From: the human T2T-CHM13v2.0 reference genome, Homo sapiens
Length of the DNA stretch: 64,000 nucleotides
NCBI RefSeq assembly: GCF_009914755.1
Contig: NC_060937.1
Strand: one strand, 5' to 3'
Each line of letters starts with the position of its first letter. The first letter of the stretch is position 1. Below are positions 1 through 64,000 of the stretch, piece after piece. The translations under genes were made by a program, and so were the position numbers. Below the pieces are notes generated by a model. The model saw only the letters and a list, made by a program, of their open reading frames with translations. It made no database searches and was not told where the DNA came from.

Positions 1-123
1 TACACACATATATATATACACACACATATATATGTGTATATATATACACGTATATATACACACACATATATAAGTGTGTGTATATATATATATACACACA
101 CATATTATACACACACATATATA

Positions 124-157
<34 letters not shown>

Positions 158-158
158 C
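1..158. repeat. (TA)n/(CA)n/(TG)n compound microsatellite
   Basis: Alternating purine-pyrimidine dinucleotide runs seen directly. Confidence 0.95.
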
Positions 159-162
159 CATC

Positions 163-262
163 TTGATTTGTGTAAGTATACTCTATGATGTTTGCATAAC
201 AACAAAATCACCTGAGGATGCATTTCTCAGAACATATCCCCATCTTAAGCAATGCATTACTG
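163..262. mobile_element. Tigger3/MER47-type TcMar-Tigger DNA transposon terminus
   Basis: tgtgtaagtatactctatgatgtt...gcatttctcagaacatatccccatcttaagcaatgcattactg followed by TA matches the recalled Tigger3/MER47 end. Confidence 0.75.
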
Positions 263-593
263 TAATCCCTATGTTGACCAGAACCTGATGCTGGGCACAT
301 CAAAGTTTCTCTATTCCATCTCTCCAGAGAAAGCTCTCCTGTCACCTACTAGCAAGAGCCAAGGACAGTATTCTGGCTGTCCTGGGAGGGTAGTGGGGAA
401 ATGGTTCTGAGGTCTAGTGTTCCTTATAAAAGAGTTACAATAAATTATCCTGGCTTCAGTCTCAGATAAATGTCTTTACTGCATTTAATCATAAATTGAA
501 GAATTTTCATGAAAAAAACTGAATTAAAAATTGTTTGAAAACATTTTTAAATGTGATTTAATATTTCAGTTTACCTTAAGCGACTTTAATATA

Positions 594-1120
594 CGGTGAA
601 TTCTCATTATGTATGGTAGTTATGTTTTGTAAAGTCACTGAAAATAGTGAATTAATAAATACTGAGCCATTGCTCCTGGGGAATTACTGTCTATTCATAT
701 ACTTATACATATTTCACATAGATTATACTTATAAATCCTAAAAGCAACTTACCCTGGTAGATTCAATTTTCTTTATTTTACAAAAAAGAAAACAAAATGT
801 AAAAGTTTTAAGAGACTGGCCTGAGGCCTCCCACTAACAGCTGCCAGAATAGAGATTCAGATTCTCTCTTCCTGGCCCCAGAGCAGAAGCCTATTGTACT
901 ACACTGCAGTGTCCCCTACTGTCTTTATCCTCTGGTCATCTCTGCATAAGAAATAAAACAGAAAGGCAAGCTTCAAATTTATCTACCTCCTCTCCTTCCA
1001 CTTTGTATGTCTGCAAATAGCTGTGAAAGTGTCACCAGAATTGGTTCTGGGGTTACAAATACATTTTAGCAAGTAGGCAAATTTGCAAATATAGAATCTG
1101 TGAATAATGAAGATTCATTG
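594..1120. mobile_element. MER82-like TcMar-Tigger element
   Basis: Imperfect terminal inverted repeats (cggtgaattctcattat / ataatgaagattcattg) with TA on both sides (592-593, 1121-1122). Confidence 0.7.
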
Positions 1121-1348
1121 TACATTTTTATTCTCCACAAAGATTACAAAGTGTATAATAGTCCATACATTTGTGTTACTTTGATACTCTTATTGTTGCT
1201 ATTGTTGTTACTCTTGTGTTTGCCACAGTGCATCAGTTGACAAATCATTAAATATGAAATCTTTGGTCAGTAGGCTTTCAAACAAATCTTTTCGTCTTAA
1301 AATTGTCAATAGTGTGCACTAAAAAGTGTCATTTAAACTACTGCAGGA

Positions 1349-1660
1349 GGCCAGGCGCAGTGGCTCATGCCTGTAATCCCAATGTTTTGGGAGGTCAAGG
1401 CAGGCAGATAACCTGTGGTCAGGAGTTGGAGACCAGCCTAGCCAACATGGTGAAACCTTGTCTCCACTAAAAATACAAAAATTACCCGGGCGTGCTGGCA
1501 TGTGCCTGTAGTCCCAGCTACTCAGGAGGCTGAGGCAGGACAATTGCTTGAACCTGGGACATTGCAGTGAGCTGAGATCGTGCCACTGCATTCAGCCTGG
1601 GCGACAGAGTGAGACTCCATCTCAAAAATAATAATAATATTAATAAAATTAAAATAATAA
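1349..1660 (+). mobile_element. AluS SINE
   Basis: GGCCAGGCGCAGTGGCTCATGCC start, dimer, A-rich tail, TSD core tactgcagga on both sides. Confidence 0.95.
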
Positions 1661-1977
1661 AATACTGCAGGAATCCCTTTGATGCTGAAATAATGGTCTA
1701 AATATGAATAAGAATAGGTACAGATTAAGAAGTTGGTTATTCAACAATTATTTTAATTTTTAATCATTTTATATTTTTCTTAGTCTGCTAGCTAGGAAAA
1801 TATTCAGTAATTATATCTTAATGAAATAGTTCTGACATTTTGATGGAAGGTTAAAAATAGAAAAAAAATCTCAGTTCCTCAAAATATTTGTAATATTTAT
1901 TTTGGACATGTAAAACATTTTTCAGCTAGAAAATGCAAATAATAAATACATTGTATTTTTTTTTAATAAAGCTTACA

Positions 1978-2356
<379 letters not shown>

Positions 2357-3341
2357 TTAAATTTTAATCGAGAAACTTGGGTGGAGTTTTTTTTTCCAAT
2401 GCATAAATTTGAGTGAATCAAAATACGTTTATCTCATCTTAAAAATTTAATCAGACTTACATCTTTGAGAACAACATAAACAATAAAGCCAAGTAGTCAA
2501 TAATACCAGATTTAGTTAGTCATTTGATTAAAACTGATAGCTACAAAATCAAAAGCATCATTATTTCTAAAAAATACTAGAATTACTAGTTTTCTACTGA
2601 TTATTTGTTAACTGTTACATATTTAAGTACCACAGAATAGCAAGAAAATAAGAAAAATCATTCCAAATCATACAAATTATATCTGTGCTAACAATATGCA
2701 ACCACAAAAATAAAACCAGCTAGTGAATAAAAAAAAGGCTTCTTCCTCATAGAAAATTATACAATGTTAGCAAGCTTATGTCATCTAACAATGGCATTTA
2801 CATAATAAAAATTACTTTATATTTTTATATCACCTGTATATCTTTTGATCTAATTTATCACTGCAATTGATAAATCTCAAGAGGAAAGTTTGTTCTGTTA
2901 AAATACACACTTTTTTGTATGTTGTTACAACTATCAGAACTGCTGTTTATATTTTCATATGCCAACTTTTCTTAAATTCTCATAAACACTGACACTTATA
3001 TCTACCTATATGTTTTATAATATCGTGGGAGATAAATGATTTACTTTTTATTTAATTACCATTAAGTTGAATATTTTTCCATGAATTAGCTTGCTTTTGA
3101 TATTTTTATACTAATATAAATGTCTCCTTTGTGAGTTTCCTTTTTAAGTATTTTATCCATGTTTCATTTTTATTGGCTTTTTCACCTTCAGTTTTTATTT
3201 CATATATCTAAAAAATAATTTCCTAGATTGTTGTTTGCCTTTCAATTTTTTCCACAATATATGTTTAATAGAAACTGTATGCTAATTACATTCTTTTATT
3301 GGATGCTGAGATATTATGGAATACATCTTAAAAATCTCTCT

Positions 3342-3553
3342 GCCGGCGCGGGGGCTCACGCCTGTAATCCCATCACTTTGGGAGGCTGAGGTGGGTGGAT
3401 CAAGAGGTCAGGAAATCGAGACCATCCTGGCCAACATGGTGAAACCTCGTCCCTACTAAAAATAAAAAAATTAGCTGGGCGTGGTGGCGCATGTAATCCC
3501 AGCTACTGGAGAGGCTAAGGCAGGAGAATCCCTTGAACCAGGGAGTTGGAGGT
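3342..3553 (+). mobile_element. AluS (Sc-like), 3'-truncated
   Basis: Alu left arm and part of the right arm; stops after ggaggt with no tail. Confidence 0.9.
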
Positions 3554-3866
3554 CACCTTGTACTACCTAATCAAAATTTTAAGTCTAGAAATTAAATATA
3601 TGACTATAATAAGCTCTGAAATATAGAAGTAAAATAGTAAAAGAAAAGTTGTTTCATGCAAAATAGTGAATAATACTTTAGAATACTACTTTGTTACACT
3701 AAAATTTTTCTAAATACTAGGTAGTGGATCAAATTTGTCACACTCAAAATATCAAATATATGTCAATTTGAGAAGCACATTGAAATTTGGACATTGAAAT
3801 TTAATTATCATTTTGTTGTTTTATTATAAACAACATAAAGAGATAGCTTTATGTTGTATTATTACT

Positions 3867-4138
3867 TCCTGATAAAGGCCCATTCATTTTTTTCTAAAAT
3901 TATTTAATTCCTCCTAAGTTGCCTATATCTTCTCCTCCTCATTTTCCCTGTGAAGTGGTATGTGAACTCCCAAATCTCGCCATTGTTTTGAGAATTTACT
4001 TTTTTTCCCTGTGATTCCCCTCTGCCCATAAAAAATGTTTCTACCTTTTCTCCTGCTAATCTGCCTTTTGTCAGTTTATTTCATAGACCTAGTTACTGAA
4101 CCTCAGAGCATAAAGAGAAAGCATTTCCCTTCTCTACA
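3867..4138 (+). mobile_element. ERV1 (MER4-group, MER34/39-like) LTR 3' fragment
   Basis: ccttttctcctgctaatctgccttttgtcagt motif and a ...ctctaca end. Confidence 0.5.
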
Positions 4139-4531
4139 GTTCTCCATGTTATAATTTAATAATTTCCTGTTATTGAGTCATTAAAATACCTGAATTATTT
4201 TCTATTATAAATATCAAATTATTAAATATATAATGTTTTCACACATTTCTGATTATTTTATTAACGTCAACTTTTAGAAATATAATGCTTTTCCTTAAAG
4301 GATAAAAACACTCTGATTATCTTAACATATTTTGCTAGATTACATTTGAAAGTATGTTCCAATTTTCTTTCAGTATTTTGTCTGCAAAAGCAAATGTGGT
4401 GCTAAAATTACATGTAAAAGAAAGTCTTTGTATATCCTAAATTTGAAAAATAATTTGGATTTAACATAAATTCTCATTGAACAACATTTTTTTCTGAAAG
4501 CACAAGAAAATTTGTGGCCTTTAGGTTATAG

Positions 4532-4758
4532 CAGTGATTGTCAACCTCAGCACTCTTGACATGCTGGGCCATAGGCTTCTTATGTGGGTGCTGTCCTGAT
4601 CACTGTCTGGTGTTTTATATAATAGCATCCTTGGCCTATTCTCACTGCATTCCAGTATCATCTGACCCCTCTCTAGCTGTAACAACAAAAAGTACCTCCA
4701 GCCATTGCCAAAAATCCCCTGGAGGGCAAAGCTGTCCCTTCCTCTCTGACAATCACTT
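4532..4758. mobile_element. MER20 hAT-Charlie element
   Basis: cagtgattgtcaacctcagcact...tgacaatcact termini and the internal ctccagccattgccaaaaatcccctgg motif. Confidence 0.8.
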
Positions 4759-5834
4759 CATTTTAGAGAAATGGGCTCACAGACACGTCACATTCAGAAA
4801 CTTATCAAATAGTGAGTGAGTAAACAAAGCATTTTATGCAGTCACAGCATACATATGATGATGTGTATACACGCACATCTCCCAGTGCATTTTATATTTG
4901 GGTCATATGCTAACTACTATTTTACAAAAATATTTTCTCCATATCTGTTAAATTTATTCCTTAATTATCTAAATATGAAAATCATAGCCAATTGAGAAAG
5001 TTGTTTTATATTCATATAGTTTATACTGATATATTATAAAATTATACTATAAAATTGATATACATTATAAAATTAAGAGTATACATATTAAGATAAAATA
5101 AGTGATTTAATATTTTAACTCAGAATGACTGAAAGCAACTCACTGTGTTTGGAGAAGAGAGAGTGCTATCAAAATAATAGGAATTCATAAATGTCATGTT
5201 CAAATAATGTCTTTTGGAAATCAATGATAATCGCCTTTGCATAGGGAATAATAACTCTCATTCATCTCTAGAGAACCGACCATGTCTTTAATACCTTTCT
5301 GTTAATGAACATGGGGTAGGATAATTTTCAAAGTAAATATACAGACAAAATTATACACATCAATGGCATTTAAAAGTTTTCATACAATATTTCAATGGAA
5401 TGTATTTTGTAATAATTTATTTCTTCCTGTTTCAGCACTTAACAAATTTCTTGTAAAAAACATTTATGTTTTACTGAATTAACGTTGGAAAATCAACAAC
5501 CTTTCCAAAAATTTGAGGGTAAAAGTTTTTGAGTAGCTTTTTCATTGGCTTGTGATTACTTTGTCAAAAATTGTCCATCAATAAGAAAATCTATGATACC
5601 TGCAGTGTGCCTTTGTCAAAATCCATATTACGACTATAAGTTTCTACAAAACAGTTTAACTAGTTTCCTCTCTGTTTTTTTTATCTTCTTTAATTCAAAT
5701 AGACTTTAGAGATAATGTAAAGCACTCCTCCAATTTTATAAATAAATGAATTAAAGCTTTTCTAATTGAGGGTCATGCACATTGTCACACAGCCAGATAA
5801 AAGCAGTAGAATGCCTCAACTTTAAAAAGCTGTA

Positions 5835-6178
<344 letters not shown>

Positions 6179-7644
6179 TTAAATATTTAAACATAGACAA
6201 TCTACTTTCCTTGAAAATCAATGGCACCTAATAAGTTTGTCCATTTGAAGATCAGGTAAAGACAGAAACAAGTAATGTCTTTCATATTGTAAGAATTCAA
6301 AAATCATTTCAATAAATAATAGAAAGTCAGGATCATAGATTATATTCTGATGTGATAAAGTGAACATCACAGAAATTGTTAAGTGGTTAATATTAATATA
6401 CATGGCTTTATAAAGCTTTATAGCTTTAATAAAATATTTTAAAAATTATTTTTATATTTACTGTGAATTTGCACCTTTTTATGAATATTTTGGAATTATT
6501 ATCTCTAAGTTCCAAAGAACTCCCTTTGTGGCATCATATATAACTTTCTACATCCTTTCCAAAATTTTCAATCAGTAATAACTTACTAGTTTCTGAAATA
6601 GAACTGTAAGATTAATGGTAAATCAATAATGTTAACTGAATTAAACATGTTTGATTCCATTTTATGACTATTTCCCTAAGCCCTTCTAATATTATGAAAG
6701 GACATAAACCAAAGAGTATTATCATTTTATTTGTACAGTATAAATGCTTTGTTTTTTAGAGTCTGAGATACTAAAAGCTTTTCCTCTGAAAGTATTGTGG
6801 AGAAAAAGTAATGTCTTCATTTTAAATCTGACCATTTCAGCACACAGATTCAATTTACGCATATAATCCATATAAGATAGCTTTATTTTGAGTCCATCTC
6901 ACATTGTGTGTCAGTAATAAATAGAAGTATTCATTTTGAAGTATTTTTTAATGTATGAAAACCAGCATAGAATCCCATACTTTAGGATTTTTTTCCCCTT
7001 GTACAGAATGAGATCTAGTGTTTTTTGAACTCAAGGCTTGTGGTGCTGTGTTATTTCAGAAAAAGCTCAGCTGGTGCTTGTCCAGTGGGATGATCTGGCA
7101 TAGAATAGTATTAAAAAGAAATCACGACACGCTATCTTAAACACTGATAGACAAAAAAGATTTGTTGGTTTATCTTTTATACATATTCGACTCAAAGCAA
7201 TGTATTCTTTCTCATGAATAAAATTATACTTTAATCATATCTTTGACAATGCTTTGTTTCTCATCTCATCAAAAATCATTCTTCTTAATTTAATCTAGCA
7301 CTATATCTGGTTTGAAGTTAAAATATCCACCATCTTAAGATGCTGACTTAGTTGCAAGAATATCCTCTTATTCCTCTCTCACCAGCACATATGAACAAAT
7401 TTTAAAATTTTAGTAACAAAATATAAATATAATATTTTAATTATAAACATGGCTTCTTTAAAATTTTTTAAAACTCTGTGGTGATGCATTTATAGTATTT
7501 GTAAAAATATGCTAAATCTTATAAATGTTCTTCTTAAATTATACTGGTGTTAGAAGTATAGTTGCATAGATCACCATGAAAAGAGGAATAGACAGAACAG
7601 TAAAAGAGGCTAATGTATTATATATTGAATTCTTGTTTGGTAAT

Positions 7645-7996
7645 TGGTATGGTTTGGCTCTGTGTCCCCACCCAAATCTCATCTTGAATTGTAATTTCCA
7701 TGTGTTGAGGAAGTGAGGTTATTGGATCATGGGGGCGGCTCCCCCATGCTGTTCTCATGATAGTGAGTGAGTTCTCATGAGATCTGATGGTTTTATAAGT
7801 GTTTGACAGTTCCTTCTTCATATGCTCTCTCTTGCCCACCACCATGTAAGACATGCCTGCTTCCCCTTCCACCATGATTCTAAGTTTCCTGAGGCTTCCC
7901 TAGCAATGTGGAACTGTGAGTCAATCAAACCTCTTTTCTTTATAAATTGCCCAGTCTCGGGGTATTTCTAAAGCAGTGTGTAAATGGGCTAATACA
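7645..7996 (+). mobile_element. THE1 (C/D-like) MaLR solo LTR
   Basis: tggtatggtttggctctgtgtccccacccaaatctc...ctaataca; 5-bp TSD GTAAT. Confidence 0.9.
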
Positions 7997-8729
7997 GTAA
8001 TATTTCTTTTACATATATTATTATATTTAATTTTTACAAAAATGTTTTAAAAAATACTATATATGTTAATGGAGAAGGAAAACAAAGGTATCTAGAAGTT
8101 GACTATACATGCATATAAACAGGATTAGGAAGATTTGGTTCCAGAATACAAATCAAAGAAATTCCCATTTTGAAACTTAGTATGACTTCCAGATAGAATC
8201 TTGAAGGATAATGATGAAGAATAAAAAGAGTAAGATTGGAAACTACAAGAAAAAGGATCAATTAATAGGGATGCAAGAAGAGATTTAAGACATTAGATAG
8301 AAAAAGTTAAATTTGATTAAAATATTTTCACATGACAAAAGTTTTAAATATAACTCTTGAGAGTTATAAGAAAAATAAATCTGTTTTAGTTAGAATCAAA
8401 GGAAGTTGTCATGACTTAGATAGGGTGAGAAGACAGTTGGTGAAATTATCAAATTTCTCAGGGGACTTCGGCTACCAGGCTATTCCTAACATAAATTCTG
8501 TAATGAGTTTGAAGGAGCAGTTGTCTGAAGAGGACACTAAACATGTTAGGACATATAGAACTACTAGAAAGAATAGGGCAAGTCAACAGGGAGCATGGCA
8601 GATTAACCTGATTTGACATTACGGGTCTACTAAGTCTAACATAATTGGACTTACTCCACCTTTAAAGAATCTCTATAAATGCACTTGATACATAAAATGT
8701 CAAGTAAATAGCATCTATAATTTTATTAT

Positions 8730-9200
8730 TCAGACTCCAGTAGGAAAGAGATCACACACTGATATATAAGGATGCTGTATATCATTAATTTTTCAGCCAA
8801 AATAAAACTTTCAAAGATTTATACAGAGTGTATGGTACCCACGAGGGACCATGCAGTAGTTTAGGACTAGTGATAGCAAACTTTTCACCAACTCTAAGCT
8901 TGAAAACTCAAGAGTATAGAAAGGTTAATGGAAACTATATGAAGAAAAGTCTGTCTTAAGAGGAACAGTGGCTTTTATTTAAGTGACAAGGCCACCAAAG
9001 TGGCCCCTGAGGGAGATGTACTCTGTGGAATAAACAGTCTAACTTTCCTCTGTTCCTCCATTCTCCTTCAGTGGCTTCCCATTGGTGGAAACCAACTGGA
9101 AGTCTAAAGCAAGGGATATAATCTATATAGGCAAAAAGCATGATTAAAGTGCAGAGGAACCCAGAAGACAAATGAAAGGTATTTAACCCAGTAACTCTTT
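8730..9200. mobile_element. Old ERVL/MaLR-type LTR fragment; donor of the inverted copy at 9857-10018
   Basis: Degenerate cccattgg..aaccaactggaagt and gagatcacacact motifs; family uncertain. Confidence 0.4.
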
Positions 9201-9642
9201 CAGCCACAGCCATGTCTTCTCTAAATGCTATTAGATTCTCTTACTTTATCTCTGCATTTTCTGGATAACCCTTTTATATCTTCTCTTTTCTCCAAAATTT
9301 CTTATGCCTTATGTCCAATCCTCATTTTCAGCTGTTTACCTAGTTTCACTGAGAAAATATGGGCAATCAAAGAGAACTTTCCCTAGCTTCCAGTCTCACA
9401 AATATCCCACTACCAGCATAAATGTGTATGCTCTGCCTTTTTAAAATCACCATTGATAAACTAAAGACAAATTATTCATTTGTACATTAGATTTCATATA
9501 CAGTATTAGTGTCTACTCAAGCATATCACTCTAAAAATCATACTTTTTTCATGCATCATAAATTTTACCTCATATTTAATCCTTTTCACTGACATACTAA
9601 GATACAGCTAAATTGTTAATTAAGAAAAATCCTCTACCAATT

Positions 9643-10262
9643 GTAGGGAGATATTCTCCATGGGTCTATTACATTTGCACACATCTTGCAAAGAGAAGTA
9701 CTAACTATTCTTGGTTTCAGATGATCTTTCCAATGATATTTGTATAGGATATTTGTATAGGAATCAGCCAAAGACAATAGAATTAGTGTCTCCTGCTAAG
9801 CTAAGGAAGAACTTTCTTTCATCCCAGTACAAAAAACTCAAGTGAGTGTCAGGGTATTTATTCCACAGAGTACTTCTCCCTCAGGGGCCTCTTTGGTGGC
9901 CTCATCACTTAAATGAAAGCCATTGCTCCTCTTAAGACAGGACATTCTTCATTATAGTTTCCATTAACCTTTCTCTATCCTTGGCTTTTCAGGCTAAGGG
10001 TAGATGAAAAGTTTCCTAAACTGAGGTATATTTTTCTGTAACTCACCCCACTGCATATGGAAGATGGGGCTCACAGAAAAGACATTAAAATGCTAAAACT
10101 CTGGCTACTTCTGGCTAGTGCTGTAAATAATAAACTTCCATCTCTGACCCAGCTGTCTTGAGTTTTCTACCAGCATTCATGAAACTACAGTAAACTAAAT
10201 TGTTAAATTAAAAAGCAAGCCAAATTGTTAGATTATAATGAAAATAGACCCTTTACTGACAT
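9643..10262 (+). mobile_element. LTR47-like ERVL LTR carrying an inverted insertion
   Basis: tgtagggagatattctccatgggtct start, aataaac-tctctgacccag region, ...tgaca end. Confidence 0.6.
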
Positions 10263-11200
10263 CAATCCCATTTTTCTGCTACACAATTCTTTGCAGCAAG
10301 ACTCCTGGAAAATGTTGTCTATATTTATTACCTCTAATTGCACTTCTCCCATTCTATTCTGATTGTCACTCCTCTGCTTCCGTTAAAGTTTGACTGTAAA
10401 TGTGCTTAACTCAATAGTCAATTCATAGGTCTCATTTTACATTATCTATAGCCAATATTTGATGCTTTTGATCACCTATTCCATTATTTGGAAGCTCTTT
10501 CTTTGCTCAGTTTCTAAAACAATGCCATGATGATTTTTGTTCTCCCACACTGGATGTTTCTTCTCAGTATCTTTTGCAGATTTCTCCTCATCTTTGCAGT
10601 CTGCTGAGAGTCCAGCCCTTCAGATTAAAAAGGTTGGCATTGAAACATTTCCCATTGCTTTCTACCTATACTCCTTTGACTATTTCTCTTAGTAATATGA
10701 CTTTAATTATCTATAGACACTGACAGTAGTGCATTTACATGTACATCCCAGAACTTTCTCTTTTAACTTCACACTCATATCCAACTGCTTGACACATTCA
10801 CTTGAAAGTAAAATTGTCATAGCAAACTTAACATGTCTAAAATGAAACTACTTTTTTTCTCCTCTAAGCCTATCCCTTTCACAACCTTTAATTCTGTATA
10901 ATGTCAACCACATCTTTAGGTTGTTCAAGCCAAGAACATTAACATTTTCCTTCACTTCTCTCTTCTTCTCACATCAGAAATCTAATCTTTCACAAATCCC
11001 TTTGTCTCTCCTTCAGGGCAGTTTAGACCTTATAACCTCTTATTATCTCTACTGCTATACCAGATGTAAACCTCCATAATCTCTCATAGGTATCACTGCA
11101 ATAGCCTTCTAACAGATCTCAATGCTTCTACTCCTCTCACCAATGTTTATCCTTATCACAATAGTCAGAGAAAACCTCCTTTTCTATAAAATAATCTATT

Positions 11201-11519
11201 GGCCAGGCGCGGTGGCTCACGCCTGTAATCCAAGTACTTTGGGAGGCCAAGGTGAGCGTATCACGAGGTCAGGAGTTCCAGACAAGCCTGACCAACATGG
11301 TGAAAGCCGGTATCTACCAAAAAATACAAAAAAAATTTAACTGGGCGTAGTGGCACGAACCTGTAATCCCAGCTACTCGGGAGGCTGAGGCAGGAGAATC
11401 ACTGAACCTGGGAGGCAGACGTTGCAGTGAGCTGAGACGGCATCACTGCACTTCAGCCTGGGTGACAGAACAAGACTCCATCTCAAAAAAAAAAAAAAAA
11501 AAGAACAAATAAAAAATAA
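11201..11519 (+). mobile_element. AluS (Sg-like) SINE
   Basis: Full dimer, poly(A), TSD core atctatt. Confidence 0.95.
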
Positions 11520-12186
11520 AGATCTATTACTACTGTGATCAAAGACCCCTGTTGGCTTCCTAATTCATGGACAAAATCAAGTTACAGTTACCTAGATAAC
11601 TCTTTACCTCCTATTTTACCTCATGTCCTCTCTAACTCACTTCGCTCAGTCCACATTGGCCCTGTGATGTCCCAAAAACTCTGTCGGCACATTCCATCCT
11701 CAAGACCTTTATACTTCCTCCAGATATCCACAAAGATGTTTCCCCTATCTCTTAGGACTTGGCTCAAATGTCACCTTCTTCCTTAAATTTGCAATTCCCT
11801 GCCCCATGGTATGGCTTATATGTCTCTGTTTTCCCCCTTAATTATTATTTCATATAATTTCCATTTTTACTTAAATATTAGCAGCTATATCATGGGTTCT
11901 TTGTGGAAATTATTTAGTCTTTTTTTAAGACTTCGATAATCTTGGCAGTTAGAATAATCCCTTACGCAAAATTATCAAAAAAATCTTAAAATTCTTTTCT
12001 TATCCTCATTACCTGTCTAAATTTGTGACTTCTATATACTGTTTTTTGTTTTTGCAAAATCTGAGTTTGTTGAAACAATAATGCAAGTATCCATTGAAGA
12101 GGAGGGGGAGTGTAGATAGAAGTGCTTTAGAGAAAAGGAAAAAGAGAAAGATGTCTGATTTACAAATGAGAAGAACTCTGAAAGTT

Positions 12187-12647
12187 GTAATTAGGGGTTG
12201 AATTGTGTGCCCTAGAGTGACATATTGAAGTTCTAATCCCCAGTATCTGTAAATATGACCTAATTTGGAAATAGAGTCTTTGCAGATGTAATCATATTAA
12301 GAAAAGGTCATTAGGGTTAGCCCGTAATCCAATATCAGCCCAATCCACCATCCATGATTTCTGTCTTTAGTAGAAGAGGAGAAGAAGCATAGGTAAAGAA
12401 GACCGTGTGAAAATGGAGACAAGATTGGAATGATGTATCTACAAGCCAAGGAACAGCAGGGATTGGCAACTGTCACCAGATGCTAAGAGAGGGATGGAAC
12501 AGATTCTGAACATTCAGAAGGAACCAAACATTCTGACAGCATGATTTCAGACTTCTAGCTTCCAGAACTGTGAGAAAATAAATTTCTATTGTTCTAAGCC
12601 ACCCTACACGTGGTATTTTGTTATGGCAAGCCTAGGAATCTAATAGA
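12187..12647 (+). mobile_element. MLT1B/C MaLR LTR
   Basis: ttgaattgtgtgccc...tttggaaatagagtctttgcagatgtaat...tccagaactgtgagaaaataaatttctattg. Confidence 0.85.
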
Positions 12648-12984
12648 GTTGGCATGTCCAAAAAGAAATTCAATATGTGTCATTATACTTGTTAGATACC
12701 AAGAGAACAAAGGGAGTGGATGTCTAGTCAAGTAAGTTATATTCTAGACACTAACCACCAAGTCTCACCAGCAACAATCTGGTTACTTAGTATGGCATGT
12801 GAGCAGCAGGGATACTTTACCTGCTTGTATCCTAAAGGTGAGATGGTAAGTTTCCTGATAAAACTTCAGTGAACAAATGATTGACTGATGGGCCTCCTAG
12901 AGTTTGACTCTAACTATAACCTTACTGCTTTGAAAATCTATGGAGTAGAGAGAGAATTTAAAAATCCCTTTGTAATGGTGTAAA

Positions 12985-13902
12985 TTATTTTCTTTTTTTA
13001 AAACTTTTATTTCAGTTTTGGGAGTACATGTGAAGGTTTGTTATATAGGTAAACTCATGTAACTGGGGTTTGTTATACAGATTATTTTATCACCCAGGTA
13101 TTAAGCCTAGTACCCAATTTTTGTCTTTTCTGCTTCTCTCCCTCTTCCCACCCTCCACCCACAAGTAGTCCCCAGTGTCTGTTGTTTTCTTCTTTATGTT
13201 CATGAGTTCCCATCATTTAGCTTCCACTTGTATGTGAGAACATGTGGTATTTGGTTGTCTGTTCCTGTAATAGTTTGCTGAAGATAATAGCCTCCAGCTC
13301 CATCCATGTTCCCACAAAAGACATAATCACATTCATTTTTACGGCTGCATAGTATTCTGTATTGTATATGTACCACATTTTCTTTACCCAATCTGTCACT
13401 GATGCACATTTAGGTTGATTCCATATCTTTGCTATTGTGAGTAGTGCTGCAACGAACATTTACATCCATCTGTCTTTATGGTAGAATGATTTAAATCACT
13501 CTGGATATATACCGAGTAATGGTATTGCTGGGTTGAATGATATTTCTGACCTCAGGTCTTTGAGGAATTGCCACATTGTCTTCCACAATGGTTTAACTAT
13601 TTTACACTCCCACCAACAGTGTATAAGTATTCCCTTTTCCCCACAACCTCACTAGCACCTGTTATTTTTTGACTTTTTAATAATAGTCATTCTGACTGGT
13701 GTGAAGTGGGTATCTTTCAATTTGCATTTCTCTAATGATCAGTGATACTGAGTTGTTTTTTTTTTTTTTCATATGCTCGTTGGCTGTATGGATGTCTTAT
13801 TTTGAAAGGTGTCTGTTCATGTCCTTTGCCCACTTTTTAATGATGTTGTTTTTATCTTATAAATTTGTTTAACTTCCTTATAGGTGCTGGATATTAGACT
13901 TT
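12985..13902 (-). mobile_element. L1PA (about PA13-16) 3' end
   Basis: Antisense L1 3'UTR and ORF2 C-terminus (MFVAALLTIAKIWNQPKC). Confidence 0.9.
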
Positions 13903-14149
13903 ACAACTTTGAAGTTGAATACTTGGATTTATATTTTATTTAAGTATAAGCATTTTAAAATACGCTATGCCACATGCCCTTGATGTTGTCATTGAGATGC
14001 ATACCTGATGCAAATGTAAAATTATCTAGATTATTGGAAGAAAATATAATGCTGATTTTTCTCTCAATTATCTGGACATTACAAGTAAAATGTTTTATCT
14101 ATGTTGCTTAGGTTTTTGCTTAAGAAATTTTTAAATTTTGCTGCTGTGG

Positions 14150-14310
14150 AAACAGCATTGACTTTAGGTACCAAATTCATATACTTAAGACTTCATTAGT
14201 TTCTTTACTATCACTTAACCTTCAATAACCTGGAATTTTTTGGGTTTTAGTTACCTCTTTAAAAATGTGAATAACAGTACCTAACTTATTAGAAATGTCT
14301 AGGACAATAA
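14150..14310 (+). mobile_element. MIR fragment
   Basis: tcacttaacc...agttacctctttaaaaatgtgaataacagtaccta core. Confidence 0.5.
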
Positions 14311-14908
14311 TTTAAAAGTCACCTCGATTTTTTAGAAGTGTTTTTATAGTCTTATCCAAAACAAGAGTCCTCAATCCAATAAATCTTCAAGTCAGCATAT
14401 TATCTTTCAAGATATTTTGTGAAATATTTTCATTAATCAGTTTAAAGATTTATTAAAGTATCTCAAATCACTAATTGCTACCTATGTAGCAATTTTTCTT
14501 ATTAAACGCCTCTAATTGTAATAATGGCCAAGATTACTGATTTATATAAAATTACATCCATGTCATTACTTTTTGTTCTTTGTTTAAAGGATTCTATGGA
14601 GTCTCATCTAGAAAATTTGAAAGTAATATGTGGTTGAAAGCAAATATATTAAATTCAATTTGAGTAGAGTGACTACCAAACCAGTAAAACTTGACTATAA
14701 ATGATGAAATCTGTTAACTTCTTCAGGAAAAAACTTTTTTTTCTCTGTAAATAGCAGTGATTAGGTCACCTTTAAAGCATAGGACAATGGAGAAGCAAAA
14801 AGAAAAATGTTAACATTGTCTTAGGCACTGCCCAGGGGAGAATATGCCCCGGCTTAGGAACAACTCCTTAGGTCTACACCAATAACGATGTGGTTAGAAT
14901 TTTTTACT

Positions 14909-15633
<725 letters not shown>

Positions 15634-16017
15634 CTCTCTTTTTAACTTCTATAGAAAAGTCTGGCTGTCTGAGTTTTGCAGCAGTTTCAGATCCATTAAA
15701 ATTTATAAGCCCATTTCTGTGGCACTGATTGACTACAGAATACTTAGTTACATCATACAACCAAAAAGAGAGAATACACTACATTTTATTTATAGGCTGT
15801 TCAACAGTCAAGTTACTTTTTAAAATAAAAATGAAAAGGGGACTATAATTCTATCTCAAATTTTTTGACTGAGTAATCATTAAGGAGTGTAAAAAAGCAT
15901 GAGTTTAGGATCCTAAACCACCACTTTAATAAAAATATTTTTCTCCTTACAGGAAAGCACACTATTCTAGTTAGATATTATCAAATGGAAGTGTAATACA
16001 ATGCAAAGATTGTTAGT

Positions 16018-16325
16018 CTTTTTTAATGTTTATTAATTTATTTTTTAGAGGAGATAGGTTCTCATTGTGTTGCCCAGGCTGAAATGAAGTGGAAGGATCA
16101 AAGCTCATTGCTGCCTCCAACTCCTAGGGTCAAGCTATCCTTGCCTCAGACTCCTAAGTAGCTGGTACTACAAGCACATACCACCATACCCAGCTAGATT
16201 TTTAAGTTTGTTGTAGAGATAGTGTCTTGCCATTTTGCTCATGCTGGTCTTGAACTCCTGGCCTCAAGAAACACTCCCTCCTAGGCCTCCCAAAGTGTTG
16301 GGATTACAGGTGTGAGCCAGTGCAC
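16018..16325 (-). mobile_element. AluJ SINE
   Basis: Diverged antisense Alu dimer. Confidence 0.9.
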
Positions 16326-18318
16326 ATGATCAATGATCAGTTTTCATTGTATCATTGAGTAATTCTAGGAACCTAGGAATATTTCAATTACCTCTTCCTG
16401 TCCTTTGTATTTTTATCTCTAAAATAGGGATGATAAGTGCTGTCATATCTATTTTACATTGCTGTACTTAACACGTACATTTGTGTCAAAATAATACATT
16501 ATTTTAAAAAGTTAAAAAGAATTATACACCTCTATTGATGCATCATTATTATAAATAAGTTTGACAGAATCATGTCTACATTTGGATGATGGACTTATAT
16601 GCCAGACTAAAGTCAAATGACAGAAAAAGATATATTAATAAAGTAGTAAGAAATAATTTTAATTATATGCATGGATCGTATCTCTGATTTCATAGTTACC
16701 GTGTACCCCAAAGTGATTATGCATTTTCTTAAGGTTCAGTGAATTGAACAATTCACTTTTTGGTAATAATTATCTTGGCATTATTAAACTCTGGAGTTCC
16801 ACATGGAATGAATCTGAATATTGGCATCTATATTTACAACACATCTATACCTCAATAAGCCTAATTTTTGCCTTTACAATAGTTAATACTTTGATAGCTG
16901 GCAATCTTTCTAAATACTAAATAGGCAGTAAACAATGACTTTCTTTCAAGGTAGTTGGGAAGAATTGCAGTCATATCTCTAAAAGATTCATCATTTACTT
17001 TCTTTTTTTCTTGAGTCATGCAGGAGTAAGTTCACAGACAGCTACACCCATAACTGTAAGTTAAGCACTTCATCTTCTACCATATATTATATGAAGTAAT
17101 ACATTTTCCAATTTCTTTCAGTGTAAACTAATAAAATTTCTATACTGGCCTTAAATTCAGCAATTCCACTAAGTTGAATAATTTTATCTTCACTCTGCAG
17201 TTTCTTAGACACCTCAGTGTATTTCCTGGGTTTCTCTTTGTTGGCAGGAGTATTTATGCTTTAACCTAGGACCAGAGATACTTTTTAACCAACTTGATCT
17301 TTATTATATTGGTGTACAGGTTACTACTTAGGCAGAGATTAACAAGCCAGTGAAAGTGCTCTCTGGGGACAGTGAGTCTACTGTGTTGAGAGGGTCAAAT
17401 GCATTATCCATTTCAAATTCTAGAGGCCAGAAAACAACTTTAACATGTTCCACCTCCCTCTGCAACCACTGTTATATTGTATACCACTGGATATGCCATG
17501 CTTTCTGCCATTATTTTATTTTGTGAAATAATAAAAATTATAAAGCATTACACTTTCAGCAGAATTCAATAATATTAAGTTCTTATTGTCTTTCAAAAAG
17601 TCTTTGAGTTGTATAATAGTTTATTCTATTTTTTTATTTTGAGAGGAAAAAAGCATCAGTCATTTATTTTAATGTGTTTAATGTAAAATGTTTTGCAGAA
17701 AAAAATCAAGGTTTTTAAGGTATTAAAAGTGAGTAATTAGACAATAAATGTGTTTCAAGATAATATATTAGCACAGTTTTATTAGAAGAACTGCAGTTTT
17801 ATTTGTCCAAATGTCAATATTTATAGATCTGAAAAATAATTTTTGCTACTTAGAAGTGTAATGGATAATGAAAAAATATTATTAAGATTTGGCAGGCTGT
17901 TTCTTATAGAAAAAAGGGTTATAGTATTTATTTATTATATTATTTGGTCCAGCTGTAGGTGGAGTCTAATATTTTCTTAATCCAAGTGTATATTCTATCT
18001 TTACCATGACTAAAAGTGGAAATACCGGCTTAAGGGATAATTTACACAATTTTAAAGTAATGCTATCACATAGCAATATTAAAAATATTAAAGTTTTTCC
18101 TAATCAAACTGCATCTCTCAAAGTAAAATATTTGGTTATATTCTCAAGTATTTATATGTAATTTTTCTTCTAAAATACATTTATCACTGGCAGTAATTTT
18201 CCTTCACCATATCTGATCTATCAAATATAAAATGCAGTAAAACTTGAAATTGTTTCTTGTCAAACCATGGAATACACAACATTTCAGTGCATATTGTTTA
18301 TTTTTAAAAGTATTCTTT

Positions 18319-18592
<274 letters not shown>

Positions 18593-18611
18593 TTATTCTT
18601 ACATCATAAAG

Positions 18612-18810
18612 TCTATAGTTTATAACATTGTATTATGCACTTGGAATTTGTTAAGAGAGTAGATTTTAGGTGCTCCCATCACACATACACAAAAAAGATA
18701 ACTATGTGAGATGATGGATATGTTAATTGGCTTCACTGTAGTAATCATTTCACTGTGTGCACATATATTAAAACATCATCTTGTATTCCTTAAATACAAG
18801 TTTAAGAAAG
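18612..18810 (+). mobile_element. L1MA/L1MB 3' end fragment
   Basis: aagagagtagatttta...ataactatgtgagatgatggatatgttaatt motif. Confidence 0.8.
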
Positions 18811-20812
18811 AATATGGCTACAGGTGAAAGATGATTTAGGATTATCCAGGCTTCCCTAAGATAAGCCTGCACAAGGCCTTAAAATAGGGAACTAGAAGAA
18901 AAAGTTGCAGTCTTACTGGCAATGTGAGAATCACCCAAACTAAGCCCATTCACCAAGTGTGGCCTGAGAGCTGGGAGGGATTTGACTGGACTCCCTGCTG
19001 CCTAAGAGTTCCCAGAGCTCCCTCCTGATTGATCTGGATGTTTTAATCGTTCCCTGTATATCCCCAGGACTCAGGATGATTCATAGCATATAGTAGGATA
19101 TTAATAAAAATGTGTTGATTAAATACAAAAAAAGAATAAAAATAAAACTATTTCAAAATTATTTAAATATTAAAATATACTTTGCTGTTTTGCTAAGAGT
19201 TGTACTCTTAATAGTTATAAGAAAACAAAAGCCTATATATTTTCTGTGCCCATAAACTTTCCTTTCCTCTCTCATTCAAGACATTCACTTTCCTTTGAAA
19301 TCTGACTTCTATAGCCCTAATTACTGAAAATGTTAGAGCATTTTAACCTAATTTTGCTTTCTTATTAAAATATACCACACTGGTTCATATCCAACTTTTA
19401 TTTTCCTATCATTTTCAGGATAACTTCTAATTCTGCAATTTCACATCAGCAAAAGTAAATGGAATAAAACAAATTCATTGCATGTTTTATTCCTAATAAA
19501 TAATGACATATATTCAAACATATTCAGTTAAATGTAGTAACTAAAATTATGTGAAAAGATGTGAAATTTGCTGAATATTTTTATAGATGAAAAATTTTAG
19601 GTAACTAATTTTGCTTCCTAATAAATGGAAAATAAAAGTCAAGTGTTTTTTTTTAGTTACTTTCCACATATGTTATTTATTTTTGCATCATTATTTTTTA
19701 AAATGATCTAAACATGACAAAACCAAAAACTGAATATGAACATTAAAATTAACCAAACCAATTTCCTAATAAGTCAGGTGCTACTTTTCAGTTGCAGATT
19801 TTTGACACTGTTCACCTAGTCTCACCTCAACCAGATGTTCATAAAATCTACATTGTCACAACTTGTCACTCTGGAATTATTCTTGCTTCCACAGGTGTCA
19901 TATAAAAGTCTTGACTCTCTGAATTTTGTGCTATTGCTTCACATGAACTTGCCTGGTTATTTTGCTTTAATACTTGACCTTGTATTATATATCTTTCTCT
20001 TTATATATCTTTGACATTTCAGCTGGACTTTGGAAAGAAGTGAGTCTGGCAATGCTTTTTTTTGTAAGTCATGTCTTTGACATTGTTCTGTCTACTGACC
20101 TACTGCTTATGTAGACTTTTCTCTGGTTCTACTCTGTTATTTTCTTACTGTGTTAGAACTAACAGCCTTATTATGGCTTTTAACTTTTTACCCTGTAGTT
20201 GGTTTTATCCTTGATTGTCACTTTCCAGTAATTTTTTGTACTTACACTGATATGTTTAATTTTACTGAATCATCAGGTTTATATGAACTCTCTTAATTCC
20301 AGGTCTTTATTTTACATTTGCAATATGGAATGATTCAAAACATCAACAATTATTAATTATCTGTTGAATTTACTGCTGATCATGATGGAATGACATGAAC
20401 TACTAGGTGTACCTTCCCATTTTAAGCATGAGAAAACATAAGAAAACAAAATATGTCATGTTCTTTTATTAAAAATCATTAGCATTGATCCTTAACAAGA
20501 GAAAATCCTAGTGTTATTCCATGTTACCTCTTAGAGGGTATCCAACAGAGTCCAGAAGGCTCCCTGAGTTGAGGACAGAGTTCAGAATTCAGGGAGGCTA
20601 AGTCAGTTAGAATTTACAGAACAGACTAGAGAAGAAAATAAAGCATCACTCTGAGGCAAGAATTGCAAAGACAGAGGTCCAGAGATCTGCACACGACTCA
20701 TTTGATATTTAAATTGAGTCCTGATTAGTACCTGTAAGAGGAAATCACTTGAAGCCAAGGAAACAACCACTGGTAATGAAACATCAGAATAATTATTAGA
20801 GAACAAAGAAGA

Positions 20813-21163
20813 TGTCTTAGAGTGTTTTCTGCTGCTATGACAACATACCACAAACTGGGTTGTTTATAGACAAAAGATTCATTTAGCTCATCGTTCTACA
20901 GGCTGGAAAATCTAAGATCAAAGGGCCTTCTCGTTGCATCATAACATGACAGAAGCGCAAGTGAGCATTGGAAACAGAGAGAGAAATGAGGCCAAAAGTA
21001 TTGTTTTATCAGGGGCCCTCTTTCCCTGTGAGGGAATTAATACATTCATTAGGACAGACTTCTCATGACTTAATCACCTCTTAAAGATCCCACCTCCCAA
21101 GCATTGTTACAATGGCAATTAAATTTGAACATGAGTTTTGAAGGGGACATTCAAATCATAGCA
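20813..21163 (-). mobile_element. MST (B/C-like) MaLR solo LTR
   Basis: tgtcttag...tgctgctat...ggggacattcaaatcatagca; TSD GAAGA/GAAGG. Confidence 0.85.
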
Positions 21164-22098
21164 GAAGGTGAACAATATTTCATGTTCCCACCAGCCAGAG
21201 TGAAAAAAATCTCATAATACATCAGGCATCAGGTAGAATATTCAGAAGGACTTTTCCTCTGTATAAAGTAAAATTTAACAGTAAAGACTGCTCTGGTCTT
21301 GCCTAGCAATAACTAGATGCAAGCTTAAAAAGGATAAAATTGATTCCGTGTAACTTAACTGCTTCCTGAAATAAAGCTCAAGTATATTTGAGAGAACACA
21401 AAAAGATCCAGCTACAAACAAGGTAAAATTCACCTATCTAGCATCCCCCCCAAGTTTATCATGAATACAAAGAAGAAGAAAATACAATCTGTAATGATAA
21501 TACAAATATGTCAATAGAAACAAACACAGAAATGACAAAAACAATAGATTTAGTGAACAAGGACAATAAAAGAGTTAATATGACTATATTCTATGTGTTC
21601 AAAAAAGATATAATCATTTATACATTAAGAAGAAAAAATCAAACTTAAGTTTGATTATGTTTTTAAGTAGATAAAATACATCAAACTTGTTAAGATGAAA
21701 AAAACAATTTCTGGCAGGAAATATACATTTAATAGGATTATTATACATCAGAGGAGATTACTACAAAAATGAAGATTAATGAACTTGAAGACACAGTAAA
21801 AACTGCCCAGGAAAGGAGAGAAAAGACTGAAAATAAGAGCAAATCATCAGTGAACTGTGGTCCAATTTCAAGTGCACTATTTTATGTAAAATTATCATCA
21901 CTGAAATAGGAAAGGGGACAAAATATTGGAATAATAAATGTTTTCAAATGTGGTAAAAATAAAAATCTTTGTATCTAAGAAACATAACAATTACAAATGA
22001 AAATAAATAGAGAAAGCTATACCAAGGTCCATTACAATTCAATTAAAAAAAAAAAGAAAAGTAAAGTAAAAAAGAGAAAGCTTTAAAAGCAGCCATAG

Positions 22099-22296
<198 letters not shown>

Positions 22297-23341
22297 GCAG
22301 CCAGATAAATTAAGTTATATTACCTATAATGGAAAAAGATTATCAACTACAGCAGACTTGTAATGAAAATACTGTGAGCAAGAAACTGAAACAACACAAT
22401 TAAAGTCCTGAAATGGGGGTGGAGTGTGAAGTTAATATAAAATTCCATTTCTAGCAAAAATATATTTCCAATATAAGGATTCAAAAAAAGGTAAAAATGT
22501 GGGTAAATCAAGATACTTTTGCTATTATTTTTTACATCACTTTCAATGATAATTAACTAAAGTAAACGTAATGACAATGTACTGTAAGATTTATTACATA
22601 GGTATAAATAAAACAGCAGTGCATAAGATAGGCAAGAGAAAATGGACATGTTTGGTTGTAGGGTAAAGTTGTACACTATTCCAAAATGGACTATATGTTA
22701 AGTGGTAGAAGATTGCTTGTGTAAGTGAAAAATATATTTTATATACTTAACATAATTAATAAAAATAGGACAGAATTGAATCATATATAAATAATGCACT
22801 AAGATAAGGAGAAAAAAGTGGTTAAAAATGGATGGAATAAATATAAAACGAATACTTACCAACGATAAATTGACCACAGACTTATCAATAATAAAATTAA
22901 ATTTAAAATGTCTAATCTTCTCAATAAGAGTCAGAGATTGTTACACTGGATTAAAACATAAGTATCCAATTACATGGTGGCCACAAAAAACACTTTGAAT
23001 ATAAAACCACAAATAGTTTAAAAGTGATAGAATGGCAAAAGATATAAAGTGTTAATTCTAAACCAATAACAGCTGAGTGGCCAATGAATATCTGATTTTA
23101 AACAGTTTCAGAAAGAATATTTTCAGGGATAAAGTCATTTTATTGTAATAAAGGGTTAATTAAACTCGAAGCAGAAGACAGGAAATGATAAAAAGATGAA
23201 CAAAGGAAACAATGGACTTGAAAACAAATTTTATAATAAAACAATGAAATAAAAAAATTGGACTTTTGACAAGATTAGTAAAATCTTTACACTTCTAGTC
23301 AGACTACTAAAAAAATAAAAAATAAAAAAGACATATGATAT

Positions 23342-26300
23342 TGAGACAGGTAGGAGGGAGAGGGTCCTCAGAGAATCTCCAAGGAGCCTGCGCAATGGGA
23401 ATGAGCACTGGGGTGGAAACACAAGTTCGTGCCCTTTGCAGTAGAGAGGAGCCGGCCCTTCCTTCACCTGTGCGGAACCTGGGATTCACAGGCCTAGGCA
23501 GGAAGCACTCTAGCAGGAACTCTGGCCTAGTGGAGTCTCAGTCACCATTAAAATTGTCTGCAAGCCTGAATTTCTGGGGCCATGGGATGGACAAGGACCC
23601 CATCCTTAGCCGAACTAAGTAAAGTCCTACAACATTTTTGGCGTGCAACGTCGGGGCTTGAGAAGCAGTGAGTGAAATGGGGACTCAAAACCTCTCACTG
23701 TGGGTTCTAAGCCTTTCCATCCTCGGACTTCCGAGGTTAGAGGAACCAGGCCCCCAACTCCCGTTGCGGCTGGGAGTTGGGAGAAAGGCCCTTACTGGGG
23801 ACCGACCAACCAGCAGCAGCTCCCTGTCCTTACCTGCTTCATGCTGGGGCTGGGACGCGTGGCTCAAGGGTCTTCGCAGAGCCAGCTTGCGGTCTTCTCC
23901 TTCCCCTACCCCAGCCAAGGGGTTCTACTCCATTGGACAATAATTGAACTAATCTCCATGGTGGACGAATCAGTTGCATAGGAATGAGAGGCTCTTCCTC
24001 AGGTATTTTTAAACTGTTTCTTTTCTTTTCTCTCTACCCTGTCGGTAGTTAACTTTTAAAAGTTTCATTTTCTTTTAGAAGATGTTGTGCTAGACTAGGG
24101 ACCTCCAACATCTATCACTATATTCTCTGGAAAGTTTTGGTTGTGAAATCAAGCCTCCATCTTGTATTACATCCTGAGGGCATGGCTTGTAACTCCCCCC
24201 GCAGGGCTTTGTTTAGCAATCCTGCCCTAGGGAATAAGATTCTTTCTGGTTTGATATATGCCTGCTGTCTTAGCCCTGCCTCTTAAAGGGCCCCACACAG
24301 TGACTGAGTTTTCTTCTGTCTGTCTGTGTGTGTACTGTGCGTGATGTCAGTCAAAAGAGCTCTGATTAATTTGGTCTGAAGAAAGGCAAGCGCTTGGATC
24401 TAATATTTTTAAAAGGAAAGTTAAAAGTTGTGGTACCTTCCGCTTCACGTGTTTGTAATGTTTGAGAAATAAAAACAGCCTTAAAGATTATTGGTAAAAT
24501 GCAGGTGTCATTAAAATGTAAATGGGTGAACTAAACTATGCAGGTCAGATGTAAGGTTTGCTAAGTGTTTTGAGGTTGCAAACTGGTTTTTGGGTTTTGA
24601 AAAGTATTTGATTTGCCGGCTTCACAACTGATAAGGCCCAGGGAATTTTGGAACTAACCATGCCCTTAACTAAGAAGGTAAACCTTGGCTGCAGCTAGCA
24701 CAGCATTAAATAGATTTACATACTTACATGCAAGGTACGTGAGAACAGTAAAATGTGTTTTTGTTTGTTTTTGTTTTTTTGTAAAAGGTTATAAGAAGGC
24801 ATGGAAATGTGAACTTTTGCCTAGGGTTAAAGGATTGTTTTAAATTAGGAAAATTCTGAAGGTTCAAAGAAGTGGTGGAAGAATTGTGGAAATTAATCTT
24901 GCAGAAGAGGGTCTCTATATGAACGTATTAGCTAAATTCAGAAGGGTATTATATGGTTTTTCTATCAATTGACAATTGAAGTAAACACACAAGGTATTCT
25001 TAAAACACTATTCTGCTCTTTGGCAAAATTTATAAAGGGTTATAAAAGGTTTTTGCTTCTTTAAAATTTCTGAGTCATCATTTTGGCAAAATAAATAATT
25101 TATGGTTACCTGGAATTCTGTTTCATAACATCAAATGCTTTAAACATATTTTAAAGGCTTCCCCAAATCAAACTTAAGTTACAAAATTGTCTTTCCTGAC
25201 ACCTGGCTTTTTGGATACTTCCAAGGGCCCCTGGAATGTCCAGAAAAGAAAGGTAAACAGGATTATCTGATATAATGCTAATATTTGTTCCAAAATTGTA
25301 TGGGATTTCTAAAATTCTAATTCCTGAGTACATGCTATCAATCACAATTAAGGTTGTTTTGTTAAGTAATTGTAAAACACAAAGATAACCAAACTTCTTT
25401 GTCAGTTGTGTTTCTCACTTTAACTACCCTGAACATTTTGCTATTCACAGACAATTGTCTTGATGTATGCTTTTCAAAAGATGGCTTATAATAAGCTGTA
25501 GAACTCTGATAGGTGTTCTCAAATACAATTTCTAAGGTATTTGAGACAATCAGGTTCCTGATAACTTTGGAGAATGTAACATTGGAATAAAGGAAAATAT
25601 ACAGGACTCGTGAAGAGATGAAATGTTCACAAATATCAAGCGAAACAAGAATTAACTAAGTGGACTGAACTCAAGAAGCTGAAGCAGCCTTTTGGACTTT
25701 TGCTTGGAATATTGCTTATCCTTGTTTTGTTTTTCAGAGTCAAGGAAACTTATTTTAAACTATTTATGGACTTTAATAATTAAGGTATACTCCTATGAAC
25801 CAAATTTGGAGCAAGATTATTTCTCTCTGCTTGGTTCCTCTAGAGTTTGGAAACTATCTGTGGGTATTCTTAACTTATGGCAATACAGTTGTTTGCATCA
25901 GTGCAATAAGAATTCATTTTTTTCTTTTGCAACAGGACACAATTGGAAAAACTAGGTATTTTACCAAGGCTTTGACTGCAAGCGTATGCTTCCCTTTAAG
26001 GAGTCGATCTTGACTTGCAGAGCTGATAAAAGCCCTGTGGGGAGGTTGGCGTCATACCCTTGTCTATGCAGTCCCTGTACAGGGTTCCTAACCTGTGTTC
26101 AGTAAAGAATGTCACTTTCTAACAGGTCCAGGAGCTCCAAGTTTATCTTGGGACCTTAAGAGGAAAGGATCACCCAACTCATAGGTGTTTGAGGATAAAA
26201 CCATGGGTGGGCTTGGATTTAAAAGGTTTTATCTGAGATTCCTTGGGGAACAGAGTTCCATCAAAGCCAATCCAAAAGGCCTATGTAAAAATAAGTATTC

Positions 26301-28276
26301 TTGCTGCACTTTATGCACATAATCAGGTCAATTATAAGACTAAAGTCTATTTAGCAAACCAGTCTGTCCTATGATTATTTGTTTCTTAACAAAAATGAGG
26401 ACTGGAGAGAGAGAAATCCTGTTTCAAAATTTATCATATATTTGTTATTAAATTCTAAACTTACTAGATGTTTTAAGTTTTCACCTACATTTAGATTAAC
26501 CCTGCTTGTTCCTGTAAACCAACCAGCAATCTCTGATTGCAGCTGAGAAAGAACAAAAGGGATGGGTAATGCGGAAACCTGGATTGATATTCTAGTTCTG
26601 AGCAATTATCCTGCAAATCCTGTCAGGCAATTGGAATAAATAGGATGTCCATCACTCAGAAGTTTCCTTTCCATAAAGTAAGACCAAGGGAGCTAACCAA
26701 AGTCAAGCACCATGCACCCAAATCTTAGCAAGCATAACTATAGCTACCAGTTATCTGGGTGTGTCACAAGACATCCTTTTATCTCCCTTGTTGGAGGAGG
26801 ACTCAGTTCCACAGTTTTACCTTAGCATTTGGCTTACAATAGGGAGTCCGTGCAACCCCCTGAGACACATTTTTGTTCCAAACTCACTTCCAAGCTTTGA
26901 GTCACAGCCCTAGGAAAGAAAACTGGATCTAAAAGATCCAGAGGCAGATGGCAACAGAAGTTAAAAGGCACAGTGCAGGTGAGCATAGCTGATTCCTGCT
27001 GGTTAAGCCAAGGCCAAGCTTCCCCTTTAATGGATAAAGGCCGTATTAGTATCCATGGCATAAATGAGGTCTAGGAATCTCCAAGGCTACTCTGATGGTA
27101 GCGGGGATAGAAGCATAGGTGAGAGGGGATAATTCCTATTCTCTAGGCCTTCCGTGCTTCATGGGTGCAAGCCGCTTTGGCACTCATGGTGGGACCTGCC
27201 AAGGTCGCTGGAACTCAGGGATGCAAGGATGGAAAAGGGAAAGTGGATGCTCTTTCCTCTCTCCCTCATGTAGCCCGGTATCTGCTGGGAAGAGAAGGAA
27301 CCCAGGGATGCCTGCCCCCCTCTTTCTAGATGGGTAGCCATTCATCTTCAGCCTGTACCCCTTTCAAATGCATCCTGAACCCCTGGAACTCCTTTAAAAA
27401 ATGCTTTCTTTTTTCTTCTCTCTTCTTCGGTTCTCTCTTCCCTAATAGGTAATTGTGTCTCTGTACTACAGGACACTCCTCTCAGATGCATCCTCCAAAT
27501 TGGAAAGAGTTAATTATTCAAACCTTAAAATGGTTGACTTAGGATTGGGCTCAGGGGAAGGGAACCCAGAAGCCCAACATGCCGGCAAAAGGGTAGAGTT
27601 TCTTACCAATCAGGCTTTTGGCCTTCCTGTGCAAACTGGTGAAAGGCCTTGGAATTTTTGAGATTTCCTTACCCTTCCCCTTGTTTTATTTTGATACGTG
27701 TTTTCTAATAGCCCATTTTGTCTGTTCTTGCCTTCAACCCGTCAAACTCCAAACAATCATGCAACCAGAGCCTCTGATGATGGCCCCATCTGCTGGGAAC
27801 CCTTAAATAGGCCCAGGAGGGAGCTCTGACTGCTGTTTCCCTAAAACAGCGCCCCCTGTCAGAAGGAGCAGTTAAGATGGATCTTCAACCTTATCCTTAT
27901 TCTAGTGGCAGTTAGATGTACTTCTTTAGAGTGGGAAGTAGACAGCCAGGTGAGAGGGGGTCCCCAGAGAATCTCCAACCAGCCTGCGCACTGGAATGTG
28001 CACTGGGGTGGAAACACAGAAGTTTGCGCCGTTTGCAGCAGGGAGGAGCCTGGCCCCTTTTCTTCCTGTGTGGAACCCAGGATTCAGACAGCGAGGCATG
28101 TAGTGCTCTAACAGGGACCTTGGCCTAGTGAGAGTGCCTGTTTCCCCCATTTTTCCTTTTCACCCAATAAAACCCTGTCTTACTCACCATTCAAATTGTC
28201 TGCGAGCCTGAATTTTCATGGCCGTAGGATGGACAAAAACCCCGTCTTTAGCTGGACTAAGGAAAGTCCTGCAACA
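23342..28276 (+). mobile_element. MER61-type ERV1 (MER4-group) non-autonomous provirus, LTR-internal-LTR
   Basis: LTRs 23342-23634 and about 27938-28276, 4-bp TSD ATAT, primer-binding site after the 5' LTR, purine tract before the 3' LTR, no intact ORFs. Confidence 0.88.
23639..23657 (+). promoter_or_regulatory. Primer-binding site resembling tRNA-Lys(CUU)
   Basis: TGGCGTGCAACGTCGGGGC versus Lys1,2 PBS TGGCGCCCAACGTGGGGC, immediately after the LTR end. Confidence 0.7.
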
Positions 28277-28667
28277 ATATGAATTATCAATATCAGAAAT
28301 GAGATAGAATACATTACTTCACATATGACAGATATTAAACTCATAATCGGAAAACACTATAACAATGAATTAAACAAATTTGTTAAAATGAATGTATTTT
28401 TAAAATGTGCAAACTGCTTATACTTACCATGAAATAGATAACCTAAATAAATCTAGATCCACTAAGGAAAATGAATTTTGTAACTACAAAAATTATAAAA
28501 CAAAACATCAGATCGAGATGCTATCAGTAGTGAAGTGTAGCAAACATTTAAGGAAGATTAACACTGGTTTCATACAAATGTTTGCAAAAAAATGTTTTAA
28601 AGGAGGAAGCAGTTTCTGTTTTATTCTGTAAGGCCAGGATTACTCTAATACCAAAATCCAAAAAATG

Positions 28668-29011
28668 TAGTGGTGAACAGACTTTAAGGTGGTTCTCATG
28701 CTTTTCATTTACTGCCTTTGTGTGTGGAAAGGACCAGTGACTTGCTTCTTATCAAAGAATAAGACAAAAGTAATGTGTCTAACAACTACAAGAAAATGAA
28801 TTTTACCAGCAGCCTGAATGACCTTAGAAGAGAACCCTTGTCCATTTAAGCCTTCAAATAAAAGACCAATAATGGTTGACAATTATAGATTGCAGAAGAT
28901 GCAGCTAAGCCATGCTCACTTCTGACTAATGGAAATTGTGAGGTAATAAATGCATGTTGTTTTAAGTTGCTCCATTCCTGGTAACTTTTTAGGCATATAA
29001 AAAGCTAGTAC
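28668..29011 (+). mobile_element. MLT1 (D/E-like) LTR, internally deleted
   Basis: ctacaagaaaatgaattttaccagcagcctgaatga, ggaaattgtgaggtaataaatgcatgttgttttaag. Confidence 0.7.
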
Positions 29012-29084
29012 AAAAACATTGTAAGAAAATAAAACTGTATACCAGTATCCTTCATCCTAACTCTAAAACAAACAATTTACTACA

Positions 29085-29461
29085 GCAATTTATTAGGGAA
29101 GCCTTACAAAACGATTGAGTGGCATATACAACAGGAATTTATTTTCTCACAGTTCTGAAAACTAGAAGTCTGAGATCAAGGTGTTGGCAGTGTCTTTGTC
29201 TCTTTGGAGACGTGTCTCCTTGGTTTGTAAAAGGCCATTTTCTCCCTAGGTCTTCACGTAGTCTTTCTTCTTTGCATATCAGTGTTCTAGTCTCTTCTTA
29301 TAAAAACACCGGTCATACTGGATTAACACCCACCCTCAATAATCTTACTTAACTTTATTTATCTGTTCTAAGACTTTATTTTCAAATGCAGTCACATTCT
29401 GGAGGTTAAGATGTCAATATATAAAATTTTGGGGTGGAAGGGCTCATTTCAGCCCATAACA
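29085..29461 (-). mobile_element. MLT1A/B LTR
   Basis: aacaacaggaatttattttctcacagttctg...ttcagcccataaca. Confidence 0.8.
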
Positions 29462-32400
29462 GGCATAAACTTTCATAACAAGATTTTAACAAATCAAATT
29501 GAACAAGATATAAAATAGTAATTTCTCCTAACCAAGCAGGATTTATCCTATGTATTTAAGATTGGCTCAGCAATTAGAAATTAATGATATTCTTCATATA
29601 TAAAAATACAAATAAAAACCATGTGATTATCTTAAGAGATTAAAAAATACATTTGTCTAAAATATAACATCCTGTCTTGATAAAAACTCCCAGCAAAGTA
29701 AGAATAGAAAAGATCTTTCTCAAAATGATAAAGTACGTCTCCAAAAATCTACAGGTAGCATCGTATTTAATGGTGAGAATTTGAATGCCTTACTGCTAAA
29801 TTAAAAATGAGGCAGGAATATCTGGTCTCAACACTTAGAGTAAACACTTGTAGTAAACATAACACTGAAGGTTCTGATGAGTGCAATAAAGCAATAGAGC
29901 ATCCACTTTGAAAATGAGAAATAACTGTCTTTATCTGAGGGTGACGTAATTGTCTACCAGTCAGTTATATTTCTATATACTAGAAATAGACAATTTGAAA
30001 CTGAAATTTTAAAAAAGCGATACTATTTATAATAGCATAAATAAATAAGTGAGGGACAAATTTTATAAATGATAGATATACCAGACCTGTAAACTGAAAA
30101 CTACAAAACATTGCCAAGATAAACCAAAGAAGGCATAAATAACAGAATGGTATACAATATTTACAAATTAGAAGGCTCAATATTGTTAACATGCCAATTA
30201 TCTCCAAATGTTCTGTATACTGAAACCAATTCCAGTGATAAGCCAGCAGGCTTTCGTCTGCTGAATTTTATTTGGAAATGCAAAGTCAAATTTATCTAAA
30301 AATGCAAAAGACCCAGAGTAGCCAAAACAAGTTTGAAAAAGACCATACTTGAAGGACGTGTACAACCAGATTTTAGGATTTATTTTAGAGCTGAATAAAT
30401 TAGGAAAGTATGATATTGGCATAAAAATACACACCAAGATAAATTAGAATACAGAAACTAGCTATAGGCCCATATATATGGTCAACTGATGTTTGACAAA
30501 GTTCCATGGCAATTCAATAGGGAAAGGTTATCCTTTTCAGCAAATGATATTGAAACAACTGGCTATCTGTATGTAAAAATTAAATAAATAATGAAATGTA
30601 ACCCTTAGTATATACATAACTTAACTTGAAATAGACCATATAGCTAACTGTGTAAGTTGAAATTGTACAGTTGCTAGAAGAAAACGCGGAATAATTTTTT
30701 GGTAACCTACACTTTGACAATTTCTACATTTTGAAATTATACAGAAAGCATGAACTAAAAATATAAATTAAATTTGACTTTATAAAATTTGAAAAGTTTA
30801 CTATTCAGATAACACTGATATGAAATTAAAAAGGCAAGCCACAGACAATAAGAAAATATCAAGCTTCTATTTAGACAAAAATTGCATCATGAATATTAAA
30901 GAACATATTGATATTATGACTCAACATTAAGAAGACAAACTATCAAGTAGGAAAGTAGGCAAAATATTTGAACAGACACTTCACAGAAGACACAAAAATG
31001 GCAAAGAAGCACAGGCAATGACATTCAATATCATTCAGGAAATTCAAATTAAACTACAAAGAATGTTTAATACATACCTACTAAAGTGGCTAAAATTTAA
31101 AAGACCATTCTAAATGTTACCAAGGATATGCAGCAACTGAAATTCTCCTACGTTGTTGATTAAAATGTGAAATAGTACTACGACTTTGGAAAGCAGTTTA
31201 GCAACATCTGTAGAAGTTGCACATACACCAAACATATGACTCAGAGATGTCACATTTATTTGCCAAAGAGAAATCAAAGTGTATGTTTGAATGAAGAATT
31301 TTACCTAAGCCTTCATAGCAACTTTATTTGTAATTAGTAGAAAATGAAAACAACCAAATGCCCTTCAGTGAAAGAACAGATCAACTGTCAAATCCGTTGA
31401 GTGGAATACTACTTACCAATAAAAATAAATTATGTTGACATGCACACACAGCATAATTAGGCTGAAGGAAAGGAATCAGATAAAACAGAGTACTTAACTG
31501 TGTGACTCCATTTATATTATTTCTGGAAAACGCAACCTAGTCTATGAAAAATGAAAGTCAGTGGGTGCCTGAGGAGAGGCTGTTAGAAGAGTTGAATTTA
31601 AAATAGGCATGCAGAAACTCTTGGAGAGTGAGGAGTGTATTCATAATCTTAATTGTCAGTATCTTTTTATGGAAATATGCCAGAAATAATCAAATTAGAC
31701 ACTTAAGTATGTGCAAGTTATTTAATGACAACTATAAAGAGCTAAAAAGATCAGGTTATACTAAGTTCTATGTACTGAGAAATAACACAAATTAAATATT
31801 TGATTCCAAGTGATAGGAAGAGAGCTATGAAAAACTATGCTTACAGTACTGTGAGAGTATGGAGAATCACCACCCAACTCAAACTGGCAAGGGTGAGCAG
31901 TGTCTGTTCCACGAAAATATTGAAAGTCAAAATAGAACTAGAAATATGTACTATTCTTCATATTCAAAATGACAAAGAGCATTGCCATTGCACTTATTTT
32001 ACTTATTATGCCCCATATTGATGATCTGTTTTCACTGTGCTCCAGTATTAATTGTGTTCAATTTTTAAGATTACTGATTTAAATCAATGTTTTTCTATTA
32101 TCCATCTATACACAAATAGAAAACAAAATCTGTCTCACACGGTAGAAAAAAGTCTTAATCAGTATTGCTACCTGCAAAGTGCAAACTAAACAAAAGTATG
32201 GTGTCAATATGAAATTTAAAAAGCATACATGAATAAAAACGGATCAATAAATTGCTCCAATTTCAAAGTGTGATATATCAACATTCTCCAGAGATGGGAT
32301 ATAAAGTCACAATAATTCTTTTAAAGATGCCTACCCCAATAGATTATATAACAATTAACTAAAAATATTTGTCATCATATTCTGTTATGTTGTAATAAAA

Positions 32401-34819
32401 TAAAAAGACAGATAATATTAAGTAAAAAACACTTCCAAGAGCAGTGGCTTTCCTTCCTTTTAAAATTTCTAGGTCACCATACATCACAAATTTCTTAGAG
32501 ACCAGTTAACAGCATGTATTATTTTTCTATTTTTACTGGAAGTTATTTGAGGTTTGCTGCATACCAGTGATGTAATCTAAATTAATGTATTAAGAGGGGC
32601 ACTGAGAATAACAATAATCGAACAATTATTTTGTTTTACAATCACGAGGATTAAAGCAATGATAGGTATTTCACATTTATTCTATTTTATGTAAACCTAT
32701 CTTTTTTGTATCATCCTAGAATATTGCTTCTAATGACTTACACTTAATATTTTGTAACTAACAATTCACAGAAACTCTTTTTGTAGAGGTGTGCTTTTAG
32801 AATAGGATGTGAATAGCAAAGATTTTTTCTCAATGCTTCCCATCCTTCTCTTTTTCTTGGAATTCTATGCAAAACGTAAGACTCTGACTAAAATTAGTTT
32901 TGTAAGCCACAGAGCAAGAATAAGTATGTATATGTATGTATAGAAACAAAAATATTCAAGTAATTTTTTCAGAAGTCAAGTTGTAGTTTGAATTTACATT
33001 TTATGAAGATAGTTCATTTTGAAGAAACCATTTTAATATTCCTGTAATTAAACCATTGAATCCATTGATGCTGAGATTCCAAACATGAAAATAGCTACAT
33101 ATGGGACGTGGAGACACTCTTAGACTAGAGAGGATGCACACAGTTCCAAAAGCACATATTTCACATGCAAAGTGGTGAGTCCTATAAGAGAAAAGCATGA
33201 AGCATGAGAGCCCAGGTAAGACAGCATGAATTATGCCTTGAGCAGAGCAAATAGCTAGGAAAGTCTTTTCCAAAGAAGTGACATTTGAGCTAATATGCCA
33301 TACATATTATTTTTTAGGCTATGATAAAAATAAAATTATTTGGCTGATTTTATTATTCCTACATTTCTATAGATATTCAGACAGCAAGGAAAATGCTTTC
33401 ATGAAGAAACACCTCTGTTTGCTGCTTTAGGACTTTTTTTTTGAAATTATTCTCATTAGCATTAAAATACCAAACACACATATTTTATATTTAATGTAAA
33501 ATACATTTAGAAATTGTTACTGTCCTCCAGTTATTTTTACCCTCTGTCCCAGATGTCATTTGAAATTCTGAAGTTTTCAGATCTTAGAAAGGTAATATGC
33601 ATATATAGTAATGAACTATATATGAACCATAAGTGCACCATAATGTGTCTGAGGTCTGGGCAACACTCTTCAAACACATTGATTTTTCTGTGATAAAATG
33701 TTTGAGAATTCACAATGAATATATAAATACAGACTGAGTTTTTTTTAGTCCATGCTTTTCTATCAATGCATATACCTCAAACTTAAAGAATGTTTCAGAG
33801 ATGTTCACATTTAGAAATTGAAAATAAGGGATTAGGAAACTGTAACTAAGTGATTGATGGAAAGGTTTAAAGTGAGTAGATATTAACTTAGAAGCAAGCA
33901 AGTGAAATAAAAGCCCTTGTTTCCATAAACAGAATGAGAATAGCATACGATATTTTATATGAGAGTTTTTTCTCTGTTATAGAGGGCCACCTCTATTATT
34001 GGTGCTTAGGTCTCACTTATACTTAAAGACACGTGTATGTGAGCCAAAGGCAAACCTAAAATACAACTGTTGTGTGATAAAGCTCACTGAAGCACATCTT
34101 CAGTTTAAGAAAATAAATGAATAAATAAATAAATAAATATCCATGACCTTAGCTATGGCTTTTAGAACTGTTGTTTTTACTGTGAGGCTGACCGCCAAGA
34201 GTCATGACTAGGAATTCATGGTCTAAAAACCTCAAAATGCAATTGGCTAAATTAACAAACTCAGTATTGTAATAAAGGATAACCCAATGTTGCTTCTCAA
34301 CAAGGCCGAAAATAGTCATTAAGTGGAAACCATATGTGATTGATTTTTAAAAATCAGAGACACGTCTTTAAGTTTACTATCTAAAATCCAAACCAATGCC
34401 ATAATCTAAAACAACATGAAATGTGCCAGACCCCTGACTTTTCCTTAGTAGTTAAAAGTTTTGAAATGCAGTCTTTAAGTTTTAAAAAGTGGCTAAATTT
34501 ATCCAGGTCTTACTTTTAACAAGTTATATTTGTAAGTGTGGTTAGAATGATAGTTGTCACTTATTCATAGTAGATTTGGTAGATTGGACCCAAAGTCCTG
34601 AAACTACAACACTGCAGAGTGGGAGAAAGAAAACTAGAATTTAACAAAACTATTTCACATGGAAATATTTTCTGTTTCACCCTATTAGCAATGATTCCAG
34701 AGATAACAACACAGAATATCAGGGAAAAAAGCAAAGTTTAAGTGTTTGACTGGCCTATGAGTAGGGAGCCTTTTCTGGTTAAAAAAATTTTCTGGAAGAA
34801 AACCTGTGGTGCTTTCTGA

Positions 34820-34960
34820 AATCAATATAGATGAGTCAGATGGGTATGGTTTTAATCAAGGATTCTCTATTTTGTAGCTGTGTGATCTTGATCAATTTAT
34901 TTAATGTCTCTGACATCAGTATCCTCAGCCAATCCAACCAGAATAGTCATATCTAAACTG
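34820..34960 (+). mobile_element. MIR fragment
   Basis: tagctgtgtgatcttg...atttatttaatgtctctga core. Confidence 0.55.
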
Positions 34961-36249
34961 TTTTAAACTGTTATTTAATCAATTTCTGTCATACTACAAA
35001 ACTTTAGTAATATTTTTATGTTTCCCAAATTGCTTGTGGAGGATAATTGATTGTCTTTGCCTCGATTGTCTTTGCCTCAAGAGTTTGTATTTAATACAGT
35101 TTCAGAGATACGGAAGGGAAATACCTGACAGTCAGATGTGAGTTTACTAGACTAGACCTCTGCTTATTCCTAGCTTTATTCTGCATAGCCAAAGATACTT
35201 CTTCCTCTCAGCCAAAATATTGCCGTGCTTCCTTACTACTCAGAGACCAGGGCAGGGACTTTTTCCCCAAAGAGAAGAGGATCTTTTTATTTCCTGCCTA
35301 CTCTCAGCCATGAAAAACAGTCTTGATATTTAATTACATATTACATTATTCTGAGGTATAGGCATATAAGTATACCAAAACAATTAGTAATGTTTTAAAC
35401 AACCTTTTAAAACAATTTGGTTTATTTCATCTTATTCATGATTACCTTGTATATAAACCTGAAAATTTTAATTAAATGACTTTTTTTCCTGAACAATGTA
35501 TCCTTAAAACAGTAATAAAAAAATAACTAAACTCTTAAATTCACTGATAGCCTGTTTGCTAATATTTTGACATTCTTTCATATGATCAAAAGAAACCTAT
35601 AATACATGTTATTAACCCTGAAAGTTGAGGTGAGAAAAGAAAGACTTGTGTGGACAGAAACTATTTTTACTCAACTTTAAGTTCATGCCCTTAAAATAAA
35701 ATATATAACAATGAAAATAAATAATTATGTTTTTAAGAAAAATAATTAGCTATGAAGTTCTATCTGAAAAATGTTTTATTGACTTCTCTTATTACTATAG
35801 GTCCAAGTCCCTAAAGAGTCCAGTGAGATGCTGGTAATTAAGTACTAGCCAGGATTTCTTAAGTTTTCATTCTTCACCCCTCTTGGATTTGTGCAAGAGT
35901 TTGGAGTGTCAACTTGGGAGCTGGTATTAACTTGTCACCACAGATTATTCAACATTTGAATAAAATGTTGGACTAAACTTACTTATATTGAAATCAAAGA
36001 AATATCAACACCAAGGTGGATGTGTCTGCGTAGGAATAGATCAGGCCACAACATATTTTTATGTCTGACTTAAAAAATCATCCCTTTTTCTTGCAGAACA
36101 CAGATTCAATTCACTGAATTGACTGATGATAGGAAAAGAATGACCCTCAAAGAATTAAAATTATGCATTTTATATCTAGATACGAAGACTAAAAACAAAG
36201 TTCATTATCTCCTTTTACTAGCAATTGGTGTGACCCAAGTTATTGTTAT

Positions 36250-36890
36250 TTTCATATTTAAGGTAACATAACGGGAGATGAGGATGTCTTCTATGTGGAG
36301 AAGTAGGGAACACATAGGTCAAGGATGACAGCTAAATTTTACATTCAAATAGATTGTGTATCATTGAATTGTAAATAATATTAAAGTCCAAGATTTTGCT
36401 GCAGAAAATTTAGAGTTCACTTTCTGACAAGTCTGAGCTGAGGTGTCAAATTATCAGTGGAGTATGTGAGTCTGCAGGTCAAGGGAGAATTTTTCTGGAG
36501 ATGTAAATTTCTGATGTTTTTGTTCATGACTGCTATTAAACTCTAAATCTATTTTGTGTCTCCTAGGGATAAAAGTACAGAGTGAGAAAAGAGCTCCTTT
36601 TTGAAAACATAAGTAATTTCCATCATTTGACAGATGGAAAAAAAAATTAAGCTTGCAGAGGAAACTGAAAAAAAACGAGAATGTTGTGTCATAAAAACAC
36701 AAGGAAAGAGAACGTACAAAATATTTGGAAGTGATCACAATGATTAAGTACTGCTAGGAGGTGAAGTTAGGAGAGGATTTACACATTTTCATTAACCTAG
36801 GAACTTAGAGATCATTCATTATCTTGGATATAAAGGAAATTGCCAATGTCATAGGGACAACAGCTAGGTTAGAATGGATTGGAGAGTTAG
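36250..36890 (-). mobile_element. L2 fragment
   Basis: G/A-rich antisense L2 motifs (agagttcactttt, ggagatgtaaatt, gtactgctaggaggtgaagt). Confidence 0.55.
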
Positions 36891-36904
36891 TTGGGCCTGA
36901 TTAT

Positions 36905-37472
36905 GTTGGGGTTCACAAACCAATACCTAAAAATATGGCATTTGACTTGCTGAACTGAAGAAAAAGTCTCCATGTCTTTTGACACCCGCATTATCTCTCC
37001 CAAAGGAGCTGAAGTTCCTTTATCTGCCTAAGATCCAGACCCAACATGGAGAACAATAGTTTTCTTATTCTCCATGTAAGACCAAAAATGTAACCACACC
37101 TCAACAGATAATTTTTTTAAGATAATTACCTTCTCATTGTTTAAATTATATAAATAATGCATTATGTAAATTCCAAAGAGACTATTTACAAGTTCCCTGT
37201 TCCAGTCATTCTCCCCAGCAGTCATGTGTTGCCTCTCAATAGAAGTCCTCTTCTCCCCCTCCCTATTTTACCAGGAACCAAGTCCCCATTATTTCAGTAA
37301 CCTCAAGGTAGTATATAAGCTCCTGTAACTCACTGGGAAGTTGGGTCTTCATTCTGAAGGCTCTCGTATATATATATTAAATATATTTGTATGCCTTTTC
37401 TCCTGTTAGTCAGTCTGCCTCATGTCAGTGATTTTCAGCAAACGCTTAGAGAGCCAAGAGCCCTGACCCACA
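36905..37472 (+). mobile_element. MER39-like ERV1 5' LTR
   Basis: tgttggggttcacaaaccaatacctaaaaatatggc start, tataagct box, atttgtatgccttttctcctgtt, ...ccaca end followed by ttttggc. Confidence 0.75.
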
Positions 37473-38119
37473 GTTTTGGCAAAGTGAGCGGGATCCCCAA
37501 AGCCACTCTGCTTTTCTCTAAACCACAGTGAAGAGCAACCAGGAAACTGACAACCAAGAAAAGGCATAAGAACTTCTTACCAGTTAGGCTGCCAGTCTCA
37601 AATCTCTGTGCAATAATGTTGATTACATAATAAAAATCACTCTTTTGCTTCAAGGTTATAAATAATGGGAAAAAAGGATTTATGTGACTAGTCTTAGAGT
37701 ATAGAGACCCTAATATGCTTCTGGTACTTTGTGATGTGAATATTCATATTGTTTGACCCCTTTCCTTGCAGAAATAGCTTGTTGTTGTTTTTGTCTTTGT
37801 CTTTCCGTGTTGTTCTGTCATAAAGAGGGGTACTGTAGAGTAGAACATGGGCCTAGAACCCTTATAAGACTGCTGTTAGGGGCAGCCCAGCTGACTAATC
37901 AGTTTCGCACCTCTGACTAGATGAGCATCAGTTAAGACAAACTTTGCTGTGGGTACTTGCAATACCAACCAAATGAGTTTTCCCTCTCATCTTGTTTTAT
38001 GCCCTGGGGACCTTGACTTGTGGCTGTGTGGAGGTAACTCGCTTTTTGTTTCCACCATCTGGAGGGTGTGATATTTTGGGTCATGTCAGGTGACCAGTCT
38101 GAAAAGATTGGGAGTGTGA

Positions 38120-38452
<333 letters not shown>

Positions 38453-39221
38453 GAGACATGTAAGTTTTTAAGCAGCACACTTTTCATTCCAAACGTGTCA
38501 AGCTCTTAGAGTTTTATGTTAAAAAGTCTCATACTTACAGGGATTTTTGTGATCTTTTGCTATCTTAAGTTTATTTCTGGGAATGAATTTTTCAGGGTCG
38601 TAGGAACTGCCTCCACTATGTCCTCTCCAAGAATACCTCTTGCTTATAAGCTAAAAACCTGGACAATTACCACCTGGGCTTAATGGAAGAGGCGTTTGGA
38701 TTGAGTCACTACTGGAATTTAGTAGACCATTGAAAATTCTATCTGTCAATGGCCAAAAGATAGATACTTCTAATTTAAAAAGATTTTAGAGAGCTCTTAT
38801 TCTAAAAAAATGATGGACACTTCCAATTAAAAGAAGGATACATAATAGTATCATGGCTATCTTTGCGAATTCTCTTGACTAAATTAACGAGCAAAAATCT
38901 GCCCTAAAAAAAAAGTTAAAATCCTTTGCAAACTCAAAATGCCTATTCAGATTCCTTCTGGGAAGAGCAATGGAGTCTGCTCCAGTAGCTAAGGTTCCGC
39001 TGTTTTACCACAGCAACCTGGCATTCATTCCCAGTCAGGGAGCAAATCCTTTTTGGTAGATATTTGTGTGACTTTGCCATTTATTGATTCCTTTCCCTAC
39101 CATGCACAGCTTTTGAGTTCCTGTCTTCTGTCTGTGGGGCATACAGGGCTTTGGTCTTTGTATATAGTGGTCAGCTGAGAAGCTGAAGCCTTGGAGAACA
39201 CGGGTGAACAGAAATGTAGGT

Positions 39222-39502
39222 TGTGACATGGGATATTTCTAGGCCACTTTGCCAGCCGGGTACCTTTGGCCAGCGACTCCTCTGCCCAGGCCTTGATTGG
39301 GCCTAGGTTCACTGCAGGAGATGCCCAGTCCACTCGGCCCACGGGGCTGTGCCTGACCGGCACTCCAGTGCGGATCCTGTGGCCGTTGTGACTATGCGCT
39401 CAGCCCCTGGCAGGAGCCGGTGTGTGAGCAAGAAGTGCGGGATCCACCGGCCCTTCCAAGCACTGGCACAGGAGCGGGCTCTGTGCAAGGCTTACAGTTG
39501 GA
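39222..39502 (-). mobile_element. LTR27/28-like GC-rich ERV1 LTR fragment
   Basis: Abrupt GC-rich block tgtgaca...cactttgccagccggg...gcacaggagcgggctc. Confidence 0.55.
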
Positions 39503-39548
39503 TATTTTAAAGGCATAAACTGCTTCTATGATATTTTTGATAATTGTT

Positions 39549-40244
39549 TGTTAGTAGTGGCAAATCTGTATGGATCTGCGGCAACTCGATTCTTGCCTCC
39601 TCAGAGGAAATAATTCATCCAAGGGGCATGAGGCAGAGTGAGGGAGACCAAGGTAAGATTTAGAGTAGGAGTGAAAGTTTACTAAAAAGTTTTGGAGCAG
39701 GGATGAAATGACGTAAACTACACTCAGAAGGGGGTCAAGTGGGCCACTTGAGAGAGTCAAGTGCCCGGTTTGACCTTTGACTTGGGGTTTTATTTGCTGG
39801 CATGCGGCCAGGGTTTTGCATTTCTTCTCCCTTGATGTTTTGTTGGGGCAGGCTGCCCCCATGGGCAGTGGCCTGTCAGCGCTTAGGAGGGGCGGCATGT
39901 GCACTGTGTTCACTGAAGTTGTGCACGTGCTCATTTAAGGCATTTTAATCTTACCAGTCAGGAGTTCCCAGAAGAATGTCATATACCAGTTAAACTTTGT
40001 CATTTTGCCTTTTAGTGCTCATGCTTGAGTACATCACCCAACTCCTGAGATCTTATTGGGAAATTACTCATTGTCAGCTTCAAATGTTTTCTACCTACTG
40101 GGAGACGGCCTTTCATGGCAGCAGCTGTGACTAATGATTATTTTAGAGAGACAGTTTAACAACCACCTGATCATCACCTGATGGTGGGGGTTGAGAAAGT
40201 TCTTTCCTGCCCTGCTTATGTCTGCCTAAATACCTACACCAACA
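39549..40244 (-). mobile_element. MER66-like ERV1 solo LTR
   Basis: tgttagtagtggcaaatc...gattcttgcctcctcagagg...tacctacaccaaca. Confidence 0.7.
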
Positions 40245-41318
40245 CTTTGGCTTGTCTGTCTTATAGCCATTAGATCCTAGGCTCTAAACAAATAGCCTTG
40301 GCCCACCTCTGCCTCTTGCCTTTCCTGGGAAGGATCGGCATTATTTGCACAGCTCTGTGCTTTGTCCTGGGCTCTGCATCTGAACACATAATTAAAATGG
40401 TTTATTTTGTAAGTTTTTCAGTAAAGATAAGGGTTACTAAGAACTGACTCTGGAACTAATGTATGTGATTAAAACTACCAGATATAAGAGAAACAATTCT
40501 ATATGCAAAATGCATAAGAAAAATAGAATTAGTTTAGTAAAAATGTCATAAAAATGCATGAGAATGTGGTTTTTGTTAAAGGGAATATAATTTTGCATAG
40601 TGTAGAGTTTTGTTTGTTTTGTTTTTAATTGAAAGTGAAAAGAATGATAGATAAAACTGAATGGATACAGAAAGTTGGAAAAGAGAATTTTAAAAATTAT
40701 GAAAGTTTATAAAAGCCTTATGGAAATAATAACATGGCAAAACTGATTAAAAATTAAAAAGTTTTGCTTACAGAAATTAGCTTTAACATTAATAGTACAC
40801 TGATACAAAGGTAAAATTTTGTTTTTGCTTTTGAATAAGATTCACATGTAATACTAATAAGAAGTTAATATAAGATTTTTGTTTACCTTTTGAGTAAATT
40901 ACAACATAAAAAGAGGGAAGAGAGACAGATTCAGCTGACCTCATGCTGTCTTTATTCAATCTTATTTTTTGGAGAATTGAATTTCCTCTCTATCAAAAAG
41001 TTAAAATTCTGCTTATTTAAATCATTGAATTAGCAGTTTGACTAAGTGAATGACTTATGTTACAGTGATCTGTAATTCTGTTTCATGATGTCAAGTGTTT
41101 TAAACATTTGATATTTGACAAACTTTCCAAAATCCAAATTTCAAGTTAAAAATAAAATATTTTGATCTCAAACTAACTTTTTGGATATTAGGGCACCTGT
41201 AGTCCAAGAGAGACCTATTCTGCTTATTTGATATGTTATAATCATACAGGAAACATTGTCAAATATGAAAGGATGTTTAACTTTCTTTGGGTTGTATTTA
41301 AATGTGTTATAAATATGT

Positions 41319-41525
41319 TATATTAATCCATTCTCACTCTGCTATAAAGGACTACCTGAGACTGAGTAAGTTGTGAAGAAAAGAGGTTTTATTGACTCAC
41401 AGTTCCACAGGCTGTAGAGGAAGCATGGCTGAGAGGCCTCAGAAAACTTATTAATGGCAGAAGTCATAGGCGCACACACATATCTTACCCTGGTGGAACA
41501 GGGGAGATGGAGAGAGAGACAAAGA

Positions 41526-41564
<39 letters not shown>

Positions 41565-41903
41565 CATGCATGAAGGGGCAAGTGCTACACACTTTCAAGT
41601 AACCAGATCTTATAAGAACTCTTTATCATGAGAACAGCAAAAAGAAAGTTTGATACTTTCAGAAAAGTGACATTTCTTACTTACCACAGGTCAGGAACCT
41701 GTAAAGGAACTGCATAGAGTATGAATCCAGTCTTGCCAAAGAGTTTTATTTGCCTTATAAAGTTAACCTCTATTTATCAAAGCAGTTTGCTCATATCTAA
41801 AAATGAGCATGATTCAATCACCTCCCATCAGGCTCATTTTTCAAAACATGGGAATTACAATTTAACATGCAAGCTGGGTGGGACATAAAGCCAAACCATA
41901 TTA
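41319..41903 (-). mobile_element. MSTA-like MaLR solo LTR with (CA)n and an inverted insertion
   Basis: tattaatccattctcact...ccaaaccatatta; 5-bp TSD TATGT (41314-41318, 41904-41908). Confidence 0.88.
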
Positions 41904-43995
41904 TATGTGTTTCAAAATTGTATGAGATGCCTATAATTCTCCTTTGTCTTAGTATATGTTATCAGTAATAATGACCATTATGCTGAATTGTTGTATGCCA
42001 CAGAAATAACCGAATTTCCTTGTCAATTGTGTGTTTATCTATGGCTGTCCTAAGACTTTTGCAATCCTTAGACAATTATTGTTTTACTGTGATCCTTCTC
42101 AAAGAGCAGTTTGCTATCAGCTGAAGTCTAAAACTTGATTTTTTAGGGAAGTTCGTGGAAAGAACTCTGACAGGTGCTGTTGAATGCAGCTTTCTGAAAA
42201 CCTTGGAGATTATGTTATTGGAATAGATAAAAAACTTTCAGGAAGCTACTTGGACAGCTAATGTGCTCATGAGGTTTGTTGGCCCCAAACAGGAATTAAT
42301 TGCATAGACTAAACAGATAGAGCACTGAAATAATTTCTTTTAACTTTTTTGTTTGAAGTCTTGGTGTTTTTTTGGTTTTATTTTTTAGAGTTAACAAAAG
42401 GTTGTTTTTATTATTATTATTGATCTATTTATAGCTTTCAACCATTGAGTAAAGTATACAATTTTGAAGAAAATTTGAACCACATTTCTTCTCTCAACTT
42501 GATTTCTCCAGAATTTGGGAACTATTTGTCAGTATGCTTAATTTATTGCAATGTAGTTATTCACATAAGTTCAATAAGAGCCTATTTTCCTTTGTATCGG
42601 GACACAATTGGAGACACTGGTTACCTTATCAAGGCTTTTTGACTGGAATAGGATATTGTTAGATATGAGCAGACTGCTTTGAGAAATAGAGGTTAACTTT
42701 ATAGAGACAATAAAGGCCCCTTGGAAACACTGGCTTCATACCCTGTCTATGCAGTTCCTTTACAGGTTCCAGACATGTGGTAAGTAAAGAATGTCTCTTT
42801 TCTGATAGGCCCAGGAACCTCAAGTTACTTTGAGACATTGAGAAGAGTAGAAGTCATCAATTCATACAGGTATGTGCAGGCACAGATAATTCCTTGGCTG
42901 GGATATAAAGGCTTTTAAAAGTTTATTCTGAGATTCCTTATGAAAAAGTTCTAGCAGAGCCAATTTTAAAATAGCCTAAATGGCCAATAATTGTTCTTGC
43001 TGCACTTCATGCAAAGGAATAGGCCAAGTATATTAAGACTAAAATATTTTGCAAATAAATTGGTCCTAATATAATTTCTTGTTGGTTTTGCTGTTTTTTT
43101 TTCTTTATGTATTTTTAGGGGCAGGGAGGAAGGACATCCTTAAACATATTCATTTTCCAATAGCAAAAATTCAAGTATAAGAATTAGGTAAAACGGAAGA
43201 GGGAAAAAGAGGAAAATCTAGGGCGTAAGAATCCAAAGAGGTAGAGAGAATGAAAGTTAAATAATAGGTAGAGGAACTGGCTTTAAATTGGACAAGGAGC
43301 ACAATTCCTATTCTATCAGTAAGGAAGGAGATTAGAGTGGGTTAAGATTATTCTCCACCACAGATTCAGCCCCAATCAGGTTTCAAAACCAATTATGAGT
43401 GAGGTAGTAATGCTGTAAAGCAGAAGCAGCTTCATTGTTTCTGACCATGTAGGAGTGTTCAAGAACATCACCTCATTTTGCTCTTTTTTTTCCTTTCTCC
43501 CTGTCTTTATTTCTCTTCCTTCCATGTGAATTTCAAACACAGTGAATGAATTATGATGGATTTTGATTATTTCTTTTTAAAGACATGCTCATCTTTTACT
43601 TGTACTTTCAAGCTAAACACTTACATATCATGGAGGATTGTTTCCAGCATCTTAATTCATATTTTTTAGAGCTTTTATCCCCATACTTGGCCTACATTTA
43701 TAAAAATGATTCACAATTTCTTATGATAGAATTATGAATTTCTGTTTTCCACTTGCATCCAAAACTCCAGAGATATCTTCCTAAAACATAAACTAAAATG
43801 GTTAATGAAACGATTAATAATGCACCCAATAGCATACATTAGTTATTGTGGTGTCTCAAAATATGACCTTGAATTCTAGCACCAGACACTCTTGAGTTTT
43901 AATTCTGAATAATTAATCAACAATGTTTGGCAATCTGTTTTTCTTTGTGTCGTAGTTTTCTCATTGATAAAATGGGAACAACAGTAGCACTGATC

Positions 43996-44470
43996 TGATC
44001 AATATGACCTTAATATTTTCCACTGCTTGACTAAACTTTAGACAGGTTTCTTCCTGACTATAGTTCCCTTATCTCTCTTTTCCACAGAATTTTCTTTCTT
44101 TGCTCATTTGAGATAAAAATCACCCAGCCTCCGGCCAGTTTTACAACTTGGAAATGCTTTTTCTCAGGGCCCCTAGTAAAATCTCTTTGAAATGTAATCA
44201 TCATAAAAAATAGTGCCCCTATATCCTTGTCTTTGTGGGAAGATAGAAACCTAACTTCCATTAATGCCAATTAATAAATACAGACGACCTATTCATATTG
44301 ACCAATCCCCCAACCCCACTACTTCCTATAGTTTTCCACTAGATCACCCAAGCCCCTAAAATCTCTCCTGTCTTTTGTTCCAGTAGAGTCGAGTTAAATC
44401 TATTTCCTCTATTGCAATAGTCTCGAGTAGTCTTCACTGCCTATTTGTTTGGGACACTTTTTATATTACA
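43996..44470 (+). mobile_element. MER31/MER67-like ERV1 LTR inserted in a MIR
   Basis: cttgactaaactttagacaggtttcttcctgact, ctattgcaatagtct; MIR halves at about 43860-43995 and 44471-44560. Confidence 0.65.
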
Positions 44471-45629
44471 TACTTTAGAGAATTATTGTGAGAATTAAAT
44501 GAGTTAATATATGTAAACTTTTAAATAATGCCTTACATCTAATACTATGTAAGTTTTACCTAGAAAAGTATAATGCTATCTTTACTTATTAACTTCCTCA
44601 TCATTCTTTCTATATGCATATTCAAAATAATGTTAAACTAAATTTCTACCATTCTGTAAATATCACTAACTCATTTACACTTGTTTTTACTTTTGTGTAT
44701 GTGTGTGTGTGTGCATATGTGGGTGTATAATAGATGCCTGACATTCTTCTATTCTTACCACAAGGCTCCAATCTTTTTATCTTCAACCATAGAAAACCTT
44801 ATATTTTAAGGAGGCATTAGTTATATGTAATTTCTTTGTCCAGTTTAGTCTCTTTCACTCACTAGGCAATGATTTCCATGTAGGCAGGTAAATTATTGCA
44901 CTTACAGAATGCTTGAGATGTAAAAGGATTTGTTGTATTAATGAGAGCTGGTTAGTTGCAAATTATAACATTATTAAATATAGAGAAATGGTTTAATTGA
45001 CCATTGTTATGTGTAACATGAGTGTGCAATGTTTTGTTACTTTTGTTCATAAAAAATCTTTTCTTTCTTTGTTGTATTTTTTGGTTGAACTGCTCTTTTA
45101 TTGCTGTTTTCCTATTTACATGTGAGAAATAACAGCTCTGGAAGAGTTGTCACATTAGGTTGTAAGAATTTTAATACTGCAGAGCCATTTGAAGGACACT
45201 GTTTTCTCTTGCAGCTAACAATTTTGAAGTATTTGTGGAGAAGAAAAAACAACGTTCAGAAAAACTCATTGGCTTAGGCAGTTTTTTTCTGTTTGAATTT
45301 CTGTCATCATTGAAAAGTATTAGCTTTACTTCTATTAGTTTTATTGTGAGGAATTTGGCAGAAATAAAGCGATGTGGATAAAGAGATTAGAATCCACCTG
45401 ATGAAACCATCTGCTAAGAGACATACATTTAAAATCCCTAAGATACATTTACTTACAAATTTGCTGGGATTGTTTAGGTTTTAGGTGGCAGATCTCCGTT
45501 CAGTGATAAGAAAAATATCTACAATATAGAAAGTTCATTTTGATCAGGGTGTTGGGATCAGTTGCTGTGTAGGAAATAGTTATGAATTATAAAATAATAC
45601 TCTGTAGGGTACCGTATGTTGAAACCCAA

Positions 45630-45973
45630 TTTATTAGTCCATTCTTGTGCTGCTAATAAAGATGTACCTGAGATGGGGTAATTTATAAAGGAAAGAGGTT
45701 TAATTGACTGACACTACAGCATGGCTTGGGAGGCCGCAGGAAACTTACAATCATGCCAGAAGGGGAAGCAAACACGTCCTTCTACACATGGTGTCAGAAA
45801 GAGATGTGAGTGCCGAGAGAAGGAAGAAACTCCTTGTAAAATCTTCAGATCTCATGAGGATTCACTCACTATAATGAGAACAGCACGGTGGAAACCAGCC
45901 ACATGATTCAATATCTCCACCTGGTCCCTAAAATTCAAGGTGAAATTTGGGTGGGCACAGCCAAACCATATCA
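45630..45973 (-). mobile_element. THE1B-like MaLR LTR
   Basis: tattagtccattctt..gctgctaataaag...ccaaaccatatca. Confidence 0.88.
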
Positions 45974-46119
45974 CACAGCATCATGTTTTAGAAAGCCTTT
46001 GGAGCAATACTTGGCATAGTAAGAAAAGAAATGAAATCTCTTGCCTCTCTCTGTTCCCTCATTTCCAACTCTCAACTATTTGCAATATAGTTTCCTTCTT
46101 TTCAATTAATTTTTTAAAA

Positions 46120-46760
46120 GGAGACCAATAAGTATAGAATTAGTAACACCAATGATATTTCCCTGGTTCTCATATTACTTTTTTATTGGTAATGTCATCT
46201 TTGTCATATGCAAAGTTTCATATAGATTTGTGTCTATTTGGGTCCTCTATTGTGCTCAATTGTCAGTTCTAGCCTTGTTGAAATACCGATATCTTCTTCA
46301 TCAAAAATATCTTGGTAGTTTTAATATTTGACAAATTTTCACAACAATAAAAAGTGCTGGTAGTATTTTTAATGGAACTAAACTGTATTGATAATTTTAC
46401 AAGTATTGATATCTCTATTCTATTAAGTCTTCCTAAACAACATTGTATATATCCTTTCATTTTGTTAGATTTTTAAATGCCTTTCAATAATCTTATATTC
46501 ACAATACTCTTGACACTTGTTTTCTATTTATTTTCAAATGCTTCATATTTTTCATACTTCTGTAAATAGTTTTTTTTATAATTACATTTGCTATTTTTTG
46601 TGGGGCTATATAAGCATGAATATAATTTTTATACATTGATTTTATGATCCAACAGCCTTACCAAAGTCTCTTGGTAATACTCATAATTTGTAAACTCTCT
46701 TGAAGATAGGGAACACCTACTGACAAGTCATTTAAATAAGGAAAACTTCTTTTCTTTCAA
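46120..46760 (-). mobile_element. L1M ORF2 fragment
   Basis: T-rich antisense L1 motifs. Confidence 0.55.
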
Positions 46761-47670
46761 ACCATTATTTTTTTTCTTCTGTTCATCCTAAACTTAATTT
46801 TAAAAGAGAATGATGTTTGTCTGCATAAATATGAAACATTGTATCACATCTTAATTTGTTTGAAATGCATATGACTCTTCAAAGCAAAAATACATAACAT
46901 TGTTTTATGATGCTTTTGTAGGTAGTTGTGTTATATATGCTAACTGAAACAGACAAAATGGTAAGTGGGGCATACGTGGGCATACATGATTGTAACATAT
47001 ATGAAGTTTACAAGAAAATGTATAACTTTAAACAAAATAAACCGTAAAGTATATACCTATTAAAATTGTTCATCTACTGAAATAATGCAAAGAGGTATAC
47101 CTAAAAAACACAGATAAAATAGAATTCTAAAACAAAATTTAAATAATACAAGGTATAAAGGAAAGGACAAGAATATAGGAAAGAAACAGTGGAAGGAGAA
47201 ATAGAACAAAAAAACTCTGGGAGACAAATTTAATCACTAATTTTATTAAATGGAAAGGGACATATATCTCTAATTTTAAGTCAGAGATGATCAGAGTGGT
47301 TATAATATAGTACTCAAATATGTGCTAACAAACAGACACTACAAAAATAGAAAGGCTGAAAGTAAATTAATGGAAAAAGATAATGCAATCTAAACAATAG
47401 CCAGAAAATGTTTAGAGTACTTATAATAAAATGGGAGAAAATTGACAGCAAAGCAAAGAGTATTATAAAAATAAAAAATATTTCAATAATAACAAAGAAT
47501 CAATTCATCAGGAATACATAACAATCATAAACGTCTATGTACCTAATAATCTGCCACAAAATGCATGGGACAAATCTGATAGAATAAAAGACCAAACTGG
47601 ACAATTTCACAAATACGTGTGAGAATTTTAACACTACACTCCCAGCAATTGATATATACCTGGATAAAAG

Positions 47671-48367
47671 TGTGTCTGGAATTGGTTCCTTCCGTTGGGT
47701 TCTTAGTCTTGCTGACTTCAAGAATGAAGCTACAGACCGTCCCCGTGAGTGTTACAGTTCTTAAAGATGGTGTGTCCAGAGTTTGTTCCTTCAGACGTTC
47801 AGAGTTTCTTCCTTCTGGTGGGTTCGTGGTCTCACTTGACTTTAGGAGTGAAGCCACAGACCTTCGCAGCAAGTGTTACAGCTATTAAAGGTGGCATGTC
47901 CAGAGTTGTTTGTTCCTCACAGTGGGTTTGTGGTCTCGCTGACTTCAGGGGTGAAGCCACAGACATTCTCAGTGAGTGTTACAGCTTTTAAAGGTGGCGC
48001 GGACCCAAAGAGTGAACAGCAGCAAGATTTATTGGGAAGAGTGAACAAAGCTTCCACAGGATGAAAGGGAATCGCAAGTGAGTTGCCCGCTGGTGGCTCA
48101 GGGGGGCAGCTTTTATTCCCTTATTTGGCCCCACCCATATCCTGCTGATTGGTTCATTTTACAGAGAGCTGATTGGTCCATTTTACAGAGTGCTGATTGG
48201 TCCGTTTTACAGAGTGCTGATTGGTCTGTTTTGACAGAGTGCTGATGGGTGCATTTACAAACCTTTAGCTAGACACAGAATGCTGATTGGTGCATTTACA
48301 ATCCTTTAGTTGGAAAAGTTCTCCAAGTCCCAACCCGATCCAGAAACCCAGCTGGCTTCACCTCTCA
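47671..48367 (-). mobile_element. LTR12-family (ERV9) solo LTR
   Basis: tgtgtctggaattggttcc...ggcttcacctctca, tandem ctgattggt boxes, three U5-type repeats, 4-bp TSD AAAG. Confidence 0.92.
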
Positions 48368-48401
48368 AAAGGACTAAAACCATAGAAAATTGGAGCAACA
48401 C

Positions 48402-48782
48402 TGTGGTAGTTAATTTTACATGTTAATTTGGCTGGGCCATGGTGTGCAGATATTTGGTGAAACATTTTTCGGGATTTTTCTGTGACTGTTTTTGGAAGAG
48501 ATTAACATTTAAATCTCTGCTCTTTGAATACCTCTATCCAACCAGTTTAAGACCCATAGAACAAAAGCAAGGAAGGATTGCTCCACTGAGCAAGGAAGAA
48601 TTCTACCAGCAGCTATACTTGAACTGAGACATCTGATCTTTCCTGTTCTCCAAGCAGACAGCCCACAGTGCAGTTTGGACTTGCTAGCTGCCATAATCAT
48701 GTGATCCAGTTCCTTACAATAAATCTCCATGTACATGCACATCATTTTGATTCTGTTTCTCTAGAGAACACTGACTATTATA
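48402..48782 (+). mobile_element. MLT2 ERVL LTR
   Basis: tgtggtagttaattttacatgt...ttctgtttctctagagaacactgact; TSD aacac/aatac. Confidence 0.8.
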
Positions 48783-48925
48783 AATACTATCAAATCTTAT
48801 TACAGAAGACAAATGCATCACACAATTTTGTCCAGTACATGGTATGGTCACCAAGAATGACCATATGCTGCATTAAATAACAAAAAACTCTAATCTCAAT
48901 AAATTGCATTTTAAAAATCTTTATA

Positions 48926-49210
48926 GGTCTGGCCATGGTAGCTCATGCCTGTAAATCCCAGCCCTTTGGGAGGCTGAGGTGGCAGGATCTCTTAAGCCCA
49001 GTATTTCAGGACTAGCCTGGGCAAAAAAGGGAGAATTCTTCTCTACAAAAAATAAAAATTAAAAAATTAGGCAGGTGTGGTGGCATGCATCTATAGTTCA
49101 GCTATTTGGGAGGCTGATCTGGGAGGATAGCTTGAGCCCAGGAGTTCGAGGCTGTAGTGAGCCATGATTACTGCAGTCTGGGTGACAGTGAGATATTCCA
49201 TTTCAAAAAA
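48926..49210 (+). mobile_element. AluJ SINE
   Basis: Diverged dimer with gggaggatagcttgagcccaggagttcgaggctg. Confidence 0.9.
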
Positions 49211-49220
49211 CATTATATAG

Positions 49221-49225
<5 letters not shown>

Positions 49226-49259
<34 letters not shown>
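49226..49259. repeat. (TG)n microsatellite
   Basis: Seen directly. Confidence 0.95.
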
Positions 49260-49262
<3 letters not shown>

Positions 49263-50518
49263 CTATTTTTAGAACAGTTTTAGAAAATTTGTGCAAAAAG
49301 TACCTAGATCCCATATACCCGCCCCTCCACATTTCTTCTATTATAAACATCTAGCTTTCGAGTGGTTCACTACTAAATGAAAGGAGTCCATCTCTAAAGG
49401 CCATATACTGTAATTTCAACTGTAAGGTGTTATTAAAAAGGTAAAACTATAGAGACAGGAAAAAGATCAATGATTGCCAGGGGTTCTGGGAAATGTGAAG
49501 CAGATGGATGAATAGATGGAGCACAGGGTATTTTTAGGGCAATAGAACTATTCTGTATGATCGCATAATAATGGATGAATGTCATTATGGAATCACCAAA
49601 ACCTATAGAAATATACAACACAAAGAATGTAACCTAATGTAAACTATGGATTTTAGCTAAGAATAATATATCAAGTTTATCAAATGTTTCTAGTATGGAT
49701 GAGGAGTTGTATTTTTTTTAGTATATTTTAATTACTTTAAAAAGCCAAATTTGTCAAATGAATAACCTATTGAATGGTTCAAAACTACAACATTCAAAAT
49801 AATATCAGTAAGAGTGATAAAATAAGGGCTTGACCAATCTATATTTTACAATTAATAACTGTCATTAATACATCATTACCAAGCAATCCTAAGACACTGT
49901 GATCTAGATGATTCCAGATGTTCTAGAAATTTTGACTATTTCAAGTCTCTGTCTTCTGTGTAATTTAGTGAAAAAGCACCTGCCTCTCATGATGAAAATG
50001 TAAGGTGAATGCGTATTTGCAGGTATTCAAACATTGTAGCAAATAGCACAAACCTTGAGGTATATGAATTAAACTTATATAACTATGAGAATCAAAATTT
50101 GTCTCTGTCACTGAATAACATTGGGTGAAGGAATTATTCTTTCACAGTCTTAGTGTAAATAATAACTGATCTCATAGAATCTTAAGAGACTTGAATGGTA
50201 TAATATTTAAAATTCCTTAGCAATCATTTGTACCAAATCATGTAATTATTTTATTGATTGGAAAAGAAAACTAATCATATCACTAATACTTAAAGAGTGT
50301 TTAATATGAATGTCAGCTGCTGTCATAAAAACTTTACAGATATTAGCTCTTTTAGTCTTCACAGCAAACTTTTGAGTAACATTTATCATTTTTCTCACTT
50401 TATAGGTGAAGAATATTGAGGTATAGAGATTTTAACCACTTGGTTGACATCACATTCCAATTAGACGGGGAGGCAGAACTTGAAATCAGACATGCTGGCT
50501 TTAAATGTTCCTCTTTTG

Positions 50519-51125
50519 TCAGATTTTCTGCAGGATCTAGAACTAGAGGTACCATTTGACCCAGCCATCCCATTGCTGGGTATATACCCAAAGGATTGTA
50601 AATCCTGCTGCTATGGAGACACATGCACACGTATGTTTGTTGCAGCACTGTTCACAGTGGCGGGGACTTGGAGCCAAACCAGATGTCCATCAGTGATGGA
50701 CTGCATTAGGAGAGTGTGGCGTATATACACCATGGAGTGCTATGCAGCCATAGAAAAGGATGAGTTCATGTCCTTTGTGGGGACATGGATCTGGAAACCA
50801 TCATTCTGAGCAAATGATCACAAGTACAGAGAACCAAGCATCTCATGTTCTCACTCATGGGTGGGGGTTGAACGGTGAGAGTACTCGGACGCGTTGTGGG
50901 GGACATCGCACACCGGGGCTTGTCTTGGGGTGGGGAGGGGGGAGGGATAGCATTGGATGATATGCCTAATGTGAACGAGTTGATGCATGCAGCACACCAC
51001 ATGGCACATGTGTGCATATGTAACAAGCCCGCACGTTGTGCACATGTACCTCAGTACTTGAAGTATAATAACAAATAATAATAAAAAAAAGCAGGTTGGC
51101 ATGGTATGGTTGGGTCAAAAAAAAA
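50519..51125 (+). mobile_element. 5'-truncated L1PA (about PA4-6) 3' end, heavily A>G mutated, with probable 3' transduction
   Basis: ORF2 C-terminus (DLELEVPFDPAIPLLGIYPKD), 3'UTR G-tract, two A-tails, TSD aaatg(t/c)tcctcttt at 50503-50516 and 51123-51136. Confidence 0.92.
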
Positions 51126-51339
51126 TGCTCCTCTTTGAAGAGCTTTTTTAACTGCCTGTCTAGGTTTTGTCATTTACGTGTGCACAAATACTATTATAAT
51201 ACTAATTCATTTCACATATTTTAGATAACTCCTAAGTTTTAAAATTAAAAGATTTTTTAAAAAGTATTGCAATCTTATCTGAACTAGAATTCTTTAAAGG
51301 CAAATGTTTCAATGTGTTCGTTGGAAAAGAGACAGAGCC

Positions 51340-51830
51340 AGATCTCTATAGAGTTATTTAGGATCATAATTATAAGTTGATTTTTTTATCAGGAAAAAAC
51401 TCTGCAATAACAGTAGCTTAAAGAAGATGAAAGTTTTGTTCTTACTCACACAGTCATTGGGATGGATGCAGTCCAGAGCTTATACCGCAACTCTATGCTA
51501 CAAAGTAGTCAGGGACCTAGGCTCAGGCTCATTTTCTTTTATTATTCCATAATCTTCAGGTTACATACCTCATTTTCATAAGCCAAGGTAGCAGCATCCA
51601 TTTTATGAGCAGTGATAGAAGCAGCAAGAGTCCTCAGGGTTCTTCCCTTCCAAAAATGTCCACATAAACTACATGATGACATTAGCTCCAGTTACATGGC
51701 CACATCTAACTTTCAGTGAGGCTAGGAAAAATAATATAATATTTATTCTGGTAGCCTATGTGTCCAGAAAAATATCCCATCATTACAGATGAAAGATGAC
51801 ATATATTGGAACACAACTCTAAATTACTCT
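51340..51830. mobile_element. Old MLT1 LTR fragment
   Basis: agttacatggccacatctaacttt, agtcagggacctaggctc motifs. Confidence 0.45.
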
Positions 51831-51952
51831 CACAATCTTCATGTATATGCCCCATGCTTTCTAAATGCCGACACAAACTTGAGGACATAATTAGTTATGT
51901 GATTTACACTATCTATAAAGGAAATGTAGACTAAGGTAAAACAAGTGTTTTC

Positions 51953-52275
51953 TTTTTCTTTCTTTTTTTTTTTTTTTTGTTTTGTTTTTAGGACACAGAA
52001 CTTGCTCTGTTGCCCAGGTTGAAGTAGTGAAATGGCATGATCTCTGCTCACCGCAATCTCCGCCGCCTGGGTTCAAGCGATTCTCATGCCTCAGCTTCTC
52101 TAGTAGCTGGGATTACAGGCATGTGCCACCGCTGCTTGGCTAATTTTTTATATTTTTATTAGAGATGGGGTTTTGCCGTGTTGCCCAGGCTGGTCTCGAA
52201 CTCCTGAGCTCAGACACTCTTCCCACCTTAGCCTTCCAAAGTGCTGGGATTACAGGCATGAGCCACTACACCCCA
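51953..52275 (-). mobile_element. Alu (J/S) SINE
   Basis: Antisense dimer; TSD aacaagtgtttt. Confidence 0.93.
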
Positions 52276-52309
52276 CTGAACAAGTGTTTTCATTGAACAT
52301 AATTACCCC

Positions 52310-52455
52310 ACATATATATACACATACACACATAAAAACTAAATATGTGCAAACAATGTATACATATATACTACATATGCCATATATCTACAGCATATAT
52401 CTATATATATATATATGCACACATATATCTATATATTTGATAGGTAGATAGATAT
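52310..52455. repeat. TA/CA-rich degenerate simple repeat
   Basis: Seen directly. Confidence 0.8.
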
Positions 52456-53067
52456 CCCTCAAGGGTCCTCATAGAGTGGAGTTTATATAATAAATAGGAT
52501 TCGCAAAAGCTTTCATGCATTTAACAATCTGCTTCTGATACTAGCCCTCACTGAAAGCCAATGGCATTATCCCAAGTACTTTCAGTAAAAGTAACTCTAG
52601 GGAGATAGTAGTATAATATGCCCAAAGAGGGAAATCTGAGAAATTGTTTTAATCCAGTGAAGACTTTACAGGACCCATCTTCATCAGGAAATTCATATGA
52701 ATATTTTTAATCTAAGAGTTTGAATTTATATTCTGTGCCCAACATCAGGAAAGGAGTCATTCTATCGTGGCATAAAACCTTTCAAACAAAGCTACCTCTA
52801 CTTAGAAAGCCATGCCACAGAATGTAGTGAAAATATCATTCAATTTTGAGTGCCTGCATTAGCCATTACATGTGTGATTTTACATATATTTTGAATATTT
52901 CCATATTAGGTTATTATTATGTACTGCTGAAGATAAAGGAACAGTCCAAAATAGGTTACATGTATTTCTCCCAGGTGACACAGTTGGTAGGTAAAAGAAT
53001 TAAAATTCCAGCTTCAATGTGTTTGATTACAAAAATTACATTCCCTTTATTAAAATACCTTCCTAAG

Positions 53068-53449
53068 TGTATTAGTCTGTTTCCACACTGGTATAAAGAA
53101 TTTCCCAAGACTAGGTAATTTATCAAGGAAAGAAGTTTAACTAACTCAAAGTTCTGCATGGCTGGGGAGGTCTCAGGAAACTTAAAATCATGGCAGAAGG
53201 CGAAGGAGAAGCAAGCTTGGACTGTCTCACATGGTGGCAGGAGAGAGAAGAGTGAGCGAAGCAGGAACTTGCCAAATGCTTATAAAACCATTAGATCTTG
53301 TAAGAACTCATTCACTATCATGAGAACAGCATGGGGGAACCACCCCCATGATCCAATCACCCCCCACCAGGTCCCTCCCTCGACTTGTGGGGATTATGAG
53401 GATTACAGTTCAAGATGAGATTTGGGTGGGACACAGCCAAACCATATCA
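53068..53449 (-). mobile_element. THE1C/D MaLR solo LTR
   Basis: tgtattagtctgttt...ccaaaccatatca; 5-bp TSD CTAAG. Confidence 0.9.
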
Positions 53450-56009
53450 CTAAGTTTTTCATGAGGTGATGAGAGAAAAATATCTGAAAATATGTGAGTC
53501 TACAAATGTAGTCTAAATATGTAAGCTCTCAGAGTTGACGTTCCATGAATTGAAAATAAGTTATTAGGTATGTAAAACAAGTCATATTTCTTTACGCCAG
53601 TAATGTATTCTGTATCCATGAGAGCAGAGTCTTACCTGTGTACAATGGACTGTGATGTCTTATAGGTGTGCTTCAGTGCTGGAATAGCTAGAGCTCCATG
53701 CTTGCTATCTCTATAGACAGGCATCTTCTCCCATTTCCAAAATGTGCTGGATGTATACTATATTCTGTATGTCACGTTGTGAAAATATTTGGAAGACACT
53801 ATGTTATACTTATGGGAAAGTATTTCTGAGGCATGTTTATTAGGATTTCCAGATGTATCAAGTAAAAACACAAAATATCAAATTAAAATTTAGAAAAAGA
53901 CCAAATTTTTTTTGTATAAGTGTAGCATGTCTCATGCAACAGGTGGGACATATTAATACAAGCAAACTTACTTGTTCTTGCTGGGCATCTTGTATCATAT
54001 CTGCCACCCCTAATTCTTATAATAAATCTTTCTTATGCCACTATGATACTCATAGTCATTGTTTTTTCTGTCAACAATAGTGACATCCATTTTTAAAACT
54101 TTCCTGGAACACAAACAGAAAAACAGGTGAGCCCCTAGATTGGAAAGGGATAATGCTGAGATGAAATTTGTGAGACAGGACAATCAGTGCCTTGGTCACT
54201 AGCCTTCTGAATAAATGAAGGTCACATTGCAATATAATTTTCAAATACTCGATGTGCAGAGACGCATCCCTTAATTGCTGGAAAATAATCACTCTATGTA
54301 TTTGTCAGGCATTTAAGAAAACTACTGTATGTTTTAGGTTATGCTTGGTCAGAATAGTAGCTTAAAAGTTAAACATTCTCATCCTGATACCCTGCTTCTG
54401 CCTCTGCTGTTGATAATCTTCATGAGCTACACAAAGTTAGCCTTTGCCGGTGTCTCAGCCTAGTCTCACTTTTCCGGAGATAAGAACCCTCTTCCATCTT
54501 ATGACCTATACCCAGCATGGCAGAGACATTTCCCTCATTCTTGAAGAGTGTGGTTTTCCTTTAACCCCTTAAAAACAAAAGAACATCTTGAAGCACTTTC
54601 AGTGTGATCCAGGGGCTGGATTACTTCATCTGAGATCGCACAACCTGTGGGGCATATAAATCATTTCTCCCTTCATCTGCCTCCAGCTCATTTGAGTTCA
54701 TTTTCAATATCTTGTTCAGCAAAAAGTGAAGGAGCTTCATATATTACTTCAATCATTAGGGGTCTGTGCTTTTGGTTTGTGAAAATTTGCTTAAATTGTA
54801 AAAAAAAGTTACAACATTATTTTAATTTTAATTTTAAAATAAATATTTTGGAATACGATTTGTTGAGATGAAACTCTGCCTATAGTTATTATAATTTTAT
54901 ATGTCATGCAGAAACATTTAACTATTTGAGGCAAACTTTTCATTAATAATGGTATTTTTAGTTTTATTTTTATATTCATGAAGGCCAACCAGTTATTTTT
55001 TCCAAACCAAAGATAAAGGCCATTTATAGTCTAATTTTTAGAATTTTGAAAATCAAAAATTGTGTTGTCACTTCTCATTTCTTTTATCATAAACTGTTTC
55101 TGAAAACCTCTTTTATTCTCACTCATGACTATCCTGCTATGCATATAATGCAGCTGTATCATGTATAAAAACATTGTGTTCTAATTATAATATTCCATCT
55201 TAAAATTTTTCTACATTTTAAACTATTTTTATAAAGTATGTGCCGTTTAGTAATCTTTTAGGGGTTACTTAGCTGTGCCAACGGCCTTATGCTAGTATGG
55301 ATCATTGTGCAGAAATAACCTCCTGTATGAACTTGTTTCATTAATAATACTTTTTTTCATGCTTCGGAAAAGGATTTCCGTGCTGCTCTAAACATTGGTA
55401 AAAGTGTTTTAAGTGTAAGAGAGATCACTGTCCTATGAAAACATCTCTGGATTCCATAACTCCCTTTACTAAAAGAATGTTTTAATGCTTCTCATAAAAT
55501 TTTAAAGTAATGGAGTAAGAAATAAATATTGCCAAAATAATGAAGATTAATATATATATATGTGTGTATATATATATATATAGTTGAAAACTTCTGATAG
55601 GAGAAATAAGATTATTAGATTATTGTCACACTAGGCATTAACAGCTAATTCAAATTATCTAAAATAATCCTGCTATTATTGTATCTCTGCCAGGATATTT
55701 TCAATCTTTTTGTGATTCAGCCTAAAAGTAAAAATAAGTTGTATATCTATGTGTTTCTATTGATACATTTATATCTGATGCAATGTTATTATACTATCTT
55801 GTTAGTGAAGAATTCATATGAATTTTTTTATAAATAAGACATATGCTATTCTCAATGAACTATTTTCCTGGTAGAATCCTTTTTTGCCATATATCTTTGA
55901 ATAATCTCCAAAGTGTTTATCTCGAGCTTATTTTGATTATTTTACATAGATGATATCTGAGATGTTTTGCATCTCAGCTATTCAGCCATAAAAGTAGAGC
56001 CAGTTGATA

Positions 56010-57895
56010 TTTTGTTTGTAAAATTTATTTAAACATAAAATCCACTTGTGTCAACAGATTTATAAAATAATATTTTGAAACACATGAATTTGGTTTATGT
56101 AATTTTGCTTAGCATTTCAAGTTTTTTTAATATGAAATAAATAAGCTTGAATGTATTCACATCTTCTAGGAAAAGCCGAAGATTGCCATGGCTATGACCT
56201 GCTTGTTGTTTGTTCAAATCAATGTATTTGTCTTGTAGTCTGAGCCACTTTGTTATGAAGATACATGTATTTTTCTTCATCATAATTGTGACTAGGCTGC
56301 TTGATCTTTTCATGTTCTTGTAAGACTTCATGAACAATCTGACACTCTTTTGAACTGGAGGAAGGTGCTTTCCTTGTGTGGCAAGAATAATAAATCTTCC
56401 AGCTGTAGTCTCCATCCTGGTATGCAAGGACTCACACTTATCAAACTCAGCACTGAAGTCATCCTTGTAATTCTGATGTTGCTCATGGGAGACCATGGCA
56501 ATATATTTTATCAAATAATCTGGGATTTCAATTTTTAATGAAGTCTCCATGGAAGCAAATGTTTCATTGGAATTCAGACTGCAAGTATTTCATTTGCAAC
56601 TTTTTCTTCCCTTTTAAAGACCTCCTCCTTTTCCTCAGTAGTTTCAAGATCAGCCTTTTTTATTTGATTTCTTTCCTTAGGTTTTTTTTTTTAAATCTTT
56701 TTAGATTTTGTTTTAGAATTTATGTGAGACGTTAAATGGTTTTCTCATAGAGGCTTTGGATGCTTTAGTAGGATTGAATCAGAAAGTAAATTTTCAGTGA
56801 AGTTCTAGAAGTATGTCTTGCTGGTCCTCAGAGATGATATCATTTTGATTAAAACTGTTAGCAGGTAGGCTTTGTGTCCTCTGGCCTTTTATAGTGGTGA
56901 GGGAATTGGAGTTAAAATTTACAATCAGAGGAAGCTTTGAGATGGACAGGTGGGTTGAAGATACAGATGGAGGCATGGGAATGTCAGCAGCTGTGAGGAG
57001 CAGAGAGACCTGCAGCAAAGTTTTCACTAGTAAGATTTAAATGACCATTTAATATTAATTGTATTCTCAATTTGAAGTGAAGTAATTAAACTTTTTCATT
57101 TCTTAAAGAATGAATTAAATCTGAATCCAAAAGCCATTTCTGAGGAGGAACATATATATATACAGCATCTCTACTAGAACATGTAAGGGCTTCTGAATGG
57201 CTGCTGTCTCATCACCCTGAGACACATTTAGTTTTCTAGAGATCAGAAACTCCTATGACTGTCTTTGTTATTGTATCCAGGCTAGTCTCTTTGAATCTCT
57301 TTAAAAACAAACATAACATCTTAAAGTATATGAAAGATCCTTAGAATTCCAGCTGGCTATTTGTTATAGAATTGTTCTGAGGAGGATCTTGTCTTTTGGA
57401 ATGGTGCTGTTCTCTGCAGTGGAGCAAGGAGCTCAGATGTCTTGCTGGCCTGCAGTGTGTAAGTGCATCCCCTTCTGGATAGCTGCTGACAAGGACTGCT
57501 GTTCACATGTGTTCTGAATTGTATTTGCAGGGTTCATGGATGAAAATATTTTACTCTTAGGCACTGTATTTAGAATAGGTTCTCCAAAATTTCACCCTTT
57601 TTTCAACCACTTTTCCTTCTTCTAACTGAATCTCAAGTCAGTTCTTATGAATTAAAGTCTTCCTGCTTGGAATTAAATTCTTGTGGCTCTGATGAGTTTC
57701 CTATGCTGGGGTCACCATTTGGATGAGCTTCACATGCAAAGTGGAGATGTCATGGCTGTCACCTGTGGCACTACTCCTCCCACAGGCTCCCCACCTCACC
57801 TCATTGTCATCATCTAAATTCTCCAGCCCTACCTGCTCCAGCTCCATTGTGGCTTTTCCAGCTACTGCCACAGCTACAGCTGGTGTGCTGCTGGT
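56010..57895 (-). pseudogene. ELL2: Processed pseudogene of RNA polymerase II elongation factor ELL2
   Basis: Collinear intronless remnants: DISTLHVKL (ELL2 NITVLHVKL), MNPANT, PMPPSVSSTHLSIS...QNDIISEDQQD, a Lys-rich tract, and the occludin/ELL domain IEIPDYLIKYIAMVSHEQHQNYKDDFSAEFD. Many stops and frameshifts; AATAAA at about 56024-56029 on the minus strand. Confidence 0.92.
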
Positions 57896-58108
57896 TTGGT
57901 TAATTTTGAGAAAGAAAACAAGCAAACAAACCTCAACAACTTCAAGATAGTTTCCTTCTAGAGTACACAGATATTTAAAAAGGCACAAATATTTATACAT
58001 GGCAATTGTTTTAACAATTCTTTCTAGAAATAATCTAAATCTTTCTTAATCAATAGATGTTTTCTTTTTGAGTCAATGAACCTGAATATATTTAAAGAAA
58101 CAGTTCTA

Positions 58109-58408
58109 GGCTGGGTGTGCTGGCTCACACCTGTAATCCCAGCTCCTTGGGAGGCCAAGACAGGTGGATCATTTGTGTCCAGGAGTTCAAGACCAGCCTG
58201 GGCAACATGGCAAAATCCCATCTCTACAACAAATATACAACTTAGCGGGATATGGTGGCACATGCCAGTAGTCCCAGCTACTCGGGAAGCTGAGGTGGGA
58301 GGATCACTTGAGTCCAGGAGGTGGAGGTGGCAGCGAGCCAAGATCTCACTACTGCAGGCCAGCCTGGGTGACAGAGCAAGACCTTGTCTCCAAAATAAAA
58401 TAAATATA
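58109..58408 (+). mobile_element. AluJ SINE
   Basis: Diverged dimer with A-rich tail. Confidence 0.92.
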
Positions 58409-59142
58409 ATTCTAGTTGATCGCTGGAGGACTATAATCCATAAATCTTTTGAACAACCTAAGTCATATTAGAAAATATAAATTTGTACATAACAAGAATG
58501 GTTATTGAGAAATATTCATGTCATACACTCTACCTGAACTATCAAGCAGAAATTCACTTAAGTGTTACTCTATAATAAGTTCCTTTTCTTTAAATTATTT
58601 ATCTTAAATCATTTTTTGAATAATTGTAGCAAATTCCTAAGAACTCTGATAAACTTTGCTAGACAGGCATACATTGTTGATACCATTGTCTTTAATTTTT
58701 CTGATTTGATTTAGCAGTGATATTAGGCAATATTCCATTTCTGGAGTATTTCAGATATTAAGCTTAATACACTTTCATTTTTTTAGTTGCATAAACAAAT
58801 TCTATGAGAAAACTTTCTCACAGTGCTAGTATCCAGAATTATAACAGCTATTAAACAGTGGCATATTTCTTGCAACAAATAGCACCTATCACACAGTAGC
58901 CTTCATGGCTTCTAACCTTCTAGCCTTCCCAGAGTATTTTAAAACTTCCATTAAATTATGTTCCAATTCTGTGCTTTTTTTGGGAAAACTAGTTTATTAG
59001 ATACTCTTCAGTTATGACATAATTTTTTTTCATGTGTAGTGACTGCATTAATTTGGATAAATGCTAAATAATCATTAGACAAAGATACTCAGGATATAAT
59101 GATGTGTACAAAATGTATTTCCTTTTATTTAATAATATAGAG

Positions 59143-59333
59143 CAGAGGCCAGCAAAGTTTTTCTCTAAAGGACATATGGTTTCTGCTACAGATATTCAGC
59201 TCTGCTGTTGTAGCATGAAAATAGCAGTAGACAATAAGTAAATAAATGAACATGGCTGTATTCCAATAACACTTTATTTACAAAAACAGGCAGCAGGCAA
59301 GATTATGCTTGCAGGCTGTAGTTTGCCGACTTG
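59143..59333. mobile_element. MER58A hAT-Charlie element
   Basis: cagaggccagcaaa...gtagtttgccgacttg; 8-bp TSD atatagag/atgtagag. Confidence 0.85.
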
Positions 59334-62300
59334 ATGTAGAGGGAAGCAGTCCAGGGCCGACAGGCCAGCTCTGTCATTCTCAACACAAGGCTGTTGTGAT
59401 TTCTCCAGACATCACCAATCCCAGCAAATCACTCAAGTATTATCTGCAGCAGGGAAGGGAGAAAGAGAGCATCTAGGGTTATAATCTATAAAGACAAGAT
59501 GGCAATGTTCTTCACTCACTTCCCCCGGTGCATATTTAGCCAGTGGTCCAAAGGAATGAAATTCTAACTGGGTACCCAAAGGTGTGAGGAAAGATCCAGG
59601 ATTCTATAACTAAAAGAATGAATTGGAGAATGGATACTGGGAGGCTGTTAATCAGCTTTTACTTCATTCCACATCTCCCTCACCTTGAGCACACTTATTC
59701 TTTCTCTAAGGGAGACAGTCCGAAATCTCATTCAGCTAATGCATTTGGTTGGAAGTCTGGGATATCTGCACAAGGCTAAGTTGTCTCTCTTGCACGTGGA
59801 TGTGGCTTTTTGAAATCCAGCTACTGTAACTTACTAAGTTATCTTGCTTCTTTTCTAACTCAATATTTAAAAAGAAGTAGGAACAGGATAACTGCAATGA
59901 ATGCTCTCATTATAAACTAGAAAATGGAAACACACAGCCATTTATAAAATATTGCTTGTCAGGGATTTTGAATATTGCCTGAAATGGTTAAACAGAACCT
60001 GAAAATTTGTTGGGTCTAGGACACGAGTACAAAAGGAAGACCACATATCTAATCATATATAATTATTTTATATATGCTGTGCTGTTATATATAGTTTTGC
60101 TGTGCAATTATTTAAAAGTTATATATAGTGCTAATTGTTAAATAAAATATGTCCCATGGCCCTAACTTGAAAAATACACAACAAAATGTTTAAAAATGCA
60201 AATCAATAACCTTTGTAATGTTGAAGGTCAGTTACTTATTAGAACTACAAAGTGTAAGTACAGTATTAATGTACAAGTTTGGGTGTTCTGTTAATGGATC
60301 ACTGATGTTTGGATGACAATCTAATTTCATAAATGTTTTCTGTTGGCAGTGTGCTTTGTTAGACAACTCTTCTTGAAACACTTCAGATTGCAGTTTTGGA
60401 TTAAAATCAAGTTGGGAAAAAATGTCTCTTTCCTGAGTCAGTAGCAACTGAAATTATTAATAAAATTTATAGAACCATATTTATATACAGAACTGTAACA
60501 TGACTTTTCCATGTGTTTAAATTATGTCTCAACATTGCAGAAAAATTTCAAAAATATTTGAATCTATCATATAAATTACTTTTTCTTATATAATGATTCT
60601 TAAATGAACATTGAGAGCCATGCTATATTTCTTATATTATTTTTCATTCAAAATATTCACTGCTAGGATATTTTAAAGAAAAATGAAAATAATAATATGT
60701 TGCTTAATTACTTTTATGCCCTCTTCAATGAAGACTGCATCTTGAATTATTGTGGTCCTACAAATAATCTTTATATAACTTTTAAAGGTTTATTTGCATA
60801 TGAATCTTTTCACTTTCATATTTTTATTTCCTTGTTTTAAGCTCTCTTAGAGATATTATATTGAGCCATCACGCTTGTTGAATACTTTACATATGCTTTC
60901 TTTTGATTTAGCCAAACTATTTTTTCTAAATTATTAAATAGTATTTAAAAGTAGAATAGCGAAACATAAATCTATTTTGTAATCTTTTGCTAGTAATATT
61001 CACAATAAGCAAGAGTTCAAAGACATAACTTGACTATTCAAAATCAACTTTGATATTTGTCATTGGCTAAAGTTTCCTTTTTATGTGAGTGTTTCATTAT
61101 ATTTTTTTACATCTTGTGTTGAGGAGAGAGAGAGAGAGATCAATACATAGGGCTTCTGAAGCCCAGGGATCCGGGCAGTGCCCTCCATGATTGGATCTAA
61201 GAGTGCAATTCACAAGTAGTGGAGTTGCTTCTTGGTGGCCCCATAGGCAGCCCAGAGTAATGCTTTATAATAACTTCTCTGTGCATTTTATCATTTACGG
61301 TACCTGGATTTTTTTCCACTGTTTGGGTCTTTCTTACCTATTGTCCTTCATGATCATATTTAAAGTGGGTGTTAAAAAGTGTGCTTTTCCTGGAACTTCA
61401 TAATATTCATAACACACTTCCTGCTGCTGTAGGTTTGGATGACTGAGGCATACTTTAAGAATTAAATAATTGTACGCTTCTGTTTTCTATACTGTGGTTT
61501 CTTTAACAACGTGCTTTCCTAAAAATAGATAAATAAATAACTCTTGAATTATTTGTTTCAATAAATCATGTGAAAGAATAAATACACAAAGATCCTTTCT
61601 GGACATAATTCTAACCTGCAAAATTTCCAATTTTGTTTGCTGCGTTTTCAGGCTATGATATCTGCTACATCACAACACTAGTGCTTAAACACTAACTAAA
61701 TGTTACACATTTTACGGTTTTCATTACAGCAACAACAAACTATTGGTTGGAATATGTGTTATGCTGTTGCAATAAAAATAACTTAATCTATAATGGCCTT
61801 ACAAGAAGTTAAAGTTTCTCTTACATGTAACAGTCTAGAGTTAGTAGTCCAGGCCTAATGGGGTGGTCATTCTACTCCCAGTACCTAATTCCCAAGGTTG
61901 TTTCACTTGTTGACATTTCCCTGCCAGTACAAATAAAGGAAGAAGTGGCCTAAAGGTGGCACTGAATTGTCAATATAATTTGTAGATATGTATTAGCTCA
62001 ATTTTTAGCCTGGTTTAATTTTTGTAGTTATTTTTGTCGTTATTGTTGCCTGAAAGTGTAAATGCAAAGAATGGCAGATATTTTTATTTTACAATCAAGG
62101 AGTGAGCATTAGAAGACACTTTTTTTTTTTTTTCGGAAAGACAGCACCTTTATCTGCTACATTTTCTGTGGCTTCCTCAAGTTAAGAAGCTAAAACTCAT
62201 TTTTCCAGTTTTCCTTGCATCTACAGCTCAGCAATGCAAATTATACTTCTCTAGTTAGATGTATTTGTTCAAGATGCTTGTATAGAATAGTTACAACAGC

Positions 62301-62480
62301 AGATACTCAATCATTTCCCTCTTGTGAGTGTAGCAAAGTATGACAGAAGTATTCTTCTTTTGAGGCAGTGATGCCCGAGGTGGTAGCAGAATTAGCTCAT
62401 ACCCAGTGTCAATGGTGCAAACTGAGACTCTTGGCTCACTAGCACTGTCAGCTGAATCTCATCATGTATATTTTTATTTC

Positions 62481-63142
62481 TGTAAATCATTGGGGAAATA
62501 TAATTAAAACAAAATGTTCTACTAACCAGAAAACCTCTTGATAAAGGTAGTAAAGAAAGAAAGCAGTTTTATTATTAAATAATCCTTCAACCAGAATGTG
62601 TTGCCCATAACAGATAATCGCTAAGAGATTGCAAAAACAGAAAGAAATCTCATCCTTTTACATAAATAAGCAGATAAAACCCATCACATACTTGTTGTCA
62701 AGATAAACTATTACTAGTCTTTAAGGAGGAGGACTTGAACACGCCATTGGCCCTATGTCATTTATCCTAGATTCACCTGGTAATTTGGGTGTTCATCTGT
62801 GTTAGCTAATTGGCTTTATACAGAGGAAAAACTAAGTTGTTATATCTTGATAAAACGAAGTAATTTTGCAACTTAGAGCAAGTCTTCCCTTAAAGTTAGG
62901 CTCCTATCCTGCCACAGAGACTGGGAGATAAGTTTGCTATCTTCCCTGATATTTACATTTCTGTTTCTGAGTCCTTGTAATTTTCAAATGGAATTATGCG
63001 TGTTTCAGAGAGAGGAAAATGTACTTAATTAAAAGTTTTCTAAGGTAAATGCTCTCAGAAAAATGGAGGGAAAAAAGTGTCTTTTGTTATTTTCAAAAGA
63101 GAGAAGTAAGCCTCTTATTTTAAGTCTTTATTTGTCCTTACA
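62481..63142 (-). mobile_element. Old ERV1 LTR (MER90/MER92-like; subfamily uncertain)
   Basis: Antisense tgtaaggacaaataaa start and AATAAA-type signal; both termini tg..ca. Confidence 0.5.
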
Positions 63143-63629
63143 ATCTGTAGTCTGTGGTCCTAAATCTTTTGTCCTCCAAATTTTTGTGAATTTTCTAATA
63201 TACAGTAAAATACTTTTTGTTATATATTTCATAATATAACTCAAGTGGGGTTCTCTTACTTGCAAATAGTTACCTAACTGACAATAATATATCATCATCT
63301 TATTTAATCCTCATAACAACTCTAACAAATAGGAGCTTATTTGTAGAAATTATAATTTCAAAGATACTTACATAGCTTACCAATTATGTAAATACTGAGT
63401 GAATAGTTGAACTGTGATGTGAAACCAGCTCCATTTGATTCTAGACCATTGCTCATAATCAAGACATTCTTATATGTTTCCTTTCAAAGTATTTGACTAA
63501 CAACCACTTAGGCAATCAAATTATGCTAAGGCTGTCTCATTTGATCAATTCCCTGTCTTTCATTTAAAAATAACTTAGAGGTAACACTCAAATGACAGTG
63601 TGTAAGTTTTAGTTTCCCTGAAAAAGACA

Positions 63630-63644
63630 TGTGTGCCTGTGTGG

Positions 63645-63684
<40 letters not shown>
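63630..63684. repeat. (GT)n microsatellite
   Basis: Seen directly. Confidence 0.95.
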
Positions 63685-63686
<2 letters not shown>

Positions 63687-63947
63687 TGGATGTTGATTAT
63701 TATTTGGCCTATGAAGCATCCATTCCCATCTTATGTTAAGAGCCTGACAACTTCATCAACTTCATTTGACATGTTATCTCTCCCCAATTATGTTTGCTTT
63801 AAGTGGGACTGTAAAGAAAGGAGTTTTTATTATAAGCAAGATAAAGAAATGACACTTAACAAAATCTGTAACAATTGGACTTTGTCTCTTGAAATCTGGA
63901 GTCCTGACCACGATATAGGTTTAAATATGTATCAGAAAACCTGCCCT

Positions 63948-63994
63948 GTATATCCATGTAACAAACCTGCACACGTATCTTAAAGAAAAAAAAA
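63948..63994 (+). mobile_element. Very short L1PA 3' end
   Basis: ccatgtaacaaacctgcacacgta...aaagaaaaaaaaa. Confidence 0.6.
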
Positions 63995-64000
63995 TTAGAA

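What the first reader, a model, noticed from the sequence alone, without database searches (positions are those of the whole stretch)
50533..51090. L1 copy that looks like a genomically fixed ADAR (A-to-I) hyper-edited RNA
Seen: against the L1PA 3' consensus (recalled, hand-aligned) this 550-bp copy has roughly 40-45 A>G changes on the L1 sense strand and only about two T>C. Examples: gaaata>gaggta, tataaag>tatggag, acaatagcaaagac>acagtggcggggac, taagaaaatg>taggagagtg, ggaatact>ggagtgct, aacaatg>aacggtg, gtatac>gtgtgc, ttaaag>ttgaag. Changes cluster in A-runs, and the A directly 3' of a G is usually spared (gAacc>gAgcc, gAata>gAgtg). The in-window L1 at 13.0-13.9 kb (minus) keeps A at several homologous sites (ACAATAGCAAAGA, AAGAAAATGTGG). 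Established: ADAR deaminates A in dsRNA, disfavours a 5' G, and reverse transcriptase reads inosine as G. APOBEC3 editing gives sense-strand G>A instead, and GC-biased conversion is strand-symmetric. Inference: a hyper-edited L1 transcript completed target-primed reverse transcription in the germline, so RNA editing became heritable DNA change.
Basis: partly seen in the sequence, partly recalled or inferred. Interest (0 to 1): 0.88.

Follow-up and report, generated by a model that had tools for sequence, protein, structure and literature searches.

The report
RNA-edited L1 fossils in human DNA
This human jumping-gene (L1) copy has a quarter of its A bases turned to G on one strand only, in the pattern of the RNA-editing enzyme ADAR, so it is likely a DNA copy of an edited RNA that probably became heritable, and a second clear case lies on chromosome X.

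Summary
Observation confirmed. Against the column majority of 29 related genomic L1 copies, window 50533-51070 carries A>G at 45 of 186 A sites but T>C at 3 of 119 T sites (p=4e-8); the 29 copies carry 1-8 A>G. Rates by 5' neighbour are T 40%, A 38%, C 11%, G 6%. The insert has a 14-bp target-site duplication, an A tail and a 26-nt tag matching one chr4 site (25/26), the marks of L1 retrotransposition. It is not alone. A full-length chrX copy has 136 of 529 A>G confined to its last ~1.4 kb. It shares no other variant with this copy, and its ORF2 edits show no selection (79 missense seen, 76.9 expected). Copies on chr1 and chr10 are probable. Pooled context matches ADAR (5' T>A>C>G; 3' G enriched, p=0.0035). 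Best reading (0.87): ADAR hyper-edited L1 RNA was reverse-transcribed into the germline genome. The duplex partner, the enzyme and fixation in primates were not tested. Edited RNA copied into DNA is reported for cultured-cell pseudogenes and BLV proviruses; ten literature searches found no report of such L1 copies in the reference genome, but two key papers could not be read.

The parts
50503..50516 (+). 5' copy of a 14-bp target-site duplication, preceded by TTT (TTT/AAAT, close to the L1 endonuclease site; consensus recalled and in PMC5974252 passage)
   Evidence: best ungapped match between the two junctions, 13 of 14 identical
50517..50531 (+). about 15 extra bases at the 5' junction that do not match L1; origin unresolved
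   Evidence: aligned copies differ here; no match to 50519-50533 with <=2 mismatches in the loci then held or elsewhere in the window
50532..51066 (+). 5'-truncated L1PA 3' end (last ~340 nt of ORF2, stop TGA at 50869-50871, then 3' UTR) with 45 A>G changes from 50548 to 51060; L1PA5-like label is recalled, not tested
   Evidence: ORF2 end placed by homology to the open frame of copy L015
51067..51090 (+). A-rich L1 tail with AATAAA at 51080
51091..51116 (+). 26-nt non-L1 tag matching G000:C4:14353592-14353617 (25 of 26; 32 of 34 with the A-rich start); likely 3' transduction from a source L1 absent from that site in this assembly
51117..51125 (+). second A-run, likely the poly(A) that primed reverse transcription; overlaps the 3' duplication
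51123..51136 (+). 3' copy of the target-site duplication

Best explanation
This is a 5'-truncated L1 copy with 45 of 186 sense-strand A sites changed to G, likely because its RNA was hyper-edited by ADAR before L1 reverse transcriptase copied it into chr13, probably in the germline. Shown: the strand-specific A>G excess, the ADAR-type neighbour pattern, the duplication, tail and chr4 tag, and an independent chrX copy with a sharply bounded edited stretch. Inferred steps: (1) a source L1 at the chr4 site was transcribed past its own tail and cut 26 nt downstream; (2) its 3' end paired with antisense L1 RNA, since the segment has no strong fold of its own; (3) ADAR deaminated about a quarter of the A's; (4) ORF2p, made from unedited message or supplied in trans, copied inosine as G by target-primed reverse transcription; (5) the source allele was lost and the copy was inherited. 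The copy has no evident function; it is a fossil of an editing event.
For: A>G 45/186 vs T>C 3/119; 51 of 52 other copies have 1-8 A>G. Pooled over four edited copies, 5' neighbour T 77/173, A 101/326, C 31/257, G 10/157; 3' neighbour G 48/137, A 85/328, C 42/217, T 44/231; 3' G odds ratio 1.9, p=0.0035 after 5' base and copy. G depletion upstream and enrichment downstream is the ADAR pattern (PMC4365171 passages). Duplication, tail, tag. chrX copy: full length (~6.0 kb, 12-bp duplication), 136/529 A>G in the last ~1.4 kb and 3/269 in the 850 nt before, no other variant shared with chr13, missense edits 79 vs 76.9 expected. An ordinary copy of the segment folds no better than shuffles, z=-0.06. 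Precedent: 3 of 235 pseudogene insertions made in L1-expressing cells carry ADAR-type clusters (PMC11702581 passage).
Against: No duplex partner was identified. No inverted L1PA copy lies in the window, in 8 kb past the chrX tail or in 0.8 kb before it. The inverted 873-bp L1PA 24 kb past the chr4 site is a lead only (about 1 in 5 by chance, my estimate) and lies beyond the transcript's cut site. The 5' W preference is shared with polymerase eta (recalled). In this copy alone the 3' G effect is slight (8/28 vs 37/158). A reporter study found no editing in >2.5 kb of L1 RNA (PMC5224506). This copy also has 5 adjacent non-A>G pairs and 4 deletions (baseline maximum 2 and 2), which editing does not explain. 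The mirror control is weak (3 hits).
Confidence: 0.87

Rival explanations
1. An error-prone DNA synthesis step made the changes: polymerase eta or iota, or L1 reverse transcriptase under dNTP imbalance, put G opposite T while making the second strand.
For: WA preference resembles polymerase eta (recalled). Second-strand errors would be sense-strand A>G. This copy has extra doublets and deletions.
Against: 40-55% of WA sites changed over 0.5-1.4 kb, far above polymerase error rates known to me; A>T plus A>C is only 3 vs 45 here; 3' G enrichment; dNTP imbalance should also give first-strand T>C, which is at background; chrX has only 1 doublet.
Confidence: 0.04
2. ADAR deaminated the sense DNA strand itself in an RNA:DNA hybrid with antisense RNA, after or during insertion.
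For: ADARs can edit the DNA strand of hybrids (cited in PMC7693803 passage); this would give the same neighbour pattern.
Against: The hybrid formed during reverse transcription would give sense T>C, which is absent. A later R-loop has no reason to stop at the insert's ends or to favour one strand; changes run from 16 nt inside the 5' end to the tail, and 0 of 3 mirror-pattern hits were T>C outliers.
Confidence: 0.04
3. The copy inserted unedited and was later overwritten by cDNA of an edited L1 RNA (gene conversion); for chrX, reverse transcriptase may have switched from an edited to an unedited RNA.
For: The sharp boundary in the chrX copy fits a conversion tract or a template switch as well as a duplex end.
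Against: No local inverted partner; here the edits span the whole insert; it needs an extra rare event. It still requires ADAR-edited RNA.
Confidence: 0.04
4. Ordinary causes: an unrecognised G-rich subfamily, GC-biased conversion, neutral mutation or an assembly error.
For: A few sites are G in several other copies (up to 7 of 29).
Against: Best genomic match is 84%; strict columns still give 35/175 vs 3/109; T>C is not raised; chr13 and chrX share no non-A>G variant; the pattern recurs at independent loci with their own duplications.
Confidence: 0.01

Closest known systems
ADAR-edited processed-pseudogene insertions made by L1 ORF2p in cultured cells (PMC11702581; passages seen)
   Same: Edited RNA copied into the genome by L1 machinery, with clustered A>G (T>C) confined to duplex regions; 3 of 235 pseudogene insertions.
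   Different: Those are somatic, experimental, cellular mRNAs edited in inverted Alus. Here the L1 RNA itself carries the changes, in old copies of the reference genome.
A-to-G hypermutated proviruses (BLV, PMC8025556; passages seen)
   Same: Integrated DNA copies with A>G clusters ascribed to ADAR1.
   Different: Exogenous retrovirus, somatic, about 70-bp clusters of 7 or more changes; here a non-LTR element with 45-136 changes over 0.5-1.4 kb.
APOBEC3-edited retroelements in vertebrate genomes (PMC4866542; passages seen)
   Same: Hypermutated retroelements that integrated anyway and were inherited.
   Different: G>A from cDNA deamination in LTR elements; that screen filtered for G>A and against A>G, and the word ADAR does not occur in its main text. 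Here G>A is at background (2 of 114).
ADAR hyper-edited RNA clusters (PMC4365171; passages seen)
   Same: Dense A>G clusters with upstream G depletion and downstream G enrichment.
   Different: Those exist only in RNA; here the changes are in genomic DNA.
5'-truncated L1PA insertion with 3' transduction (established knowledge)
   Same: Duplication, tail, short tag with a second A-run.
   Different: No source L1 lies at the tag's chr4 site in this assembly; the body is hypermutated.

Membership tests
L1PA retrotransposon insertion (TPRT product) | Homology to the L1 3' end | tested here: met
   82-84% to the 39 best other genomic matches, the gap being mostly A>G; related chrX copy encodes RVT_1 and L1 ORF1 domains
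L1PA retrotransposon insertion (TPRT product) | Target-site duplication and A tail at an endonuclease-type site | tested here: met
   14-bp duplication, 13/14; TTT/AAAT; tail 51067-51090
L1PA retrotransposon insertion (TPRT product) | Empty site in an outgroup genome | not testable with these tools
   no other primate genome is held
L1PA5 subfamily | Diagnostic positions against Dfam/Repbase consensus | not testable with these tools
   no consensus library; label is recalled
ADAR hyper-edited sequence | Dense A>G on one strand with other classes at background | tested here: met
   45/186 vs 3/119
ADAR hyper-edited sequence | 5' G depleted | tested here: met
   2/34 vs 43/152, p=0.004; pooled 10/157
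ADAR hyper-edited sequence | 3' G enriched | tested here: met
   pooled four copies p=0.0035; not evident in this copy alone (8/28 vs 37/158)
ADAR hyper-edited sequence | A long dsRNA substrate | tested here: inconclusive
   no intrinsic fold; no local inverted copy at chr13 or chrX; one inverted 873-bp L1PA 24 kb past the chr4 site
ADAR hyper-edited sequence | Dependence on ADAR activity | not testable with these tools
   needs an experiment
L1 3' transduction | Tag matches one distant unique site, followed by its own poly(A), inside the duplication | tested here: met
   only other 0-mismatch hit among 11 hits; 25/26 identity
L1 3' transduction | Source L1 directly upstream of the tag's origin | tested here: not met
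   no L1 3' end upstream on chr4; so filed only as 'likely', with a lost source or a template switch
APOBEC3-edited retroelement | Sense-strand G>A excess | tested here: not met
   G>A 2 of 114

The most novel reading that the evidence does not exclude
The human genome holds an undescribed class of L1 copies that are fossils of ADAR hyper-editing: germline L1 RNA is edited across long antisense duplexes after it has made its proteins, still inserts, and so turns RNA editing into heritable, clustered A>G mutation. The copies would date ADAR's neighbour preference across primate evolution, and edit boundaries would map ancient sense-antisense L1 duplexes.
Probability: 0.6. Interest if true: 0.8.

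Novelty: new variant of a known kind. Interest (0 to 1): 0.72.

Why it matters
[quoted passage not shown] These copies suggest that endogenous L1 RNA was at times heavily edited and still inserted. That makes the question directly testable: count sense A>G against T>C outliers among all L1, Alu and SVA copies. The lack of selection on the chrX ORF2 edits implies editing came after translation or that ORF2p acted in trans. Such copies also look older than they are and can escape word-based masking.

Tried and rejected
Subfamily explanation: rejected. Siblings of this copy: none; the best other match is 84% and the tag has one other exact-pattern hit. Shared origin with chrX: rejected; 27 of 45 G sites are shared but no other variant, and outside the search stretch sharing is 16 vs 12.3-12.5 expected by context, p about 0.07. 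The tag's single A>G (1 of 4 A's, after a G) is not counted as an edit. One search used a mistyped pattern; its 11 hits were ignored. A first synonymous/missense count crossed frameshifts and was replaced. Candidates checked and found ordinary: 10 of 11, 8 of 8, 6 of 8, 4 of 4 new sense-pattern hits and 3 of 3 mirror hits, L097, L099, L100. L095 and L098 remain possible; L096 could not be scored. Searches showed no clear outlier. The MIR flank test had only one comparator. The genome could not be scanned whole, so no frequency is given. Earlier findings were not open. Carmi 2011 (10.1038/ncomms1525) was not held; a recalled lead in PMC10191854 was not borne out (no ADAR or editing hit in its main text).

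Full report
Observation. The stretch is the 3' end of a primate L1 on the + strand. A search of the genome gave 39 other matches at 82-84% identity among the 40 scored of 10,685 candidates; 29 were fetched. Against their column majority the copy shows 45 A>G and at most 6 of any other class. On well-agreed columns this is 45 of 186 A sites against 3 of 119 T sites, p=4e-8; the 29 copies have 1-8 A>G each. The result holds against the five nearest copies (42/182 vs 3/119) and on columns where at least 90% of 60 copies agree (35/175 vs 3/109). By 5' neighbour the rates are T 17/42, A 20/53, C 6/57, G 2/34. The left flank shows no excess in a weak one-comparator test.

Anatomy. A 14-bp duplication (50503-50516 and 51123-51136, one mismatch) brackets the insert at a TTT/AAAT site. 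Inside are about 15 unexplained bases, the L1 fragment, an A-rich tail, a 26-nt tag and a second A-run. A degenerate search for the tag found 11 hits with up to 2 mismatches; only the window and chr4:14,353,592 had none. The chr4 match is 25 of 26 and ends at CA. No L1 3' end lies upstream of it. The simplest reading is a 3' transduction from a source L1 that was later lost, leaving the empty allele; a template switch from a chr4 RNA is the alternative. Both are inferred. Non-A>G changes number 21 (about 4%), against a mean of 11.7 in copies selected for closeness, which suggests an age of tens of millions of years; the L1PA5-like label is recalled.

Other copies. Searching with the most edited 95 bases gave one clear outlier on contig 23 (taken as chrX) at 88%. 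It has 64/187 A>G against 3/119 T>C over the same segment; the other 51 of 52 copies in that alignment have 1-8. It is full length, about 6.0 kb, with a 12-bp duplication and L1 ORF1 and RT domains. Its changes fill the last ~1.4 kb (136/529; T>C 12/278) and stop sharply: 3/269 in the 850 nt before; A content further upstream stays near 40% through ORF1 and ORF2, though comparators were too thin there for site counts. It shares no non-A>G variant with the chr13 copy, so the events are independent. Searches with its edited stretches led to 8 candidates, 2 of them outliers: a chr1 copy (25/183 vs 4/101 in its last ~500 nt) and a short chr10 copy with a ~110-nt cluster (16/55 vs 1/34). Those stretches were chosen after viewing; whole-segment tests give p=0.003-0.04 for chr1 and 0.06-0.14 for chr10, so both are probable only. 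Of 6 later candidates, L095 (9/49 vs 0/34) and L098 (13/195, 12 in the last two bins) are possible. A pattern demanding G at preferred sites gave 7 hits, 3 of them the chr13, chrX and chr1 copies; a mirror pattern demanding T>C gave 3 hits and no outlier. The sense pattern came from this copy, so this control is weak. Almost all copies were found by likeness to edited ones; no frequency follows.

Which process. Pooled over the four copies, the 5' order is T 45%, A 31%, C 12%, G 6%, and 3' G is enriched (48/137; odds ratio 1.9, p=0.0035). Upstream G depletion with downstream G enrichment is the ADAR pattern (PMC4365171, passages); the finer order U>A>C>G is recalled. Inosine in the template RNA gives sense A>G only. 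Editing of the first-strand cDNA would give T>C and APOBEC3 would give G>A; both are at background. Polymerase error fits the 5' preference but not the rate, the purity or the 3' G bias. An ordinary copy of the segment folds no better than shuffles, so a separate antisense partner is needed; none was found near chr13 or chrX. An inverted 873-bp L1PA lies 24 kb past the chr4 site, a lead only. In the chrX copy 79 of 110 ORF2 edits are missense against 76.9 expected without selection, so the inserting ORF2p was likely not made from the edited RNA: editing followed translation, or the protein or the template came from elsewhere.

Prior knowledge. Passages read: PMC11702581 (3 of 235 pseudogene insertions in L1-expressing cells with ADAR-type clusters in inverted Alus); PMC8025556 (three BLV proviruses with A>G clusters); PMC4866542 (APOBEC screen, G>A only); PMC2873906 (A>G clusters treated as RNA editing, DNA editing as G>A); PMC5224506 (no editing in reporter L1 RNA); PMC4982230 (question open for Alu); PMC5974252 and PMC7693803 (nothing on such copies in the passages shown); PMC10191854 (no hit). 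No supplement was read. Ten searches listed no paper describing A>G-hypermutated L1 copies in a reference genome. The library lacks most subscription papers; Carmi 2011 was not held and a 2015 review by Knisbacher and Levanon (recalled) was not seen. Either may mention such elements.

Verdict. It works like ADAR hypermutation of retroviral and pseudogene RNA and is the A>G counterpart of APOBEC-edited retroelements. What appears new is its occurrence in old L1 copies of the human genome, at least twice clearly. New variant of a known kind; interest 0.72. Fixation, the enzyme and the duplex partner remain untested.

Noticed in passing
L068 and L079 (G000:C23:~24701390-24707420, - strand): Full-length L1PA with a 12-bp duplication whose last ~1.4 kb alone is A>G hypermutated (136 of 529), with a sharp boundary; a stronger case than the window's copy.
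   Followed up: yes
L080 (G000:C1:~3615900-3616380, +): Younger-looking L1PA copy with 25 of 183 A>G in its last ~500 nt and none of 68 after G; probable edited copy.
   Followed up: partly
L081 (G000:C10:~71397180-71397540, -): Short 5'-truncated L1PA with an apparent short duplication and a ~110-nt A>G cluster; probable edited copy.
   Followed up: partly
L095 (G000:C2:~78279840-78280010, +) and L098 (G000:C4:~83620940-83621120, -): Short A>G clusters near the 3' end (9 and 12 changes); possible, but found by likeness to the chr10 cluster.
   Followed up: partly
L042:1494-1527 (G000:C4:14353585-14353618): Origin of the 26-nt tag, with no L1 upstream: looks like the empty site of a lost source element.
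   Followed up: partly
L058:3826-4695 (G000:C4:14377426-14378295, -): Inverted 873-bp L1PA 3' fragment 24 kb past the tag's origin; covers the whole edited segment but may be chance and may be younger.
   Followed up: partly
window 50790-51055: Five adjacent non-A>G pairs and four small deletions in this copy, above the 30 baseline copies (maximum 2 and 2); unexplained.
   Followed up: partly
window 50517-50541: The extra 5' bases loosely resemble an inverted copy of the first L1 bases (fold-back at the junction); judged by eye only.
   Followed up: no
window 50532-51090: This L1 is not among the longest masked stretches listed with the finding although it is longer than all of them; editing may hide it from word-based masking.
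   Followed up: no
window 13136-13897 (-): Older L1 fragment, 77% to an L1PA copy, without the Gs at the quoted sites; too diverged and distant to be a likely duplex partner.
   Followed up: partly
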